Shown: one piece after another, positions 1 to 52,219 of the stretch | How positions within the stretch are numbered: the first letter of the stretch is position 1 | How the letters are laid out: the number at the start of each line of letters is the position of its first letter | Position numbers and translations under genes: made by a program | Source: an uncultured Bacilli bacterium | GTDB taxonomy: Bacteria; Bacillota_I; Bacilli_A; RF39; UBA660 | Length of the DNA: 52,219 bases | NCBI GenBank assembly: GCA_944332535.1 | Contig: CALVKE010000025.1 | Span: 1-52,219 of the forward strand | Reading direction: 5' to 3' | Notes under the pieces: model-generated | What the model saw: the letters and a program-made list of their open reading frames with translations, nothing else | What the model was told of the DNA's origin: nothing | Database searches by the model: none

Positions 1-303
1 TTATTATACCATATAAATCACGGTATTTAACTTATTCTACTTATATTTAATTATTTTAATAAATCTACTTCTTGAATAATTCGTTACTTTGCAAGTGTGC
101 AATTATAGTAAATAAAAAGCTAGCAAACGAATGCTAACTTTTTTGTTTCCGAAATTGTTTCCAAACTATTTTCTCTTATTTTATAAGGATTTGCAGAGAT
201 TTTGGTAACATCTTTTTTAATTTTGGAAACAAAATGGAAACTAATTGACTATTTTTTGTGATTTTTTTATTTTTGAAACCCTCGCAAACCCTTATTTTAT
301 AAG

Positions 304-2796
304 CTATTTTCCACAGCAGTTTTTATATTTTTTTCCACTTCCACATGGACATGGATCGTTTCTTCCTACTTTTTTACTTTTTTTAGGGGTAGCTTTTTTC
401 GTATCATCTTTTTCATTTGTTATTTTCGTTTTAGAAACTTCTTTTCGCTCAATATTTTGGCGAATTTCTGATTTTACTAAAAGAATTGTAATATCTTTAT
501 CAATCTTTTGCATCATTTGATCAAACAAATCGAATCCTTCCATCGTATATGCACGAAGTGGATCTTCTTGAGCATACCCTCTCAAATAAATTCCCTCTCT
601 TAAATGAGACATCGTATTGATTTGTTCCGTCCAATAATGATCAATTACATTTAAGCTAATTACCTTTTCGAATTCATCTTTAATTTCATCTGGGATTTCC
701 TTAATTTTTTCCTCGTATTCACCTACTAAGCGATCCGTAATAAAATCAATGATTTCTTCTGGAGTTTTTCCCTCAATATCTTTTTTCGAAATATCGTTTT
801 TCAATAAATTTTCGTTTGTGAACTCGATAATCTCTTCTAAATCTTTGTCCATTAATTTTCCTTCTGGGTAAAGATGAGAGTTAACAATATCCATAATATG
901 ATTATGAATAGTATTTAAAACTGTATTATGGATAGATTCACTATCTAGAATTTCATTTCTTCTTTTATACATGATTTCTCTTTGATTGTTATTAACATCA
1001 TCATATTGAAGCAATTGCTTACGTATATCAAAGTTATTTCCTTCTACTCTAGCTTGTGCACTAGAAAGAGCCTTGGTAAATGTTTTACTCTGAATTGCTT
1101 GATTTTCATCGAATCCTAGATTTTGTAACATAATTTTAATACGATCCGTTCCAAAACGAACCATTAAATCGTCTTCCATAGATACATAAAATTGCGTATA
1201 TCCTGGATCTCCTTGCCGTCCAGATCGACCTCTTAACTGATTATCAATACGACGAGATTCATGGCGTTCCGTACCGATTACACAAAGTCCTCCTAGTTCT
1301 CTTACTTCATCACTTAATTTGATATCGGTTCCACGTCCAGCCATGTTAGTCGCAATCGTTACACTTTTTCCTAATCCAATTTTACTAATAATCTCTGCTT
1401 CACGTGCATGGTTTTTGGCATTTAATACTTCGTGAGGAATATGTTTTTCCTTTAGCATATCACTAATTAATTCACTTGTTTCAATGGCAATAGTACCAAC
1501 TAGAACTGGTTGCCCTTTTTGATATCTTTGCTCAATTTCATTTACAATTGCTCGGTATTTTCCGGCTTTAGTAGAATACATGATATCTGGAGCATCAATA
1601 CGTGCAATTGGTTTATTAGTCGGTATTTCAATAACGTACATATTATAAATATTGCGGAATTCTTCTTCTTCTGTTTTTGCAGTACCAGTCATACCAGATA
1701 ATTTTTTATACATACGGAATAAATTTTGGAATGTAATCGTTGCAAGTGTCTTCGTCTCTTGTTGAATTTGAACATTTTCTTTTGCTTCGATTGCTTGATG
1801 TAATCCGTCACTGAAGGCACGTCCTTTCATAAGACGTCCTGTAAATTGGTCAACAATGACTACTGCACCGTCTTGCACTACATAATCCACATCTAACCGC
1901 ATCGAATAATTGGCACGTAACGCTTGATTAATAAAATGTACTAATGTTGCATTATTAATGTCATAAAGATTATCTACTTTGAAATACTTTTCAGCTTTTT
2001 CGCTTCCTTGCTCTGTTAGGTTAACGGCTTTCGTTTTTTCATCGTAAATAAAATCGTCTTCCTTCGTTAGTGATTTTGCAAAACGGTCAGCATCTATATA
2101 CATTCCTGCACTTTGCATTGCTCCACCAGAAATAATTAACGGAGTACGTGCCTCGTCAATTAATACAGAGTCAACCTCGTCGATGATGGCAAAGTTTAAT
2201 CCTCTTTGGACACGATTTTCTTTTTTTACCACCATGTTATCTCTTAAATAGTCAAATCCAATTTCATTGTTGGTAGAATACATGATGTCACATTGATAAG
2301 CCTGTTGTTTTTCTTGAGGAGTTAATTCTCTTAAATTAATTCCAACTGTTAATCCTAAAAATTGATGGATTTTTCCCATCCATTCCGCATCACGAGAAGC
2401 TAAATATTCATTTACAGTAATGATATGAACTCCTTCTCCAGTTAAAGCATTTAAATAAGCTGGCATAACACTAGTTAAGGTCTTTCCTTCTCCAGTTTTC
2501 ATCTCAGCAATATTCCCGTAATGAATTGCTAATGCTCCTAAAATTTGAACATAGAAAGGTTTTTCTCCAATGACACGGAAACACGCCTCTCTTGCTGTTG
2601 CAAATGCTTCCACTAAAATATCATCTAGGGTTTCCCCTTCTTTTAAACGATGACGAAACTCTTCTGTTTTTCCCTTTAATTGCTCGTCTGTTAATTTTTC
2701 ATATTCTTCTGATTTTTGATCAATTTCATCTGCTATTTTGGCAAATCTTTTCAATTCTTTATATTCATGATCGAATAAGTTTCTCAATATATTCAT
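304..2796 (-). CDS. secA: Preprotein translocase ATPase SecA
   Basis: 830-aa ORF with SecA motor motifs (MKTGEGKTL, IIDEVDS) and the C-terminal zinc-finger tail CPCGSGKKYKNCCG. Confidence 0.97.
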   Translation of the reverse strand: MNILRNLFDHEYKELKRFAKIADEIDQKSEEYEKLTDEQLKGKTEEFRHRLKEGETLDDILVEAFATAREACFRVIGEKPFYVQILGALAIHYGNIAEMKTGEGKTLTSVMPAYLNALTGEGVHIITVNEYLASRDAEWMGKIHQFLGLTVGINLRELTPQEKQQAYQCDIMYSTNNEIGFDYLRDNMVVKKENRVQRGLNFAIIDEVDSVLIDEARTPLIISGGAMQSAGMYIDADRFAKSLTKEDDFIYDEKTKAVNLTEQGSEKAEKYFKVDNLYDINNATLVHFINQALRANYSMRLDVDYVVQDGAVVIVDQFTGRLMKGRAFSDGLHQAIEAKENVQIQQETKTLATITFQNLFRMYKKLSGMTGTAKTEEEEFRNIYNMYVIEIPTNKPIARIDAPDIMYSTKAGKYRAIVNEIEQRYQKGQPVLVGTIAIETSELISDMLKEKHIPHEVLNAKNHAREAEIISKIGLGKSVTIATNMAGRGTDIKLSDEVRELGGLCVIGTERHESRRIDNQLRGRSGRQGDPGYTQFYVSMEDDLMVRFGTDRIKIMLQNLGFDENQAIQSKTFTKALSSAQARVEGNNFDIRKQLLQYDDVNNNQREIMYKRRNEILDSESIHNTVLNTIHNHIMDIVNSHLYPEGKLMDKDLEEIIEFTNENLLKNDISKKDIEGKTPEEIIDFITDRLVGEYEEKIKEIPDEIKDEFEKVISLNVIDHYWTEQINTMSHLREGIYLRGYAQEDPLRAYTMEGFDLFDQMMQKIDKDITILLVKSEIRQNIERKEVSKTKITNEKDDTKKATPKKSKKVGRNDPCPCGSGKKYKNCCGK

Positions 2797-2918
2797 TTTA
2801 TCATCTCCTCGATATTTACTATTTTATCAGAAAGATCCAAATTATTCTACTAAAAACAGCATTTTCCAAAGAAAAAGATACATTTCTAAGGGTTTTAGAA
2901 ATGTATCCGATCTTTTTA

Positions 2919-3449
2919 TTAATCTATTTCGATTAGACCGTAATCTCCATCTTTTCTTTTATAAACTAAAGCGGGGTGATCTGTATCGATATTTTTGAAT
3001 AAATAAAATGCATGTCCCAATAGTTCCATTTGAAGAATTGCTTCTTCCTCATCCATTGGTTTTACATCGATCTTTTTTCTTTTTACAATATTGGTAGGAA
3101 CCTCTTCCTTCCAATCTTCGATATAGTCAATAACGAAATCTTTGGCTTCTTTTCCCTTTTTCGCATTAAGTCTTGTCTTATTCTTGCGAATTTGCCTTTC
3201 TAGCTTATCGATGACTACATCCATAGCAGCGTAAAAGTTTTCTTGTTCTTCTTCTGCTCTTAAGATTAATTTTTTTAAAGGAATGGTTACTTCTACTTTA
3301 TGGGATGGTTTATGTACCTTCACCACAATCGTAGCATCTACATGTTCTGGGTTTTCAATGTACTTTTCTAATTTTTCGAGTTTCTCCTTTGCATATTGTT
3401 TCATTGCATCTGTGATTTCTAATTTATCTCCTCTTAATGAAATGTTCAT
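2919..3449 (-). CDS. hpf: Ribosome hibernation promoting factor, long form (YvyD-like)
   Basis: 176-aa ORF with a YfiA/S30AE-like N-terminus and a C-terminal dimerisation domain; hpf-secA synteny as in Bacillus. Confidence 0.9.
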   Translation of the reverse strand: MNISLRGDKLEITDAMKQYAKEKLEKLEKYIENPEHVDATIVVKVHKPSHKVEVTIPLKKLILRAEEEQENFYAAMDVVIDKLERQIRKNKTRLNAKKGKEAKDFVIDYIEDWKEEVPTNIVKRKKIDVKPMDEEEAILQMELLGHAFYLFKNIDTDHPALVYKRKDGDYGLIEID

Positions 3450-3505
3450 CTTTCATCCCTCCCATTTTTATCATACCACGAAATCATGAAAAAAGCTACC
3501 CCATC

Positions 3506-3724
3506 TTATTTGGTAGCTTGTAATTCTTCTGCCACTTCAATATCTATTGCTTGAAACCCTTTAGCCGTCTCCACCAAAGTAAATTCTACGATTTGACCTT
3601 CGCTTAGAGTTTTGTAACCATCTTGTTTAATTGCAGAGTAATGTACGAAAATATCTTCATTTTCTTTGTATTCAATAAATCCATAGCCCTTTTCATTATT
3701 GAACCATTTAACACGTCCTCTCAC
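3506..3724 (-). CDS. Cold-shock protein (CspA family)
   Basis: 72-aa ORF with RNP motifs KGYGFI and VFVHYS. Confidence 0.93.
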
Positions 3725-3989
3725 TGCGTCACCTCACCTTCCTTTATATTCCTTTTACGACTCGTACATAAAAATCTTTTACCGCTTATGCACGATTAAA
3801 TCATAGCATGGATAATTTGCGAATTTTGTCGAATTTTAGTAAAAGGACAAAATTCTATCTATTTTCTATTAAAATCTACAAATTTTGGTATAAAACAAGG
3901 AGAATTTCGACGTTATTTTCCCTTTCAACAAGAATCCTCATCATTTTTTAATAAGATCGTATAATGGTAATTGGATGGAGGAAAGAAGA

Positions 3990-4604
3990 ATGAAGACATA
4001 CTTTTTAAATCATTGTATATCTGCAGTAAAGGGTAACTTTCCAGAATACAGTGAGGAACAACTATTAGAAATTCGTTATGGAATCGAGAGTATCTATCTA
4101 TCCATTTCTAAAGTTGTCGTAATATTATTTATTACTTGGATCTTTGGATTCTTTCAAGAAGCGGTTATCTTACTTTTTCTATTTAATCTTTTAAGAATCC
4201 CGGGATTTGGACTTCACGCATCAAAAAGTTGGATGTGTTGGATCTCTTCTAGCATTACTTTTATCGGTGTTCCCCTATTATGCCAATGGATAGAAATTCC
4301 ACGAAGTCTAATGATTCCACTTTCTCTCTTTTGTATCTTGAACTTTTGGTTCTTTGCACCAGCTGATACAAAAAAGCGTCCATTAGTAAACAGAAAAAAA
4401 AGAATGATGTATAAATTAATAACGGTTACTGTCTCTATCATTTATACTTACTTCATTCTTACTACATCCAATGTCTTTTTACGAAATGCGTTATTTTGCG
4501 CTATGCTTATTGAATTGGTACTAATACATCCGGTGACTTATCGACTATTTAAATTACCTTATAATAACTATAAGTCATATGTATTTAGTAATAAATTAGG
4601 TTAG
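3990..4604 (+). CDS. agrB: AgrB-family accessory gene regulator protein B (AgrD-processing membrane peptidase)
   Basis: Multi-TM ORF resembling AgrB (..RIPGFGLHASKSWMCWISS..). The ATG at 3990 follows a GGAGGA RBS; the ORF-track start at 3975 is probably too long. Directly followed by an AgrD-like mini-ORF. Confidence 0.85.
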   Translation: MKTYFLNHCISAVKGNFPEYSEEQLLEIRYGIESIYLSISKVVVILFITWIFGFFQEAVILLFLFNLLRIPGFGLHASKSWMCWISSSITFIGVPLLCQWIEIPRSLMIPLSLFCILNFWFFAPADTKKRPLVNRKKRMMYKLITVTVSIIYTYFILTTSNVFLRNALFCAMLIELVLIHPVTYRLFKLPYNNYKSYVFSNKLG

Positions 4605-4623
4605 TGAATAGGAGGAGGAATTT

Positions 4624-4749
4624 ATGAAAAAATTATTCGCTATGGCAATTGCCGCTGTTGGTACTTTGGCTGCTGGAGCAGCTAGTATGGGATGTCTTTT
4701 AATGATTCTAGATGAACCAGAAGCTCCAAAATCAATTATCGAAAAATAG
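4624..4749 (+). CDS. agrD: AgrD-like autoinducing peptide precursor (41 aa, not in ORF track)
   Basis: Own translation: MKKLFAMAIAAVGTLAAGAASMGCLLMILDEPEAPKSIIEK. It has an amphipathic N-terminus, a single Cys, and the acidic DExExPK tail typical of AgrD. AGGAGGAGGA RBS just upstream; lies 19 nt after agrB. Confidence 0.78.
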   Translation: MKKLFAMAIAAVGTLAAGAASMGCLLMILDEPEAPKSIIEK

Positions 4750-4766
4750 TGATAGGAAAAGGAAAA

Positions 4767-4796
4767 GTAGCCTATTTCAAAAGGCTATTTTTTTTG
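4767..4796. terminator. Bidirectional rho-independent terminator between convergent agrBD and agrCA-like genes
   Basis: Hairpin TAGCCT-N8-AGGCTA followed by a T8 run on the + strand and flanked by an A/T-rich stretch on the - strand. Confidence 0.6.
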
Positions 4797-6092
4797 TGTA
4801 ATAATTAACTTTTGAATAAAATAACCATGTTCGATAATAGTATTAGATTCCAAGCAATCGTGTTCTTTTATTAACTTGTTCACAATATAGAGTCCTGTTC
4901 CTCTACCAGTTCCTTTGCTGGAATAGCCATAGGTATTAATCTTATTTAATTCTACTTCACCACTAAATGTATTGGCAATTTCTAAACAAATTTGATTTTT
5001 GTTAGTAGTATAAGCATTGATAGCAACCATTTTCTCTTCACTTAAAAGAGCAGCTTCCATAGCATTATCCAGATATACACCAACAATACTATAAATACTC
5101 TTCTTGACTTCGGAGGGTAATGCTTCTAAATTTATGTTTTTACAGTCTTTACTTATTACTACATTAGCATTTAATCCTTTGGATCTCATTTCCAAAATTT
5201 TATGATTCATAAAACTACGTAATCCCATAAAGCTGATGTTATTTAACTCGATTATCCATTGAGAAGTAATTCCTTTTCTTTCACTGATCAAGCTATCTAT
5301 ATATTCGTGTACATCTTTGTTCTTCTTACCAATCATTCCTTTAATAATGATTAATTGATTTTTGTATTCATGATTTAATACACTATAATCTTCTACTAAA
5401 GTAGCGTTAATTTCTGAAAACTTTGCTAAATCCTCATATTGTTTATTTACCTTTTCATATTTTATTCTTTCATATAGTGTAACAATTCCAATTATGCTAA
5501 TTGCTAATATCATTAAAATATTTACAATGAATTGACTATTTAAAACCCAATTATCAGAATCAACTCTAAAAAATAAAGTACCAATACATAGCAAGATAAC
5601 AATTGCTGTAATTAGTAAAAATGCTAGATTGTTATCTTCCATTTTAGATAAAATTTTTCTATAAAATACTTGAAACCGAAAAATTAAGAAATAATTGATT
5701 ATCATAATAATGGCATTCAAAGCAACAGTATTTTTTATCGAGGTGGTTAAGTCAGAAGAAATAAAGTAAAACAATAAACTTAAAAACAAACCTGTTAGAC
5801 ATTCTGCTATTAAAGCGCTAATATATTCAATAAATGATATTGCCATACATTTACTTATAAAATCTTTTGTAATCAATTTATTTAATAATATCAAATCAAT
5901 AAATACAAATATTACCTTTAAGAAATTTTGCATCATATTGTAAGTTAGAGTTAAAATAAATGCGTTTATCAAGATTATCAAAAATTCAAATTTTCCTATT
6001 TTTATTTTCTTTGATTGCAAGATTTCTGTCGATTTTATCATTACTAATCCAATGACAATTCCGCTCACAATATTTTGAAATAAATCTAACAT
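4785..6092 (-). CDS. AgrC-like membrane sensor histidine kinase (GHKL ATPase)
   Basis: 435-aa ORF; the N-terminal half is multi-TM, the C-terminal half has an N-box (LDNAMEAA) and a G-box (GTGRGTGLYIV); overlaps the downstream LytTR regulator gene. Confidence 0.85.
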   Translation of the reverse strand: MLDLFQNIVSGIVIGLVMIKSTEILQSKKIKIGKFEFLIILINAFILTLTYNMMQNFLKVIFVFIDLILLNKLITKDFISKCMAISFIEYISALIAECLTGLFLSLLFYFISSDLTTSIKNTVALNAIIMIINYFLIFRFQVFYRKILSKMEDNNLAFLLITAIVILLCIGTLFFRVDSDNWVLNSQFIVNILMILAISIIGIVTLYERIKYEKVNKQYEDLAKFSEINATLVEDYSVLNHEYKNQLIIIKGMIGKKNKDVHEYIDSLISERKGITSQWIIELNNISFMGLRSFMNHKILEMRSKGLNANVVISKDCKNINLEALPSEVKKSIYSIVGVYLDNAMEAALLSEEKMVAINAYTTNKNQICLEIANTFSGEVELNKINTYGYSSKGTGRGTGLYIVNKLIKEHDCLESNTIIEHGYFIQKLIITQKK

Positions 6093-6838
6093 TTAATATT
6101 CTCCTTGTTTAGTTGTTCTTCACACAATTTTTCTTTTAATGCCTTTTTATAGTTCTTTGAAACAAAAGCTATTTTCTTATTGTCAAATTTTATAATGAGA
6201 TCTTCTAGATCTACTGCTCGAATATTATAAGTATTCACAATATAATTTCGATGTGTCTTTAAAAATCTGGGATCTTTACTGATCTCTTTTTCTAATTGAA
6301 GTAACGTTTTATTGGTAATATATTCTTCTTTCTTGGTATGAATATAACAATAGGTTTCTTCCGGTACTTTTTCAATATATAAAATATCATTTAATGGAAT
6401 ACGATATAATTCGTTATTCTTTTGAAACTGAATAGAGTCTCTACTCGTTAAAATATTATGAGCAGAACGAATTGCATCCAACAATAATTTTTCCAAATCA
6501 AAAAATTTCGTAATGAATGCTAACATTAATATTTTTCTTTGATAATCGTAATTTCTCAAATTGTCATGAGATGTTACAATGATAATTTGACTATCCCAAT
6601 CTCCAGAATCCCTTATTTGTCTTGCAAGATCTAAACCAGATTTTCCCGGTACTTCGACATCCATAATAAAAATTTTACTTCCGCTAAGTTGCTCTATTTG
6701 TTCTATGATCTCTTCTTGATACTCTTTTATTTCTATCACATCATAAGCTAGCTTACTAGTGCCTATAAATTTGTCAATAACAGAAAAATACTTATCACGA
6801 AATTTTTCTTCATCTTCATAAATAATAAAATTTAACAT
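6086..6838 (-). CDS. LytTR-family response regulator (AgrA-like)
   Basis: 250-aa ORF with a receiver domain (IIYEDEE.., MDVEVPGKSGLDLA) and a C-terminal LytTR domain (..LYIEK.., HRNYIVN). Confidence 0.88.
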   Translation of the reverse strand: MLNFIIYEDEEKFRDKYFSVIDKFIGTSKLAYDVIEIKEYQEEIIEQIEQLSGSKIFIMDVEVPGKSGLDLARQIRDSGDWDSQIIIVTSHDNLRNYDYQRKILMLAFITKFFDLEKLLLDAIRSAHNILTSRDSIQFQKNNELYRIPLNDILYIEKVPEETYCYIHTKKEEYITNKTLLQLEKEISKDPRFLKTHRNYIVNTYNIRAVDLEDLIIKFDNKKIAFVSKNYKKALKEKLCEEQLNKENIKC

Positions 6839-6875
6839 ATATCTATCTCTTTCCCTTCTTCTATCAAAAAAAGAG

Positions 6876-7958
6876 CTAATCTTTTTTGACTAGCCTTTTT
6901 TTAATTTCTTTTAATTTTGGTGGTTTTTTATCCGTTATAATGTTTGTATAACAAACGAACCAAATTAGTAAAATGGTCAATATCACATAAATGAATTTTG
7001 CTGACTCTGATATTTGCAATACATAAAAAATGGAGGTTAGTGCAAAAAGAATATTAATTCCATAAATGATTAAGACCGTTGTTCTTTGCGAAAAGTTCAT
7101 TCCTAATAACTGATGGTGAAAATGGTCTTTATCAGGTGAAAAGATTGGCTGTCCTCTTAGAGAACGTCGAATGATTGCAAATAGAGTGTCAAGAATTGGT
7201 AAGCCCAATATCATGATGGGAACGAATAACGAACTAAATGCAGTTCCTTTGAAACCAAGTAAAGAAATGACCGCGACCATAAATCCCATGAACTGAGTAC
7301 AATCTCCAGCAAATATTTTGGCCGGATAAAAATTATGAAGAAGAAAGCCTAAGGTAGAACCTAACATAATAAAAGTTAACGTAAATTCTAATGTATTAAA
7401 TCTTGCTTGATAATAACATATAATTCCTGTTGTAATATAAAATATGGCTGTGACTCCTCCACTCAGTCCATCTAGTCCGTCAGTTAAATTAATAATATTG
7501 GTACAAGCTACGATAAACAAGATGGTAAGTATTTCGGAAAACCATCCAAACTCTAAATATAGACCAAAAACAGAAATGTCCGTAATTATGATTTTTCCAT
7601 AAAATACAATGACACAGGCAGCTGCTATTTGTCCTATTAGTTTTCTGGATGCTCTTAAATCATTTATATCGTCTATTATACCAGTTAAAACGATAATAAA
7701 ACTCCCTATTAAGATCGAATTCATTTTGATACTATGTTTTCCAAATAGCATGTAGCCAAATAAAAATGCTAAAAAAATACCCAGGGCACCCAGTTTTGGA
7801 ATAGGGCGCTTGTGAATATGTCGATTTCCTTCGCTATTTCTTGGTACATCCACTGCTCCAATGTGATGGGCAACCCGTTTCATTAATGGCATCAGAAGGG
7901 CACTGCATAAAAAGGTAACCCCTACAATTTTTAAAATTTCTATAATATGAGGATTCAT
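6876..7958 (-). CDS. Glycosyltransferase family 4 (MraY/WecA/TagO-like undecaprenyl-phosphate GlcNAc-1-P transferase)
   Basis: 360-aa polytopic membrane ORF with IDDINDL and NLTDGLDGL motifs. Confidence 0.85.
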   Translation of the reverse strand: MNPHIIEILKIVGVTFLCSALLMPLMKRVAHHIGAVDVPRNSEGNRHIHKRPIPKLGALGIFLAFLFGYMLFGKHSIKMNSILIGSFIIVLTGIIDDINDLRASRKLIGQIAAACVIVFYGKIIITDISVFGLYLEFGWFSEILTILFIVACTNIINLTDGLDGLSGGVTAIFYITTGIICYYQARFNTLEFTLTFIMLGSTLGFLLHNFYPAKIFAGDCTQFMGFMVAVISLLGFKGTAFSSLFVPIMILGLPILDTLFAIIRRSLRGQPIFSPDKDHFHHQLLGMNFSQRTTVLIIYGINILFALTSIFYVLQISESAKFIYVILTILLIWFVCYTNIITDKKPPKLKEIKKRLVKKD

Positions 7959-8011
7959 TTTCTCACCTCTTTATTTAGAATTATAACATAAATTCTACAA
8001 TCTATAAATTT

Positions 8012-8074
8012 TTTTCCACATAAAAAGAGGATTTTCTCCTCCAAAATTGCTTTTTTCCACAATTCTGTGGAAAA
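8012..8074. promoter_or_regulatory. Cluster of three TTTTCCACA DnaA-box-like 9-mers; two form an inverted repeat
   Basis: TTTTCCACA at 8012-8020 and 8053-8061, inverted TGTGGAAAA at 8066-8074; the same 9-mer variant is used repeatedly in the oriC regions flanking dnaA. Confidence 0.4.
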
Positions 8075-8076
8075 CT

Positions 8077-9060
8077 TTATTTTTCCAACAAATATAAATT
8101 CTCTAACATGACCCCAGTTCCTTCTGCAACATTTGTAAGAGGATTGTCAGAGATGAATACAGGAACTTGCAAATGTTCTTTTAACACCTGAGGAAGTCCT
8201 TCGATAAGAGATCCTCCTCCTGTTAAGATAATTCCTTTTTCTACAATATCCGCTGCAAGTTCTGGCGGAGTGTCTTCTAATACTTTTTTGGCCTCATTAA
8301 TAATTTTTTCGATATCATTTTTAAGTGCTTCTTCTATCTCATTGGGGGTAATTTCAATCATTTTAGGTAGACCTGTCGCCATGTCTCTTCCTTTGATTTC
8401 CATCACATCTTTCTTTCTCGTTTTCGTTACTGTTCCAATGGTTAATTTAATATCTTCTGCTGTTTTATCTCCAATTAATAATTTATACTTGTCCTTTATG
8501 TACTTGATAATATCCCCGTCAAAAGCATTTCCAGCAATTCGAATCGATGAACTAGTAACAATTCCTCCCAAAGAAAGAACTGCAATATCTGTTGTTCCTC
8601 CACCAATATCGATAACCATACTTCCACTTGGTTTGGAAATATCCATTCCGGCTCCTACTGCCGCTACTTTTGGTTCTTCTTCTAAATAAACTTTTTTCGC
8701 ACCAGTTCTCTCCGCAATTTCGCGGATTGCATTCTTTTCTACTTGTGTAATATTCGATGGACAACAAATTAAAATTCTCGGTTTCGATAAGAAACTTTTT
8801 CCAATTACTTTTTCTAAAAATTTATTAAGCATTGCTTCTGTTACTTCAAAGTCAGCAATAACTCCGTCTTTCATCGGACAAATCGCTTTTACTTTTCCTG
8901 GCGTACGTCCAATCATTTCATAAGCTTCTTTTCCCACTGCTAATACTTTCTTACTAGTCGTATCAATAGCTACGACACTTGGCTCATTTAATACTACGCC
9001 TTTTCCTTTTACGTAAATTAATACATTTTTCGTTCCAAGGTCGATTCCGATATCTTTCAT
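8077..9060 (-). CDS. mreB: Rod-shape determining actin homolog MreB/Mbl
   Basis: 327-aa ORF with actin-fold phosphate motifs (GIDLGTKN, DIGGGTTD); spoIIID-mbl-like synteny. Confidence 0.93.
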   Translation of the reverse strand: MKDIGIDLGTKNVLIYVKGKGVVLNEPSVVAIDTTSKKVLAVGKEAYEMIGRTPGKVKAICPMKDGVIADFEVTEAMLNKFLEKVIGKSFLSKPRILICCPSNITQVEKNAIREIAERTGAKKVYLEEEPKVAAVGAGMDISKPSGSMVIDIGGGTTDIAVLSLGGIVTSSSIRIAGNAFDGDIIKYIKDKYKLLIGDKTAEDIKLTIGTVTKTRKKDVMEIKGRDMATGLPKMIEITPNEIEEALKNDIEKIINEAKKVLEDTPPELAADIVEKGIILTGGGSLIEGLPQVLKEHLQVPVFISDNPLTNVAEGTGVMLENLYLLEK

Positions 9061-9071
9061 GTTCCTCCTTT

Positions 9072-9323
9072 CTAGGAAAGGTTCAAGTATTTTCTTTTCG
9101 TTGATTCCCCTCCTCTAATATGACGTACTTCTATATGTTCCTTGAATATTTCAGCAATTAATTGATGTTTTTCCTTGTCCAATTCTAGTAATCTTTCTTT
9201 TAAATCTTTATGTACGGTACTTTTGGAAACACCGTTTAATTTGGCAATTTCGCGAATTGTCTTCTTTGTTTCTAGAATCTGATCGGCTTCTAAGAAGATT
9301 CTTTCAATCATGTATTTGTCCAT
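9072..9323 (-). CDS. spoIIID: Sporulation transcription regulator SpoIIID
   Basis: 83-aa ORF with an HTH (TIREIAKLNGVSKSTVHKDL) and the conserved C-terminal basic region; sits upstream of mreB/mbl. Confidence 0.9.
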   Translation of the reverse strand: MDKYMIERIFLEADQILETKKTIREIAKLNGVSKSTVHKDLKERLLELDKEKHQLIAEIFKEHIEVRHIRGGESTKRKYLNLS

Positions 9324-9387
9324 GGTTCCCTTCCTTCTACTTTATTCTAATTAAGTATATAGTGAAAGTTTGGGAATTATGAACAAT

Positions 9388-10017
9388 TTATTCTAGTTCG
9401 CCTAATTTTTTATCAAAATAATTTTCTGGATCTTTGATCTGTCCTTTAACCATTAATTCAAAGTGGAGATGGTTATTCAAGGTTGGGTTTAGAGCAGATG
9501 TTCCACTTTTTCCGATAATTTGTCCTTGACTAACTTGTTCACCTTTTTCTACGTTTACTTCACTTAAACTTTGATAAACACTGATAATATCATTATCATG
9601 TCGAATTGTCACAACATTTCCTAAAAGTTCTTCTTTCTTTACTTCGATTACTTCTCCATCTAGGATTGTTTGGACATCAAAAGTTTCCTCCGCAACATAG
9701 TCTACGCCAGAGTTTTGCATGTAAGTGTTTTCATAGTATATGATAGAGTTTGCTTGATTGGTTGCATCGTCTTCATAACTATAAAAATCTTTTCCGATCG
9801 TTACTTTATCAGAAGAATAAGGACGCATAATGATCGTATCTAGATTTACTACTGGAACATAACTATCTAAGATACTTCCAGATACGTATACCGTATCATC
9901 TTCTTTCGTTCCAACTAACGTCTTTCTTGCTAAAAATACCGTTATTAATAGTATTCCTACAAAAAGAGTATAAACTGCTGGCAGAACAAATGGTTTTAAC
10001 TTTAATCTCCTTTTCAT
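9388..10017 (-). CDS. M23/LytM-domain membrane protein, SpoIIQ-like by context
   Basis: 209-aa ORF with an N-terminal TM and a C-terminal LytM fold (GQIIGKSG, HLHFEL); directly upstream of spoIIID, as spoIIQ is in clostridial genomes. Confidence 0.65.
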   Translation of the reverse strand: MKRRLKLKPFVLPAVYTLFVGILLITVFLARKTLVGTKEDDTVYVSGSILDSYVPVVNLDTIIMRPYSSDKVTIGKDFYSYEDDATNQANSIIYYENTYMQNSGVDYVAEETFDVQTILDGEVIEVKKEELLGNVVTIRHDNDIISVYQSLSEVNVEKGEQVSQGQIIGKSGTSALNPTLNNHLHFELMVKGQIKDPENYFDKKLGELE

Positions 10018-10065
10018 TTTCTCACCTCATTTAAAGTTTTTACCGAAAGGAGATTTTTATACATG

Positions 10066-10263
10066 TTAAATGAATTTTGAAGCAAGAAAAAAATCGTATA
10101 CAAATTGCGTTGTTAAATAAATTAAACAAAGGGCAATTAATAGATAAAAAATACGTGCTTGTAATACTTTATTCTTTTTAAATATCGCATTAATTTGAAG
10201 AGAATCTAAAGAATAAATAACAATTGGTGTCATGACTAAATAAAGAAAAAATTTAGCACTCAT
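10066..10263 (-). CDS. Small two-TM membrane protein (DUF1146/YwzB-like)
   Basis: 65-aa hydrophobic ORF overlapping the rpiB stop; family assignment is from memory only. Confidence 0.45.
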   Translation of the reverse strand: MSAKFFLYLVMTPIVIYSLDSLQINAIFKKNKVLQARIFYLLIALCLIYLTTQFVYDFFLASKFI

Positions 10264-10750
10264 CTTCTTTTTCCTCTACTGTTTCTTGTTTTTCTTTACG
10301 ACTTTTTCTTTTTGGTTTTTCGTATTCGGTAATTTGTTCAATTCGCGCTTTATGTCTACTTACTTCTGAAAATGAGGTATTTAAAAATACATCTACGATG
10401 TCTAGTACTTTAAAAAATGGCATACTAGAAGAGAGAGCTAATATATTGGCATCATTATGAAGTCTTGCTAACTCTGCTTCCTTGACATTTGCTGCTTTTG
10501 CACAGCGAATTCCTTTTACTTTGTTGCAGGCAATGGATATTCCAATTCCCGTTCCACAAAGGGCAATTCCTAAGTCAGCTTCGTGGCGAGCAATCATTTC
10601 TCCTAGTTCAAAACCATAAATAGGGTAATCTGCTGATGTCGTAGAATTACATCCTAAATCGATGACTTCATGTCCTTTTTTCGTTAAATATTTTATTAAT
10701 TTTATTTTAAATTGATATCCTCTATGATCATTTGCAATAGCTATTTTCAT
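10253..10750 (-). CDS. rpiB: Ribose-5-phosphate isomerase B (RpiB/LacAB family)
   Basis: 165-aa ORF starting MKIAIANDHRGY, with GIALCGTGIGISIACNK; has a short K/E-rich C-terminal tail. Confidence 0.9.
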   Translation of the reverse strand: MKIAIANDHRGYQFKIKLIKYLTKKGHEVIDLGCNSTTSADYPIYGFELGEMIARHEADLGIALCGTGIGISIACNKVKGIRCAKAANVKEAELARLHNDANILALSSSMPFFKVLDIVDVFLNTSFSEVSRHKARIEQITEYEKPKRKSRKEKQETVEEKEDEC

Positions 10751-10838
10751 ATCTATGTCTCCTTTTCTACACTAATATTATAGCATGCAATTATGAGAAA
10801 ACCATGAAAAAAATAAAAAAAAAATAATGCTATTAGCA

Positions 10839-11042
10839 TTATTCTCCAAAACCATATTTTTTATTAAATTTATCAACTCTACCTGCTTTAGATGCTCTTG
10901 TTTGTTTTCCAGTATAGAATGGATGACATTTTGAGCAAACTTCTACGTGGATTTCGCTTTTTGTAGATTTTGCTTTAAAAGTTTCTCCACAAGCACAAGT
11001 AATTGTTGCTTCTTTCATCTCTGGATGAATTCCTTTTTTCAT
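10839..11042 (-). CDS. rpmE: 50S ribosomal protein L31 (zinc-binding type)
   Basis: MKKGIHPE... start at 11042 behind a GGAAGGAGAAG RBS (the ORF-track start at 11129 is too long); CxC...CxxC zinc ligands present. Confidence 0.93.
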
Positions 11043-11147
11043 ATTCTCTTCTCCTTCCGCCATAGTAAATTTTTTACCATAGTAATTCCTAAGCGATGTT
11101 ATTATATCAATTTTTTCTTTTAGGTGCAAGCATTTTTTTAAATTTTT

Positions 11148-11405
11148 TTACTTTCTAGATTCATGATAATAGGCGTATTCTTCTAATTCTTGAGAAAGTT
11201 TTTCTAAAGAATCATTCTTCTCTTCTAATAAAATTTCCTCCAGATAAAACAATAAAGAGTGCATATTGGAAAATTGTTGCCATGCAATATCGTTTTCTTC
11301 TAGTACTCGAATCTGATGTTGATTTAGTAGTAAACCATTTTTTTGACGGACTAAAAAGTCGGGATGGTTTAACGCTTCTTCTATTTCTTCGATTCTTCTA
11401 TCCAT
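11148..11405 (-). CDS. Hypothetical acidic protein (85 aa)
   Basis: ORF only; overlaps the stop of the upstream PLP-enzyme gene by 8 nt, which suggests translational coupling. No family recognised. Confidence 0.4.
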   Translation of the reverse strand: MDRRIEEIEEALNHPDFLVRQKNGLLLNQHQIRVLEENDIAWQQFSNMHSLLFYLEEILLEEKNDSLEKLSQELEEYAYYHESRK

Positions 11406-12654
11406 GGTCCTCTATTATATTATCGATTGCTTTCATGACACCAAGTTTTCCATAATCATAGGTAAGTCCACCTTGCTGATATGCAATATAAGGAGGACGA
11501 ATTGGTCCATCACAAGACAGTTCGATCGAAGAACCTTGAGTGAACGTTCCGGCGGCCATGATTACTTGATCGGTATATCCTGGCATATCCCATGCTTCTG
11601 GAATAGCATTCGAATCAATGGGAGACGCACTCTGTATTCCTTGACAATACTTAATTAGCTTTTCTTTGTCGTTAAATACAATATTTTGTACTATATCCAC
11701 TCTTTTTGCATCGAATTTTGGTTCTGCTTCAAATCCCAATTTTTCTAACATACGACTCGTTAAAACCGCCGTCTTTAAACTACTGGCAACCACACTTGGT
11801 GCAAAAAACAATCCTTGTAATAGACGTTTGTTCATTCCTAAGGAAGGACCCACTTCTCGCCCTTCTCCTGGACAAGTAAGTCTCTCGCCTACTAATTCAA
11901 CACACTTCTTTTTTCCCGCAACATAGGCCCCATTAGGAGCAATTCCTCCACCTAAATTTTTAATAAGAGAACCAACCATTAGGTCTGCTCCGACTTCCGT
12001 TGGGGTTTTCGTCTCTACAAATTCACAATAACAGTTATCGACCATCACAATCGTCTCTGGTGATACTTTTTTGATTAATGCAATTACCTTTTCTAATTGT
12101 TCAATAGAAAGACTCTTTCTGGTAGAGTATCCTTTAGAACGCTGAATTTCTATTAATTTATAGAATTTTTGAGAGATTACTTTTTCTATTTTCGAATAGT
12201 CAAAATCATTATCCACTAGATCAATTTGTTCATATTCTATTCCAAAAGACTTTAACGAACTAGGATTTTCTACAATTCCAATTACTTCGTCTAAGGTATC
12301 GTATGGTTTTCCACTAATACTTAACATAGTATCACCTGGTCGAAGACAGGCAAATAAAGTAACCGTTAAGGCGTGGGTTCCAGAAATAAATTGACCACGA
12401 ACAATAGCATCTTCACTTCCTAAAACATCCGCAAATACTTTTTCGATGGTATCTCTTCCTAAATCATTATATCCGTATCCGGTCGTTTCATTAAAATGAG
12501 CCTCGGAAATATGATGTTTATGGAAACTAGCTAATACTTTTAAACTATTTTGCTCTTGTAATTGATCAATTTCTCTCCATTGTAATTGAATCTCTTGTTC
12601 TGCTTCCTTCATCAATTGAATCGTTTTTTCGTGTATTCCAATTTCTTCGTACAT
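11398..12654 (-). CDS. PLP-dependent Cys/Met-metabolism family protein (YnbB, 'aluminium resistance' type)
   Basis: About 418 aa starting MYEEIGIHEK behind an AGGAGG RBS (the ORF-track start at 12687 is probably too long); resembles the YnbB cystathionine beta-lyase-like family. Confidence 0.75.
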   Translation of the reverse strand: MYEEIGIHEKTIQLMKEAEQEIQLQWREIDQLQEQNSLKVLASFHKHHISEAHFNETTGYGYNDLGRDTIEKVFADVLGSEDAIVRGQFISGTHALTVTLFACLRPGDTMLSISGKPYDTLDEVIGIVENPSSLKSFGIEYEQIDLVDNDFDYSKIEKVISQKFYKLIEIQRSKGYSTRKSLSIEQLEKVIALIKKVSPETIVMVDNCYCEFVETKTPTEVGADLMVGSLIKNLGGGIAPNGAYVAGKKKCVELVGERLTCPGEGREVGPSLGMNKRLLQGLFFAPSVVASSLKTAVLTSRMLEKLGFEAEPKFDAKRVDIVQNIVFNDKEKLIKYCQGIQSASPIDSNAIPEAWDMPGYTDQVIMAAGTFTQGSSIELSCDGPIRPPYIAYQQGGLTYDYGKLGVMKAIDNIIEDHG

Positions 12655-13109
12655 GCTTCTCCTCCTACTTCTTTTTCTTTCGAGCAAAGAATTCTCTCTT
12701 CCATTTCTTCCTCGATTAACTCTAACGTTTGTTTACTGTTGTTTCCCATTAAAGATCTTATTTCCATAGAAGAATCCTCTTTCTCCTCTAATAGAAACGC
12801 ACCCACTTTTATTCTTTGCCACTCTTTTTTCTTTTTTTGAAAAAGCGACATTTGTCTGGAATCAACATTCAACGGAATATAAAATATGGTGGGATTAGAC
12901 ACTTCATAGACCATACATCCTTGCATGGCAAGAGCAATACACCAATGATAACAAAAATCATCCTTTGGAAAAACTTCTATTTGCTGTTCCTCGCAAATTT
13001 TTTGGATACATTTCAAATGATCTGTTTGATCCTCTTTTCTAGAAAACTTTTTCTCGTAAATACCGCGATTGGTTTCTATTGGAGGAACTAGAATAATTCC
13101 TTCTTTCAT
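12612..13109 (-). CDS. Hypothetical protein (165 aa)
   Basis: ORF only; 4-nt overlap with the upstream SDR gene. No family recognised. Confidence 0.4.
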   Translation of the reverse strand: MKEGIILVPPIETNRGIYEKKFSRKEDQTDHLKCIQKICEEQQIEVFPKDDFCYHWCIALAMQGCMVYEVSNPTIFYIPLNVDSRQMSLFQKKKKEWQRIKVGAFLLEEKEDSSMEIRSLMGNNSKQTLELIEEEMEERILCSKEKEVGGEACTKKLEYTKKRFN

Positions 13110-13849
13110 CTTCTTCCACCGTCCACTCTGATTACCGTTCCATTAATGTAGCTGGCATCTTCACAAGCTAGAAAAGCCACAACTTTTGCAATTTCTTCGG
13201 CACTTGCGAAACGACCGAGCAATATTTTTTCTTCTTCTGCCCTTTTGTAACTTTCTTCTAATGTTTCGTTCATATCGGTTAAGACCCATCCTGGTGCAAC
13301 AGAATTTACACGGACAAACGGTGCCAATTCTTTGGCAAAGTTTTGCGTTAGGGAAATTACTCCGGCTTTGGAAGCATCATAATCCATTCCTTCGGGATAT
13401 CCTGTATCGATTCCATTGGTAGAAGAAATATTGATGATATTTCCTTGTTTTCTTTCCTTCATTCTTTCCCCAATATACTTGCAACAAAGAAAGGTTCCTA
13501 ATAGATTTACTTCTAATATTCGTTTAAAATCTTCTACTCTTTTCTCTTCTACTAGAGTATCGATCGCAATTGCGGCATTGTTGACAAGAAGATCAATTGG
13601 TCCTAATTCTTGTTCGGTTTTTTCTATTATTTGTTTTACCACATCTTCTTGCGATATATCTCCTGGAATTAGGATTGCTTGCATTGGAGTATGACTTTCA
13701 ATCCACGTTTTTACTTGGCTGGCGTCTTCTTCCCTTACTTGGTAATTGACGGCAACACAAAATCCATTTTTGGCTAACTCTTTGGCAATGGATGCCCCAA
13801 TTCCTCGAGATGCTCCAGTAACAAAAGCAACTTTTCTTTTCTCTTTCAT
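13106..13849 (-). CDS. Short-chain dehydrogenase/reductase (FabG-like 3-oxoacyl-ACP reductase family)
   Basis: 247-aa ORF with TGASRGIG cofactor motif, NNAA, and the catalytic S...YxxxK (YDASK). Confidence 0.88.
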   Translation of the reverse strand: MKEKRKVAFVTGASRGIGASIAKELAKNGFCVAVNYQVREEDASQVKTWIESHTPMQAILIPGDISQEDVVKQIIEKTEQELGPIDLLVNNAAIAIDTLVEEKRVEDFKRILEVNLLGTFLCCKYIGERMKERKQGNIINISSTNGIDTGYPEGMDYDASKAGVISLTQNFAKELAPFVRVNSVAPGWVLTDMNETLEESYKRAEEEKILLGRFASAEEIAKVVAFLACEDASYINGTVIRVDGGRR

Positions 13850-13850
13850 A

Positions 13851-14480
13851 CTACCGCTCCTGTTCTTGCGACTTTTTTAGTGTTTCATTTACTGCTAGCA
13901 TTTTCTGATCTAACATTTTTACATATTGGGAACACCAATAAATTTCTTTTTGGATTTCCTCAGGAATCACGCCAGGAAATTTATACCTCATTTTATGGTC
14001 GAGTGATGCCCAAAAGTCCATGGCAACAGTTCGAATTTGAATCTCTGCCTCCATATATTTTACACCACTTGCTAAATATATTGGAATCAGTACAATTAAA
14101 TGATAGCTAGAATATCCACTATCTTTGGGATTGGCGATGTAGTCCTTTTTATCAATAATACGGATTTCCCTCGAATTTTGAATCATGGTTACAATATCTG
14201 TTACGTCCGATAAAAAAGAACAAACAATACGTACTCCAATAATATCATGAATATTCTTTTCCATGCTCTCTTTGGTTACTTCAAACCCTTTTTTTATTAA
14301 TTTTTTCTCAATACTTTCTAATGTTTTTATTCTAGATTTCACGTGTTCTACTGGATTATATTTATGTTTTAAGGTAAATTCTTTAATTAAAATTTCTAAC
14401 TCTGTTTCTAACATTTTTAGACCAAAACGATATTCTTCTAGAACTTCTTGTACTTCCTTTTCAAATAGTTGAAAATTCAT
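13851..14480 (-). CDS. Small alarmone synthetase (RelQ/RelP-type GTP pyrophosphokinase)
   Basis: 209-aa RelA/SpoT-synthetase-only ORF (DIIGVRIVC, GYSSYHLIV, EIQIRTVAMDFWA). Confidence 0.88.
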   Translation of the reverse strand: MNFQLFEKEVQEVLEEYRFGLKMLETELEILIKEFTLKHKYNPVEHVKSRIKTLESIEKKLIKKGFEVTKESMEKNIHDIIGVRIVCSFLSDVTDIVTMIQNSREIRIIDKKDYIANPKDSGYSSYHLIVLIPIYLASGVKYMEAEIQIRTVAMDFWASLDHKMRYKFPGVIPEEIQKEIYWCSQYVKMLDQKMLAVNETLKKSQEQER

Positions 14481-14608
14481 TCTTCAGCCCTCTTTCAGAT
14501 TTAGACATTATACACTATATTCCTCTATTTGTCAATTGGAACCTTTTTCAAGAGCGAAGACGTAAAAAAAGAAAATTAAATTTTTAACAATTCAACTTTC
14601 TTTTCTAT

Positions 14609-15073
14609 TTACTTTTTGTCGGTAGAACCGAATCCTCCTGTTCTTGTTCCCTCGGCTATATCATTGTCTACTGTTAAATATTTTAAAAAGATTACTTGAC
14701 CAATCGCATCTCCTTTTTTTATTTCAATATCATGATCTAAAACATTATAATATTGAAAGAAGAAATGCCCATCATTGGATTCGTTTCCATAATAGTCTGC
14801 ATCGACAATTCCGACTCCGTTAGCCATTACTAATCCTTTTTTAGGACCAGAACTTCGATTGACTAACATATAAAATTCATCTTCCATACAGTAAGCTTTT
14901 AATCCAGTAGGTACCAACGTTGGTTTTTGTCCTGGTTGAAAACTTGGTATCACAATATCTTCTGCTGCTTCGATATCATATCCAGAGGAATATTTGGTCT
15001 TTCTAACCGGCAAATTTATATTTTTATCTTCATATCCCTTGGCAATTTCAAATCCCCGTTTTCTATTTGTCAT
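14609..15073 (-). CDS. dut: dUTP diphosphatase
   Basis: 154-aa ORF with trimeric dUTPase motifs (SSGYDI, GVGIVDADYYG, RTGGFGSTD). Confidence 0.88.
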   Translation of the reverse strand: MTNRKRGFEIAKGYEDKNINLPVRKTKYSSGYDIEAAEDIVIPSFQPGQKPTLVPTGLKAYCMEDEFYMLVNRSSGPKKGLVMANGVGIVDADYYGNESNDGHFFFQYYNVLDHDIEIKKGDAIGQVIFLKYLTVDNDIAEGTRTGGFGSTDKK

Positions 15074-15154
15074 TTACTCATCCTTCTTTCTACTTCTTTA
15101 CAAATTCATTGTATCATAGAAAAAAACTCTCCTGCAAGTGTTATTTATTCTAAG

Positions 15155-15814
15155 TTATAATCCCATATAAATAGAGCTATTTTTATCATAACATAAAGTA
15201 ATTTTCTTTCCCTTGATCTCAATAAATCCTTCTTCTTTTAAATTTTTTAACTCTCTTGACATGGCACTTCGATCTACTGCTAAATAATCTGCTAAATCCA
15301 TAAACGTAAACGGCAAATAAATATATTTAGAGCCCGTTTTCTTAAACATTATATTAAAATATTCTAATAATTTGTTACGAATACTTTTTTGTGTTAATAT
15401 TTCAATTCGTTCATTCTTCTCTTGAATTTTTTTAGTAACAAATTCAAACATGTTCTTAATAAATTGATGATAATATTCACAATTTCTAAAATTATTTTGA
15501 ATTAATAGATCATAGTCTATCATAATGATGTCCGTATCTTCCTTCGTAATAATTTCATAATCTTTACTTTTCAAGGAAGAGATAAATGTTCCAAAGATTT
15601 CTTCTTCTTCGACCTCTTCGATAATCGTACGACTTCCGTTATCATTACTTCTGGTAATTTGGATGTAACCTTTGGTAATAATTCCTATCATATTCACATT
15701 TTTAATAGTCGATAAAATATTAGAATTCTTTTTATAATGATAAACGTTGGCTTCCAACATCCGAAGTAATTTTTTCTGATTTTTCTCATTTATACCTTCA
15801 AATGCTTTTGTCAT
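15155..15814 (-). CDS. Crp/Fnr-family transcriptional regulator
   Basis: 219-aa ORF with an N-terminal cNMP-like beta-roll and a C-terminal HTH (MDLADYLAVDRSAMSRELKNL); only two Cys, so no obvious Fe-S ligand cluster. Confidence 0.82.
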   Translation of the reverse strand: MTKAFEGINEKNQKKLLRMLEANVYHYKKNSNILSTIKNVNMIGIITKGYIQITRSNDNGSRTIIEEVEEEEIFGTFISSLKSKDYEIITKEDTDIIMIDYDLLIQNNFRNCEYYHQFIKNMFEFVTKKIQEKNERIEILTQKSIRNKLLEYFNIMFKKTGSKYIYLPFTFMDLADYLAVDRSAMSRELKNLKEEGFIEIKGKKITLCYDKNSSIYMGL

Positions 15815-15863
15815 TTTCCTTCTCCTTTGTCTCTTTTAGTCCATTGTATCATTTTTTCTCATT

Positions 15864-15879
15864 TGTTGCAATTGCAACA
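15864..15879. promoter_or_regulatory. Perfect 16-bp palindrome TGTTGCAATTGCAACA upstream of an extended -10 (TGcTATATT, 15898-15906) for nrdDG
   Basis: Read directly; the palindrome centre at 15871.5 lies about 41 bp upstream of the predicted +1 (near 15913). Confidence 0.5.
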
Positions 15880-15940
15880 TTATTTTTTTAAAAAGTGTGC
15901 TATATTGGTATCATAATAAGTAGGAAAGGTAGGAAGTAAA

Positions 15941-18106
15941 ATGAAGGTAATCAAAAGAGACGGTCATATGGTAGATTACTGTCCAGAAAAGATTGAAAAC
16001 GCTATTATGAAAGCGAATTTAGAAGTAGAAGAAGAGGATCAAGCATCTCCTACGCAAATAAAAAATATTATTAAATATATAGAAAAACTTGGAAAAAAGA
16101 GAATTCTAGTAGAAGATATACAAGATATTATAGAAATGAAGTTAATGTCTATTGGTAAATATCAACTTGCGAAAAAATATATTACATATCGTTATACAAG
16201 AGAACTTGTTCGAAAGAGTAATACAACCGACCGAGCAATTAAAGAATTAATCGACGGGGAAAATGAATATTGGAATACCGAAAATTCTAATAAAGACGCG
16301 AAAGTGGTAACTACGCAAAGAGATTATTTAGCAGGGATCACTAGTACGGATATCACAAGAAGATTCTTATTACCAGAAGATATCGTACAAGCGCACGACG
16401 ATGGAATTATTCATTTTCATGATGCAGATTATTTTGCACAAAATGCTCTTCATAATTGTGATTTAATTGACTTGGAAGATATGCTTCAAAACGGAACGAA
16501 CATCAATGGTGTCATGATTGAAAAACCACATAAATTTTTAACAGCTATGACTATTGCTACACAATTAATTACAGCCGTAAATTCTAGTCAATATGGAGGA
16601 TGTACTATTACCCTTACTCATCTTGCTCCATTTGTTCGAGAAAGTTATAACCGTTATTTAGAAAAATACAAAAAAAGAAAATTCTCAAAAGCAGAATGTG
16701 AAAAATACGCAAAAGAAGACTTAGCAAAAGAAATTACAGACGGTGTGCAAACTTTCCAATATCAAATCAATTCTATGACTACTACTAACGGACAGGCACC
16801 TTTTTTAAGCGTTTGCATGTATTTAGGAGAAACAAAAGAATACAAAGAAGAACTTGCTATGATTATAGAAGAAGTATTGAAACAAAGAATTCAAGGAATG
16901 AAAAACGAGCAAGGTGTTTATATTACTCCTGCGTTTCCAAAACTTCTTTACGTGTTAGAGGAAGATAATATTCATGAGAATAGTAAATACTGGTATTTAA
17001 CAAAACTTGCTGCGGAATGTACTGCAAAAAGAATGGTTCCAGATTATATTTCTGAAAAAATTATGAAACAACTTAAAGTGGATAAAAATGGCGATGGGCA
17101 ATGTTATCCATGTATGGGATGCCGTTCTTTCTTAACTCCTTATGTAGATGAAAATGGAAAGCCAAAGTACTATGGACGTTTTAATCAAGGAGTTGTTACT
17201 ATCAATTTAGTAGATGTTGCCCTATCTTCTGAAAAAGACATGGATGCCTTCTGGAAAATTATGGACGAACGATTAGAATTGTGCCATAGAGCATTACAAA
17301 TTCGTCATAAGAGACTTAGTAGAGCAACAAGTGATGTAGCACCAATTTTATGGCAACACGGAGCACTTGCTAGACTTAAAAAGGGAGAAAGTATTCACGA
17401 TTTGTTGCATCATGGTTATTCTACTATTTCTTTAGGTTATGCTGGACTTTATGAATGTGTAAAATATATGACTGGAAATTCTCATACCGATAATGGAAAA
17501 GGAAAAGAATTCGGATTAGAAGTTATGAGAAAATTAAATGATGCTTGTAAAAAGTGGAAAGAAATGGAAGATATCGATTATAGTGTATATGGAACCCCTA
17601 TTGAATCTACTACTTATAAATTTGCTAAATGTTTAAGAGAACGTTTTGGAAAAATCAAAGGAATTACGGATCGAGACTATATTACAAATTCTTATCATGT
17701 TCCAGTATTTGAAGAGATCGATGCGTTTACAAAATTAAAATTAGAAAGTGAATTCCAACAATTAAGTCCAGGTGGAGCTATCTCTTATATCGAAACACCT
17801 AATTTATCAAATAATTTGGAAGCCGTTATTGAGGTGATTCGCTTTATTTACGATAATATTATGTATGCAGAGTTAAATACAAAGCTAGATTATTGTCAAG
17901 AATGTGGTTATACAGGAGAAATTCTTATCGATGATAATTTAGAGTGGTATTGTCCAAAGTGCGGAAATAGAGATCACGATAAATTAAATGTGGCAAGACG
18001 TACTTGTGGTTATATCGGATCTAATTTCTGGAATAAAGGAAGAACACAAGAAATTAAAGAAAGAGTAATCCATATTGATAATAAGGACGCTGAGGAAGCA
18101 GTATGA
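15941..18106 (+). CDS. nrdD: Anaerobic ribonucleoside-triphosphate reductase (class III)
   Basis: 721-aa ORF with an ATP-cone N-terminus, a C-terminal zinc ribbon (CQECGY..CPKCG) and the glycyl-radical motif RRTCGYIG. Confidence 0.96.
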   Translation: MKVIKRDGHMVDYCPEKIENAIMKANLEVEEEDQASPTQIKNIIKYIEKLGKKRILVEDIQDIIEMKLMSIGKYQLAKKYITYRYTRELVRKSNTTDRAIKELIDGENEYWNTENSNKDAKVVTTQRDYLAGITSTDITRRFLLPEDIVQAHDDGIIHFHDADYFAQNALHNCDLIDLEDMLQNGTNINGVMIEKPHKFLTAMTIATQLITAVNSSQYGGCTITLTHLAPFVRESYNRYLEKYKKRKFSKAECEKYAKEDLAKEITDGVQTFQYQINSMTTTNGQAPFLSVCMYLGETKEYKEELAMIIEEVLKQRIQGMKNEQGVYITPAFPKLLYVLEEDNIHENSKYWYLTKLAAECTAKRMVPDYISEKIMKQLKVDKNGDGQCYPCMGCRSFLTPYVDENGKPKYYGRFNQGVVTINLVDVALSSEKDMDAFWKIMDERLELCHRALQIRHKRLSRATSDVAPILWQHGALARLKKGESIHDLLHHGYSTISLGYAGLYECVKYMTGNSHTDNGKGKEFGLEVMRKLNDACKKWKEMEDIDYSVYGTPIESTTYKFAKCLRERFGKIKGITDRDYITNSYHVPVFEEIDAFTKLKLESEFQQLSPGGAISYIETPNLSNNLEAVIEVIRFIYDNIMYAELNTKLDYCQECGYTGEILIDDNLEWYCPKCGNRDHDKLNVARRTCGYIGSNFWNKGRTQEIKERVIHIDNKDAEEAV

Positions 18107-18612
18107 GATATCATAAAATAAGAAAAATGGATATTTCAAACGGTCCGGGGGTTCGGGTATCCATTTTTATGCAAGGATGTTCTTTTCATTGTAAGGGATG
18201 CTTTAACCCCGAAACTCACGATTTTAATGGCGGAAAAGAATTTGATGAGGACACTATTACCAAAGTATTAGAACTTTGTGATAAAGAATATATCGTAGGG
18301 CTTTCTATTTTAGGAGGAGAGCCAATGCATCCGAACAATATCGAAGCAACGACTCGTCTTGCGAAAGCTTTTAAAGAAAAATATCCAAACAAAACAATTT
18401 GGGTATGGAGTGGATTCTTATTCGATAGAGATTTAAAAGACAAAGAAGTATTAAACTATATCGATGTATTAGTAGATGGTCAATATGTAGAAGAACTATC
18501 TAGCCCCTTACTTAAGTGGAAAGGTTCTTCTAATCAAAGAGTTATCGACGTAAAAGAATCTTTAAAGAAAAAGAAAGTTGTTCTATTAGAAGAGGAAGTA
18601 GTTCCTGTTTAA
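18103..18612 (+). CDS. nrdG: Anaerobic RNR activating radical-SAM protein
   Basis: 169-aa ORF with a Cys motif (CSFHCKGCFN); overlaps the nrdD stop. Confidence 0.93.
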   Translation: MRYHKIRKMDISNGPGVRVSIFMQGCSFHCKGCFNPETHDFNGGKEFDEDTITKVLELCDKEYIVGLSILGGEPMHPNNIEATTRLAKAFKEKYPNKTIWVWSGFLFDRDLKDKEVLNYIDVLVDGQYVEELSSPLLKWKGSSNQRVIDVKESLKKKKVVLLEEEVVPV

Positions 18613-18614
18613 AG

Positions 18615-18650
18615 AAAAAACAGATCGTATTTTATGATCTGTTTTCTTTC
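18615..18650. terminator. Bidirectional terminator between nrdG and ychF
   Basis: Hairpin AAAACAGATC-N9-GATCTGTTTT flanked by an A run and a T run. Confidence 0.7.
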
Positions 18651-18654
18651 GGTT

Positions 18655-19755
18655 CTATACATTAAAACGGAAATGACAAATATCTCCATCTTGCATGATA
18701 TAATCTTTTCCTTCTAGTCGGAATTTTCCTTGTTCTTTCACTTTCGTTTCATTACCACATTCTATTAAATCTTGGTAAGAAATAATTTCTGCTTTAATAA
18801 ATCCTTTTTCGAAATCACTATGGATTATACCTGCACATTTTTTGGCGTTCATTCCCTTTTTATATGTCCAAGCACGCACCTCATCTTTTCCAACTGTAAA
18901 AAAGGTTTCTAGTCCAAGTAAATCATATGTCGCTTTAATTAGTTTATCCAACCCACTTTCTTGCATCCCTAATGCTTCTAACATTTCTTTCTTATCCTCG
19001 TCTTGTAATTCACTTAATTCGCATTCTATTTTAGCGCTAATTGGAATCACAATAGCGTTTTCACGTTTCGCATACTCTTCTACTTGCTCGACATAGCTAT
19101 TTTTTTCGTTACCAATTTCTTCTTCACTAACATTAGCGAGATAAATCACTGGCTTAATTGTCAAAAACTGATATGCTTTTAAACTATTTTTTTCTTCTTC
19201 TGTAAAATTAACAAGACGAAGAGGAATATTTCTTTCTAAATTTTCTTTGGCTTTCTTTAAAGCATTCATTTCTAATAAAGCATCTTTGTCTTTATTCGAT
19301 TGCGCTTTCTTTTGCATTTTTTCAATACGATTTCCAATTGTTTCTAAGTCAGCAATCGTTAATTCTAAGTTGATAATTTCCATATCCCGAACGGGATCGA
19401 TTTTTCCTTCCACATGAATAATATTGCTATCTTCGAAGCAACGTACAACCTGAACGATGGCATCTACTTCACGAATATGAGATAAAAATTTATTTCCAAG
19501 TCCTTCTCCTTGGCTGGCTCCTTTTACAAGTCCGGCAATATCCGTAAATTCAAAGCTCGTTGGTATAAATCGCTCTGGTTGATACATTTCTTTTAATCTA
19601 TCTAATCTTTCATCTGGTACAAAGACAATTCCAACGTTTGGCTCAATTGTTGCAAACGGATAATTGGCAGCTAAGATACTTTGTTTGGTAATAGCGTTAA
19701 ACAAAGTGCTCTTTCCGACATTGGGAAGTCCTACAATTCCAGCTGTTAATCCCAT
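18655..19755 (-). CDS. ychF: Redox-regulated ribosome-binding ATPase YchF
   Basis: 366-aa ORF with the G1 motif GLPNVGKST and a TGS/YchF C-terminal domain. Confidence 0.95.
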   Translation of the reverse strand: MGLTAGIVGLPNVGKSTLFNAITKQSILAANYPFATIEPNVGIVFVPDERLDRLKEMYQPERFIPTSFEFTDIAGLVKGASQGEGLGNKFLSHIREVDAIVQVVRCFEDSNIIHVEGKIDPVRDMEIINLELTIADLETIGNRIEKMQKKAQSNKDKDALLEMNALKKAKENLERNIPLRLVNFTEEEKNSLKAYQFLTIKPVIYLANVSEEEIGNEKNSYVEQVEEYAKRENAIVIPISAKIECELSELQDEDKKEMLEALGMQESGLDKLIKATYDLLGLETFFTVGKDEVRAWTYKKGMNAKKCAGIIHSDFEKGFIKAEIISYQDLIECGNETKVKEQGKFRLEGKDYIMQDGDICHFRFNV

Positions 19756-19821
19756 TATTACACCTCTTTCTTTTTTTCGAAACTAGTATATCACAAAACC
19801 AGAAAAAAAGCAGTAAAATAC

Positions 19822-19846
19822 GAAAAAAACCGCTTTTGGCGGTTTA
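19822..19846 (-). terminator. Rho-independent terminator after the abgT-containing operon
   Basis: On the - strand: ACCGCC-AAAA-GCGGT followed by T7. Confidence 0.65.
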
Positions 19847-21436
19847 GTTAATCGTTGGAAATACTCCAGGACCTAATGGAACTCCTATGATGTACCATAA
19901 TACTAATATACATAGCCATGTAATACTAATAATAAGAGAATATGGTAATAAAAGTCGTAGCGCATTACCAATCGTAATTGGTCTTTTCTTATTTGGATTA
20001 TAGATATTTAAATATCCAATATAAATTGCAAAGAAGGCTAGTAATGGGGTAATTCCTTTCGTCATAGAATCTCCGGCACGAAGTAACATCTGTGCAAATT
20101 GAGGAGAAATATTTGACTGCATTAGTTTTGGAACGACAACCGGTGCTAAAATACTCCATTTCGCAAGTGGTGTCGTAACAAATAAATTGGATACAGCAAT
20201 TACTATTAATACTAATACAATTAGTGGAATTCCACTAAATGAAAGACTATTAATAATATTAGCTCCCCAGGCGGTAATAATGGTTCCTATATTCGTTTGT
20301 TTAAATACAGCAATGAATTGAGCAGCAAAGAATAAAATTCCAATTAAACTTCCGATTTGCATCATATGCTCGTTCATTGCATAGATGACATCTTTATCAT
20401 TTTTAATTGTTTTGGCACCAATTCCATAAGCAATTCCTGCTACCATAAAGAAAATCGATACAATATAGTTAAATCCATCTTGGAAATAAGAATTTTCTCC
20501 AAATAATTGTCCTAAATAAGTGGATTCGTTCATATCCAAAAGAAGTCCTGAATAAGGAAGTCCTGGAATGAGCATGTATATGATTAGAATGACTGCAACA
20601 ATTGCCGTAATATACGCATACTTTAATCCTTTTTTCTCTCTTGTATCTTGCTCTAACTTTTTTTGTTCTTCTAATTCTACATCTACTTGTTGTAATTCTA
20701 GCGTTTTATCCAAATCCGTTTTCTTGTATCTTCCTAATCTTGGTAAGATGATTTTTTCTATTAAAATTGTTCCCACAATCGATAATATGAAAGATGAGGC
20801 AATAATAATGAACAAATTGGATGTTAAGCTAACGTGGAAGGTACTATCAATTAAACGGGCAGCGGCTTGGGTCGTGGAGTTTAGGTTTACTTCCATACTT
20901 CCAACGAAAATGGTCGCTCCGTAACCGAATGCTACTCCGGCAAATGCTGCTGTTATTCCGGTTAACGGGTTCCTTCCATTTGCCATATAGACAATAGCAG
21001 CAAGTGGTATTAAGATAACATAACCAATCTCATTGATCAAACTAGAAATGGTAGCAAGGAAAATAAGAATAAAAGTAATCTTTCGGTTATCAATTTTAAT
21101 CAAATTTCTTTTTATGATTGCATCAAATAAACCGGTTCCTTTCGCAACACTTACTCCGAGCAATGAAATCAGCAACGTACTTAAAGCATTAAAACTCATG
21201 AAGTTTTTTGCTGCTTCACTAATAATAAATTTTATTCCATCATAATTACATAAGTTTTCTACTGTAACTAATACTGACTCTAATTTATTGGTAGAAAGAT
21301 TGACTCTAGAATATGTTGCTTGGAGTTCTAGAGCCGAAAAAATACCACTGAGTAATATGGTGAGTATAGTTAGTAAAATAAACATGGTAATTGGATGAAA
21401 ATAAAACTTTTTTAATCTCAGTTTTTTATTTTTCAT
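19844..21436 (-). CDS. AbgT-family transporter (p-aminobenzoyl-glutamate/antimetabolite efflux family)
   Basis: 530-aa polytopic membrane ORF resembling the AbgT family. Confidence 0.75.
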   Translation of the reverse strand: MKNKKLRLKKFYFHPITMFILLTILTILLSGIFSALELQATYSRVNLSTNKLESVLVTVENLCNYDGIKFIISEAAKNFMSFNALSTLLISLLGVSVAKGTGLFDAIIKRNLIKIDNRKITFILIFLATISSLINEIGYVILIPLAAIVYMANGRNPLTGITAAFAGVAFGYGATIFVGSMEVNLNSTTQAAARLIDSTFHVSLTSNLFIIIASSFILSIVGTILIEKIILPRLGRYKKTDLDKTLELQQVDVELEEQKKLEQDTREKKGLKYAYITAIVAVILIIYMLIPGLPYSGLLLDMNESTYLGQLFGENSYFQDGFNYIVSIFFMVAGIAYGIGAKTIKNDKDVIYAMNEHMMQIGSLIGILFFAAQFIAVFKQTNIGTIITAWGANIINSLSFSGIPLIVLVLIVIAVSNLFVTTPLAKWSILAPVVVPKLMQSNISPQFAQMLLRAGDSMTKGITPLLAFFAIYIGYLNIYNPNKKRPITIGNALRLLLPYSLIISITWLCILVLWYIIGVPLGPGVFPTIN

Positions 21437-21631
21437 CTACTTCTCCTCGCTTTTTACCTTTTTCAACTTTTTATTGAATTCTACTCTTGGTAACATAACA
21501 GTACGCCCACATTTCGTACATTTTATTTTAATATCGGCTCCCGTGCGAACGATTTCCCATTCGTTATTTCCGCAAGGGTGTCCTTTTTTCATGATAACCA
21601 AAGATCCTAAATGGTATTCTTTAGTCTCCAT
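21437..21631 (-). CDS. DUF951 small protein (YyzM-like)
   Basis: 64-aa ORF with paired Cys motifs (HPCG..., CTKCG); conserved ori-proximal neighbour of ychF/parB in Firmicutes. Confidence 0.65.
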   Translation of the reverse strand: METKEYHLGSLVIMKKGHPCGNNEWEIVRTGADIKIKCTKCGRTVMLPRVEFNKKLKKVKSEEK

Positions 21632-22427
21632 TATGCACCTCTATCTGTGGGTATGGAATATCTATTTTTTTCTCATCAAAACGAAGTTTAATTGCTTTTC
21701 TAATTTCCCGTTCTACAAAATAGTTTTCTAATGCATCTGTTTTAGCTGTTAAACGAAAATTGATAGATGAAGTATCTAGACTTTGAATTCCCAATAATTC
21801 TACTGGTCCCTTCAATTTTGGTAAAGATTTGCTTAATTCTTCTGCTAATTCTGTTAAAATTTGCTCTATTTTTTCAATATCAGAATTATAACTTACACCA
21901 ACATCTACAATGGCAAGAGAATAGCTACAACTATAATTTACGACTTCTGTAATATTACGGTTTGCAATAATTTTAACATACCCTTCATAGTTACGAAGTC
22001 TAGTAGATTTTAATCCCATTGTGATGACTTCCCCTTTAAAGTTTCCAATTAACACGGTATCTCCAAGAGCAAATTGATTTTCTAAGATAATGGTAATTCC
22101 TCCAATGAGGTCTTTTAGCGTATCTTGTAGAGCTAATGCAAGTACGGCAGAGGCAATTCCTAACCCTGCTAAAAGACTTGTCACATCTACTCCAAAGATT
22201 GGTAAAATAGATAAAATTGTTAATAATATAATAATTACTTTGGTAATATTTAACAACAAGTTTTTAAACGTTTCAATTCGTTTATAATTGTAACTGTTCT
22301 TGTTGAGATGAAGTTGTTTTTTACTTAGTGTTACTCTAATTAATTTGGATGCTAATTTATAGATGATGTATCCAATAATTAAATGTATGATTGGCAAGTA
22401 GATTTCTTTTATCCAAAATTTTTCCAT
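21621..22427 (-). CDS. Small-conductance mechanosensitive channel (MscS family)
   Basis: 268-aa ORF with three N-terminal TMs and an MscS beta-domain (GDTVLIGNFKGEVITMGLKSTRLR). Confidence 0.85.
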   Translation of the reverse strand: MEKFWIKEIYLPIIHLIIGYIIYKLASKLIRVTLSKKQLHLNKNSYNYKRIETFKNLLLNITKVIIILLTILSILPIFGVDVTSLLAGLGIASAVLALALQDTLKDLIGGITIILENQFALGDTVLIGNFKGEVITMGLKSTRLRNYEGYVKIIANRNITEVVNYSCSYSLAIVDVGVSYNSDIEKIEQILTELAEELSKSLPKLKGPVELLGIQSLDTSSINFRLTAKTDALENYFVEREIRKAIKLRFDEKKIDIPYPQIEVHNGD

Positions 22428-22438
22428 AATTTATCTCC

Positions 22439-23329
22439 TTAATGATTGGAAGCTCCAATAATTTCTAAGATTCGATTTAGATCATTGTTGTTTTCAAAGG
22501 AAATAACGATTTTTTTGTTTTTTATTTTTACTTTTGTTCCTAATCGATCAAAAAGAGATTCTTCTATATATTTATATTCATTATTTCTAGGTACTTTTTG
22601 AAGAGGATTACGTTTTCTAAAATCTCCTTTGGTAACAATGTCTTCGACTTCTCTGACACTTAAATGTTCGTTTACGATACGATTAGCTAAGGTTAATACT
22701 TTTTCGTCGTCTTCAATTTTACTTAGAATTCTAGCGTGTCCCATGGAAATTTGATCTTTCATGACAAATGTTTTCACTAGTTCTGGCAAAGATAAAAGTC
22801 CTATTGTATTCGTAATGTGAGTACGACTTTTTCCAAGTCGACGTCCTAGTTCTTCTTGCGTTAAGCAAAGCGTATCGAGTAATTTACGATAAGCTTCGGC
22901 TTCTTCTAAAGGATTGAGGTTTTCTCTTTGTAAGTTTTCCAAAAGGGCAATTTCCATCATTTGGGCATCGCTAAAATCACGAACAACGGCAGGAATAGTT
23001 GTTTTTCCGGCAAGTTGAGAAGCTTTTACCCGTCGTTCTCCGGCAATGATATCGTATCCTTTAATGCTTTTCTTTACAATAATAGGTTGGAATACTCCAT
23101 AATTTTTGATAGATTCTGCTAATTCTTCTAGTTTTTCTTGATCAAAGACTTGCCGTGGTTGATAAGGGTTCGCCCGAAGGGATGAAATCTCTACCTCTAT
23201 AATTGCATCCTTTGGAGCTTGTTCGATAATTTTTTCTTCTACTTTTTCATAGTCGATTGGCTCATTGTTAAACAATTCTTCTAGTCCACGTCCAAGAGCT
23301 CTTCTTTTATTGTTGTCCATTTCTTGCAA
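22439..23329 (-). CDS. parB: Chromosome partitioning protein ParB/Spo0J (parS-type recognition helix)
   Basis: 296-aa ORF with the GERR CTP-binding box (IIAGERRVKA); HTH region GKSRTHITNTIGLLSL...SMGHAR carries ParB-type residues (R, T, G) at the positions reported to separate parS from NBS recognition. Confidence 0.93.
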   Translation of the reverse strand: MQEMDNNKRRALGRGLEELFNNEPIDYEKVEEKIIEQAPKDAIIEVEISSLRANPYQPRQVFDQEKLEELAESIKNYGVFQPIIVKKSIKGYDIIAGERRVKASQLAGKTTIPAVVRDFSDAQMMEIALLENLQRENLNPLEEAEAYRKLLDTLCLTQEELGRRLGKSRTHITNTIGLLSLPELVKTFVMKDQISMGHARILSKIEDDEKVLTLANRIVNEHLSVREVEDIVTKGDFRKRNPLQKVPRNNEYKYIEESLFDRLGTKVKIKNKKIVISFENNNDLNRILEIIGASNH

Positions 23330-24095
23330 TCACTTCCTTTGCTAAATTAATATAAGCTTCCGATCCACGACTTTTGGGATCATAAGCTAATATCGGTTTT
23401 CCATGACTTGGTGCTTCCGTTAAACGAATTAATCTTGGAATAATCGTATCATACACTCTTTCTTTAAAGTAACGGCGAATATCTTCTACTACTTCTAGTC
23501 CTAAGTTCGTTCTAGAATCTAACATGGTAAGAAGTACTCCTTCAATATCCAAATTAGGATTCAAGTTTTTCTGTGCTAACATGATGGTATTTAACAATTG
23601 CATAATTCCTTCCAGTGCAAAAAATTCGCATTGTACCGGAATAATTACAGAATCCGATGCAGTTAGGGCATTGGTCGTAATCAAGCCTAGCGATGGGGGA
23701 CAATCAATAATCATAAAATCAAAGGTGTTTTTCAATTTTTCGATCGCATTTTTTAGCTGGGATCCTTTCGAAAAATTTTCTTCCGTCTTACTTTTTTCAA
23801 TCAACTCGATATCTACTCCTGCTAAATTAATCGTTGCTGGTAGCACATATAAATTACGATATCTCGTCTTTACAATAGCTTCTTCTACCGGACATTTTCC
23901 AGTAATCACATCATAAACACTCTTATCGATATCTCCTTTATTAATTCCAACTCCCGTCGTCGTATTTCCCTGAGGGTCTAAGTCAATCAATAACACTCTT
24001 TTTCCAAGATATGCTAAAGACGCAGAAAGATTAATGCTGGTCGTTGTTTTTCCTACTCCGCCTTTTTGATTAACTAATGAAATAATCTTCCCCAT
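23307..24095 (-). CDS. parA: Chromosome partitioning ATPase ParA/Soj
   Basis: Deviant Walker A KGGVGKTT; the ATG at 24095 follows an AAGGTG RBS (the ORF-track GTG at 24104 is also possible). Confidence 0.95.
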   Translation of the reverse strand: MGKIISLVNQKGGVGKTTTSINLSASLAYLGKRVLLIDLDPQGNTTTGVGINKGDIDKSVYDVITGKCPVEEAIVKTRYRNLYVLPATINLAGVDIELIEKSKTEENFSKGSQLKNAIEKLKNTFDFMIIDCPPSLGLITTNALTASDSVIIPVQCEFFALEGIMQLLNTIMLAQKNLNPNLDIEGVLLTMLDSRTNLGLEVVEDIRRYFKERVYDTIIPRLIRLTEAPSHGKPILAYDPKSRGSEAYINLAKEVIARNGQQ

Positions 24096-24189
24096 CTTCT
24101 TCACCTTTTCCTTATAAATCGTTCTTTTTTTATTGTATCAAAATTTTTCTTCTTTTGAAATGACTTTTGTCAAAAAAAAGTAGAAAGTT

Positions 24190-25209
24190 CTACTTTTCCA
24201 GATCTTCTTTATTAATATTAATAATAATTTGGTATTTTCCGCCCATGTCAGTTTCTTCTACTGAAACTTGCATTCCTTTATGTCTAAGTTCTGGAATTAC
24301 ATCTCTTACTAAATTAATAGCGTCTTTTAACTTAAAAGATTCTACAAAATTTGCATCTTTTAGCGAATTGTTGTTAGAATTTGTATTCGTTGGCTGCAAT
24401 AATTCATCCTCTTCTTGGATCATCACCGGACTTGCTGGAGGAGTAAAGGTCGAGAAAGAACTTTCCGTTTTTGGTGGATTCATTCCCGGTTTTGTTTCTT
24501 CGAACGATTCTTTTTCGGAATGAAACTCTATTGGATTTTTTAAAAGGTCTTCTAATTTTGGTGCATTCGACTCTTTCTCTATCATATTTTCTTCCATAGA
24601 AATGTTCGCTGTAGGACTCATTTCTTTAATGGCATGATCTAATTCTCTTACTGTCATTCTTCCACGAATAACGCGGTTTAACATTTCTACTTGCTCATTG
24701 GGATTTTCAATTGCCAATAAACTACGCGCGTGACGTTCTGAAATTTGATCATTTAATAAGGCTTCTTGTACTTCATCTGTTAACGAAAGTAATCTTAATT
24801 TATTGGCGATGGCCGCTTGACTTTTTCCCATCGTTTTCCCTAATTCTTCTTGGGTCATAGAGTCTAACTCTAATATTTTTTGATATGTTCTCGCTTCTTC
24901 AATAGCCGTTAAATCTTTTCTTTGCAGATTTTCTAACAGTGCGACTTTACTTGCTTCTTTATCATCCAAGTTCCGAATAATCGCAGGAATTTTCGTAAGA
25001 CCTGCCAAAGCAGAAGCTTTATATCGTCTCTCTCCGGCAATAATTTCAAACTTTTCTCCAATTTTTCTGACAATAATCGGCTGGATTACCCCATGTTCTT
25101 TGATCGAAGTTGCTAACTCTTTGAGTGCCGTTTCGTCAAATTTTTCTCTTGGTTGAAAACGATTTGGTATAATATCATCTAAATATAGCTCTACTACTTC
25201 ATTTTGCAT
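24190..25209 (-). CDS. noc: Noc-type ParB paralog (NBS-type recognition helix), atypical N- and C-terminal architecture
   Basis: 339-aa ORF in the rsmG-noc-parA-parB position. It has PNRFQPR and GERR boxes. The HTH GKSQAAIANKLRLLSL...ISERHAR carries Noc-type Q, K and R at specificity positions. It has no N-terminal extension and carries a low-complexity insert of roughly 100 aa. Confidence 0.85.
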   Translation of the reverse strand: MQNEVVELYLDDIIPNRFQPREKFDETALKELATSIKEHGVIQPIIVRKIGEKFEIIAGERRYKASALAGLTKIPAIIRNLDDKEASKVALLENLQRKDLTAIEEARTYQKILELDSMTQEELGKTMGKSQAAIANKLRLLSLTDEVQEALLNDQISERHARSLLAIENPNEQVEMLNRVIRGRMTVRELDHAIKEMSPTANISMEENMIEKESNAPKLEDLLKNPIEFHSEKESFEETKPGMNPPKTESSFSTFTPPASPVMIQEEDELLQPTNTNSNNNSLKDANFVESFKLKDAINLVRDVIPELRHKGMQVSVEETDMGGKYQIIININKEDLEK

Positions 25210-25286
25210 AGTATCCCTCTTTTCATCCTTTTATCCTTATATACATTATAACATAGTTTTCTTCAAACACAAGAAAAAAAGAAAAA

Positions 25287-25991
25287 TTATGCCCTATCTT
25301 TCTTTATCTTATCCATTGTTCTTGGATAATTAGAAGGACTTTCTTTTTCTTTCTTGATAACGATAATTTGTCTTTTACTTTCTTCATAAGGAAGAAGAAA
25401 TTGTTCTATTTTATCTATTTTAGCATTCAGTTTTTTTAAAATTTCTTGGCTTTCTTGGACTTCTTCCTCGGCACTTGCTTTCATGGCAAGAAACAATCCT
25501 CCAACCTTTACCATCGGAACCGTTATTTCTGCTAATACTTTTAAGCTGGCAACAGCACGAGCCGTAACAATGGAAAATTTTTCGCGGTTTTCTCTTGCAT
25601 AATCTTCACTTCTTGCATGAATTGCTTCAATATCGGATAAATGAAGCTCTTCGATGACTTTATTTAAATATCGCACTCGTTTCTGCAACGCATCCAATAA
25701 CGTTATTTTCAAGTGAGGAAAGACAATTTTTAATACAATTCCTGGAAACCCCGCACCACTTCCTACATCGCACAAGGTCCACTCTTGATTCAAATCTACT
25801 ACTTTAGCAAGGGTTAAACTATCATAAAAATGCTTTAAATAAACATCTTTTTTGTCTGTGATTCTCGTTAAATTCATATACTGATTCGTCTCTATTAAAA
25901 TCTCATAGAACTGATTTAACTGTTTCAACTGCCCCTCAGATAAAGTAATTCCTAATTTTGATACTTCTTCTATAAATTGTTGTTCTGTCAT
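25287..25991 (-). CDS. rsmG: 16S rRNA (guanine527-N7)-methyltransferase
   Basis: 234-aa ORF with the SAM motif DVGSGAGFPG; mnmG-rsmG synteny. Confidence 0.95.
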   Translation of the reverse strand: MTEQQFIEEVSKLGITLSEGQLKQLNQFYEILIETNQYMNLTRITDKKDVYLKHFYDSLTLAKVVDLNQEWTLCDVGSGAGFPGIVLKIVFPHLKITLLDALQKRVRYLNKVIEELHLSDIEAIHARSEDYARENREKFSIVTARAVASLKVLAEITVPMVKVGGLFLAMKASAEEEVQESQEILKKLNAKIDKIEQFLLPYEESKRQIIVIKKEKESPSNYPRTMDKIKKDRA

Positions 25992-25992
25992 A

Positions 25993-27852
25993 TTATATTC
26001 TCTTTTCCTTTTTTAAATAAATCATCAAAATAGAAATATCCGATGGATTTACTCCACTAATTCGAGAAGCTTGTCCGATAGAAGTTGGTCTTACTTCTTT
26101 TAATTTTTGACGAGCTTCTTGTGCTAAATTGGTTACTTTATCATAGTCGATTTCATCAAAAATAGGAATGTTTTCTAAATGAGTCATCTTTTCGGCCTCT
26201 TTTTCGGCCTTTTTAATATATCCTTCGTACTTTGCTGTGATTTCTAATTGCTCAAGTACCTCTTCAGAATAAGACATCGGATGAAATTGTTGTACTTGTT
26301 CTAGAGTAATTTCCGGACGTTTTAAAAGGTCATAAAGAGTAAGTCCATCCGTCAAAGGAGACGTATTCATTGCTTTTAGCATTTCATTTGTAGTAGTCGT
26401 TGGCGTAATTTTATTTTCCTGTAACTCTTGAATTCCTTTTTTTATTTGCTCTTTTTTAGTAAGAAATTTTTGATAGATGTCTTCTTGGATTAATCCTACT
26501 TGATAACCGTATTCCCGTAATCTTAAATCGGCATTATCATGTCTTAAAAGCAAGCGGTATTCCGCACGAGAAGTTAACATTCGATATGGTTCTTTGGTTC
26601 CCTTCGTTACCAAATCATCGATTAATACACCAATATAGGCTTCGTCTCTTTTTAAAATAAGCGGCTCTTTTTTCTCTAATTTTAAAGATGCATTGATTCC
26701 TGCAATTAATCCTTGCCCAGCAGCTTCTTCGTATCCACTTGTTCCATTGATTTGTCCTGCAGTAAACAAATTTTCAATGACTTTCGTTTCTAATGATTGT
26801 TTCAACTGTAATGGATCGATCGCATCGTATTCAATAGCGTAGGCATATTTAAGAATTTGAGCATGTTCTAAGCCTGGTAAGGAGTGAACCATTTCTTCTT
26901 GTACTTCTTGTGGCATACTCGTTGAGAATCCTTGTACATAAATATCATCGTAATACTTACTTTCTGGTTCTAAAAATAATTGATGACGCTCTTTTTCCGC
27001 GAATCGTACTACCTTATCTTCGATCGATGGGCAATAACGAGGTCCGATTCCTTCTACATATCCGCCGTACATACTAGATTTTGTTAAATTGTCGCGAATG
27101 ATTTGATGGGTTTTTTCTCTTGTGTAAATCAAATAACATGGGAGTTGTTCTTCTAGTTTATAAGTAGGAGTTCGATCAAATGAAAAGGTACGTAAAATAT
27201 TATCTCCTGGTTCTAGGGATGCTTGCGAAAAATCAATGGAATCCTTCGCAATTCGAGGTGGAGTTCCAGTCTTTAAGCGTTGAATACGAAATCCGTACTT
27301 TTTTAATTGATTACTTAAAAAACGTGATGGCTTTTCTCCATGAGGTCCACTTTCTTCCTTTGTACTTCCTCTTAAAATAACCGCTTTAAGATACGTTCCG
27401 GTCGTTAGAATGACTATGGTAGAATTAATTTTCTCCCCATTTTCTAGTACTACTCCTTTTACTACATTCTCATCTACCATCAAATCTTCTACAATGGCTT
27501 CTTGAATCGTTAAATTTTCTTGGCTCATCAATGTTTTCATCATTTCTTTTGGATAGATAATTTTATCTACTTGAGCCCGTAGCGCTCGTACTGCTGGACC
27601 TTTTTTGGTATTTAACATTTTTAGCTGCAATAAACTTTTATCTGTATTTTTGGCCATTTCTCCTCCAAGAGCATCAATTTCTCGGACAATAATTCCCTTG
27701 GCTGGTCCTCCAATGGATGGATTACATGGCATATCCGCAATATTTTTTTTATTTCCTGTAATTAACAAGGTCTTTTTTCCTAAACGAGTAGTAGCTAGAC
27801 AAGCCTCACATCCGGCGTGTCCTCCCCCTACTACAATTACATCATATTTCAT
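25993..27852 (-). CDS. mnmG: tRNA uridine-5-carboxymethylaminomethyl modification enzyme MnmG (GidA)
   Basis: FAD motif DVIVVGGGHAGCEA; the ATG at 27852 follows an AAGGTGAG RBS (the ORF-track start at 27882 would overlap mnmE). Confidence 0.96.
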   Translation of the reverse strand: MKYDVIVVGGGHAGCEACLATTRLGKKTLLITGNKKNIADMPCNPSIGGPAKGIIVREIDALGGEMAKNTDKSLLQLKMLNTKKGPAVRALRAQVDKIIYPKEMMKTLMSQENLTIQEAIVEDLMVDENVVKGVVLENGEKINSTIVILTTGTYLKAVILRGSTKEESGPHGEKPSRFLSNQLKKYGFRIQRLKTGTPPRIAKDSIDFSQASLEPGDNILRTFSFDRTPTYKLEEQLPCYLIYTREKTHQIIRDNLTKSSMYGGYVEGIGPRYCPSIEDKVVRFAEKERHQLFLEPESKYYDDIYVQGFSTSMPQEVQEEMVHSLPGLEHAQILKYAYAIEYDAIDPLQLKQSLETKVIENLFTAGQINGTSGYEEAAGQGLIAGINASLKLEKKEPLILKRDEAYIGVLIDDLVTKGTKEPYRMLTSRAEYRLLLRHDNADLRLREYGYQVGLIQEDIYQKFLTKKEQIKKGIQELQENKITPTTTTNEMLKAMNTSPLTDGLTLYDLLKRPEITLEQVQQFHPMSYSEEVLEQLEITAKYEGYIKKAEKEAEKMTHLENIPIFDEIDYDKVTNLAQEARQKLKEVRPTSIGQASRISGVNPSDISILMIYLKKEKRI

Positions 27853-27866
27853 GTACTCACCTTCTT

Positions 27867-29222
27867 TTATTTTCCTAAACAAAATTGAGAAAATAATTGG
27901 TCAATTAACTCTTCACTATAGGTTTCTCCTATCATTTCTCCTAGTTTTTCCCAACTACGTTTAATATCTATTTCTAATAAATCAACTGGTATTTCAGAAG
28001 AGCAAGACTTCTCTACTTCTTTTAATCCTTCTAGGGCTTCTTTGGCAAGAGATATTTGTCTTGCACTGGATAAATAAGTATAATCGTTATTTTTTAACTC
28101 ATTTAAGTGAAATTTTTCTATTATTTTTTCTTCGAGGGCGCGAATTCCTTCCCACTCTACTGTATTCGTAAAAACACGATCCTTAGCAGGAATGGCATCT
28201 AAGTTAATCTTGGTTGGTAAATCGCTCTTATTAATAACATAGATAACTGTTTTGTTAGCGACTTCTTTTAATATTTGTTCATCTTCTATCGTAAGAGGCT
28301 CATTATTATTTAATACCACTAAAATAAGTGTAGCATCTTCGATCAAATGAAGACTTTTCTCTACTCCAATTTTTTCCACCACATCTTCGGTTTCTCGAAT
28401 TCCAGCGGTATCAATGATATGAAGTGTTACTCCGCCGATGTTTACTTTTCCTTCGACCATGTCACGAGTGGTTCCTTCTATATCCGTAACAATTGCTTTT
28501 TCTTCTTTTAATAGTTTGTTTAAAATACTACTTTTTCCGACATTGGGGCGACCGATAATTGCCGTTTTAATTCCTGTTGTTAGAATTTGACCATTTTCCG
28601 ATTTTTCTACTAAATCGCTTAATTCTTGAATAATTTGTCGTACTGTTGGTAAAATATTTTGATTCGTCATCTCTTGTGCATCTTCGTATTCTGGGTAGTC
28701 AATATTTACTTCGATACTCGCGAGCAACTCTAAAATTCTTTGACGAAGAACATGAATTTTTTGACTTAAATAACCATCTAGTCCTTTCATAGCAACACGC
28801 ATGGCACTTTCATTTTCCGCTTCGATCACATTCATGATAGATTCTGCTTCTACTAAGTCAATTCGTCCATTTAAAAAAGCTCTTTTCGTAAATTCCCCTG
28901 GTTCGGCGAGACGGCATCCAATACGAAGTAAAACTTCTAATATTTTATTCGTCGTGGCAATTCCTCCATGACAATTAATCTCCACAACATCTTCCATGGT
29001 AAACGTTTTAGGAGAGTGCATCACACTTACTAATACTTCATCGATGACTTCATCTTGATATACAATGTGTCCATAGGTTATCGTATGACTTTCTTTTTTG
29101 GTTAAATCTGCTCCTTTAAAAATGGAATTCACATAATTAATGGCGTCTTCTCCACTCACGCGAACAATGGAAATTGCCCCTACTCCTAATGCAGTAGATA
29201 TTGCAGCAATGGTATCTTTCAT
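27867..29222 (-). CDS. mnmE: tRNA modification GTPase MnmE (TrmE)
   Basis: 451-aa ORF with GRPNVGKSS and DTAGIR motifs and the C-terminal CLGK. Confidence 0.96.
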   Translation of the reverse strand: MKDTIAAISTALGVGAISIVRVSGEDAINYVNSIFKGADLTKKESHTITYGHIVYQDEVIDEVLVSVMHSPKTFTMEDVVEINCHGGIATTNKILEVLLRIGCRLAEPGEFTKRAFLNGRIDLVEAESIMNVIEAENESAMRVAMKGLDGYLSQKIHVLRQRILELLASIEVNIDYPEYEDAQEMTNQNILPTVRQIIQELSDLVEKSENGQILTTGIKTAIIGRPNVGKSSILNKLLKEEKAIVTDIEGTTRDMVEGKVNIGGVTLHIIDTAGIRETEDVVEKIGVEKSLHLIEDATLILVVLNNNEPLTIEDEQILKEVANKTVIYVINKSDLPTKINLDAIPAKDRVFTNTVEWEGIRALEEKIIEKFHLNELKNNDYTYLSSARQISLAKEALEGLKEVEKSCSSEIPVDLLEIDIKRSWEKLGEMIGETYSEELIDQLFSQFCLGK

Positions 29223-29287
29223 CGTTCCACCCCTTTCTTACTTGCGAGGTTATTATAGCATAAAATAAAAAATAAAAAAAGAGAAAA

Positions 29288-29896
29288 TTAATCTTCTCTT
29301 GGTTTGATTACAATATAACGATTTGGTTCTTCTCCTCGGCTTTCCGTCGTAACATACTTATGACTTGATAATTCATTATGAATCAATCTTCTTTCATACG
29401 AATTCATCGGATCCAATTTTGCTTCGATTTTCGTTTTTCCTACTTCTTTCGCAATCTTCTTGGCAAGACGAACCAATTGTTCTTGCTTTTTCTCTTTATA
29501 ATCATTGACATCAATCGTCATTTTATAAGGTTGCCCTATTTCTGTTTGAACAGCTTGTCTTACAATATTGTTTAAAGCTTCCATGTTGCGACCGTTCTTT
29601 CCAATTAATAATGCATTATTATCGGCATAAATCTGAAATTGAACAGAGTCTTCTCTTTTTCTCACTTCTAATTTTACATGAAATCCAATATTTTTCGTTA
29701 ATTCTAAAATATATTCTTTTATAAACTCCGCAATTTCATCTTTTCGAATCACTTCTATTGTTACCTTTTTGGAAAAAAGCCCACTTTTCTCTTCTTTTTT
29801 GTGAATGATCAAATTTTCTTCTAACTCTTGAAGACCAATTTTCGCATTTTGAATGGCTTCTTCGTAGGTTTTTCCACTATACTCGTACTTTTTCAC
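29288..29896 (-). CDS. jag: KH/R3H RNA-binding protein Jag (KhpB)
   Basis: 202-aa ORF with Jag_N, KH and R3H (YERRLIH) regions; follows yidC. Confidence 0.9.
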   Translation of the reverse strand: MKKYEYSGKTYEEAIQNAKIGLQELEENLIIHKKEEKSGLFSKKVTIEVIRKDEIAEFIKEYILELTKNIGFHVKLEVRKREDSVQFQIYADNNALLIGKNGRNMEALNNIVRQAVQTEIGQPYKMTIDVNDYKEKKQEQLVRLAKKIAKEVGKTKIEAKLDPMNSYERRLIHNELSSHKYVTTESRGEEPNRYIVIKPRED

Positions 29897-30818
29897 GTTC
29901 CTTACTCCTTTTTACGATTAAATTTTGAATTACGGTAAACATATTGGTCGTTACCCAGTAAATACAAAGAGCTGTTGGCATAAAGAACGCCATTACAATA
30001 ATCATTACCGTCATCATCGTCGTCATATTTTTCATTGGATCGTTTCCGGCAGAAGATGTCGTCTTATTGAGTGAAAAAGAAAAATAAGTAGTAAGTCCGA
30101 CCAAAATGATCAATAAAATATACCAGAAATTATGATGGGTAAACATTCCAACCCATGGAGTGGTCCCCATTTGTAGTGTTAAGAAAGTTTCTTCGAACAA
30201 TGCTGGAACTCGATTAATTGCTTCTAAAAAAGCAATGAACAAAGGCAATTGAATAAATCCATAAACACATCCAGATACTGGATTAATATTATATTTTTTA
30301 TAGATCATTGTCATCTCTTGACTTTTTCGAATCATTGATTCTTGATCCGTTTTATCCTTGTATTTTTTCTCAAGTCGCTCTAATTCTGGTTGCGCTTGTT
30401 TTAATAACTCGGATTGCATAGCTGTTTTTCTCGTAATAGGATAAGCAATTAAACGAATAATTAAACTTGTGATGATTAACGCGAGCGCTGCGCTATCGAC
30501 ATAACGAGAAATAAATAAAATAACCCAAGCAAGTGGCTTTACAAAAATACTTGTCCAAAGTCCATCGTATCCTCCACTCGTAATTTTAAACTCTTCGCAC
30601 TTTGGTAGTGATTCAATATCTACTCCATTTTCTTTATATTTTTCAATCGTTGCTTCATTCGTTGGCTGACATAATATATTTTCGGTTAAACTCTGACCCG
30701 TTTCCGGATTCGTTACAACCTTTTTATCCTCTCCCTTTAATGTTTTGGTACATCCTGTTGTTAAAACTAATACTAAAAATAAACTAATGATTAGTTTTCG
30801 TCGATTTTCTTTTTTCAT
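29877..30818 (-). CDS. yidC: Membrane protein insertase YidC/SpoIIIJ (lipoprotein form)
   Basis: 313-aa ORF with a lipobox (LTTGC) and the YidC 60-kDa-IMP core; rnpA-yidC-jag synteny. Confidence 0.93.
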   Translation of the reverse strand: MKKENRRKLIISLFLVLVLTTGCTKTLKGEDKKVVTNPETGQSLTENILCQPTNEATIEKYKENGVDIESLPKCEEFKITSGGYDGLWTSIFVKPLAWVILFISRYVDSAALALIITSLIIRLIAYPITRKTAMQSELLKQAQPELERLEKKYKDKTDQESMIRKSQEMTMIYKKYNINPVSGCVYGFIQLPLFIAFLEAINRVPALFEETFLTLQMGTTPWVGMFTHHNFWYILLIILVGLTTYFSFSLNKTTSSAGNDPMKNMTTMMTVMIIVMAFFMPTALCIYWVTTNMFTVIQNLIVKRSKEREKVRV

Positions 30819-30832
30819 GTATTCTTCCTTTC

Positions 30833-31165
30833 TTACTTGTGATTTAGTTTTTGGAAGAGTCTAGAGTAACTTTCTTCCATTTCTTGAAATGTTATATTTA
30901 AACAATTCTTTCTTACTATTATAATATAATCCTGGCTTTTTGAATAGGAGTTTTTGTTATTATCTACAATATTTCGAATTTGACGTTTCAATTTATTGCG
31001 AATATGAGCCTTTCCTATTTTGGTTCCAACACTTACTCCAAATCTTGCTTTCGACAAGTTATTAGGCATCGTATAAATCACAAGATTCTTGTCTTTTACA
31101 TAGGATCCTTGTTGAATTAATCGATGAAAATCATCGTTTCTTTTTACTATATTCTCTTTTTTCAT
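30833..31165 (-). CDS. rnpA: Ribonuclease P protein component
   Basis: 110-aa basic ORF with an RNR-like motif (KAHIRNKLKRQIR); downstream of rpmH. Confidence 0.92.
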   Translation of the reverse strand: MKKENIVKRNDDFHRLIQQGSYVKDKNLVIYTMPNNLSKARFGVSVGTKIGKAHIRNKLKRQIRNIVDNNKNSYSKSQDYIIIVRKNCLNITFQEMEESYSRLFQKLNHK

Positions 31166-31223
31166 GACGCATTCCTACTTTCTTTCGACAAACAAAAAAG
31201 CACTGTTAAAAACACAGTGAACT

Positions 31224-31346
31224 TTATTTGCTTAATCTTTTACGTCCTTTTGCTCTTCTTTTATTGATTACATTAGTTTTCATTCTAGCAAAAAATCCGT
31301 GTTTCTTCTTCATTTTACGGTTATTTGGCTGATAAGTTCTTTTCAT
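31224..31346 (-). CDS. rpmH: 50S ribosomal protein L34 (40 aa, not in ORF track)
   Basis: Own translation: [58 protein letters not shown] upstream; a hairpin plus T-run terminator lies at about 31189-31220. Confidence 0.93.
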
Positions 31347-31471
31347 CCTCTTTCCACCTCCAGACATAAATCTACACTATTATAATCGTAAAAATTCCGT
31401 TTTGTCAATTAAATTTTCGTTTTTTTCCGGTTTTCCCAGAAATTTTTCTATTTTTCGACAAATCATGACAT

Positions 31472-31649
31472 TTTTCCACAAATTCCACAGGGGTGTGAAT
31501 TCTTTTTTTCACTATGTGTATAATTTTTTCCGCAGTATTGTGGATAACTTGCGTTTCCTCTTTTATAATAAGGAAGTAATTTGTGGATAAAATTGTGGAT
31601 ATCCTGTGGATATTATTTTTTTTCAAATTTAGGACTTCCTTTTTCCACA
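31472..31649. other. oriC, upstream DnaA-box cluster (rpmH-dnaA intergenic)
   Basis: Perfect TGTGGATAA at 31539-31547 and 31582-31590; TGTGGATAT at 31594-31602 and 31605-31613; TTTTCCACA at 31472-31480 and 31641-31649; AATTCCACA at 31481-31489. Confidence 0.88.
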
Positions 31650-31705
31650 GTTTTAAGTTACAATAAGAAGCAGTCGAATATAAAAAACGAGGGGGAGGAG
31701 TGAAG

Positions 31706-33052
31706 ATGAATGAAAAAATTATCTGGTCTAATTTTTTAAATCTCATCAAGAATGAAGTTACATCTTTATCTTTCGAAACCTGGTTTAAAGATACAGAGCT
31801 TCACGAAATCAAAGAGAATAGGGCAGTAATCGTTGTACCGATGCCCATTCACAAAAAGCATCTATCAGATAAATACATGGATTTAATTAAAGAAACCTTA
31901 AAAAGCATTGATGGCGTCGATTATGAAATTTCCTTTTTATTAAAAGATGAATTAATGCAAGAAGAGAAGAAAGACTTGGCACCTCCAATGGAACCAGTAC
32001 ACTTCTCCTCTAATTTAAAAAGTAACTACACGTTTGATACATTTATTGTAGGAAATAGTAACAAGTTTGCTCATGCGGCGGCCTTATCCGTTGCCGAAAA
32101 TCCTGGTAGAATGTACAATCCACTTTTTATTTATGGAAATAGTGGACTAGGAAAAACGCATTTAATGCACGCAATTGGAAACCATATTGTCAAAACAAGT
32201 AATAAAAAAGTACTATATGTTACAAGTGAACAGTTTATTTCCGACTTTTTAGGAATTAACAAAAAAGATGAGTTTGGAAATAACTTTAATTATGTGGAAT
32301 ACTTTAAAAATAAATATCGAACAGTTGATGTCTTAATTATTGATGATATCCAATTTTTAGGAGGGGCAACCCAAACACAACAAGAATTTTTTCATACGTT
32401 TAATACTTTATATAGTGATAATAAACAAATTATTATTTCATCCGATCGTTCCCCAGATGATTTGAAATTATTAGAGGATCGACTTCGGACTAGGTTTTGT
32501 TGGGGTCTTACCGTGGATATTTTTCCACCAGATTTTGAACTGCGGATTGCTATTTTAAAGAAAAAGATAGTAGGGGGAGCAGTGGAAAAAAATATACCAG
32601 AAGATGTCATTGAATACATTGCATCCAATATGGGAAGCGATGTTAGACAACTAGAAGGTTCCATTACCCGGCTACTTGCTTATTCTACCATTATGGGTGG
32701 AAGCGAAATTACCTTGGATCTTGCCATTGAAGCTTTAAAAGATTACGTAAATAAAGGAATTAGTGAAAAAGATAATCTTCATAAGATTCAAAAAGTAGTA
32801 GCCGAATTTTTCCAAGTAACCGTAGAAGATTTAAAAAGTAAGAAAAGAAGTTCTAATTTGACTTTTCCGAGACAAGTCGCAATGTATTTGTGTAGAACGT
32901 TAACGGGAGAATCCTTTCCTAAAATAGGAACAGAATTTGGTGGAAAAGATCATTCTACAGTAATGCATTCTTGTGATAAAATTGAAAGAGAGATCAAATC
33001 TAATAAAGAACTTGCAAATATTGTCGAAAAAATAAAGAGTAATATCACTTGA
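31706..33052 (+). CDS. dnaA: Chromosomal replication initiator DnaA
   Basis: AAA+ motifs (GNSGLGKTHL, IDDIQF) and the domain IV DnaA signature; the ATG at 31706 lies 7 nt after GGAGG (the ORF-track GTG at 31700 is less likely). Confidence 0.97.
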   Translation: MNEKIIWSNFLNLIKNEVTSLSFETWFKDTELHEIKENRAVIVVPMPIHKKHLSDKYMDLIKETLKSIDGVDYEISFLLKDELMQEEKKDLAPPMEPVHFSSNLKSNYTFDTFIVGNSNKFAHAAALSVAENPGRMYNPLFIYGNSGLGKTHLMHAIGNHIVKTSNKKVLYVTSEQFISDFLGINKKDEFGNNFNYVEYFKNKYRTVDVLIIDDIQFLGGATQTQQEFFHTFNTLYSDNKQIIISSDRSPDDLKLLEDRLRTRFCWGLTVDIFPPDFELRIAILKKKIVGGAVEKNIPEDVIEYIASNMGSDVRQLEGSITRLLAYSTIMGGSEITLDLAIEALKDYVNKGISEKDNLHKIQKVVAEFFQVTVEDLKSKKRSSNLTFPRQVAMYLCRTLTGESFPKIGTEFGGKDHSTVMHSCDKIEREIKSNKELANIVEKIKSNIT

Positions 33053-33053
33053 T

Positions 33054-33195
33054 TGTGGAAAAAGAAGAAATTATCCACAGGTTTTCCACAGGAAAAAGAA
33101 GAACGAAAGCTATATAAAATCAAAGAAAAAATAACTTTTCCACAGTTTCCACAGTAAAAATAATAAAATTATTATAAATAAAGAAAAGAAAGAAG
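33054..33195. other. oriC, downstream DnaA-box cluster plus AT-rich candidate unwinding region (dnaA-dnaN intergenic)
   Basis: Boxes TGTGGAAAA 33054-33062, TTATCCACA 33071-33079, TTTTCCACA 33082-33090 and 33136-33144, GTTTCCACA 33145-33153; immediately followed by GTAAAAATAATAAAATTATTATAAATAAA. Confidence 0.8.
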
Positions 33196-33203
33196 GAAGT
33201 AAA

Positions 33204-34325
33204 ATGAAATTAAGAATTAAAAAAGACGTATTATTAGAAGGACTTAACAAAGTTTCAAAAGCAATTTCTACTAAAAATTTAGTCCCTGTATTAGCAGGTA
33301 TTAAATTTGACTTAACAGAAAAAGGATTAACTTTAACAGCTAGTGATAACGATATTACTATTCAAACCTTCTTAGAAAAAGAAGAAGCAATGGAAATTGA
33401 AAAAGAAGGAAGTATTATTATTCAAGGAAAATATATCCTAGATATCGTTCGTAAACTTCCAGATGAATATATTAATATCGAAGTAGTAGATGATTTAAAG
33501 ATTTTAATTTACACAGAAAACAGTGAATTTAATTTAAATGGTATTAATAAAAACGAATATCCTAATATTCATTTAGAACTTAGTAAAAATCCAGTAGTAT
33601 TACCTGGTAGAATACTAAGAAATATTGTTTATCAAACATCTTTTGCATCTAGTAATGACGAATCTCGTCCAGTACTTACCGGAATTAACTTTAAAATAAT
33701 GGGTAATATTTTAGAATGTAATTCTACAGATTCTTATCGTTTAGCAAGAAAAATTATTAATTTAGATACTGTGATCGAAGAAAATTATAATATTGTTATT
33801 CCAAGTAGAAATTTAGTAGAATTTACAAAAATCATGAACGATGGGGAAGATACGATCGAACTTCATATTTTTAACAATAAAATCTTATTTAAATATGATA
33901 ATTTATTATTTCAATCTCGGTTAATTAATGGAACTTATCCAAATACTGCGAACTTATTACCAGATGAATTTTTAGTAAAAGTAACTACTAGTATTAATGA
34001 ATTATATAGTGTTATTGATCGAGCTAGTATTTTAACTAGTGATAAAGAGAAAAATATTGTTACTTTAGAAACAGATGGAAATAAGTTAATGATTCGTTCT
34101 AATTCTATTGAAATTGGTAGAGTAGAAGAAAAAATGTATGTGGAAAAAAGTAATGAAGAAAATATTAAAATTAGTTTTGTAGCAAAATATATGATGGAAG
34201 CTTTAAAATCTTTCCCTGGGGATAAAGTAGAACTTTCTTTTGTAGGAGAGATTAAACCAATTATATTAAAATCAGTAGAAGACGAAACTTTAACACAACT
34301 TGTATTACCAATTCGTACTTATTAA
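33204..34325 (+). CDS. dnaN: DNA polymerase III beta sliding clamp
   Basis: 373-aa ORF directly after dnaA; typical clamp N-terminus (MKLRIKKDVLLEGLNKV) and C-terminus (LVLPIRTY). Confidence 0.96.
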   Translation: MKLRIKKDVLLEGLNKVSKAISTKNLVPVLAGIKFDLTEKGLTLTASDNDITIQTFLEKEEAMEIEKEGSIIIQGKYILDIVRKLPDEYINIEVVDDLKILIYTENSEFNLNGINKNEYPNIHLELSKNPVVLPGRILRNIVYQTSFASSNDESRPVLTGINFKIMGNILECNSTDSYRLARKIINLDTVIEENYNIVIPSRNLVEFTKIMNDGEDTIELHIFNNKILFKYDNLLFQSRLINGTYPNTANLLPDEFLVKVTTSINELYSVIDRASILTSDKEKNIVTLETDGNKLMIRSNSIEIGRVEEKMYVEKSNEENIKISFVAKYMMEALKSFPGDKVELSFVGEIKPIILKSVEDETLTQLVLPIRTY

Positions 34326-34347
34326 AAGTGGATTTTCCACTTTTTTT
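34324..34347 (+). terminator. dnaN terminator
   Basis: Hairpin AGTGG-ATTTT-CCACT followed by T7. Confidence 0.55.
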
Positions 34348-34438
34348 GTGCAAAATTTTCTTTTTTCGACAGAAATCGAACAAAATCGACATATCTTTCT
34401 GGTATAATCTATCTCCATCAAAGAAAGAGGGGAGTCTT

Positions 34439-34882
34439 TTGGAATACGTTATTACAGAAGAGACGCTTGCGGTGATTAGCTGTGGATTGAAAGATACTAG
34501 AATTATTGAAAAAGAGAGGGATTTTCATATTTGTTGTTCTTGGAAAAAAATTTTAAATGATAGTTGTCTTTATTACGGAGCTAGTTTTCAAGGGAGATTA
34601 GAGGGTAGTAAATATTTATTAGAAAAGGGATATAAAATTCCTATTGTAGTAAGTGAGGGAAAAGATTTAATTTTTATACCATTAATGAGTGGAGAAGATT
34701 GTCACGGTATTTGGATTTCTTTTCATAATGTTATAAAATATGCTGGTAATCAAGACGAAACAACGGTTTATTTTTCTCATGACAAAAGGATTTGTGTCCC
34801 TGTTAGTAACTATATTTTTGACAGTCAATTTTTAAAAGCTTATAAATTGGAAAGAATGATTCATTTTATCCACAAAAATTAA
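34439..34882 (+). CDS. ComK-family protein (competence transcription factor-like)
   Basis: By eye the region LNDSCLYYGASFQGRLEGSKYLL..KIPIVVSEGKDLIFIPLMS..HGIWISFHNV aligns with B. subtilis ComK (VDRSCRFFGSSYAGRKAGTYEV..KPPIMVDPSNQIFLFPTLS..CGWISHVHV). Likely TTG start at 34439 behind an AAAGAGGGGAG RBS and a TGgTATAAT extended -10 at 34400-34408; the first 37 ORF-track codons span the dnaN terminator. Confidence 0.65.
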   Translation: MEYVITEETLAVISCGLKDTRIIEKERDFHICCSWKKILNDSCLYYGASFQGRLEGSKYLLEKGYKIPIVVSEGKDLIFIPLMSGEDCHGIWISFHNVIKYAGNQDETTVYFSHDKRICVPVSNYIFDSQFLKAYKLERMIHFIHKN

Positions 34883-34997
34883 ATTTAATTGCATTTTTTC
34901 CTATCTATTTTGCCCTTACTGTGCTATAATATATATTTGTATAGGGGTACATTTCTTTTAGAAAAGGTGATTAGATGGTGTTTTTTGGGGGAAAATC

Positions 34998-36113
34998 ATG
35001 ATTTTGACAAAATTAGAATTGATTCACTTTCGGAATTATTCCAAATGTCATGTTTCATTCGGGGAACATATCAACCTTTTCATTGGCAGTAACGGTCAAG
35101 GGAAAACAAATGTATTAGAAGCAATTTATGTTCTTTCTTTAACCAAATCGCATCGTTATGGAGAGCAGGCGACATTAATTCAAAAAGAAAAGGAGCTTTC
35201 TAAAATTAAAGGTACTCTAAAAGTAAATGGAATAGAAAAAGATTTAGAAGTGGATATTGGAAAAACAACGAAAAAAGTCTTTGTTAACCAAACAGAGATT
35301 ACGAAACTTTCTGAATATATTACTAATTTGAACGCTATTTTATTTACTCCAGATGATTTGGATATTGTAAAGGGTAGTCCTCAGGTTCGCAGAAACTTTT
35401 TAAATATTGAGATTAGTCAAATGAATCCTAGTTATACGAAGTGTTTGAATGAGTATAATCGTATTTTAAAAACGAGAAATGAATATTTGAAGAGTATCTA
35501 TATTAATCATTTATCTGATGTTCGCTATTTGGATGTATTAACGGATAAATTGATTGATCGGGCAGTGTTTATTTATCGTTATCGAAAAGATTTTTTGGAC
35601 CGAATCAATCAACATATTCAACCTATTTATAAAGATATTGCAGGGTATGATGGGTTAGAAATACGTTATGAGACTTCTGTTGATTGGGATTGTTATGAGG
35701 AAGAGAAGATTCGTACTTTGCTAAAAGAAAAATTTCTTCAAAATCGACAAAGGGAATTGCAGCAAGGAAATACTTTGTATGGACCGCATCGAGATGATTT
35801 TTCCTTTTATTTGGCAGGGGAGAATATTAAAATTTTTTCTTCGCAAGGATTACAAAGACTCGTGGTAATTGCTTTGAAGTTGGCCGAGATACCTATTTTT
35901 GAAGAATTAACGGGTCATAAACCAATTTTACTTTTGGATGATATCTTTAGTGAGATTGATAGAAAAAAGCGTTCCAAATTGGTCTATTATATTAATCAAG
36001 GGGTACAAACCTTTATTACAACGACTGATTTAAAGAACATAAATAAAAAAATCTTAGACAATAGTAAAGTCTTTGAGGTTTTTTCAGGAAGTATGAAGGA
36101 AAGGAAGAGATAA
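34998..36113 (+). CDS. recF: DNA replication and repair protein RecF
   Basis: 371-aa ORF with Walker [10 protein letters not shown], an SMC-like signature and Walker [12 protein letters not shown]. Confidence 0.95.
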
Positions 36114-36114
36114 T

Positions 36115-38046
36115 ATGAATGAAACAGTAGATAAAGTACAAGGGTCTTATGATGCCTCATCCATTCAAGTATTGGAAGGATTAGAAGCTGTTCGCAAAAG
36201 ACCTGGTATGTATATTGGTTCTACTAGTGAAAGAGGTCTTCATCATCTTGTTTGGGAGATTGTAGATAACTCTATTGATGAAGCACTTGCTGGGTATGCA
36301 GATGATATAGAAGTAGTCATCGGAAAAGAAAATACGATTACGGTAAAAGACGATGGTCGTGGAGTTCCGGTTGGAATTCATCCAAAGACTGGAAAAAGTA
36401 CCGTTGAGACTATTTATACCGTTCTTCATGCTGGTGGAAAATTTGGCGGAGGCGGATATAAAGTTTCTGGTGGTTTGCACGGAGTAGGTGCTAGTGTTGT
36501 AAATGCCCTTAGTAGTTGGTTAGAAGTACGCGTTTATAAAGAAGGAAATGTCTATTATCAACGGTTTGAGAACGGTGGACATCCAGTAGGGGACTTGGCG
36601 GTTATTGATCAATGTTCCAAAGATAGAACGGGTACTACGGTAACTTTTAAACCAGATCCAGAAATTTTTACGGAAACGACTATTTTTAGTTATGAAACCC
36701 TTCGCAATCGTTTGCGAGAACTAGCTTTTTTAAATCGCGGATTAAAAATTCATCTTCGCGATGAAAGAGAAGATGATAAGGTAGAGTCTTTTCACTATGA
36801 AGGTGGTATTAGTGAATATGTCGAGATGTTAAACAAGAATAAAAATCCAATTCATGAGACTATTATTGATTGTAACGGAAAAGATCAAGATATTTCTTTA
36901 GAAGTGGCTCTCCAATATAATGAGACCTATAATTCTTGTATTTATTCTTTCGTAAATAATATTAGTACTCCAGAAGGTGGTACTCACGAGGAAGGAGTAC
37001 GTCGGGCTCTTACTAGAATTTTAAATAAATATGCTACTCAAGTTGGTATGCTAAAAGAAAAGGATGAGTCTTTATCTGGAGACGATGTACGTGAAGGAAT
37101 TACAATGATTATTTCTTGTAAGCATCCTAATCCGCAGTTTGAAGGACAGACAAAAACGAAGTTAGGAAATGGAGAAGTACGTGGTATTGCAGATCGTTTA
37201 TTTTCTGAATCATTTGAACGGTTTTTGTTAGAAAATCCAGATCAGGCAAGGGTTATTGTGGAAAAAGCAATGACGGCCTCTCGCGCACGTGTTGCTGCAA
37301 AAAAGGCGAGAGAATTAACACGGAGAAAAGGGGATTTAGACATTACGAACTTTTATGGAAAATTATCAGATTGTAAGAGTAAAGACCCTAGTATTAGTGA
37401 AATCTTTTTGGTCGAGGGAGATTCCGCTGGTGGAAGCGCCGTAAAGGCTCGTGATAGTATGACCCAGGCAATTTTACCTCTTCGTGGAAAGATCTTGAAT
37501 GTAGAAAAAGCAAGACTTGATCGAGCTTTATCGAACGAGGAAATACGTACGATCATTACCGCTTTTGGAACAGGAATTGGAGAAGACTTTGATCTTTCTA
37601 AACTAAGATATAATAAGATTATTATTATGACCGATGCTGATGTGGATGGTTCTCATATTCGTGTTTTATTATTGACTTTATTTTATCGGTTTTTCCGTCC
37701 TATTGTCGAGGCTGGTCATATATATGCGGCTCAGCCTCCACTTTATAGAATTACACATGGTAAAACGAGAAAATACGTTTTAGATGATGCGGAAAGAGAT
37801 GAATATTTGGCAACGCTTGCTCCTAATACAAAGTATGAAATCGCACGAATGAAAGGTTTAGGAGAGATGGATGCAGAAGAGTTAAATGAGACGACAATGG
37901 ACATTAATAAACGTGTATTAAGACAAATTACGATAGATGATACGGTTGCTGCAGATGAAGTATTTTCACAATTAATGGGCGAAGAAGTTGCTCCTCGTCG
38001 TGAATTTATTGAACAGAATGCAAATTATGCAACACTTGATATTTAG
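36115..38046 (+). CDS. gyrB: DNA gyrase subunit B
   Basis: 643-aa ORF with GHKL ATPase, Toprim (EGDSAGG) and PLRGKILNV motifs. Confidence 0.98.
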
Positions 38047-38057
38047 GAGGTTTGGGG

Positions 38058-40508
38058 ATGGACAGATTAGAACAAAATAATATTGTAAAAGAAGTAAAAG
38101 ACTCTTTTATTGATTATTCTATGAGTGTTATTACAGCAAGAGCAATTCCGGATTTACGGGATGGTTTAAAGCCGGTTCATCGTCGTATTTTATATTCGAT
38201 GTATGAATCTGGTTATACCCCTGATAAACCTCATAAGAAGAGTGCAAAAACAGTCGGAGAGGTTATGGGTACTTACCATCCACATGGAGATAGTTCCATT
38301 TATGAAGCGATGGTTCGAATGGCTCAAGATTTTTCTTATCGGTATATGTTAATTGATGGACATGGTAACTTTGGTAATATAGAAGGTTCTGGTGCTGCTG
38401 CCATGCGTTATACCGAAGCTAGATTGTCTAAGATTTCGCTTGAACTATTAAGAAATATTAATAAAAATACGGTTAATTTTGAATCAAACTATGATGAATC
38501 TACAAAGGAACCTTCTGTGTTACCTTCTCGATTCCCAAATATTTTAGTAAATGGTACAACGGGTATTGCTGTTGGAATGGCTACTAATATTCCACCGCAT
38601 AATTTGAGAGAAGTAATCAATGGATGTGTTGCATATATTGATAATCCTAATATTGATGTAGCTGGATTGATGCAACATATTAAAGGGCCTGATTTTCCAA
38701 CGGGAGCGATTATTTTAGGAAATAGTGGTATCAGAAAAGCTTACGAAACTGGTAGGGGAACGATTACTATTAGAAGTCGTGCTCAAATAGAAGAAAAAAA
38801 TGGTAAGCAATATATTATTATCACAGAAGTTCCATATGGAGTGAATACTTTAGAGTTAAAAAATAAAGTAGCGGAACTTGTACATAATAAAACGATTGAA
38901 GGTATCGCAGATTATCATTCTGATTTGAAGAATGGTATTAAGATTACGATTACTTTGAAAAAGGACGCCAACGCGCAAGTTGTCTTGAATAAATTGTATA
39001 AACATACGGCTTTTCAAACGACTTATGGAATTATTTTCTTGATGCTAGATCAAGGAGTTCCAAAAACACTTGGTTTATATGATATCATTTCAAAATATAT
39101 TGATTTCCAAAAGGAAGTTATTATTCGAAGAACTAAATTTGATTTAGAAAGTGCTGAAAAACGTGTTCATATTTTAGAAGGATTGAAGATTGCTTTAGAT
39201 CATATTGATGAAGTGATTAAATTAATCCGCGGATCGAAATCCGATGAAGAAGCGAAGGCTGGTTTAATTAGTAAATTCGGTCTTTCCGAGGCCCAAGCAA
39301 ATGCAATTCTTGAGATGAGATTACGTCGTTTGACTGGTCTAGAAAGAGAAAAAATTGAAAATGAATTAAATGAGTTATTAGCATTAATCGCTGAATTGAA
39401 AGCCATTTTAAGTAGTGATGAGAGAGTATTAGAAGTTATTAAAAAAGAATTGTTAGAAATTCGCGATAAATATGGTGATGAGAGACGAACGCAAATTGAT
39501 ATGACAGCTATTGAATATATTGAAGACGAATCATTGATACCTATCGAACAAATGATTGTTACTTTAACGAACAAGGGTTATGTTAAGAGAATGCCTGTGG
39601 ATACTTATCGTACACAAAATCGAGGAGGAGTCGGAGTAAAAGGAATGGCAACTAATGAAGAAGATTTTGTGGAAAAAATGATTTTTATGGAAACCCATGA
39701 TTATATTTTATTCTTTAGTAATAAAGGAAAAGTATATCGTATGAAGGGATATGAAATTCCAGAATTTAGCAGACAAAGTAAGGGAGTGCCAATTATTAAT
39801 TTATTACCTTTGGATAAAGGGGAATTGATTACTTCTATCGTTACTTTAGATGCTAGTGAACATGACTATAAGTATTTAATGTTTGCTACTCGAAACGGTA
39901 CTGTAAAACGTACTAATATTGAGGAATTTGATAATATTCGAAATAGTGGAAAAATTGCTATTACTTTAAAAGAAGATGACGACTTGATTTCGGTTAGAAA
40001 GACTACTGGTTCTGATGAGTTTATCATTGGTGCAAGTAATGGTCGTATGGTTCGCTTTAGTGAGGAAGAAGTTAGAGTAATGGGACGTTCTGCTTCTGGA
40101 GTTAAGGGAATTGACTTAGATGGAGCTACTGTGATAGGTGCCGAAGTTATTCAGGGAAATGAAAACGTTTTGATCGTAACAGAAAAAGGATATGGTAAGA
40201 AGACTCCTATTGATGAATATCGTTTAACTCATCGTGGTAGTAAAGGAGTTAAAGCTCTTAATGTTACGGAGAAAAATGGAATGTTAGTTTCATTGAAAGC
40301 AATTAATGGAGATTACGATTTGATGATTATTACAGATAGTGGAGTCATTATGCGTATGCCAATGGATCAGATTTCTACATTAAAGCGAGCAACGCAAGGA
40401 GTTAGACTTATTAATTTAAGAGATGATCAGAAGGTCGCAACAGTTGCTCTCGTAGCAAAAGAGACTAGTGATGAAGTATTAGATGATGATAGTAAAGAGG
40501 ATGCATAA
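38058..40508 (+). CDS. gyrA: DNA gyrase subunit A
   Basis: The ATG at 38058 lies 7 nt after TAGGAGG; QRDR region ([17 protein letters not shown]), active-site AAMRYTE and a beta-pinwheel CTD. Confidence 0.98.
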
Positions 40509-40528
40509 AATGCATGCCTCTTTTTTTT
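40497..40528 (+). terminator. gyrA terminator
   Basis: Hairpin GAGGATGCAT-AAA-ATGCATGCCTC followed by T8. Confidence 0.7.
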
Positions 40529-40580
40529 GTGGATAAAAATATATTGGTTAAATAATACTCTGTGGAAATTTTAAATTTAT

Positions 40581-40604
40581 ACAATGTTTCACGTGAAACA
40601 TTGT
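40581..40604. repeat. Unit 1: solo parS, 24-bp perfect palindrome ACAATGTTTCACGTGAAACATTGT
   Basis: Core TGTTTCACGTGAAACA matches the parS consensus; no CCCGGG palindrome follows. Confidence 0.85.
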
Positions 40605-40774
40605 TATTTTTTTATCTTTTTTTATTTGTAAAAACTTTTATATAGATTAATTTGTTATGTTTTAATAATGAATTAATATATGTATGATAATGATTTATTT
40701 ATATAAAAATATAAAATAATTTGGTAATTGGAGATAGATAGCTTACATTGTTTTTTATAAAATAGTAAATATTT

Positions 40775-40846
40775 TTGCACATGTTTCACGTGAAACATTG
40801 TCAATTTGTGAATAAAAAAACATAAATTATTTCCCGGGAAATAATT
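40775..40846 (+). repeat. Unit 2: parS (40781-40798) + NBS (40825-40846)
   Basis: TTGCAC-ATGTTTCACGTGAAACAT-TGTCAATTTGTGAAT..-AATTATTTCCCGGGAAATAATT; centre-to-centre 46 bp. Confidence 0.88.
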
Positions 40847-41120
40847 TGGTTAGCAAGTATTTCATTTATTATAAAAAAATTAATATAAAATTTTATACAA
40901 GTATGTTAGGTGCTTTACTATTATATAATTTATATCAGTTAAATAGCTTTTACTTATTATCGGAACTTTATATTTTTAAAATGTCTCATGATAAGTATTT
41001 AAATAAAATAGTAAATTTATTTCCCAGAAATGAAATTTATTTAATTATAAAGGAAAAAATAAAACTAAAAATTAAGGATAATTAGAAATAATAATTTAAT
41101 TTAGTATGGATTAACATTTT

Positions 41121-41190
41121 TTGCACATGTTTCACGTGAAACATTGTTATTTTGTGAATTAAAAGTAAAAATTATTTCCCGGGAAATAAT
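41121..41190 (+). repeat. Unit 3: parS (41127-41144) + NBS (41170-41190)
   Basis: Both palindromes perfect; centre-to-centre 45 bp. Confidence 0.88.
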
Positions 41191-41304
41191 CTTCTTCTTA
41201 AAAAAATATAATTTATAATAGAAATAATAAAATATTAAGGAAGTTATATAAATAGTATTAAAAAAATAGATATACTATTTATATTCAGATAAATTTAATA
41301 TTTT

Positions 41305-41374
41305 TTACACATGTTTCACGTGAAACATTGTCAGTTTGTGGATTAAAAGTGAATTTATTTCCCGGGAAATAATT
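41305..41374 (+). repeat. Unit 4: parS (41311-41328) + NBS (41355-41372)
   Basis: Both cores perfect; 5' flank TTACAC instead of TTGCAC; centre-to-centre 44 bp. Confidence 0.88.
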
Positions 41375-41661
41375 TTTTAAAACTTTTTCATTTTATTTTA
41401 CTACAATAATTATTTATTATATAAGATTAATACAAAGTTAATATAACATATGATGATAGATGATTTTATATTATATAAATTTATATTTGGAAAATATATC
41501 TTATGATGAAGTAATAAAAAATTGTTAGAAAGCACTATATGCAAAATAATAATAATAATAACTTTTTAAAATAAGATTTTTATTTATTATAAAAAATATT
41601 ATTTTAATTATAGATATTAAGATGAACAAAAATATATTTTAATTAGTATGAACTAATATTT

Positions 41662-41732
41662 TTGCACATGTTTCACGTGAAACATTGTCAATTTGTGAAT
41701 TAAAGATATAAATTATTTCCCGGGAAATAATT
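41662..41732 (+). repeat. Unit 5: parS (41668-41685) + NBS (41711-41732)
   Basis: Both palindromes perfect; centre-to-centre 45 bp. Confidence 0.88.
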
Positions 41733-41915
41733 TGCATAATCTTTTTATATTAATTTTTAATATTTACAATGTTTTTTTGTTTTCCTATATAAGGAATTAA
41801 GTTTATATATAATAATATAAATAGAAATTTTATTTTTTTGTAGATTTTCATTTTTTAATATATAGTAGTAAAGATCGTATCAGTAGAATACTAGATAAGT
41901 AATCAAGAAAAAATT

Positions 41916-41987
41916 TTGCACATGTTTCACGTGAAACATTGCTATTTTTGAAATTAAAAAAAGAAAATTATTTCCCGGGAAATAATT
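41916..41987 (+). repeat. Unit 6: parS (41922-41939) + NBS (41966-41987)
   Basis: Both palindromes perfect; centre-to-centre 46 bp. Confidence 0.88.
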
Positions 41988-42163
41988 TAATACAATTTTA
42001 ATATTTGCTATTTCAAATGAATAATTGAAAATAGAAATCTATATGGGTAAGTTATTAAACTCTATTTATATAGGTGAATGATATTTAAAAAAATTCTTTT
42101 TAAATAAATATTTTGTATTAGTATGAAACTTATTAAAAATATTATTTATTATTATAAAAAAAT

Positions 42164-42235
42164 TTGCACATGTTTCACTTGAAACATTGTCATTTTTGAA
42201 ATTAAAAAAAGAAAATTATTTCCCGGGAAATAATT
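42164..42235 (+). repeat. Unit 7: degenerate parS (42170-42187, G->T at 42179) + NBS (42214-42235)
   Basis: ATGTTTCACTTGAAACAT has one central mismatch; the NBS is perfect; centre-to-centre 46 bp. Confidence 0.85.
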
Positions 42236-42338
42236 TTTATTGAGTTCGCACCCAAAGGTATAACTTTTTTTAAATAAAAATAGATATATTAAAGATTATA
42301 GGATAAACTTTTAAAGTTTAGATAAATCTATAGTTTTT

Positions 42339-42410
42339 TTGCACATGTTTCACGTGAAACATTGTCGTTTTTAAAATTAAAAAAGTAAAATTATTTCCCG
42401 GGAAATAATT
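42339..42410 (+). repeat. Unit 8: parS (42345-42362) + NBS (42389-42410)
   Basis: Both palindromes perfect; centre-to-centre 46 bp. Confidence 0.88.
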
Positions 42411-42588
42411 TTAAATATCTTTTCTTAGAATTTAGTATGGAGATAGTCTATTTGTTAAAGTAAATATAAACTCTATTTAATCATAAAAGACTTTATATTA
42501 TTTTATATTCATATTAGACTTAATTTTCTTTATAAAAGCCATAATAGAAAATTTGTTTATGTCTAAAATTGGTTTAACTCTAAAAAAT

Positions 42589-42659
42589 TTGTATATGTTT
42601 CACGTGAAACATTGTTAATTTGTGAATAAAAAATAAAAATTATTTCCCGGGAAATAATT
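42589..42659 (+). repeat. Unit 9: parS (42595-42612) + NBS (42638-42659)
   Basis: Both palindromes perfect; 5' flank TTGTAT; centre-to-centre 45 bp. Confidence 0.88.
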
Positions 42660-42705
42660 TAGTGAAATTATAATTTTATTTATTTAAAAAAATATAAAGG
42701 TAGGC

Positions 42706-42734
42706 TTGCAATTATTAGAAGAATATTGTATTAT
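42706..42734 (+). promoter_or_regulatory. Candidate sigma-A promoter of the SRP RNA
   Basis: TTGCAA (42706-42711), 17 nt, TATTAT (42729-42734); predicted +1 near G42741. Confidence 0.5.
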
Positions 42735-42740
42735 TAATAC

Positions 42741-42816
42741 GTGCAATAAATGCGGTGGAACCAGGTCAGGATCGGAAGATAGCATCCTTAACACTTTGCA
42801 TTTATGTGCACTTTTT
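42741..42816 (+). ncRNA. ffs: Signal recognition particle RNA, short (4.5S-like) form
   Basis: Closing stem GTGCAATAAATGC...GCATTTATGTGCAC around the conserved domain IV core CCAGGTCAGGATCGGAAGATAGCATCC (GGAA tetraloop), then a T run. Upstream DNA is unstructured and AT-rich, so no Alu domain. Confidence 0.75.
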
Positions 42817-42835
42817 ATTTTGGTGGTGATTTTAG

Positions 42836-43282
42836 ATGTATCAAAAGAAATTCATGGATATTGCCTATAAAGAATCTATGAAAGCATTTAAAGAAAATGA
42901 AGTGCCAATTGGTGCAGTTATTGTAAAAGATGGAACTGTAATTTCTAGAGCGCATAACCAAAAGGAAAAGAAGCAATGTTCTCTTGCTCATGCTGAATTA
43001 TTGGCTATTCGAAAAGCTTCTAAAAAATTAAATAATTGGAGGTTAACTAATTGTGAAATTTATGTCACTTTAGAACCTTGTCCTATGTGTGCTTCGGCCA
43101 TTCATCAAGCTAGAATATCTAAAATATATTATTGTGTAGCAAGAGATAAAAATGATAATTCTACTATTATTCAAAATATTTTAGCTGATAATAATGCGAA
43201 TCATCCTGTGGAAATAGAAGTTGTAGAATACGATGAGAATCTTAAAAATCATTTGCAGGATTTTTTCAAAAAAAAGAGATAA
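42836..43282 (+). CDS. tadA: tRNA adenosine(34) deaminase
   Basis: 148-aa ORF with CDA zinc motifs HAE and PCPMC. Confidence 0.94.
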   Translation: MYQKKFMDIAYKESMKAFKENEVPIGAVIVKDGTVISRAHNQKEKKQCSLAHAELLAIRKASKKLNNWRLTNCEIYVTLEPCPMCASAIHQARISKIYYCVARDKNDNSTIIQNILADNNANHPVEIEVVEYDENLKNHLQDFFKKKR

Positions 43283-43341
43283 TGTCTTTTTTTTTTGCTG
43301 TAAAATTGATATAATATTCGGTAGAGATGTGGAGGTGGATG

Positions 43342-45066
43342 ATGGCATATCAAGCTTTATATCGTAAATACCGCCCACTTGATTTTACTAATGTAGTAGG
43401 ACAAGAAGCGGTTGTAAAAACATTAAAAAATGCATTAGAAAACTCAAAAACGTCTCATGCTTACATGTTTTCTGGACCTCGAGGAACCGGAAAAACAACC
43501 ATTGCAAAAATATTAGCAAAAACTATTAATTGTTTGGATCCTCACGATGGTATTTGTTGCGGAAAATGCAAAAACTGTTTATCTATAGCATCGAACGAAT
43601 GTACGGATATTATTGAAATTGACGCAGCAAGCAATAATGGGGTAGATGAAATTCGTGAAATTCGAAATAAAATCAATCTTGTTCCATCCGAATTGAAATA
43701 TAAAGTATATATTATCGATGAGGTTCACATGTTATCTATTGGTGCTTTTAATGCATTATTAAAGACTTTAGAGGAACCCCCAGAGCATGTGGTATTTATT
43801 CTAGCAACGACAGATCCTCATAAAGTTCCGATTACGATTATTTCTAGATGTCAGTGCTTTGAGTTCAAAAGAATTTCAGATGCGGAAATTATCGATCGAT
43901 TAGCTTATGTATGTAAGCAAGAAAATATTGAAATAGAGGAAGCAGTTCTTCAAAAAATCGCTAAAATTTCGGAAGGCGGAATGAGAGATGCCTTGGGAAT
44001 ATTAGATAAGGCTGCATCTTATTGCAACGATAAAATAACACTTTCTGATTTTAATCAAATTAATGGTTTAGTAGATTATGAATATAAAGAACAATTCCTT
44101 GATTTTATTTATCAAAAAGATGTTGTTCAATTGTTACAAAAAATCGATGACTTATATCAATCTGGCAAGGATTTAATTGTATTTATTCAAGATATTATGG
44201 AATTGCTAAGAGATAAAATGATTCGGTTTTATACAAAAAAAGAAGAGAGTTATCCTATCAATTTTATTATCTCATTAATTCATGAGCTTAATCAATTATT
44301 GGTGGATTGTAAAAACGTAAATAGTGTAAAAGTTTTGCTGGAAACTTCTTTATTGGGATTTATCAATGGGAATGTTGATTCCAAGAGAGAAACAGATTCT
44401 CCTGTTACTCATGAACCTAAAGTAGTTCCTTTGACTTCTATTCCTTCTCAAAAAGTTGATATTGTTCAACCAGTAAAGCCGGAAAAAGTAGAGGTAAAAA
44501 AAGAAGAGGAGAAGTCTATTGCGAATCCGGAAAAATTGGTTTCTAAAGAGGCGGAAGAAGATCCAAAATGGTTGGAAAATTATTTTCGAGTATGCGATGC
44601 CGTTGTAAATAATACGTTTGCTAGTGCCAAAAAAGAGTATCTATTGTTTATCAAAGAAAAGTTTCAACAATTGAACGACTTTGTTTTAGATCGTTCCTAT
44701 GGTGCTGCAGCATGTTATCTTATTGATTCTCAGGTTCGTGCCGCTGGAGAGCGATTTATGATAGTAACTTGTAACTATGAATCAGTATTAGAAAGAGGTA
44801 CTAAATTATTATACGTAATGGAAGAATTAATAGAAAAGATAACTGGTCATCGTTACAAGATTGCAATTATTACCAATCAAATGTGGGAAGAAGAAAAAAA
44901 GAAATTTATTGCTCGAAAAAATTCTGGCGAAAAGTACGAATTGCAAGAAGTTCCAGAAATGATTTTACCGAATGTTACTACTACGGAAGTGGAAAATTCT
45001 TCTTCCGATGATATTGTGCATCAAGCAATTGCCCTTTTTGGGGAAGATATTGTAAAAATTCAATAA
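43342..45066 (+). CDS. dnaX: DNA polymerase III subunits tau/gamma
   Basis: MAYQALYRKYRP start 6 nt after GGAGG (the ORF-track start at 43327 is too long); GPRGTGKTT Walker A, a zinc module CxxCxxC and the SRC motif. Confidence 0.95.
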   Translation: MAYQALYRKYRPLDFTNVVGQEAVVKTLKNALENSKTSHAYMFSGPRGTGKTTIAKILAKTINCLDPHDGICCGKCKNCLSIASNECTDIIEIDAASNNGVDEIREIRNKINLVPSELKYKVYIIDEVHMLSIGAFNALLKTLEEPPEHVVFILATTDPHKVPITIISRCQCFEFKRISDAEIIDRLAYVCKQENIEIEEAVLQKIAKISEGGMRDALGILDKAASYCNDKITLSDFNQINGLVDYEYKEQFLDFIYQKDVVQLLQKIDDLYQSGKDLIVFIQDIMELLRDKMIRFYTKKEESYPINFIISLIHELNQLLVDCKNVNSVKVLLETSLLGFINGNVDSKRETDSPVTHEPKVVPLTSIPSQKVDIVQPVKPEKVEVKKEEEKSIANPEKLVSKEAEEDPKWLENYFRVCDAVVNNTFASAKKEYLLFIKEKFQQLNDFVLDRSYGAAACYLIDSQVRAAGERFMIVTCNYESVLERGTKLLYVMEELIEKITGHRYKIAIITNQMWEEEKKKFIARKNSGEKYELQEVPEMILPNVTTTEVENSSSDDIVHQAIALFGEDIVKIQ

Positions 45067-45086
45067 AAAGAAAGAGGGAAATAAAT

Positions 45087-45386
45087 ATGAATATTCAAGC
45101 ATTAATGAAACAAGCACAAAGTTTACAAAAAGATATGATGAAAGTAAAAAGTGAAATTGATAAAAAGGAATTCACTGGAGAAAGTGCTCTTGTAAAAGTT
45201 GTTGTTACAGGAGACAAAAATATAGTTAAAATAGAAATTTCTAATAAAGAAGATTTATCAAAAGAAGATTTGGAAATATTAGAAGATATGATTGTTGTTG
45301 CTTTAAGGGATGCTTTTCAAAAAGTGGATAAAGAGTTAGAAGAAAAAATGGGTAAATTTGGAAATGCCATTCCTAGCTTTTTCTAG
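45087..45386 (+). CDS. ybaB: Nucleoid-associated protein YbaB/EbfC
   Basis: 99-aa ORF (MNIQALMKQAQSLQKDM...); dnaX-ybaB-recR synteny. Confidence 0.93.
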   Translation: MNIQALMKQAQSLQKDMMKVKSEIDKKEFTGESALVKVVVTGDKNIVKIEISNKEDLSKEDLEILEDMIVVALRDAFQKVDKELEEKMGKFGNAIPSFF

Positions 45387-45394
45387 GAGTCATT

Positions 45395-45991
45395 ATGTAT
45401 CCGGATAGTTTAAAGCGATTGATAGACTCTTTTCAATATATTCCAGGAGTAGGGCGTAAAACTGCAGAAAGATATGCTTTTGCTATAATGGATTTGCCTG
45501 AAGAACGCCTTCGCTTTTTTCAAGAAAGTATGGAAGATGTAAAACAGAAGATTCATACTTGTGCTATTTGTAATAATTTAACGGAGGAAGAAGTTTGTTA
45601 TGTCTGTTCTGATCCTCTTCGTAACCAGGAAATTCTTTGTGTAGTAGAGGATGTAAAAAGTTTATTTTTATTTGAAAGACTCGGAATTTATCACGGTTTA
45701 TATCATGTTTTAAACGGATTGATTTCTCCTTTAGACGGAATTAATCCGGAAGATATTCAATTAGATAAATTATTAGATAGAATTCGTGCAGGCCATTTTA
45801 AAGAAATTATCTTAGCTTTTAAACCAAGTGTCGAAGGAGAAACGACGGCACTTTATATTAAAAGAATTCTAGATGGTATGCCTTTGACAGTATCTCGGAT
45901 TGCCAGCGGAATTCCAATTGGAGCAGATATGGAGTATATGGATGCCATGACTTTGGAACGAGCTTTGGCAGATCGGAAGAATTTAGAATAA
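45395..45991 (+). CDS. recR: Recombination protein RecR
   Basis: 198-aa ORF with HhH (IPGVGRKTAERYAF), a C4 zinc finger and a Toprim domain. Confidence 0.95.
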   Translation: MYPDSLKRLIDSFQYIPGVGRKTAERYAFAIMDLPEERLRFFQESMEDVKQKIHTCAICNNLTEEEVCYVCSDPLRNQEILCVVEDVKSLFLFERLGIYHGLYHVLNGLISPLDGINPEDIQLDKLLDRIRAGHFKEIILAFKPSVEGETTALYIKRILDGMPLTVSRIASGIPIGADMEYMDAMTLERALADRKNLE

Positions 45992-46029
45992 TTTGTCCCA
46001 TAGGTCATAATCTTAAGTAGAGGTGACTT

Positions 46030-46215
46030 ATGAAATATATTATAGCTATTTTGAAGAGAATTATTTTGGGTTTTGTTATCTTATATGGATATAATATGAT
46101 AGCAGTTAATTTTAATATGGTGATGCCAATTAATGTGGTTACTGTAGGACTTACTAGTTTGTTGGGCTTTCCTGCTCTTTTCTCCTTAGTATTATTATTC
46201 GTTCTTGTGTATTGA
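46030..46215 (+). CDS. bofA: BofA-like small membrane protein (pro-sigma-K processing inhibitor family)
   Basis: 61-aa two-TM ORF; the segment MPINVVTVGLTSLLGFPALFSLVLL resembles B. subtilis BofA (VPINLVTTAISGILGIPGIAALVVI); located after recR as in Bacillus. Confidence 0.6.
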   Translation: MKYIIAILKRIILGFVILYGYNMIAVNFNMVMPINVVTVGLTSLLGFPALFSLVLLFVLVY

Positions 46216-46229
46216 AGGAGAGTGGTAAT

Positions 46230-47105
46230 GTGTTAGATTTATATAAAGATTCACAAAAAGAATTTTATGAGGCAATTTGTCATTCTATTTTGGATAAAAA
46301 AAGAATATCACATGCTTATTTTATTGAAACATCTACATTTGCAAATGGTAAAGAGCTGGCTCTTTCTTTTGCAAAATTTTTGCTTTGTCCGAATCATTAT
46401 TCCGATCTAGAGCAATGTGAAAACTGTTCTTTATGTCACCTTGTCGATGAGGGAGTCGATGATCATATTTATATTGTCGAACCAGATGGAATGTGGATAA
46501 AAAAAGAACAAATAGAAGTTTTAAAAGATGTTTTTAGTACGAAATCAATGGATGAATTACCACGTATTTATATTGTATATGAGGCGGACAAACTGAATAA
46601 ATCAGCAGCTAACTCTATGCTAAAGTTTATCGAGGAGCCAGAAGAAGGAATTATTGCTATTTTGGTAGCAGAAAATCGGTATCAAATTCTTCCTACTATT
46701 CTATCTCGGTGTCAAATTTATACCTTAATTGGGGAACAAGAAGAGATAAAAGAAGTAGAGGGAGACGACACTTTATGTGATTTTATACTTTCTTTGGAAA
46801 AACGTGGGACAGAAACTATTTGTTACATCAAAGATTTATGGTTTTCTTTCTATTCCAGCAAAGAGGATATGCAAAACGCTTTTTCGCGGATGGAACAGTT
46901 ATTTCTAGATGCTTTACATTATAAAGTGAAAGATTCTTCTTCTATTTCTTGCGATTTTTATTCTTTTCTATGCCAGAACAATACCGTTTCTTCTTTGATC
47001 CGAAAGTTAAATGTGATTCGTTTTTCCAAAGAGGCAATTCCCTATAATGTTAATCTTCCTTTATGGATGGACAAGTTTATTATTGATTACGTAGGAGGTG
47101 AATAG
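46230..47105 (+). CDS. holB: DNA polymerase III delta' subunit
   Basis: AAA+-like clamp-loader fold with SRC (LSRCQIY); likely GTG start at 46230 after AAGGAG (the ORF-track TTG at 46212 is an alternative). Confidence 0.85.
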   Translation: MLDLYKDSQKEFYEAICHSILDKKRISHAYFIETSTFANGKELALSFAKFLLCPNHYSDLEQCENCSLCHLVDEGVDDHIYIVEPDGMWIKKEQIEVLKDVFSTKSMDELPRIYIVYEADKLNKSAANSMLKFIEEPEEGIIAILVAENRYQILPTILSRCQIYTLIGEQEEIKEVEGDDTLCDFILSLEKRGTETICYIKDLWFSFYSSKEDMQNAFSRMEQLFLDALHYKVKDSSSISCDFYSFLCQNNTVSSLIRKLNVIRFSKEAIPYNVNLPLWMDKFIIDYVGGE

Positions 47106-47906
47106 ATGAAAAATTTGATTTATGTGCGTTATGAAAATGGCCTTTTGCATCCTTTTTCCGTAGAAGAGGAGGCAATTAAAAAAAATGATCTCGTTGTTGT
47201 TTCCACAAATCGTGGGAACCAGTTGGGAGAAGCAGTTTCTGAAATAAAAGAGTATTCGGAAGAAGATGTTCCCGATGATCTTTTTTCCGTCGTTCGTCTT
47301 GCGACGGAAGAAGATAAAGTGCAATTTGAAAAAAATCGCGAGGATGCTCAAAAGGCACTAGCTAAGGCCAAATCACTTGTTAACAGTCTTTCTTTGGAAA
47401 TGAAATTAGTGGATTGTTTTTATACTCTTGAGCGTAATCAATTACTTTTTACGTTTGTTTCGGATAATCGAGTGGATTTTCGAGAACTTGCGAAAAAGCT
47501 AGCCCAAATTTATAAAACAAGAATTGAACTTCGTCAAATTGGTGTTCGTGATAAAGCAAAAGAAATTGGCGGACTTGGTCCCTGTGGAAGATTCCTTTGT
47601 TGTAATTCTTTTTTAACTGACTTTGATAGTGTTTCTATTAATATGGCAAAAAATCAATATATCGCTTTAAATCCTACGAAAATTAATGGTGTTTGCGGTC
47701 GTCTTTTATGTTGTTTAAAATATGAAGATGATCAATATACAGAAATGAAGAAGTCTGCTCCTAAAATTGGTCAGCTTGTTGAAATGAATGGGGTTAAGGG
47801 AAAGGTTAGTTCCATTAATTTACTAACGAATACCGTAGTATTAGAACTTCCTAATCATACTTTTGTAAATTGTGATTTGAGGGATGGTTATGGAAGTATT
47901 AAATGA
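47106..47906 (+). CDS. ricT: PSP1-domain protein YaaT/RicT (stage 0 sporulation / RNase Y specificity complex)
   Basis: 266-aa ORF with a PSP1 domain and Cys clusters GPCGRFLCC and GVCGRLLCC. Confidence 0.88.
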   Translation: MKNLIYVRYENGLLHPFSVEEEAIKKNDLVVVSTNRGNQLGEAVSEIKEYSEEDVPDDLFSVVRLATEEDKVQFEKNREDAQKALAKAKSLVNSLSLEMKLVDCFYTLERNQLLFTFVSDNRVDFRELAKKLAQIYKTRIELRQIGVRDKAKEIGGLGPCGRFLCCNSFLTDFDSVSINMAKNQYIALNPTKINGVCGRLLCCLKYEDDQYTEMKKSAPKIGQLVEMNGVKGKVSSINLLTNTVVLELPNHTFVNCDLRDGYGSIK

Positions 47907-48636
47907 TCTATTAGGATACGAAAATTTGAAAATTTATCAAAATCCAGATTGGTTCAGTTTTTCTCTAGATTCGGTATTACTCCCGAACTTTGTAACAGTA
48001 AGAGCAAAAGTTGAAAATATTATTGATTTAGGTACTGGTAATTTACCCATTCCTTTAATTCTATCAACGAGAACAAAGAGGCCAATTGTTGCAGTAGAAA
48101 TTCAAGAAGATGTTTATCAATTAGCTTATAAAACGTTACAATATAATCATTTAGAAAATCAAATTACTTTGCTACATATGGATATCAAAGATCTTCCATC
48201 CTATTATTCACCGGATAGTTTTGATGTTGTAGTATCAAACCCTCCTTATTTTCGTTATCATTCCTCTTCGAATATTAACGAAGATATTCATAAAACGATC
48301 GCTCGTCATGAGAAAATGATAACTTTGGAAGAACTTATTTCTGTTGGAAGTTTCTTATTAAAAAATAAGGGAGTATTCGCTATGGTTCATCGTAGTGAAC
48401 GATTTCTAGAAATTTGTCAACTCTTCGAAAAATACCATATTACTCCTAAGAGAGTTCAATTTGTTTATCCAAAAGAGGGGGAGGAGTCCAATTTGGTTTT
48501 GATTGAAGGAATGAAAAATGGAAAATCTGGATTAAAGGTATTACCTCCTTTTTATGTACATTATGAAGATGGTAGTTACCGAAAGGAAGTATTAAAATTA
48601 TTTGAAAGGGAATCTTATGAGACAGAAAAGCTATGA
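47884..48636 (+). CDS. tRNA (adenine37-N6)-methyltransferase, YabB/TrmN6-like
   Basis: 250-aa ORF with the SAM motif DLGTGN and the NPPY motif (VVSNPPYF). Confidence 0.82.
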   Translation: MVMEVLNDLLGYENLKIYQNPDWFSFSLDSVLLPNFVTVRAKVENIIDLGTGNLPIPLILSTRTKRPIVAVEIQEDVYQLAYKTLQYNHLENQITLLHMDIKDLPSYYSPDSFDVVVSNPPYFRYHSSSNINEDIHKTIARHEKMITLEELISVGSFLLKNKGVFAMVHRSERFLEICQLFEKYHITPKRVQFVYPKEGEESNLVLIEGMKNGKSGLKVLPPFYVHYEDGSYRKEVLKLFERESYETEKL

Positions 48637-49465
48637 AGAAAAAGGATGTTTATATTTAATTCCGACTCCTATTGGAAATATGGAAGATATCACATTACGT
48701 GCGATCAAAACTTTGGAAGAGGTTGATTTTCTTTTATGTGAGGATACAAGAGTCGCATCGGAATTGTTGTATCATTTTCATATTAAAAAACGGTTAATCA
48801 GAAGTGACGAACATCATGAAGAAGCCATAAAAGAGATGGTTGTACAAAGTATTGCGGAAGGAAGTCGAGTAGGTTTAATAACAGATCGTGGTACTCCAAT
48901 TATTAGTGATCCTGGTTATCGCATTGCAGAATATGTGATAGCTTGTGGTTATGCGGTAATTTCTCTTCCAGGTCCAACCGCTTTTGTTCCCGCTTTAACG
49001 ATGTCTGGACTTGCTCCTTCGCCTTTTGTTTTTTATGGTTTTTTAAATCATAAAGGGGCTAAACGACGAAAGGAACTTGCCAAATTAAAAAATATTGCTT
49101 ATACTATGATATTTTATGAGGCCCCTCATCGTATTCAGGAAACATTAGAGGATATGCTTGCTATATTAGGAAATCGTAGAGTAGCACTTTGCCGAGAAAT
49201 TAGCAAACGTTACGAAGAGGTTATTCGTGGCTTGATTTCGGAAATTTTACCTTTGCTACCAGAATTAAAAGGAGAAATGGTTCTTGTAGTAGAAGGAAAT
49301 TCGCAAGAAGAAGATTTTTCTGATTTGTCTATTTTAGAACATATTCAACTTTACTTAGATGACGGGATGAGTGAAAAAGACGCAATTAAAAAAGTAGCGA
49401 CGGAAAGACATCTTTCCAAGTCGGTAGTCTATAAAGAATATCATGTAGGGAAGGGATCAAAATGA
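48617..49465 (+). CDS. rsmI: 16S rRNA (cytidine1402-2'-O)-methyltransferase
   Basis: Tetrapyrrole-methylase fold starting LYLIPTPIGN, with CEDTR; the ATG at 48617 is preferred over the ORF-track TTG at 48602. Confidence 0.92.
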   Translation: MRQKSYEEKGCLYLIPTPIGNMEDITLRAIKTLEEVDFLLCEDTRVASELLYHFHIKKRLIRSDEHHEEAIKEMVVQSIAEGSRVGLITDRGTPIISDPGYRIAEYVIACGYAVISLPGPTAFVPALTMSGLAPSPFVFYGFLNHKGAKRRKELAKLKNIAYTMIFYEAPHRIQETLEDMLAILGNRRVALCREISKRYEEVIRGLISEILPLLPELKGEMVLVVEGNSQEEDFSDLSILEHIQLYLDDGMSEKDAIKKVATERHLSKSVVYKEYHVGKGSK

Positions 49466-50031
49466 AATTAATCGTAGGACTTGGAAATCCTGGAAAACAA
49501 TACGAAAATACAAGACATAATATTGGTTATATGGTGTTGGATGCTTATGCAAAAGCTCATCAAATTTCGTTTCAAAAAGAAAAATTTCAGGGTATTTATG
49601 CAGAATTTTGGCACCAGGAAGAAAAAGTAATTCTATTAAAACCTTTGACTTTTATGAATCTAAGCGGAGAAGCTGTTCGTCGATATATGGATTTTTTCCA
49701 TATTGCTTTAGAAGATATTTTGATTATCAACGATGATTTAGATTTAGAAATTGGAACATTTAAACTAAAACCGTCTGGTTCTAGTGGAGGACACAACGGA
49801 TTAAAAAATATTGAACTCCATCTTCATAGTAATCAGTATAAAAGACTTAAAATTGGGATTTCTAATAATAAGAAGATGGACACCAAAGATTATGTTTTAG
49901 GCACTTTTACAACAGAAGAAAAAGAGATATTATCTCCTGTTTTAAAGCAAAGTATTTCGATTCTTGATGATTTTCTTTCTATGGATTTTGACTTGGTAAT
50001 GAATAAATATAATAGAAAACATACAGGGTGA
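49462..50031 (+). CDS. pth: Peptidyl-tRNA hydrolase
   Basis: 189-aa ORF with MKLIVGLGNPG, TRHNIG and GHNGLK motifs. Confidence 0.96.
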   Translation: MKLIVGLGNPGKQYENTRHNIGYMVLDAYAKAHQISFQKEKFQGIYAEFWHQEEKVILLKPLTFMNLSGEAVRRYMDFFHIALEDILIINDDLDLEIGTFKLKPSGSSGGHNGLKNIELHLHSNQYKRLKIGISNNKKMDTKDYVLGTFTTEEKEILSPVLKQSISILDDFLSMDFDLVMNKYNRKHTG

Positions 50032-50035
50032 TACT

Positions 50036-52219
50036 ATGAAACTATTTTCTAAATTTTTAGAAGAGACGAATCTTAAAAATATTGGCTTAACCGGTTTAAC
50101 GGACGAGCTTTTTTCTGTTTTATTAAAAGAAATCCAAGAAGAGAAAAACAAAGGGATTTTAGTTGTTACATCGTCTCTTTTTGAAGCTAATAAACTTTAT
50201 GAATTCGTTTTGGATTACACCGATAAAGTATTATTATTTCCAATGGATGATTTTTTAACAAGTGAAGCACTTGCTATTAGCCCTGATTTGATGATTCAGC
50301 GACTTGATACTTTGAATGCTCTTATGCAAGACAATAATAGAATTGTGATTACTAATTTGATGGGATATTTACGTTATCTTCCTACTCCTGAAGTATATCA
50401 AAATCATTTTTTAACTCTTCGTGTAGATCAAGATATTTCACCGGAGAATTTAGTGGAACAATTGTATCAAATGGGATATGTTCGAGATACTATCGTAACT
50501 AGAACTGGAGAATTTGCGGTTCGCGGTTTTGTCATCGATGTTTTTCCATTAGGATCCGATCATCCGGCTCGATTTGAATTCTTTGGAGATACCATCGATT
50601 CGATTCGTTATTTTGAAGAAGAAAGTCAAAAGTCTATTCAGGAAGTGAAAGAGGTAACCATTCGACCATACAGTGAATTTTTATTAGATTCAAATCAAAC
50701 GATTGAGGAAGAAAAACGGAAACAGAAATATTTAAAAGAATATTCTTCTTCTGTTGCTTCTATTCGTGATTATTTAAAGAGTAGTATTTTATGTTTTAAA
50801 GATTATACACAACTAGAAATTACTTATCGTTCTATTTTGGAAGAGGCAACTTCTTATCGACGTGATAAAGATACTTCTTATTCTGGAAATTACATGTTCG
50901 AATTACATCCTGTCGAAGATGCAATTTATTATTTAAGTATTGATAATTTATTAAAAGATTCTTCGATTCGTGTTTTTCCTTTTTCGAGTAAGCCAGTTCC
51001 TGTTTTTCATGAGAATATCGAAGCTATTCGAAAATATTTACGTGAGAACTTGGAACTTAATAAAACAATCGTTATCTGTTTAAAAGATTATCAAATGAAA
51101 AACTTTGTGAAGCATATTGATCTTCCTTATGTAATTAGTAATTTAGATTCCATTGTCTTAGGAAAAATTAATCTCGTTCATCATGTCATTCATCGTGGGT
51201 TTGTTTATCAAGATACTATATTTTTATCGGATAAGGATTTATTTCACGTAACAGAAGAAAAGAAAAAATATAAAACCTCTTTTAAATTTGCTAGCAAGAT
51301 CAAAGACATTAACAAATTAGAGATCGGCGATTATGTGGTACATGATGTGCATGGAATCGGAATTTATGATGGTATTCAGACCTTAAAGACAGGGGATATT
51401 ATCAAGGATTATATCGTTGTTCGTTATGAAGGAAAAGATAAGCTGTATATTCCTGTTGAAAAAATTGATTTATTAAGTAAATATGCCGGGAACGAAGGGT
51501 CACATATTAAAATTAATAAGCTTGGTGGAACAGAATGGGCCAAAACAAAAGCTCGGGTAAAGCATAAAATACAAGATGTTGCGAATCAATTGCTTCAATT
51601 ATATGCGGAACGTGAGATGAAGAAAGGATTTATGTTCCAGAAAGATACGGAACTTCAAAAAAGTTTTGAGGAAGAGTTTGCTTATGAAGCAACAGCAGAT
51701 CAGTTAAAAGCAACACAAGACATTAAAGAAGATATGGAATCCAGTCGACCAATGGATCGTCTCCTTTGTGGAGATGTTGGATATGGAAAGACCGAAGTTG
51801 CTTTTCGCGCTATTTTTAAAGCTGTGATGGATTCCAAACAAGTACTGTATCTTTGTCCTACGACCATTTTGTCGAATCAGCAATATCAAAATGCTTTAGA
51901 GCGTTTTCGTTCTTATCCTGTTCGTATTGCTCTTTTAAATCGCTTTACGACTCCCAAAGAGGCAAAAAGGATATTAGCTGGGTTAGAAGATGGAACAATT
52001 GACGTTGTATTTGGAACGCATCGCTTGTTAAGTTCTGATGTGAAACCAAAGGACTTAGGGTTATTGGTAATTGATGAGGAACAACGTTTTGGAGTAATGC
52101 ACAAAGAAAAAATCAAAGAATATAAGTCGAATGTGGATGTGTTAACCTTAACAGCAACTCCAATTCCTAGAACGTTACAAATGTCTATGATTGGAATTCG
52201 TTCTTTGTCTTTGATTGAG
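50036..52219 (+). CDS. mfd: Transcription-repair coupling factor Mfd (5' partial, runs off the window; not in ORF track)
   Basis: Open frame from the ATG at 50036 to the window end (728 codons, no stop). It has a UvrB-homology N-terminus, a CarD/RID region (GDYVVHDVHGIG) and helicase motif I (CGDVGYGKTEVA); pth-mfd synteny. Confidence 0.93.
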   Translation, partial: MKLFSKFLEETNLKNIGLTGLTDELFSVLLKEIQEEKNKGILVVTSSLFEANKLYEFVLDYTDKVLLFPMDDFLTSEALAISPDLMIQRLDTLNALMQDNNRIVITNLMGYLRYLPTPEVYQNHFLTLRVDQDISPENLVEQLYQMGYVRDTIVTRTGEFAVRGFVIDVFPLGSDHPARFEFFGDTIDSIRYFEEESQKSIQEVKEVTIRPYSEFLLDSNQTIEEEKRKQKYLKEYSSSVASIRDYLKSSILCFKDYTQLEITYRSILEEATSYRRDKDTSYSGNYMFELHPVEDAIYYLSIDNLLKDSSIRVFPFSSKPVPVFHENIEAIRKYLRENLELNKTIVICLKDYQMKNFVKHIDLPYVISNLDSIVLGKINLVHHVIHRGFVYQDTIFLSDKDLFHVTEEKKKYKTSFKFASKIKDINKLEIGDYVVHDVHGIGIYDGIQTLKTGDIIKDYIVVRYEGKDKLYIPVEKIDLLSKYAGNEGSHIKINKLGGTEWAKTKARVKHKIQDVANQLLQLYAEREMKKGFMFQKDTELQKSFEEEFAYEATADQLKATQDIKEDMESSRPMDRLLCGDVGYGKTEVAFRAIFKAVMDSKQVLYLCPTTILSNQQYQNALERFRSYPVRIALLNRFTTPKEAKRILAGLEDGTIDVVFGTHRLLSSDVKPKDLGLLVIDEEQRFGVMHKEKIKEYKSNVDVLTLTATPIPRTLQMSMIGIRSLSLIE

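Follow-up and report, generated by a model that had tools for sequence, protein, structure and literature searches.

Noc is the textbook nucleoid-occlusion factor of Gram-positive bacteria: it recruits DNA to the membrane in a CTP-dependent way and inhibits division over the nucleoid. Central to its mechanism is an N-terminal helix (aa 1-10/15) whose membrane binding is switched by CTP and which is reported to be essential and highly conserved. S. aureus Noc, which reportedly controls replication initiation, is a precedent for an origin-tied Noc function beyond division-site selection. We know of no parS/NBS composite arrays described for S. aureus Noc, which presumably keeps the N-terminal helix, unlike the protein described here. 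An N-terminal amphipathic motif was found in all Noc homologues examined and was needed for function (Adams 2015). The NocNdelta10 variant kept nucleoid binding but lost membrane foci and function, and no protein partner of Noc was found in the same study (Adams 2015).

Here we describe a noc-type gene whose product, referred to below as the short-N protein, starts without this helix. The gene lies in a window of 52,219 nucleotides, the whole stretch of DNA that was analysed, and its host is a gut bacterium of the class Bacilli, uncultured and AT-rich, whose lineage looks RF39-like. The features are as follows.

24190..25209 (-): noc-type ParB paralogue, 339 aa, a short-N, long-linker Noc variant (ORF list, Pfam ParB_N and HTH_ParB, TIGR04285, PDB, tree)
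24922..25200 (-): N-terminal ParB_N domain, predicted CTP-binding, residues 4-96, with PNRFQPR, GERRYKA and ENLQR boxes and no membrane-targeting helix before it (Pfam PF02195, E 2e-35)
24619..24918 (-): HTH DNA-binding domain, residues 98-197, in which Q131, K137, S142 and R159 correspond to positions 173/179/184/201 (Pfam PF17762)
24346..24618 (-): acidic low-complexity linker, residues about 198-288, predicted disordered (composition, conservation, pLDDT)
24193..24345 (-): Noc-type C-terminal dimerisation-like domain, one helix and a beta hairpin (AF2 pLDDT, TIGR04285)
25214..25221 (-): Shine-Dalgarno-like AAGAGGGA, 5 nt before the noc-type ATG (read directly from the sequence)
25231-25233 (-): in-frame TAA stop upstream of the noc-type ATG (in-frame translation ...G*KDEKRDT-M)
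25287..25991 (-): rsmG (gidB), the gene upstream by which the canonical noc position is recognised (ORF list; the syntenic gene of relatives has the GidB Pfam domain)
23307..24104 (-): parA/soj (ORF list; the syntenic gene of relatives belongs to ParA-type Pfam families)
22439..23329 (-): parB/spo0J; specificity residues are R,T,S,G, the N-terminus carries the motif KRRALGRGLEELF, and ParB_C is present (Pfam, PDB, residues)
40585..42655 (no strand): parS/NBS array of 9 parS (TGTTTCACGTGAAACA; a single mismatch in one of them) plus 8 perfect NBS (ATTTCCCGGGAAAT, 16 bp), between gyrA and the SRP RNA (pattern searches and shuffles)

The gene has the same rsmG-noc-soj-spo0J position as noc of B. 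subtilis and Geobacillus thermoleovorans (structures 7ol9, 7nfu, 7ng0 and 6y93), and its product is 47-52% identical to these two proteins over 192 aa. It shares with them the ParB_N + HTH + CTD architecture, the CTP-pocket boxes, the Noc-type CTD and Q173/K179/R201, and the source genome contains the identical NBS core. In contrast to them, it is without helix alpha1, alpha2 and the loop (~25 residues), has S in place of K at position 184, and joins the DBD to the CTD by ~90 aa of acidic linker rather than by about 10-25 aa of basic linker. In the DNA available, NBS form a cluster next to parS, whereas those of canonical Noc are scattered over the chromosome arms and missing around the terminus. 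The crystal construct NocNdelta26 (Jalal 2021) has an N-terminus that coincides with the natural short-N start. However, NocNdelta10 and NocNdelta26 are laboratory loss-of-function alleles for nucleoid occlusion, whereas in a very large lineage the short-N form is itself the wild type and is conserved, and its truncation, unlike theirs, is coupled to an expanded linker.

Chromosomal ParB/Spo0J (for example 6sdk of B. subtilis) shares with the short-N protein the predicted CTP-dependent clamp fold, origin-proximal sites and a gene next to parA. It differs in carrying R/G instead of Q/R at 173/201, in its N-terminal ParA-contacting peptide and in a CTD of ParB_C type rather than Noc type; the gene for a genuine ParB lies two genes from the noc-type one.

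Assignment of the 24190-25209 product to Noc

The N-terminus of the 24190-25209(-) ORF reads MQNEVVELYLDDIIPNRFQPR in the ORF list. The gene occupies the canonical rsmG-noc-parA-parB position both here and, by synteny, in relatives. An ORI cluster that includes noc has been inferred for the Firmicutes ancestor (PMC8136486). The ORF has the ParB-family architecture of ParB_N, HTH and C-terminal dimerisation domain. Its CTP-pocket residues G59, E60, R61, R62, N94, L95, Q96 and R97 and the PNRFQPR box were invariant across 48 homologues. The AF2 model of the N-domain was of low confidence and was kept out of inference.

To place the protein within this family, it was compared with known structures and profiles. 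The best PDB matches were Noc 7ng0/7nfu/7ol9, with 202/179 bits for Noc and 170 for Spo0J. The neighbouring ParB gave the reciprocal pattern, matching B. subtilis Spo0J 6sdk best at 213 bits and Noc at 165 bits. The TIGR04285 score pair of 286 versus 232 bits also counted towards a Noc-type protein. The native score (286.1 bits) is below the curated NCBIfam cut-off of 315, unlike that of canonical Noc, and deleting the linker in silico raised it only to 288.5 bits. In a neighbour-joining tree whose canonical Noc sample was two sequences only, the Noc clade had a bootstrap of 197/200 and the short-N family was sister to Bacillus and Geobacillus Noc. The C-terminal domain was modelled by AF2 at pLDDT 81-91 (helix 294-310, strands 315-322 and 325-332). 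Searched alone, it matched TIGR04285 best among NCBIfam models (positions 212-255, E 0.0014), and Pfam ParB_C matched the neighbouring ParB but not the short-N protein. The DBD model superposed on the Noc DBD-NBS complex 6y93 with a TM of 0.89 and an rmsd of 1.1-1.5 Å. Since the PDB, NCBIfam, tree, C-terminal, fold and synteny comparisons concur, the product is confirmed, at the level of sequence, as Noc-type and not ParB-type.

The N-terminus and the acidic linker

The N-terminus of B. subtilis Noc, MKHSFSRFFGLG..., was confirmed against PDB 7ol9. In the alignment, residue 3-4 of the short-N protein falls opposite residue 27-28 of Noc from B. subtilis and Geobacillus, and so ~24-25 N-terminal residues are absent and the protein starts at about Noc residue 26. 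In the NocNdelta26 crystal construct (7ng0), the residue opposite is residue 3. A protein that starts where NocNdelta26 starts has no amphipathic helix alpha1 (10 aa), no alpha2 and no loop. In-frame translation places the stop at the 8th codon upstream of the ATG, and none of the 7 intervening codons is ATG, GTG or TTG. The preliminary description had stated both that the start could not lie further upstream and that about 25 residues with the amphipathic helix are missing, and the translation and the alignment to Noc structures agree with it. It had treated the short N-terminus as a feature of this one protein. The short form is real, but it belongs to a lineage-wide subfamily rather than being a single-genome peculiarity: all 120 closest homologues and all 150 best cluster representatives at 50% identity are short-N, and the subfamily comprises at least 150 such clusters. 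Human and animal gut metagenomes are rich in members of this subfamily; homologue searches and a cluster look-up for cultured carriers returned only MAG labels such as Tenericutes, Mycoplasmatota and Bacilli bacterium. We found no prior description of an anchor-less Noc or of parS/NBS arrays in the open-access literature.

We searched the family for a cationic amphipathic element. An N-terminal cationic amphipathic 10-mer was found in 0 of 397 family members, at thresholds that detected both canonical Noc controls. A hydrophobic-moment scan of the whole protein revealed no substitute cationic amphipathic segment, all high-moment cationic windows being inside folded domains. Weakly cationic amphipathic 10-mers occur in the linker of 19% of the family, with a charge of +1 and no conservation, and the amphipathic windows in the family's tails are only the beta-strand sequence of the CTD. 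Membrane binding is thus predicted to be absent from the short-N protein.

The linker (residues 196-288) contains 16% E, 12% S, 12% N and 11% P and has a net charge of -11. It is poorly conserved, and its AF2 pLDDT is mostly below 57. The B. subtilis Noc linker is ~9 aa by the same measurement, and linkers across the family span 0-545 aa and are net negative in 99%. A long low-complexity insert had been noted from the sequence earlier; this holds, with the amendment that the insert is acidic in particular and that its length varies greatly. No short linear motif is universal in the linkers, the top reduced-alphabet 6-mers being present in at most 16 of 155 representatives. Linkers of family members carry clade-specific conserved hydrophobic/acidic motifs. 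Two of these, KPFSFADRLM and RFISDF, were considered as relocated anchors and rejected, being clade-specific, in an acidic context and absent from the 24190-25209 product.

Specificity residues and the parS/NBS array

The HTH region of the short-N protein (GKSQAAIANKLRLLSL...ISERHAR) has Q, K, S and R at positions 173/179/184/201, position 184 being S and not K. The neighbouring ParB has R, T, S and G at the same positions. A regular-expression search over the family found QK[S/A/T]R in 139 of 139 close homologues. For NBS preference, Q173 and R201 need only one lysine beside them, at either 179 or 184 (Jalal 2020, PMC7383237). The R173 and G201 residues and the N-terminal ParA-contacting peptide of chromosomal ParB are absent from the noc-type ORF and present in the 22439-23329 product. 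From these residues and from the CTP-pocket boxes we infer DNA specificity and CTP binding, respectively, and the short-N protein is a predicted NBS reader. Residue scoring bears out the proposal that three of the four specificity residues are Noc-type (Q, K, R) and that the R, T and G of the neighbouring protein are ParB-type. Taken with the parS and NBS sites, it also upholds the suggestion that both palindromes of the array would have their matching readers encoded in the window.

The array lies downstream of gyrA, ~7.5 kb from dnaA (31700-33052), within the dnaA-dnaN-recF-gyrBA block. Its counts of 9 parS and 8 NBS were reached in 0 of 100 shuffles, and the 8 perfect NBS compare with 0.4 expected, counting sites with up to 2 mismatches. 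Within this origin-proximal DNA, all 8 perfect NBS of the 52-kb window are inside the one ~2-kb array, each 44-46 bp from a parS, centre to centre. Tandem Repeats Finder misses the array because only modules of ~75 bp are conserved and the spacers are not.

Among uncultured gut Bacilli, the genomes of at least 120 species have similar parS/NBS composites, in 118 of 120 in the gyrA-tadA/dnaX interval. Both site types follow gyrA in 21 of the 24 informative metagenome loci with a short-N Noc; this co-occurrence was read from loci centred on dnaN, and no near-identical DNA overlap bridged the noc and array loci of relatives. Distances between parS and NBS are quantised at ~11 bp, whereas parS-parS distances are not, by a statistic partly corrected for shared ancestry. 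Single NBS outside arrays also occur in relatives.

Proposed function at the origin

On balance, and with slightly better than even confidence, we favour a reading of these sequence features in which the short-N protein would be an NBS-loading CTP clamp that works beside ParB at the origin and not a classical membrane tether. In the array that follows gyrA, dimers would nucleate on the NBS, which are interleaved with parS, and CTP binding would close them into sliding clamps. These clamps would gather on origin-proximal DNA also occupied by ParB clamps, giving a two-protein origin complex. Without the helix, the classical Noc route of DNA-membrane tethering would be closed to the short-N protein. 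The acidic linker, which carries clade-specific hydrophobic/acidic motifs, probably extends outwards from the complex; it may bring in a partner, or adjust where the ParB partition complex ends and what physical properties it has. Candidate outputs are origin organisation or segregation, control of replication initiation and membrane-independent control of division. The preliminary description had raised a non-tethering role shared with ParB, and this idea is strengthened by the universality of the short N-terminus, the gyrA-proximal co-occurrence in 21 of 24 loci and the ~11-bp quantisation.

Nucleoid occlusion is the best-surviving alternative, although we regard it as unlikely. The short-N Noc would still be an occlusion factor, contacting the membrane or divisome indirectly through a linker-bound partner or a cryptic membrane-binding segment, and the origin array would merely be the strongest of many NBS clusters. 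Orthology with Noc, the clade-specific conserved linker motifs and the single NBS outside arrays in relatives fit this alternative. Most RF39 species are predicted to be walled and so probably have a conventional divisome (PMC10868615), and B. subtilis Spo0J and Noc jointly affect Z-ring timing (PMC6852036). However, the family has no conserved cationic amphipathic element anywhere, and acidic linkers in 99% of its members disfavour binding to anionic membranes. A linker-bound partner also sits poorly with Adams 2015, where no Noc protein partner was found and function needed the helix, and many NBS clusters sit poorly with a window in which all 8 NBS are packed beside parS.

The location of the array, ~7.5 kb from dnaA in the dnaA-dnaN-recF-gyrBA block, and the precedent of S. 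aureus Noc suggest a different role, in which the short-N Noc would coat origin-proximal DNA and thereby chiefly control replication initiation or origin firing, its proximity to parS being incidental. We consider this rather improbable. The array follows gyrA and is not in the oriC intergenic regions that flank dnaA, and the helical quantisation between NBS and parS argues that proximity to ParB sites was itself selected.

More improbable still is that the short-N Noc is a second centromere-binding protein, with the NBS serving as a second centromere moved by ParA or with dual parS/NBS specificity. The noc-type gene adjoins parA, NBS are interleaved with parS, and the protein has the ParB-family clamp architecture. 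Nevertheless, it has no N-terminal LG(R/K)GL-type peptide, unlike the neighbouring ParB (KRRALGRGLEELF), and this peptide is the ParB contact to ParA (Adams 2015). The last alternative, that the start is mis-called or the gene is truncated or decaying into a pseudogene, has nothing in its favour except the unusual N-terminus length and can be set aside given the upstream stop, the Shine-Dalgarno-like sequence, the same short N-terminus in hundreds of independent assemblies, the very high conservation of residues 1-195 and the invariant catalytic boxes.

The clamp working beside ParB can be extended, tentatively and with appreciably less confidence, to a compound centromere of two clamps, phased stereospecifically, that a large clade of gut Bacilli would have. 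It would be formed jointly by ParB and the anchor-less Noc, each NBS being at a fixed helical offset from a parS, and Noc would act through its acidic linker as an origin-domain organiser, a boundary element or a partner-recruiting scaffold. If this is true, the defining activity of Noc would not be nucleoid occlusion with membrane tethering, which would instead have been elaborated in particular lineages or been lost here. A helix-less subfamily that keeps the NBS-reading residues, the CTP pocket and the NBS sites suggests that Noc has a conserved, membrane-independent job as a clamp, and the interleaved, helically phased arrays point to joint work with ParB at the origin. This opens the questions of how a single stretch of DNA accommodates two paralogous CTP clamps, what role Noc has before, or without, membrane binding, and what disordered linkers contribute to partition complexes. 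It also flags a systematic annotation gap for short-N Noc-type proteins. In current records, short-N proteins are mostly annotated as generic ParB/RepB/Spo0J.

The noc gene and its lineage

The noc ORF, which encodes a Noc-type ParB paralogue, lies next to parA and parB:

24190-25209, minus strand: noc ORF, 339 aa, starting MQNEVVELYLDDIIPNRFQPR
23307-24104, minus strand: parA, directly after the noc ORF in gene order
22439-23329, minus strand: parB, after parA in gene order

The minus-strand order is yidC, jag, mnmE, mnmG, rsmG, noc ORF, parA, parB, divergent from dnaA-dnaN-recF-gyrB-gyrA on the plus strand. The gene order around the noc ORF is that of the canonical Bacillota origin cluster, where noc occupies the place between rsmG and soj (PMC8136486), and this synteny is kept in relatives. 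As the preliminary description held, the ORF cannot extend N-terminally: the in-frame translation 5' of the ATG reads ...G*KDEKRDT-M, so that the nearest stop is eight codons upstream, and the seven codons in between include no ATG, GTG or TTG. The sequence AAGAGGGA lies 5 nt ahead of the ATG. The explanation that the ORF is an artefact was rejected.

Pfam detected ParB_N and HTH_ParB in the ORF. With the NCBIfam nucleoid_noc model TIGR04285 it scored 286 bits, below the curated cut-off of 315 bits, compared to 232 bits for the neighbouring ParB. Against PDB sequences, the ORF matched Geobacillus Noc best (202 bits), followed by B. subtilis Noc (179) and Spo0J (170); reciprocally, the neighbouring ParB scored 213 bits with Spo0J and 157-165 with Noc. 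The last 59 residues of the ORF alone had TIGR04285 positions 212-255 as their best NCBIfam match, and with its insert deleted in silico the protein aligned with TIGR04285 end to end. The DNA-binding domain of the AF2 model superimposed on the Noc-NBS co-crystal 6y93 with a TM of 0.89 (rmsd 1.1-1.5 Å) versus 0.76 (2.4 Å) for the ParB-parS complex 6s6h. A bootstrapped NJ tree over 195 columns grouped 21 family members with the two canonical Noc proteins at 197/200 support. From these comparisons, which included only two canonical Noc sequences, we conclude that the ORF is a member of the Noc lineage.

Some features of the surrounding region were also recorded. In the related loci L121 and L124 an HD-domain gene (9317-9898) lies between rsmG and noc; L139 had no noc match in the 2 kb past rsmG, perhaps owing to a comparable insertion. 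Between dnaN and recF, the window carries a 184-aa ORF (34328-34882, plus strand) whose syntenic counterpart in relatives matches Pfam ComK (PF06338). The site is an unusual one for a gene resembling a competence regulator; it is conserved throughout the lineage.

The short N-terminus and the acidic linker

The N-terminus of Noc comprises α1, a 10-aa membrane-targeting helix, followed by α2 and an 8-aa loop (Jalal 2021, PMC8429893). The B. subtilis Noc reference was checked residue by residue (1-242) against 7ol9, and the same search gave the Geobacillus Noc N-terminus as MKHPFSRLFSFGEKEQEE... Residue 3-4 of the ORF aligned with Noc residue 27-28 and with residue 3 of the engineered truncation NocNdelta26 (7ng0); the ORF therefore lacks α1, α2 and the loop. 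A hydrophobic-moment scan that recovered both canonical Noc helices found cationic amphipathic windows in the ORF inside folded domains only, and an N-terminal candidate in 0 of 397 family members. Both results bear out the proposed absence of an N-terminal membrane-targeting peptide. [quoted passage not shown]

The short N-terminus was shared widely. All of the best 120 homologues start M-x-x-E-V-V-E-L-Y-L-D-D-I-I-P-N-R-F-Q-P-R or a near variant. An exhaustive HMMER search covered 1.84 billion cluster representatives, and among the best 150 (245-798 aa) the PNRFQPR box was located in 147, preceded by 14-21 residues in all but four, which had 23-31; B. subtilis Noc has 39. The short N-terminus persisted down to 58-59% identity among these 150, and a second search, seeded with a divergent family member, agreed. 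The homologues are mostly annotated as ParB/RepB/Spo0J family, and source names, where given, are MAG labels (Tenericutes, Mycoplasmatota, Bacilli bacterium). RF39, to which record names would assign the window, and allied orders are described as reductively evolved, mostly walled Bacilli (PMC10868615). The anchor-less N-terminus is a lineage-wide subfamily trait.

The long low-complexity insert noted earlier is real. Residues 196-288 are rich in E/S/N/P, with a net charge of -11, low conservation and low pLDDT. The confidently predicted C-terminal domain that follows (one helix and a β hairpin) is assigned as Noc-type by its sequence. Over 289 family proteins the linker measured 0-545 aa (median 133; 221 among 50%-identity representatives) and was negatively charged in 99%, whereas that of B. 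subtilis Noc is ~9 residues and basic by the same measure. No universal linker motif was found in the family; clade-specific hydrophobic/acidic motifs were RFISDF...KPIIIEE, IPLPxPNPIExLE and DLDSLLNI...FITPAExIVK.

Recognition residues and the parS/NBS array

At specificity positions 173/179/184/201, numbered as in Caulobacter (Jalal 2020), the residues of the ORF are Q, K, S and R, confirming three of four Noc-type residues, and those of the neighbouring ParB are R, T, S and G. Q-K-[S/A/T]-R occurred in 139/139 close homologues, and 109 of the 150 best distant representatives matched the residue pattern, with Q-K-x-R in all but one (Q-K-S-K). Q173 reads adenine 1 and R201 cytosine 6 of NBS, and one lysine, at 179 or 184, is enough to license this reading (Jalal 2020, PMC7383237). 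Because a single lysine suffices in these published data, the three residues are predicted to be sufficient for NBS preference. The CTP pocket is intact in sequence: G59, E60, R61, R62, N94-R97 and the PNRFQPR box were invariant in 48 homologues. The R91 equivalent is K; R91A is tolerated in Noc (Adams 2015, PMC4331003).

The palindromes for both predicted readers were present, as anticipated, and all lay in one region:

40585-42655: parS/NBS array, non-coding, between gyrA and the SRP RNA; 9 parS (8 perfect) and 8 perfect NBS

No further NBS with ≤2 mismatches was found elsewhere in the 52-kb window. The array region (40510-42700) has 18% G+C versus 32% for the window. The two site types are interleaved, and each NBS lies 44-46 bp from a parS, centre to centre, inside a conserved ~75-bp module. 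Tandem Repeats Finder did not report the array because only these modules repeat, the AT-rich spacers of 100-290 bp being unique. Directly after the last NBS lies a small bacterial SRP RNA (Rfam RF00169, 52.8 bits; 42732-42823, plus strand), followed by a tadA-like ORF and dnaX.

Scanning GTDB species genomes for the exact pattern parS-N(15-45)-NBS returned at least 120 loci. The matches listed were almost all uncultured gut Bacilli or Tenericutes-labelled MAGs, among them Clostridium sp. CAG:710, CAG:1000, CAG:417 and Candidatus Onthousia; 118 of these 120 had the pattern near gyrA-tadA/dnaX, their GyrA sharing 45-83% identity with that of the window. Relatives also carry recurrent single perfect NBS at the junction of mnmE with mnmG, close to that of jag with mnmE, and in the tadA-dnaX region (L125-L134 and L195-L196 at ~4440-4640 and ~5970-6000; several loci at ~19.8-21 kb); the window has none at these positions.

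Of 80 metagenome loci taken around dnaN (10 kb on either side), 24 were informative in that they covered the N-terminus of noc and 300 bp or more beyond gyrA. The N-terminus was short in 24/24 (14-23 residues before the box), and 21/24 (11/13 by distinct N-termini) had one or more parS together with one or more perfect NBS after gyrA.

Centre-to-centre parS-NBS distances, pooled from ~200 loci (L001-L120, L125-L204) and dereplicated per locus (n=367), peaked near 26, 36, 47-48, 57 and 68-69 bp, with a Rayleigh nR2 of 26.9 at an 11-bp period. Clustering the pairs by spacer sequence (297 clusters), which controls shared ancestry only partly, gave 14.5; among 2000 null trials that each scanned every period, the highest value was 11.7. 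Distances between neighbouring parS showed no periodicity (nR2 ≤0.6), and parS-NBS spacer sequences were not conserved between clusters or across species. The conserved feature is the palindrome pair and its rotational relation, not the spacer sequence. With shared ancestry partly controlled, no other result points as strongly to a functional coupling of ParB-parS with Noc-NBS complexes.

Possible role and origin of the subfamily

The ORF belongs to a Noc subfamily that lacks the membrane anchor, has a long linker and is tied to parS/NBS arrays near the origin, and of which we found no earlier account in the open-access literature searched; the preliminary description is confirmed in what it observed and, as far as sequence analysis goes, supported in its interpretation. 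We infer that a predicted Noc-type clamp would nucleate at the array, close on CTP and accumulate, without direct membrane tethering, on origin-proximal DNA also occupied by ParB. The acidic linker may supply partner recruitment or physical tuning. Rival roles are indirect nucleoid occlusion and, as in S. aureus, the control of replication initiation. The reading as a second centromere in the strict sense is disfavoured because the protein lacks a ParA-contacting peptide.

In the NJ tree, the short-N family, natural homologues beginning near Noc residue ~26 without the helix, was monophyletic in 191/200 replicates and sister to Bacillus plus Geobacillus Noc. Loss of the helix and its never having been gained are indistinguishable on the present outgroups; deletion in the lineage would be more parsimonious since ParB itself carries an N-terminal extension.

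Two database homologues were anomalous. P0220 (221 aa, on a truncated contig) combines the ParB-type N-terminus KRRALGRGLEELF, with NPYQPRK, and a Noc-type DNA-binding region (GKSQ...NK); it arose either by natural recombination or as an assembly chimera of the two neighbouring paralogues. P0280 ends in ...CLLYTSDAADE, which resembles translated sequencing-adaptor sequence, and is probably an artefactually terminated contig.

Follow-up and report, generated by a model that had tools for sequence, protein, structure and literature searches.

Interleaved parS and Noc-binding-site palindromes beside gyrA suggest a two-protein centromere in uncultured gut Bacilli

Genes, origin and palindromes of the gyrA-tadA gap

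The window (the whole 52,219-bp stretch of DNA analysed) comes from an uncultured Bacilli bacterium and contains gyrA, an SRP RNA (Rfam, 52.8 bits), tadA and dnaA as well as the gene order rsmG-noc-parA-parB. A cluster of DnaA boxes upstream of dnaA and the minimum of the cumulative GC skew, which turns at approximately 31-32 kb, support an oriC position at 31515-31590. The non-coding gap between gyrA and the SRP RNA spans 2223 bp (40509-42731) and holds an array of palindromic sites 9-11 kb from oriC (Table 1). In relatives, the array is likewise bordered by gyrA on the left and by the SRP RNA and tadA on the right.

The gap had been described in the earlier note as very AT-rich and free of credible reading frames, and this was borne out by a GC content of 17-23% vs approximately 32% elsewhere. 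No gene was found in it, the longest ORF being 79 aa with an AT-rich translation, and no Rfam family except the SRP RNA was detected at E≤0.1. The sole other Rfam match at E≤1 was RefA9 (42604-42660) with an E-value of 0.11 and 28.6 bits vs a gathering score of 49. Neither a hidden gene nor a hidden RNA was thus found in the gap.

Table 1. Coordinates of the genes, the origin and the palindrome modules in the window. Distances are parS to NBS, centre to centre.
Feature	Coordinates	Strand	parS start	NBS start	Distance (bp)	Remarks
ParB/Spo0J	22439-23329	-				296 aa, presumed parS loader
ParA/Soj-type ATPase	23307-24104	-				265 aa, adjoins parB
Noc orthologue	24190-25209	-				339 aa, presumed NBS loader
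DnaA-box cluster	31515-31590	.				upstream of dnaA, marks oriC
dnaA	31700-33052
gyrA	38052-40508	+				left border
Module 1	40584-40601	.	40585			orphan parS (ATGTTTCACGTGAAACAT), no NBS partner
Module 2	40781-40843	.	40782	40829	46	parS and 16-bp NBS perfect
Relic module	40981-41031	.		41019		decayed parS (ATGTCTCATGATAAGTAT, 12/18 matches); NBS with 1-bp deletion
Module 3	41127-41188	.	41128	41174	45	both perfect
Module 4	41311-41371	.	41312	41357	44	both perfect
Module 5	41668-41729	.	41669	41715	45	both perfect
Module 6	41922-41984	.	41923	41970	46	both perfect
Module 7	42170-42232	.	42171	42218	46	parS with 1 mismatch, NBS perfect
Module 8	42345-42407	.	42346	42393	46	both perfect
Module 9	42595-42656	.	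42596	42642	45	both perfect
SRP RNA	42732-42823	+				right border
tadA	42836-43282					right border

At up to two mismatches, the parS sequence TGTTTCACGTGAAACA was matched nine times in the 52-kb window against 0.02 by chance; eight copies are perfect and one carries a G->T change at 42179. The Noc-binding site (NBS) ATTTCCCGGGAAAT occurred in eight perfect copies against 0.4 by chance, and all eight also equal the full 16-bp TATTTCCCGGGAAATA, the sequence of the Noc-NBS crystal. The nine parS, eight of them perfect, likewise conform to the 16-bp palindromic parS consensus TGTTNCACGTGAAACA. These identities support both palindromes as the experimentally defined parS and NBS sequences, which differ from each other at only two positions per half-site. 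The sites are clustered non-randomly: neither parS nor NBS was found outside the gap at ≤2 mismatches within the 52-kb window, and all eight NBS of the contig lie inside 2.1 kb. Eight of the nine parS are paired with an NBS 44-46 bp away, while parS-to-parS intervals are irregular, with 197, 346, 184, 357, 254, 248, 175, and 250 bp, respectively. The numbers of sites, their pairing and spacing, and the lack of further copies in the window thus agree with what had been read earlier by eye.

The units form a repeat of approximately 76 bp with the layout TTTTTGCAC-ATGTTTCACGTGAAACAT-TGTCAnTTTGTGAATTAAAA...AAATT-ATTTCCCGGGAAAT-AATTT, and the inter-unit DNA of the window array shows no mutual homology. 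In module 1, parS is part of a perfect palindrome of 24 bp, and together with the T-run behind it this palindrome scores as terminator-like. In the relic module, the NBS reads ATTTCCC-AGAAAT and ends at 41031.

ParB, ParA and a helix-less Noc orthologue

The identities and coordinates of the ParB, ParA, and Noc-type genes were as the earlier note gave them. ParB begins with a peptide of the ParA-interaction type (KRRALGRGLEELF), possesses a ParB_C domain and the CTP motifs GERRxKA (as GERRVKA) and ENLQR, and was matched best in the PDB by B. subtilis Spo0J (6SDK, 4e-62). The Noc orthologue retains GERRxKA and ENLQR as well, and its best PDB matches were the Noc structures 7NG0, 7NFU, and 7OL9 (1e-58), while it scored 286 bits against NCBIfam TIGR04285, under the cut-off of 315. 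The KorB structures 8QA8 and 8QA9 were among the PDB matches of both proteins. Specificity was predicted from published positions on the Caulobacter ParB scaffold, at which ParB carries R-T-S-G (R173/G201 type) and the Noc orthologue Q-K-S-R, with S rather than K at position 184. By these residues, one ParB-type and one Noc-type paralogue are supported as products of the window.

The Noc orthologue contains a disordered acidic and Pro-rich linker (residues ~204-291), with an EDLLK motif, and a small C-terminal domain (residues ~295-333). The AF2 model of the C-terminal 60 aa consisted of a helix and two strands at moderate confidence, and Pfam returned only a non-significant KH match for these 60 aa (E=0.02). 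The N-terminal amphipathic membrane helix is absent, as the protein begins only at the equivalent of about residue 27 in the B. subtilis protein. A longer N-terminus was excluded by an in-frame TAA eight codons upstream and the lack of an alternative start codon. The helix is also missing in 112 of its 120 closest homologues and in 150 diverse representatives. This helix-less family is very diverse, forming 150 or more clusters when grouped at 50% identity, and has disordered linkers of 50 to 550 aa ahead of the C-terminal domain.

B. subtilis Noc without the N-terminal amphipathic helix is non-functional (PMC4331003). Since the orthologue lacks the helix that B. subtilis Noc needs, the label of nucleoid-occlusion clamp is unsafe for it. 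DNA-membrane tethering as in B. subtilis becomes improbable for the same reason, and the orthologue probably does not hold DNA to the membrane in that manner.

Compared with the Noc-NBS system of B. subtilis and S. aureus (Wu 2009; Adams 2015, PMC4331003; Jalal 2021, PMC8429893), the NBS palindrome is identical, and with B. subtilis Noc the orthologue shares its gene position (rsmG-noc-soj-spo0J), the Q-K-x-R residues, the CTP-binding motifs, and the small C-terminal domain. The differences lie in the missing membrane-targeting helix, in the inserted linker, and in the distribution of sites: unlike the approximately 70 NBS scattered over the B. subtilis chromosome, those found here are concentrated beside parS near oriC.

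Recurrence, spacing and helical phase among relatives

A pattern scan of species-representative genomes identified the parS-NBS composite in at least 120 loci, and in 116 of the 120 pattern-found loci listed a mixed cluster was located beside gyrA/tadA/dnaX. The composite is not a one-off, and its synteny extends over more than 100 species. Searching relatives for both palindromes, as had been proposed, led to mixed clusters at the conserved gyrA-tadA slot. In a second sample of 67 loci, picked on gyrA similarity only, sites occurred just 3' of gyrA in 64 loci and both kinds in 45, while all upstream flanks together held one site. A heterotypic pair within 100 bp was present in only about 29 of these 67 loci, and one common human-gut group possesses a single NBS and, 640 bp on, 5-6 unpaired parS.

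In many relatives the two sites alternate strictly in tandem, with as many as 12 units, and where the units are exact there are 6-12 per array with 62-127 bp each. Site density in relatives reached 2.7-4.6 per kb within the gap vs 0.12 per kb outside. NBS were approximately 20-fold enriched in the gyrA-tadA gap and occurred occasionally in dnaX (inside it in nine loci) and elsewhere, so the Noc orthologue would not be strictly restricted to the centromere. The matches listed include three complete chromosomes with one 8-kb block apiece, and metagenome-assembled genomes with two blocks represented one array split by assembly. Complete chromosomes of the clade include OZ006970.1, OZ006981.1, and CP091739.1. 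The array after gyrA explains why assemblies of this clade frequently break just past that gene. No exact copies of the window's Noc and tadA proteins are on record, and a window-specific 26-mer had no match in metagenome contigs.

From species to species, both palindromes are kept without mismatch, but the DNA that separates and flanks them is unrelated. Recurrence in the gyrA-tadA slot supports selection on the co-location of parS and NBS. The arrangement characterises a large, uncultured gut clade of Bacilli/'Tenericutes'. Those clade members that carry the array are uncultured.

As a dispersed repeat, the array would be a structural or mobile element (REP/MITE-like, or a set of hairpin terminators), or else a series of unrelated operators controlling the SRP RNA and tadA. 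The ~76-bp repeat family formed by the units and the terminator-like first parS with its T-run would suit such an origin, which we consider extremely improbable because nothing of the array recurs elsewhere in the 52 kb, viral contigs gave no match to the composite, and relatives hold it in one syntenic slot, with a single block per complete genome among the matches listed. Only two palindromes are kept between species, and these are exactly the parS and NBS consensus. Operators are further disfavoured by promoter-like sites, which are not enriched in the gap (25 observed vs 27 expected). On the window scan, the synteny of relatives, and the viral search, a MITE/REP or phage origin was rejected, which upholds the view that this is not a generic dispersed repeat.

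The spacers also bear on DnaA. Three TTATNCACA DnaA boxes are present in the gap (at 40528, 40807, and 42621), two of them exactly between parS and NBS, where the DnaA-box-like TTATTCACA occupies 40807-40815 in module 2 and 42621-42629 in module 9; one-mismatch versions of TTATNCACA occur in modules 3-5. The array could serve to titrate DnaA as a datA/DBC-like cluster of DnaA boxes, to which the ParB-family sites would be accessories linking segregation to initiation control, and the statement in PMC5540599 that S. aureus Noc controls replication initiation counts in favour of this. It is nevertheless very improbable, as only three boxes are perfect, near-matches are cheap in an AT-rich background, and no third conserved motif was found in the parS-NBS spacers across the species compared.

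A universal 45-bp geometry was ruled out, since parS and NBS are approximately 20-100 bp apart in other species. The earlier claim of selection on pairing at constant spacing consequently stands for the recurring co-location, while the fixed 44-46 bp belongs to this genome only; pairing itself holds for the many alternating arrays of relatives, with variable distances and some sites unpaired. The parS-NBS distances gather near (n+0.45) helical turns, with R=0.25-0.29 when the period is set to 10.5-10.75 bp, and jitter nulls matched this heterotypic phasing in 0 of 5000 and 0 of 3000 runs. The phasing persists when one distance per species is sampled, and same-type neighbours show no helical phasing. 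This larger sample was ascertained via one pair at 29-59 bp, while the gyrA-selected sample alone gave the same magnitude and phase without reaching significance (n=34-41; Rayleigh p ~0.09). Intrinsic curvature was rejected as the source, as the window array has no A/T-tract periodicity of 10-11 bp. Rotational phase rather than distance appears to be the conserved quantity.

The phasing also weighs on the reading that two independent systems share the one non-coding stretch of any size close to the origin. An ordinary ParB centromere would then lie beside the sites of a Noc that occludes division over the origin region via its NBS cluster, and their interleaving would have no functional meaning. 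In its favour, parS and NBS share the gap without tight pairing in some relatives, a few NBS are found beyond the cluster, clustering of parS close to oriC is common, and the NBS of B. subtilis avoid the terminus. We judge it unlikely, given that heterotypic but not homotypic distances are phased, that strict alternation over as many as 12 units is seen in many species with unrelated spacers, and that the helix needed by B. subtilis Noc is missing in the orthologue, in most of its closest homologues, and in the diverse representatives.

A candidate two-protein centromere

With a probability of roughly 0.6, we favour the gyrA-tadA gap as a compound origin-proximal centromere that would load two ParB-family CTP clamps, rather than as a site of classical nucleoid occlusion. 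ParB would nucleate at the nine parS and close there as CTP clamps; jointly with ParA, and presumably with SMC, it would organise and segregate the origin region. The Noc orthologue would nucleate at the eight interleaved NBS and load its own CTP clamps on the same ~2 kb. With both clamps loaded on the same gene-free DNA, the origin-proximal nucleoprotein complex would contain both paralogues. We infer that each protein binds its own site and that the two, each as a clamp, function together. Heterotypic neighbours would be offset by roughly half a turn of the helix, and at (n+0.45) turns the ParB dimers would line up on one side of the DNA, opposite the Noc-type dimers. The linker and conserved C-terminal domain of the Noc orthologue more likely recruit a partner, or help to condense or limit the complex.

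A stronger version of this centromere makes the Noc orthologue a second obligate component rather than a nucleoid-occlusion factor, within an ordered two-faced ('Janus') array. Its ParB face would engage ParA and SMC, while its Noc face would recruit a different partner via the linker and C-terminal domain. This version is put forward tentatively, as less likely than not.

The two clamps could also hinder each other. As mutual roadblocks or insulators, the nucleation complexes of one paralogue would halt the sliding clamps of the other, and roadblocks at alternating sites would keep the clamps of either kind within the 2-kb gap, off gyrA and off SRP RNA-tadA-dnaX. DNA-bound proteins are able to stop sliding ParB and Noc clamps. 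ParB- and Noc-CTP clamps slide and escape at free DNA ends, and the sites are held between two conserved essential gene blocks with almost none upstream of gyrA, all of which fits. Rotational phasing is not required by roadblocks, however, and a single edge NBS with unpaired parS, as in some relatives, would trap little, which leaves this explanation quite unlikely.

Under the favoured compound centromere, the array is closest to the ParABS centromeres of Caulobacter, Myxococcus, Corynebacterium, and Streptomyces and to B. subtilis Spo0J/parS. It shares with them the 16-bp parS consensus and an origin-proximal location, where a few kb hold several sites; a parAB operon beside oriC encodes the ParA partner and a cognate ParB that carries CTP motifs. 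Unlike in these systems, parS is interleaved here with the predicted sites of a second ParB paralogue, often in strict tandem units. The parS of B. subtilis are mostly intragenic and spread over hundreds of kb, while those described here cluster in a single non-coding gap, gyrA-tadA, across a large clade.

Plasmid centromeres provide further parallels. F sopC consists of 12 repeats of 43 bp bound by SopB, and P1 parS combines heterologous motifs, box A and box B, and depends on how these are arranged about a bend made by IHF; in both, one ParB protein reads all motifs. As in such iteron centromeres, short head-to-tail units each carry a ParB-family palindrome, and the relative rotational placement of the different motifs appears to matter. 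The difference is that two paralogues are predicted to read alternating motifs here, on a chromosome. KorB-KorA of plasmid RK2, in which a ParB-family CTP clamp depends for its action on a second DNA-binding protein at a neighbouring operator, offers a precedent for heterotypic cooperation, but KorA is unrelated to ParB and the KorB-KorA system silences plasmid transcription, whereas two ParB paralogues would be the partners here, at a chromosomal origin.

Among chromosomal DNA clamps with a CTP switch, ParB and Noc are the two founding members. In textbooks, ParB acts at parS near the origin in segregation and Noc at scattered NBS in membrane-linked division control. Here both types of site are woven together at one conserved locus, and the membrane helix on which the textbook mechanism of Noc depends was either lost from this Noc or never present in it. 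The literature searched, with most subscription journals outside it, contained no description of parS-NBS composites or of a helix-less Noc, and the data suggest a two-protein chromosome "centromere" that is apparently undescribed. If the clamps cooperate, nature would offer in this array a ParB-family centromere of heteromeric make-up, and one 60-bp unit would provide a short defined substrate for CTP-clamp cross-talk. It would also inform how Noc evolved from ParB: with only two differing positions per half-site, such arrays could show the divergence of NBS/Noc from tandem parS/ParB. The array moreover allows the centromere to be marked simply by sequence in an abundant group of uncultured gut bacteria.

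Sites and modules downstream of gyrA

The replication origin lies at the centre of the window, which is a complete contig. Gene order on the left is ychF, abgT, mscS, parB, parA, the Noc-type ParB paralogue, rsmG, mnmG, mnmE, jag, yidC, rnpA, and rpmH, and on the right dnaA, dnaN, recF, gyrB, gyrA, the array, SRP RNA, tadA, dnaX, ybaB, and recR. The DnaA-box cluster and the turn of the cumulative GC skew at ~31-32 kb put oriC 9-11 kb to the left of the array and 6-9 kb to the right of the two ParB-family genes. In Bacillus, gyrA is followed by an rRNA operon.

The ParB/Spo0J site parS (TGTTTCACGTGAAACA) occurs in nine copies, eight of them perfect, against 0.02 expected from shuffles of the window. 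The Noc-binding site (NBS, ATTTCCCGGGAAAT) occurs in eight copies, all perfect, with 0.4 expected. An NBS follows eight of the parS, with centres 44-46 bp apart, and the first parS is unpaired, while parS-parS distances range from 197 to 357 bp. Neither site was found in the rest of the 52,219 bases at up to 2 mismatches. GC content of the gap is 17-23% versus ~32% in the rest of the window, no ORF exceeds 79 aa, and Rfam yielded no match at E<=0.1 apart from the SRP RNA. The site counts and positions, the paired distance with irregular parS spacing, the AT-rich gap without a credible ORF, and the confinement of both palindromes to it, all described in an earlier note, were reproduced. An alignment of the nine units delimits a conserved module of ~76 bp, which takes in the 30-bp spacer between parS and NBS as well as a few bases 5' of parS; the alignment detected no homology in the DNA between modules.

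Features of the window and of the gap downstream of gyrA
Feature	Position	Strand	Remark
ParB gene	22439-23329	-	
Noc orthologue gene	24190-25209	-	
DnaA-box cluster	31515-31590		
gyrA stop	40508		left limit of gap
DnaA-box matches in gap	40528-40536, 40807-40815, 42621-42629		
Palindrome of first parS with T-run	40581-40614		
parS copies	40585-42611		one with G->T at 42179
NBS copies	40829-42655		
Decayed tenth module	40981-41031		NBS part at 41019-41031
TTAGTATGRA	41101, 41643, 42118, 42432	+	
SRP RNA	42732-42823		right limit of gap

Modules 2 and 3 are widely separated, and the decayed module lies between them, with a parS-like ATGTCTCATGATAAGTAT (12/18 matches) and an NBS minus 1 bp (ATTTCCC-AGAAAT), which suggests that units may undergo birth-and-death turnover. 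Spacers between parS and NBS form two sub-families, modules 2-5 and 9 (...TTTGTGAATTAAAAG...) versus modules 6-8 (...TTTTTGAAATTAAAAAAAGAAAA...), consistent with possible local duplication or gene conversion inside the array. The first, unpaired parS lies within a 24-bp perfect palindrome (ACAATGTTTCACGTGAAACATTGT) that scores, with its T-run, like an intrinsic terminator and could double as the gyrA terminator. All four copies of TTAGTATGRA fall in the array (0.54 expected in the whole window), two of them 26-27 bp upstream of a parS.

DnaA-box matches (TTATNCACA) number 10 in the window against 2.6 expected. A perfect box (TTATCCACA) lies 20 bp past the gyrA stop, two DnaA-box-like TTATTCACA sit exactly between a parS and its own NBS, and modules 3-5 carry one-mismatch versions (TGTGAATTA, TGTGGATTA). 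A DnaA-titrating cluster would have three boxes only to draw on, and this reading is third in confidence among four rivals.

ParB and the Noc orthologue

Four positions set the preference for parS or NBS, R-T-A-G in ParB and Q-K-K-R in Noc (Jalal et al. 2020, PMC7383237). ParB orthologues all keep R173 and G201, with lysine at 179 or 184 being permissive (PMC7383237). Aligned to solved structures, the ParB of the window carries R-T-S-G; its top structure match is B. subtilis Spo0J (6SDK, 4e-62), and it has a ParA-interaction-type N-terminal peptide, a ParB_C domain, and intact GERRxKA and ENLQR boxes. The Noc orthologue carries Q-K-S-R, its top matches are Noc structures (7NG0 and 7NFU at 1e-58, B. 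subtilis 7OL9 at 1e-51), and its gene lies between rsmG and parA-parB as noc does in Bacillus. These residues and top matches support, at the level of sequence, both earlier assignments, by which ParB would read parS and the Noc-type protein NBS.

Noc is attached to the membrane by a 10-residue N-terminal amphipathic helix (PMC4331003, PMC8429893); NocNdelta10 is non-functional, and the helix was present in all Noc homologues examined by Adams et al. (PMC4331003). In contrast to B. subtilis Noc, the orthologue has no N-terminal membrane helix and starts at the position of B. subtilis residue 27. A longer N-terminus was ruled out because a TAA lies in frame eight codons upstream and no start codon intervenes. 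Its linker (residues ~204-291) is disordered, acidic, and proline-rich, and in the AF2 model a helix and two strands make up its small C-terminal domain. Against the NCBIfam Noc model the protein reaches 286 bits, short of the 315 cut-off.

The same start was found in 112 of the 120 closest homologues and Q-K-[S/A/T]-R in 117. Among the best 150 representatives at 50% identity, all 150 are without an N-terminal extension and 147 have Q-K-x-R. The N/E/P/S-rich linker, 30 to 545 aa long, accounts for their spread in length from 221 to 798 aa. The helix-less, linker-bearing architecture is a family trait. A conserved ~45-aa C-terminal domain (...KG......EE.DF...YQI.IKI.K) follows the linker in the window protein and homologues P0001-P0289, linker and domain occur together in at least 150 clusters at 50% identity, and a short linker motif, EDLL[K/R/A], is present in 74/120 close homologues.

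Distribution among relatives and spacing

One genome per bacterial species was scanned for GTTTCACGTGAAAC, 16-46 bases, and TTTCCCGGGAAA. The resulting pattern-found set of at least 120 loci came nearly all from gut or rumen MAGs, labelled in their own records as uncultured Bacilli, Tenericutes, "Mycoplasma sp.", Erysipelotrichaceae, "Clostridium sp. CAG:710", and Candidatus Onthousia. The CAG:710 label presumably ties to the RF39/RFN20/ML615J-28 context. That context was taken from PMC10868615. The mixed cluster adjoins gyrA, tadA, or dnaX in 116 of the 120 listed loci (tblastn with window proteins), the same slot as in the window though gyrA identity is only 55-83%. In the gap, density is 2.7/kb for perfect NBS and 4.6/kb for parS, versus 0.12/kb outside. 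The cross-species consensus is A-TGTTTCACGTGAAACA-T and AAATT-ATTTCCCGGGAAAT-AATTT, and parS-NBS spacers are unrelated in sequence from species to species.

Many listed loci hold strict alternating tandem arrays, such as 11 x (parS-58-NBS-68) in L037, arrays of 12 units in L062 and L092, and arrays of 9 in L061 and L089. Copy numbers are lower bounds, since every relative is a MAG or metagenome contig and arrays frequently lie at a contig end. Contigs of related MAGs very often stop inside or just after the array (L001, L005, L013, L018, L019, L056/L078, L062, L089/L094, and many of L121-L200), and in some MAGs its halves lie on separate contigs. Short-read assemblies are evidently broken by the tandem units, and database entries therefore understate array size. 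The matches listed include one 8-kb block from each of three complete chromosomes, and MAGs with two blocks hold a single array split by assembly. No match to the composite was found among 2.9 million viral contigs. A repeat element, dispersed in MITE/REP fashion as the earlier note had considered, fails every test, with no extra copies in the window and a single block per complete chromosome listed, and ranks last of the four rivals.

A pattern-independent set of 80 loci was picked from metagenome contigs by gyrA similarity alone (71-83% identity), and sites were counted in the 67 that extend 300 bp or more past gyrA. Within 4 kb downstream, 64/67 have parS and/or NBS (45 both kinds, 10 parS only, 9 NBS only), while all upstream flanks pooled contain one site only. 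Heterotypic pairs within 100 bp occur in ~29/67. In one common human-gut group, gyrA is followed after 100 bp by a lone NBS and, 640 bp beyond that, by 5-6 unpaired parS. As a general rule, the gyrA-tadA gap is the parS cluster of the clade, usually with NBS too; close interleaving of the window's kind is frequent, not universal.

Isolated perfect NBS lie 1.7-3 kb from the array in some relatives, within dnaX at similar positions in 9 loci (L015, L020, L021, L026, L075, and others) and beside recR in L069, L100, and L103; the window has none there. A few contigs of other base composition carry parS-NBS pairs at 46-55 bp outside the gyrA-tadA context, namely L096 (60% GC, labelled Synergistaceae), where they adjoin a parB/noc-like gene, L002 (41% GC, Clostridia), and L098 (45% GC, Erysipelotrichaceae). 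Such pairs may reflect bin contamination or a wider spread of the pairing.

The fixed parS-NBS distance claimed earlier holds within this genome but not elsewhere, where adjacent centres lie ~20-100 bp apart. Distances peak near 25, 36, 46-48, 57-58, and 68-70 bp, with troughs at 41, 51, 61-64, and 72 bp. In the pattern-found set, with each distance value taken once per locus, the Rayleigh resultant was 0.28 (n=286), and 0.25 once pairs with spacers at least 70% identical were collapsed (222 clusters). The best period was 10.5-10.75 bp, and 0/5000 jittered controls reached the observed value. When a single distance was drawn at random for each species (119 loci), R had a median of 0.29 and 94% of resamples reached p<=0.005, while same-type neighbours (parS-parS, NBS-NBS, n=97) stayed at the random level (R ~0.08-0.10). 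This set of at least 120 loci was itself chosen via the parS-NBS pattern; the phase was unchanged for distances beyond the ascertainment range (R=0.22, n=90). The gyrA-selected set alone gave R=0.24-0.25 at 10.5 bp and phase 5.4, not significant at n=34-41 (Rayleigh p ~0.09), and both sets combined (255 clusters) gave R=0.248 and phase 4.6, reached by 0/3000 controls. Heterotypic neighbours thus prefer ~(n+0.45) helical turns, and the 44-46 bp of the window coincide with the 46-bp peak. No A-tract periodicity that would explain the phasing by intrinsic bending was found in the window's array. Helical phasing of heterotypic neighbours is probable, not proven.

A putative compound centromere

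The best-supported reading is that the array is a compound, origin-proximal centromere with predicted loading of ParB and the Noc orthologue. ParB would load at parS and the Noc orthologue at NBS, and both would accumulate on one short gene-free segment; the evidence is from sequence, and binding, clamp formation, and cooperation of the two proteins are what we infer from it. Foremost among the rivals in confidence is that two independent systems share the sole free DNA near oriC, followed by mutual roadblocks that confine sliding clamps. Joint action rather than mere neighbourhood can be argued from the co-location conserved across deep divergence, from palindromes that stay perfect while spacers drift freely, and from phasing specific to heterotypic neighbours. 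The compound centromere was not classed as nucleoid occlusion because the membrane helix is missing; more likely, the Noc orthologue would add a second interaction surface through its linker and C-terminal domain, or would shape or limit the ParB complex.

Already known are parS clusters, NBS sites, and the role of both ParB and Noc as CTP clamps. Repeated units of interleaved parS and NBS that keep one syntenic position throughout a large clade, the apparent rotational phasing of parS versus NBS, and a very diverse Noc-orthologue family without a membrane helix were undescribed in the literature searched, which covered few subscription journals. The composite is not unique to the window, with at least 120 species-level loci. 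The parS-NBS array is of high interest for the ParB/Noc field, and its 60-bp unit suits existing in vitro assays.

Follow-up and report, generated by a model that had tools for sequence, protein, structure and literature searches.

Centromeres of the Bacillus subtilis ParABS type are built from origin-proximal sites with a 16-bp parS consensus, and parA and parB are encoded near oriC. The parS sites of B. subtilis are dispersed and mostly located inside genes. The Noc system of Bacillus and Staphylococcus uses the palindromic NBS ATTTCCCGGGAAAT, which is spread over the chromosome, together with a Noc-type ParB paralogue whose gene adjoins rsmG. In model Firmicutes, the ParB-parS, Noc-NBS and DnaA-box systems are separate. 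Links between DnaA and segregation have been described: in B. subtilis, clusters of TTATNCACA-type DnaA boxes located outside but proximal to oriC restrain initiation together with Spo0J/Soj (Ishikawa 2007, PMC2533591; Okumura 2012, PMC3245932), and the parS centromere of Caulobacter crescentus contains a DnaA binding site, linking initiation to segregation (Mera et al. 2014, as summarised in PMC4468827).

The locus described here lies in a window of 52,219 nucleotides, the whole stretch of DNA analysed, from an uncultured Bacilli bacterium. As in B. subtilis, sites matching the 16-mer parS consensus are origin-proximal, within ~10 kb of dnaA, and genes for a ParB/Spo0J-type (22439-23329, minus strand) and a ParA/Soj-type protein (23307-24104, minus strand) are present near oriC, which places the locus among chromosomal ParABS centromeres. 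The second site type can be assigned to Noc-NBS based on a palindrome identical to that of Bacillus and Staphylococcus and on a Noc-type ParB paralogue that likewise adjoins rsmG (24190-25209, minus strand; 286 bits against TIGR04285, below the 315-bit cut-off). However, in contrast to the dispersed B. subtilis sites, every site is found in one gene-free spacer of 2.1 kb, where co-oriented cassettes pair parS with NBS and with DnaA-box-like 9-mers. The NBS are not spread over the chromosome either; all eight, and every site in the 1.12-Mb assembly (~90% complete) that deviates by no more than one mismatch, lie in this centromere array. The dnaA gene (31700..33052, plus strand; TIGR00362, 530 bits) is flanked by oriC DnaA boxes, which take the canonical forms TTATCCACA or TTTTCCACA. 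Alignment of DnaA domain IV to 1J1V showed that five of six base-contacting positions are identical to those of E. coli (R399, P423, D433, H434 and H439), with Ser at the position of T435.

The array occupies the spacer between gyrA and the SRP RNA gene and consists of eight parS-NBS cassettes of 76-78 bp each, with a solo parS upstream of them. Each cassette runs from a T-run/TTGCACA flank through parS and a linker of 29-31 nt to NBS; the centre-to-centre distance between parS and NBS is 44-46 bp and the spacers between cassettes measure 114-298 bp. Nine parS (eight perfect copies of TGTTTCACGTGAAACA and a ninth, at 42171, that has one mismatch) and eight NBS, all perfect, are present. The G+C content of the spacer is 17-23%. 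A sequence-only reading of this DNA had described the units as direct repeats despite their palindromic cores, which holds for all eight parS-NBS units, as does the T-rich 5' flank with TTGCAC and its variants (six units have TTGCACA, unit 4 has TTACACA and unit 9 TTGTATA). The two linker subfamilies it distinguished were recovered as well, one comprising units 2-5 and 9 and the other, subfamily B, units 6-8, but the strings quoted for them are consensus sequences and not exact in every unit. Further, the linker is shorter than proposed: its supposed last 5 nt (AAATT) belong, together with AATTT after NBS, to a 24-bp NBS palindrome conserved throughout the family.

For the assignment of DnaA boxes, 9-mers were compared with TTATNCACA and accepted with at most one mismatch, as was done for B. 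subtilis (PMC2533591). The solo parS (unit 1) is embedded in a perfect 24-bp palindrome, ACAATGTTTCACGTGAAACATTGT (40581..40604), and has no partner NBS. A perfect DnaA box (TTATCCACA on the minus strand, 40528..40536) is located upstream of it, and the DnaA-box-like 9-mer TGTGGAAAT (40561..40569, minus strand), with two mismatches to TTATNCACA, ends 15 nt before it. All cassettes are on the plus strand. Unit 2 (40770..40847) has the left box TTTTGCACA at 40773-40781, parS at 40782-40797, the linker box TGTGAATAA at 40807-40815 with 0 mismatches and NBS at 40829-40842. The same left box is found in unit 3 (41116..41192; box 41119-41127, parS 41128-41143) and unit 5 (41657..41733; box 41660-41668, parS 41669-41684), both of which carry the one-mismatch linker box TGTGAATTA (41153-41161 and 41694-41702, respectively) ahead of NBS at 41174-41187 and 41715-41728. 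Unit 4 (41300..41375) combines the left box TTTTACACA (41303-41311), parS (41312-41327), the linker box TGTGGATTA (41337-41345, one mismatch) and NBS (41357-41370). In subfamily B, units 6 (41911..41988) and 8 (42334..42411) carry TTTTGCACA at 41914-41922 and 42337-42345, followed by parS at 41923-41938 and 42346-42361 and NBS at 41970-41983 and 42393-42406, while unit 7 (42159..42236) has the left 9-mer ATTTGCACA with two mismatches, the single-mismatch parS at 42171-42186 and NBS at 42218-42231. Linkers of all three are without a box, the best 9-mer of unit 6 having three mismatches. The left 9-mer of unit 9 (42584..42660) has decayed to ATTTGTATA with four mismatches; its parS (42596-42611) is followed by the linker box TGTGAATAA (42621-42629, 0 mismatches) and NBS (42642-42655).

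The 5' flank, TTTT(G/A)CACA, thus matches the DnaA consensus in six of eight units (all except units 7 and 9), and the linker 9-mer TGTG(A/G)AT(A/T)A does so in five (all except units 6-8). Part of the variation falls on the degenerate fifth base of the box, G/A on the left and T/C on the right. When relaxed DnaA boxes are counted, only oriC forms a denser cluster in the assembly than the array; as the eight copies are not independent, enrichment within the array amounts to one or two events. Against a DnaA reading, none of the 16 box positions carries TTATCCACA or TTTTCCACA, and the array boxes are weak variants. Neighbouring boxes are separated by 34 nt in the same unit and by 150-350 nt from one unit to the next. 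The density for stable cooperative DnaA binding is not reached, with an A value of ~0.03, our own estimate based on the box coordinates and the formula of PMC2533591, compared with a threshold of 0.3 for stable binding in B. subtilis (PMC2533591). Unlike the B. subtilis clusters, the array would present single weak predicted boxes fused 0-9 nt from individual parS sites, at far lower density.

Related genomes carry canonical boxes at corresponding positions. TTTTCCACA or TTATCCACA is found 0-1 nt from parS, with TTTTCCACA directly abutting parS (0 nt, the geometry seen here) twice in L040, and the arrangement TTATCCACA-A-parS in seven genomes; fifth-base variants of the latter (TTATACACA, TTATGCACA and TTATTCACA) occur in two more, G173 and G117. 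On the NBS side, parS-T-TGTGGATAA-att-NBS is present in several genera and takes the form parS-T-TGTG(G/T/C)ATAA-att-NBS in G173, G266, G132 and L045, while G223 shows parS, 8 nt, TGTGGATAA, 25 nt and NBS. The very variants of the array described here recur as well, as parS-T-TGTGAATAA in G117 and TGTGGATTA in G266. At the syntenic locus of the same-genus genome G002, every 186-bp parS unit contains TGTGGATAA and, 24 nt upstream of parS, TGTGGAAAA. Overall, canonical boxes located 0-1 nt from parS or between parS and NBS were identified in more than 10 genomes, and a box no more than 30 nt from parS at 37 sites in 14 of 251 family genomes, compared with one site in one of the 251 for a reversed box of the same composition. 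All three motifs share the gyrA-ffs/tadA spacer in G002, G010, G173, G266, G132, G223, G117, L040 and L045. The present array shares this locus and the motifs with them and differs in having a box 0 nt from parS on the side away from NBS, a 30-nt linker and degenerate boxes. Against the DnaA reading, a box next to a perfect parS is found in only ~5% of the sampled family genomes, most being without the motif; arrays such as those of G013 and G014 have no DnaA boxes beside parS, and, relative to gyrA, the box-parS pair does not point the same way in all genomes.

Based on these comparisons, we hypothesize, with a probability of roughly 0.55, that each unit represents a DnaA-box/parS/NBS module that has been duplicated and whose boxes have partly decayed, a multi-site landing pad rather than just two palindromes. 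Of the four readings considered earlier for the asymmetric parts, namely duplication history, a third protein site, a bend and a promoter, the third protein site is the one best supported by the flank, five of eight linkers and the canonical boxes of relatives, and the protein is likely DnaA. While the anatomy of the array, its conservation pattern, the motif matches and the recurrence of canonical boxes in relatives are shown directly, that DnaA binds here and affects physiology is inferred. The founder cassette would have consisted of the DnaA-box variant TTTTGCACA, parS, 9 nt, the DnaA-box variant TGTGAATAA, ~12 nt and the 24-bp NBS palindrome, and would have spread via tandem and segmental duplication. 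Duplication of a single founder explains why every copy is co-oriented and has the same type of asymmetric flank. The 5' flank would then be a candidate DnaA box abutting parS, and the first part of the linker a second, outward-facing box, which units 2-5 and 9 have retained and units 6-8 have lost. The remaining linker would have no function of its own and would stay similar through common descent and cassette-limited copying, likely gene conversion for which the two identical palindromes serve as seeds. Functionally, ParB-CTP clamps would load at parS and the Noc-type paralogue at NBS, with DnaA filling the weak boxes beside them when its levels are high. The origin-proximal centromere array may thereby also titrate or sense DnaA and couple initiation control to ParB/ParA, similar to the B. 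subtilis DnaA-box clusters with Spo0J/Soj or the DnaA site of the Caulobacter centromere.

The strongest competitor, which we consider possible but clearly less probable, is that flank and linker are functionless passengers, an accidental asymmetry of the founder that was duplicated and then kept alike by gene conversion between identical palindromes, with the DnaA resemblance being a decayed relic or due to chance. That duplication has shaped the array, as had been proposed, is borne out: two pairs of units are segmental duplicates and all units share founder-specific asymmetry. Spacers had been described as unrelated AT-rich sequence, which needs correction for the spacers between units 2 and 3 and between units 4 and 5, as these are homologous (z = 7.1). 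Apart from the palindromes, the cassettes share a pairwise identity of 0.65-0.87 (0.87 for the left 9-mer and 0.66-0.81 for the linker), which drops to 0.35-0.39 immediately beyond them; their edges are sharp, with homology extending 8-17 nt to the left of parS and ~5 nt past the NBS core on the right. With ~4 differences over 78 cassette positions, units 6 and 7 are ~95% identical, yet their outside flanks are unrelated, a sign of copying confined to the cassette. Reading of the linker alignment also revealed mosaic patterns; cassette-limited copying, likely gene conversion, contributes to the similarity of the linkers in this genome and could by itself hold the inner linker similar. Subfamily B lost the linker motif with parS and NBS kept. 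A decayed NBS, ATTTCCCAGAAATG (41019..41032), within the spacer between units 2 and 3 is evidence of site turnover and fits a birth-and-death process. A very weak parS-like stretch is located nearby (40982-40997); a whole decayed unit in this spacer was considered and rejected, as only the NBS half is convincing. A short motif reported to recur in the spacers, TTAGTATGRA, was indeed found four times (41101, 41643, 42118 and 42432), always on the plus strand and inside the array, compared with 0.54 copies expected in the whole window and four copies reached in one of 100 shuffles. However, two of the four copies lie to the left of units 3 and 5, in flanks that are homologous to each other, which speaks against a separate functional motif, and the motif was not found in any relative examined. 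It is most simply regarded as a duplication relic.

Comparison with other genomes bears on the passenger explanation in both directions. The same-genus array shares only the palindromes, its linker sequence being different, and the cassette type of this genome was found in no other genome by metagenome and genome-collection scans: the former yielded no low-divergence orthologous arrays and the latter only single parS sites in unrelated taxa and two related Bacilli MAGs with different cassettes. The sequence-only reading had named lack of linker conservation in orthologous arrays as the sign of pure duplication; this applies to the linker as a whole, even within the genus, but the DnaA-box motif recurs. 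History alone would not predict that many relatives have canonical boxes in these places, at a frequency far exceeding that of the composition-matched control, and the chance that a single founder carried such motifs is ~0.002 for an outward box 0-1 nt from parS and ~0.008 for an outward box in the linker. Furthermore, the left 9-mer marks the margin of the homologous region, where tracts of conversion would be expected to erode, yet it retains its high identity. In the single duplicate pair with alignable spacers, 17 of 18 positions of the left 9-mer are identical, compared with 38 of 51 in the linker and 151 of 293 in the spacer (Fisher p = 0.0003 for the 9-mer and 0.002 for the linker).

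Other explanations fare worse. That the linker is an architectural element, either an intrinsic bend caused by A-tracts or a place where a nucleoid-associated protein binds, and sets how the ParB and Noc clamps face each other or how far apart they are, would suit the narrow 44-46 bp spacing and the A-tract-rich linkers, but it is improbable given that A-tracts are ubiquitous throughout the spacer at this low G+C content and that parS-NBS spacing in the relatives measured is ~28-30, 67-68, 74-75 or 100 bp, with either site order and no helical phase kept. The phasing bend suggested earlier is thus not supported, and the narrow spacing here is due to common descent. Even less probable is that the asymmetric flanks are extended ParB contacts, i.e. 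a longer asymmetric parS: the A-parS-T context does not vary within the family and about one third of flanks have TTG after parS; however, ParB dimers bind symmetric sites, the outer arms in relatives vary between copies and frequently show symmetry, and the solo parS of this genome has no TTGCAC flank.

A weak sigma-A promoter in each unit, with TTGTCA as -35 and an A/T hexamer as -10 firing into NBS, is hardly tenable: TTGTCA/TTGTCG followed after 18 nt by TAAATT, GAAAAT or TAAAAT reaches at best 9 of 12 matches in three of eight units, a scan for -35/-10 hexamers separated by 16-18 nt found 25 promoter-like sites versus 26.9 +/- 4.6 expected from background, the -35 reads TTGTTA, TTGCTA or TTGTCG in half of the units with no conserved -10, the sole downstream spacer ORF of at least 40 aa is AT-rich with a TTG start, no Rfam match lies in the array, and relatives are without this linker. 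An RNA element was rejected too, as the single Rfam match in the window is the SRP RNA (42732-42823). Copies are confined to the array spacer without terminal repeats or target duplications at the cassette edges, arguing against a mobile miniature repeat (MITE/REP-like), and CodY and Spo0A boxes, compared by eye, show too many mismatches to the linker.

Returning to the module with partly decayed DnaA boxes, its modest consequence for this genome is that the directionality of the two-palindrome unit would be explained and most of the linker would be a passenger. The centromere shares with that of Caulobacter, as far as the latter is summarised in the source cited above, an initiator site within the centromere region, here predicted from sequence; it belongs to a different phylum, and the predicted DnaA site is repeated in each cassette and joined to a Noc-type site. 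A more speculative extension, which we regard as rather doubtful, is that the centromere of this small-genome gut Bacilli lineage is a three-protein machine in which DnaA, ParB and the Noc-type clamp sit side by side in every cassette, with parS-abutting DnaA acting as a polar roadblock or partner that directs clamp spreading and feeds centromere status back to initiation. We know of no published system in which a single DNA element couples initiation to both segregation and Noc-type function. If flank and linker are real DnaA sites, ParB-parS, Noc-NBS and DnaA titration or sensing would be fused in a module of ~78 bp, and the genetic link of DnaA-box clusters to Spo0J/Soj in B. subtilis, as well as the DnaA-centromere link of Caulobacter, would become testable on short, defined DNA with purified proteins.

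The replication origin of this low-GC genome (assembly of 1.12 Mb in 96 contigs, 33% G+C, ~90% complete) lies within the window. Genes for ParB, ParA, a Noc-type ParB paralogue and rsmG are found on the minus strand at 22.4-26.0 kb. The dnaA gene (31700-33052) has DnaA boxes on both sides and is followed downstream by dnaN, recF, gyrB and gyrA, the latter ending at 40508. Next comes a gene-free stretch of 2.2 kb (17-23% G+C) holding the parS-NBS array, then the SRP RNA (42732-42823), tadA and dnaX. RNA family searches gave no match inside the array, and a TTG-initiated ORF of 79 codons (40846-41085), located entirely in the AT-rich spacer between units 2 and 3, is probably spurious.

The array contains nine ParB sites (parS), eight being perfect TGTTTCACGTGAAACA and one carrying a single mismatch, together with eight Noc-binding palindromes (NBS), all perfect ATTTCCCGGGAAAT; no other sites of this kind occur in the assembly. 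Unit 1 is a solo parS within a 24-bp palindrome. Units 2-9 are cassettes consisting of a left flank 9-mer, parS, a linker and NBS, all in one shared orientation, with parS-NBS centre-to-centre distances of 44-46 bp and spacers of 114-298 bp. The directional units described in the sequence-only reading are thus present with their flank and linker strings, though these are consensus forms and not exact in all units. Cassette boundaries are sharp: ungapped homology between units extends only 8-17 nt beyond parS on the left and ~5 nt beyond the NBS core on the right. The AAATT once counted as the end of the linker belongs to the NBS site, because AAATT before and AATTT after NBS form a 24-bp palindrome that recurs at the NBS of all relatives read.

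Mean pairwise identity, computed block by block over the eight units, is 0.87 for the 9-mer left of parS, 0.98 for parS, 0.81 for the TTGTCAATT block, 0.66 for the ten box-like columns after it, 0.65 for the ensuing variable stretch, 0.95 for AAATT and 1.00 for NBS. Just outside the cassette it falls to 0.35-0.39, the chance level for this composition. Flank and linker therefore either evolve at a slower rate than the neutral DNA next to them or are homogenised. The spacers had been considered otherwise unrelated; however, spacers 2-3 and 4-5 are homologous and reveal a segmental duplication of ~530 bp (unit 2-spacer-unit 3 and unit 4-spacer-unit 5). This duplicate is old: spacer identity is 52% (151/293), compared with 75% for the linker without AAATT (38/51; Fisher p = 0.002) and 94% for the left 9-mer (17/18; Fisher p = 0.0003). 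Homogenisation between units does take place: within the cassette, units 6 and 7 show ~4 differences in 78 positions, with an identical "variable" stretch, but outside it they are unrelated. This pattern fits cassette-limited copying, for which gene conversion starting from the identical palindromes is the simplest mechanism. Such copying can carry an inner linker with it; the left 9-mer sits at the outer edge of homology, where conversion should give no protection.

Spacer 2-3 also contains a decayed NBS, ATTTCCCAGAAATG (41019-41032), whose counterpart in spacer 4-5 is fully eroded, and a very weak parS-like stretch ~37 nt upstream of it (40982-40997), which suggests birth-and-death turnover of units. 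A further motif, TTAGTATGRA, occurs four times on the plus strand (41101, 41643, 42118 and 42432) and only in the array, two of the copies lying to the left of units 3 and 5, in flanks that are homologous; it is absent from the relatives examined.

Both the left flank and part of the linker resemble DnaA boxes. The left 9-mer reads TTTTGCACA in five units and TTTTACACA in unit 4, and the linker 9-mer reads TGTGAATAA in units 2 and 9, TGTGAATTA in units 3 and 5 and TGTGGATTA in unit 4. Allowing one mismatch to the consensus TTATNCACA, as accepted for B. subtilis boxes (PMC2533591), six of eight left flanks and five of eight linker 9-mers match, and both boxes face away from parS. Such relaxed matches occur genome-wide at 1.13 per kb. 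For a single founder cassette, the chance of an outward box 0-1 nt from parS is ~0.002 and that of an outward box in the linker ~0.008. In relaxed-box density the array ranks second in the assembly, behind oriC, its copies not being independent. Affinity is influenced by the fifth base of the box, C being strongest, A and G equal and T weakest (PMC2533591). The DnaA of this organism is canonical (530 bits against TIGR00362): of the six residues that contact bases in E. coli DnaA, five are unchanged and one, T435, is Ser here (domain IV, 32747-33049). The boxes in its oriC are TTATCCACA and TTTTCCACA.

Most family members, whose genomes are small (0.5-1.7 Mb), have parS and NBS clusters, positioned as here at the gyrA-ffs/tadA locus in those read. 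Boxes beside parS in these relatives support the identity of the flank as a DnaA box. A scan of 251 family genomes found TTWTNCACA 0-2 nt from parS in 10 genomes of 9 genera, with zero in the built-in control. In one relative (L040), TTTTCCACA abuts parS twice at zero spacing, matching the geometry seen here, the degenerate fifth base being C there and G here; another (G010) has TTATCCACA-A-parS and TTTTCCACA-A-parS. In the same-genus genome G002, TGTGGATAA and TGTGGAAAA lie upstream of parS in every 186-bp parS unit, and in the last one parS and NBS are separated by two TGTGGAAAA boxes. TGTGNAWAA follows parS within 30 nt at 37 sites in 14 genomes, compared with one site in one genome for the reversed, composition-matched control box. 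Four relatives (G173, G266, G132 and L045) share a compact three-site module, parS-T-TGTG(G/T/C)ATAA-att-NBS, and G223 has parS-8 nt-TGTGGATAA-25 nt-NBS. The box variants of this genome's own linker recur as parS-T-TGTGAATAA in G117 and as TGTGGATTA in G266. In all, composite arrays of this kind were seen in nine relatives. A box beside perfect parS was found in only ~5% of sampled family genomes, and some arrays, among them those of G013 and G014, have none.

Sites in other family arrays vary in form. Each parS of G013 and G014 (L010 3785-3815 and 4055-4085; L011 1700-1735) lies inside a longer perfect palindrome whose outer arms covary and differ by copy (for example gtagtaa-parS-ttactac, agcaa-parS-ttgct and tgatcaa-parS-ttgatca), a hint of selection for the palindrome itself or of a palindrome-generating copying mechanism. 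Four 186-bp units of G002 (L009 ~3812-3827, 3998-4013, 4182-4197 and 4366-4381) carry the near-palindrome TATTCCGTGGAATA, one copy being variant; its core is intermediate between those of parS (TTTCACGTGAAA) and NBS (TTTCCCGGGAAA), and one of the ParB-family proteins may use it as a variant site. L012 (G004), L013 (G018), L014 (G003) and L015 (G006) hold short-period tandem arrays, not spaced cassettes, in which the parS variant TGTTCCACGTGAAACA has a period of 74, 53 or 42 bp; the NBS period in G006 is 66 bp, and several of these arrays are truncated by contig ends.

The linker had been proposed either to hitch-hike on duplication or to be functional, for example as a third protein site. These readings are partly supported: duplication is borne out, and the third protein site is identified as a probable DnaA box. 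The linker as a sequence is not conserved in orthologous arrays: the G002 array shares nothing with the array of this genome past the palindromes and low-complexity words, and metagenome and genome-collection scans did not find this cassette type in any other genome. A bend phasing the two clamps is unlikely, since parS-NBS spacing (~28-30 bp in G173, G132 and G266, 67-68 and 100 bp in G002, 74-75 bp in G013) and site order relative to gyrA vary among genomes. A weak sigma-A promoter is not supported: promoter-like sites are not enriched (25 observed, 26.9 expected from shuffled sequence), the proposed TTGTCA/-10 pair reaching at best 9/12 matches in three of eight units.

The directionality of the unit is best read as descent of all eight copies from a single founder, which would have comprised a DnaA-box variant, parS, a second outward DnaA-box variant and NBS. 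A DnaA box is the most likely identity of the 5' flank; the case for the linker 9-mer, which is lost in units 6-8, is weaker. The rest of the linker is best seen as a passenger, its similarity among units maintained by common descent and by conversion confined to the cassette. A strong role of DnaA in this genome is argued against by the weakness of the box variants, by the decay of several copies and by a box density far under that needed for stable binding in B. subtilis. No account of parS joined to DnaA boxes and NBS in Firmicutes turned up in a limited full-text literature search. Precedents for the proposed link between DnaA and the centromere are the DnaA-box clusters of B. subtilis, which together with Spo0J/Soj restrain initiation (PMC3245932), and Caulobacter, where partitioning requires a DnaA site within the centromere (Mera et al. 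2014, summarised in PMC4468827). We hypothesize that the two palindromes would serve as the respective loading sites of ParB and the Noc-type clamp while DnaA, at high levels, would occupy the neighbouring low-affinity boxes. The array, ~8-10 kb from dnaA, may thereby titrate or sense the initiator beside the ParB/ParA machinery.
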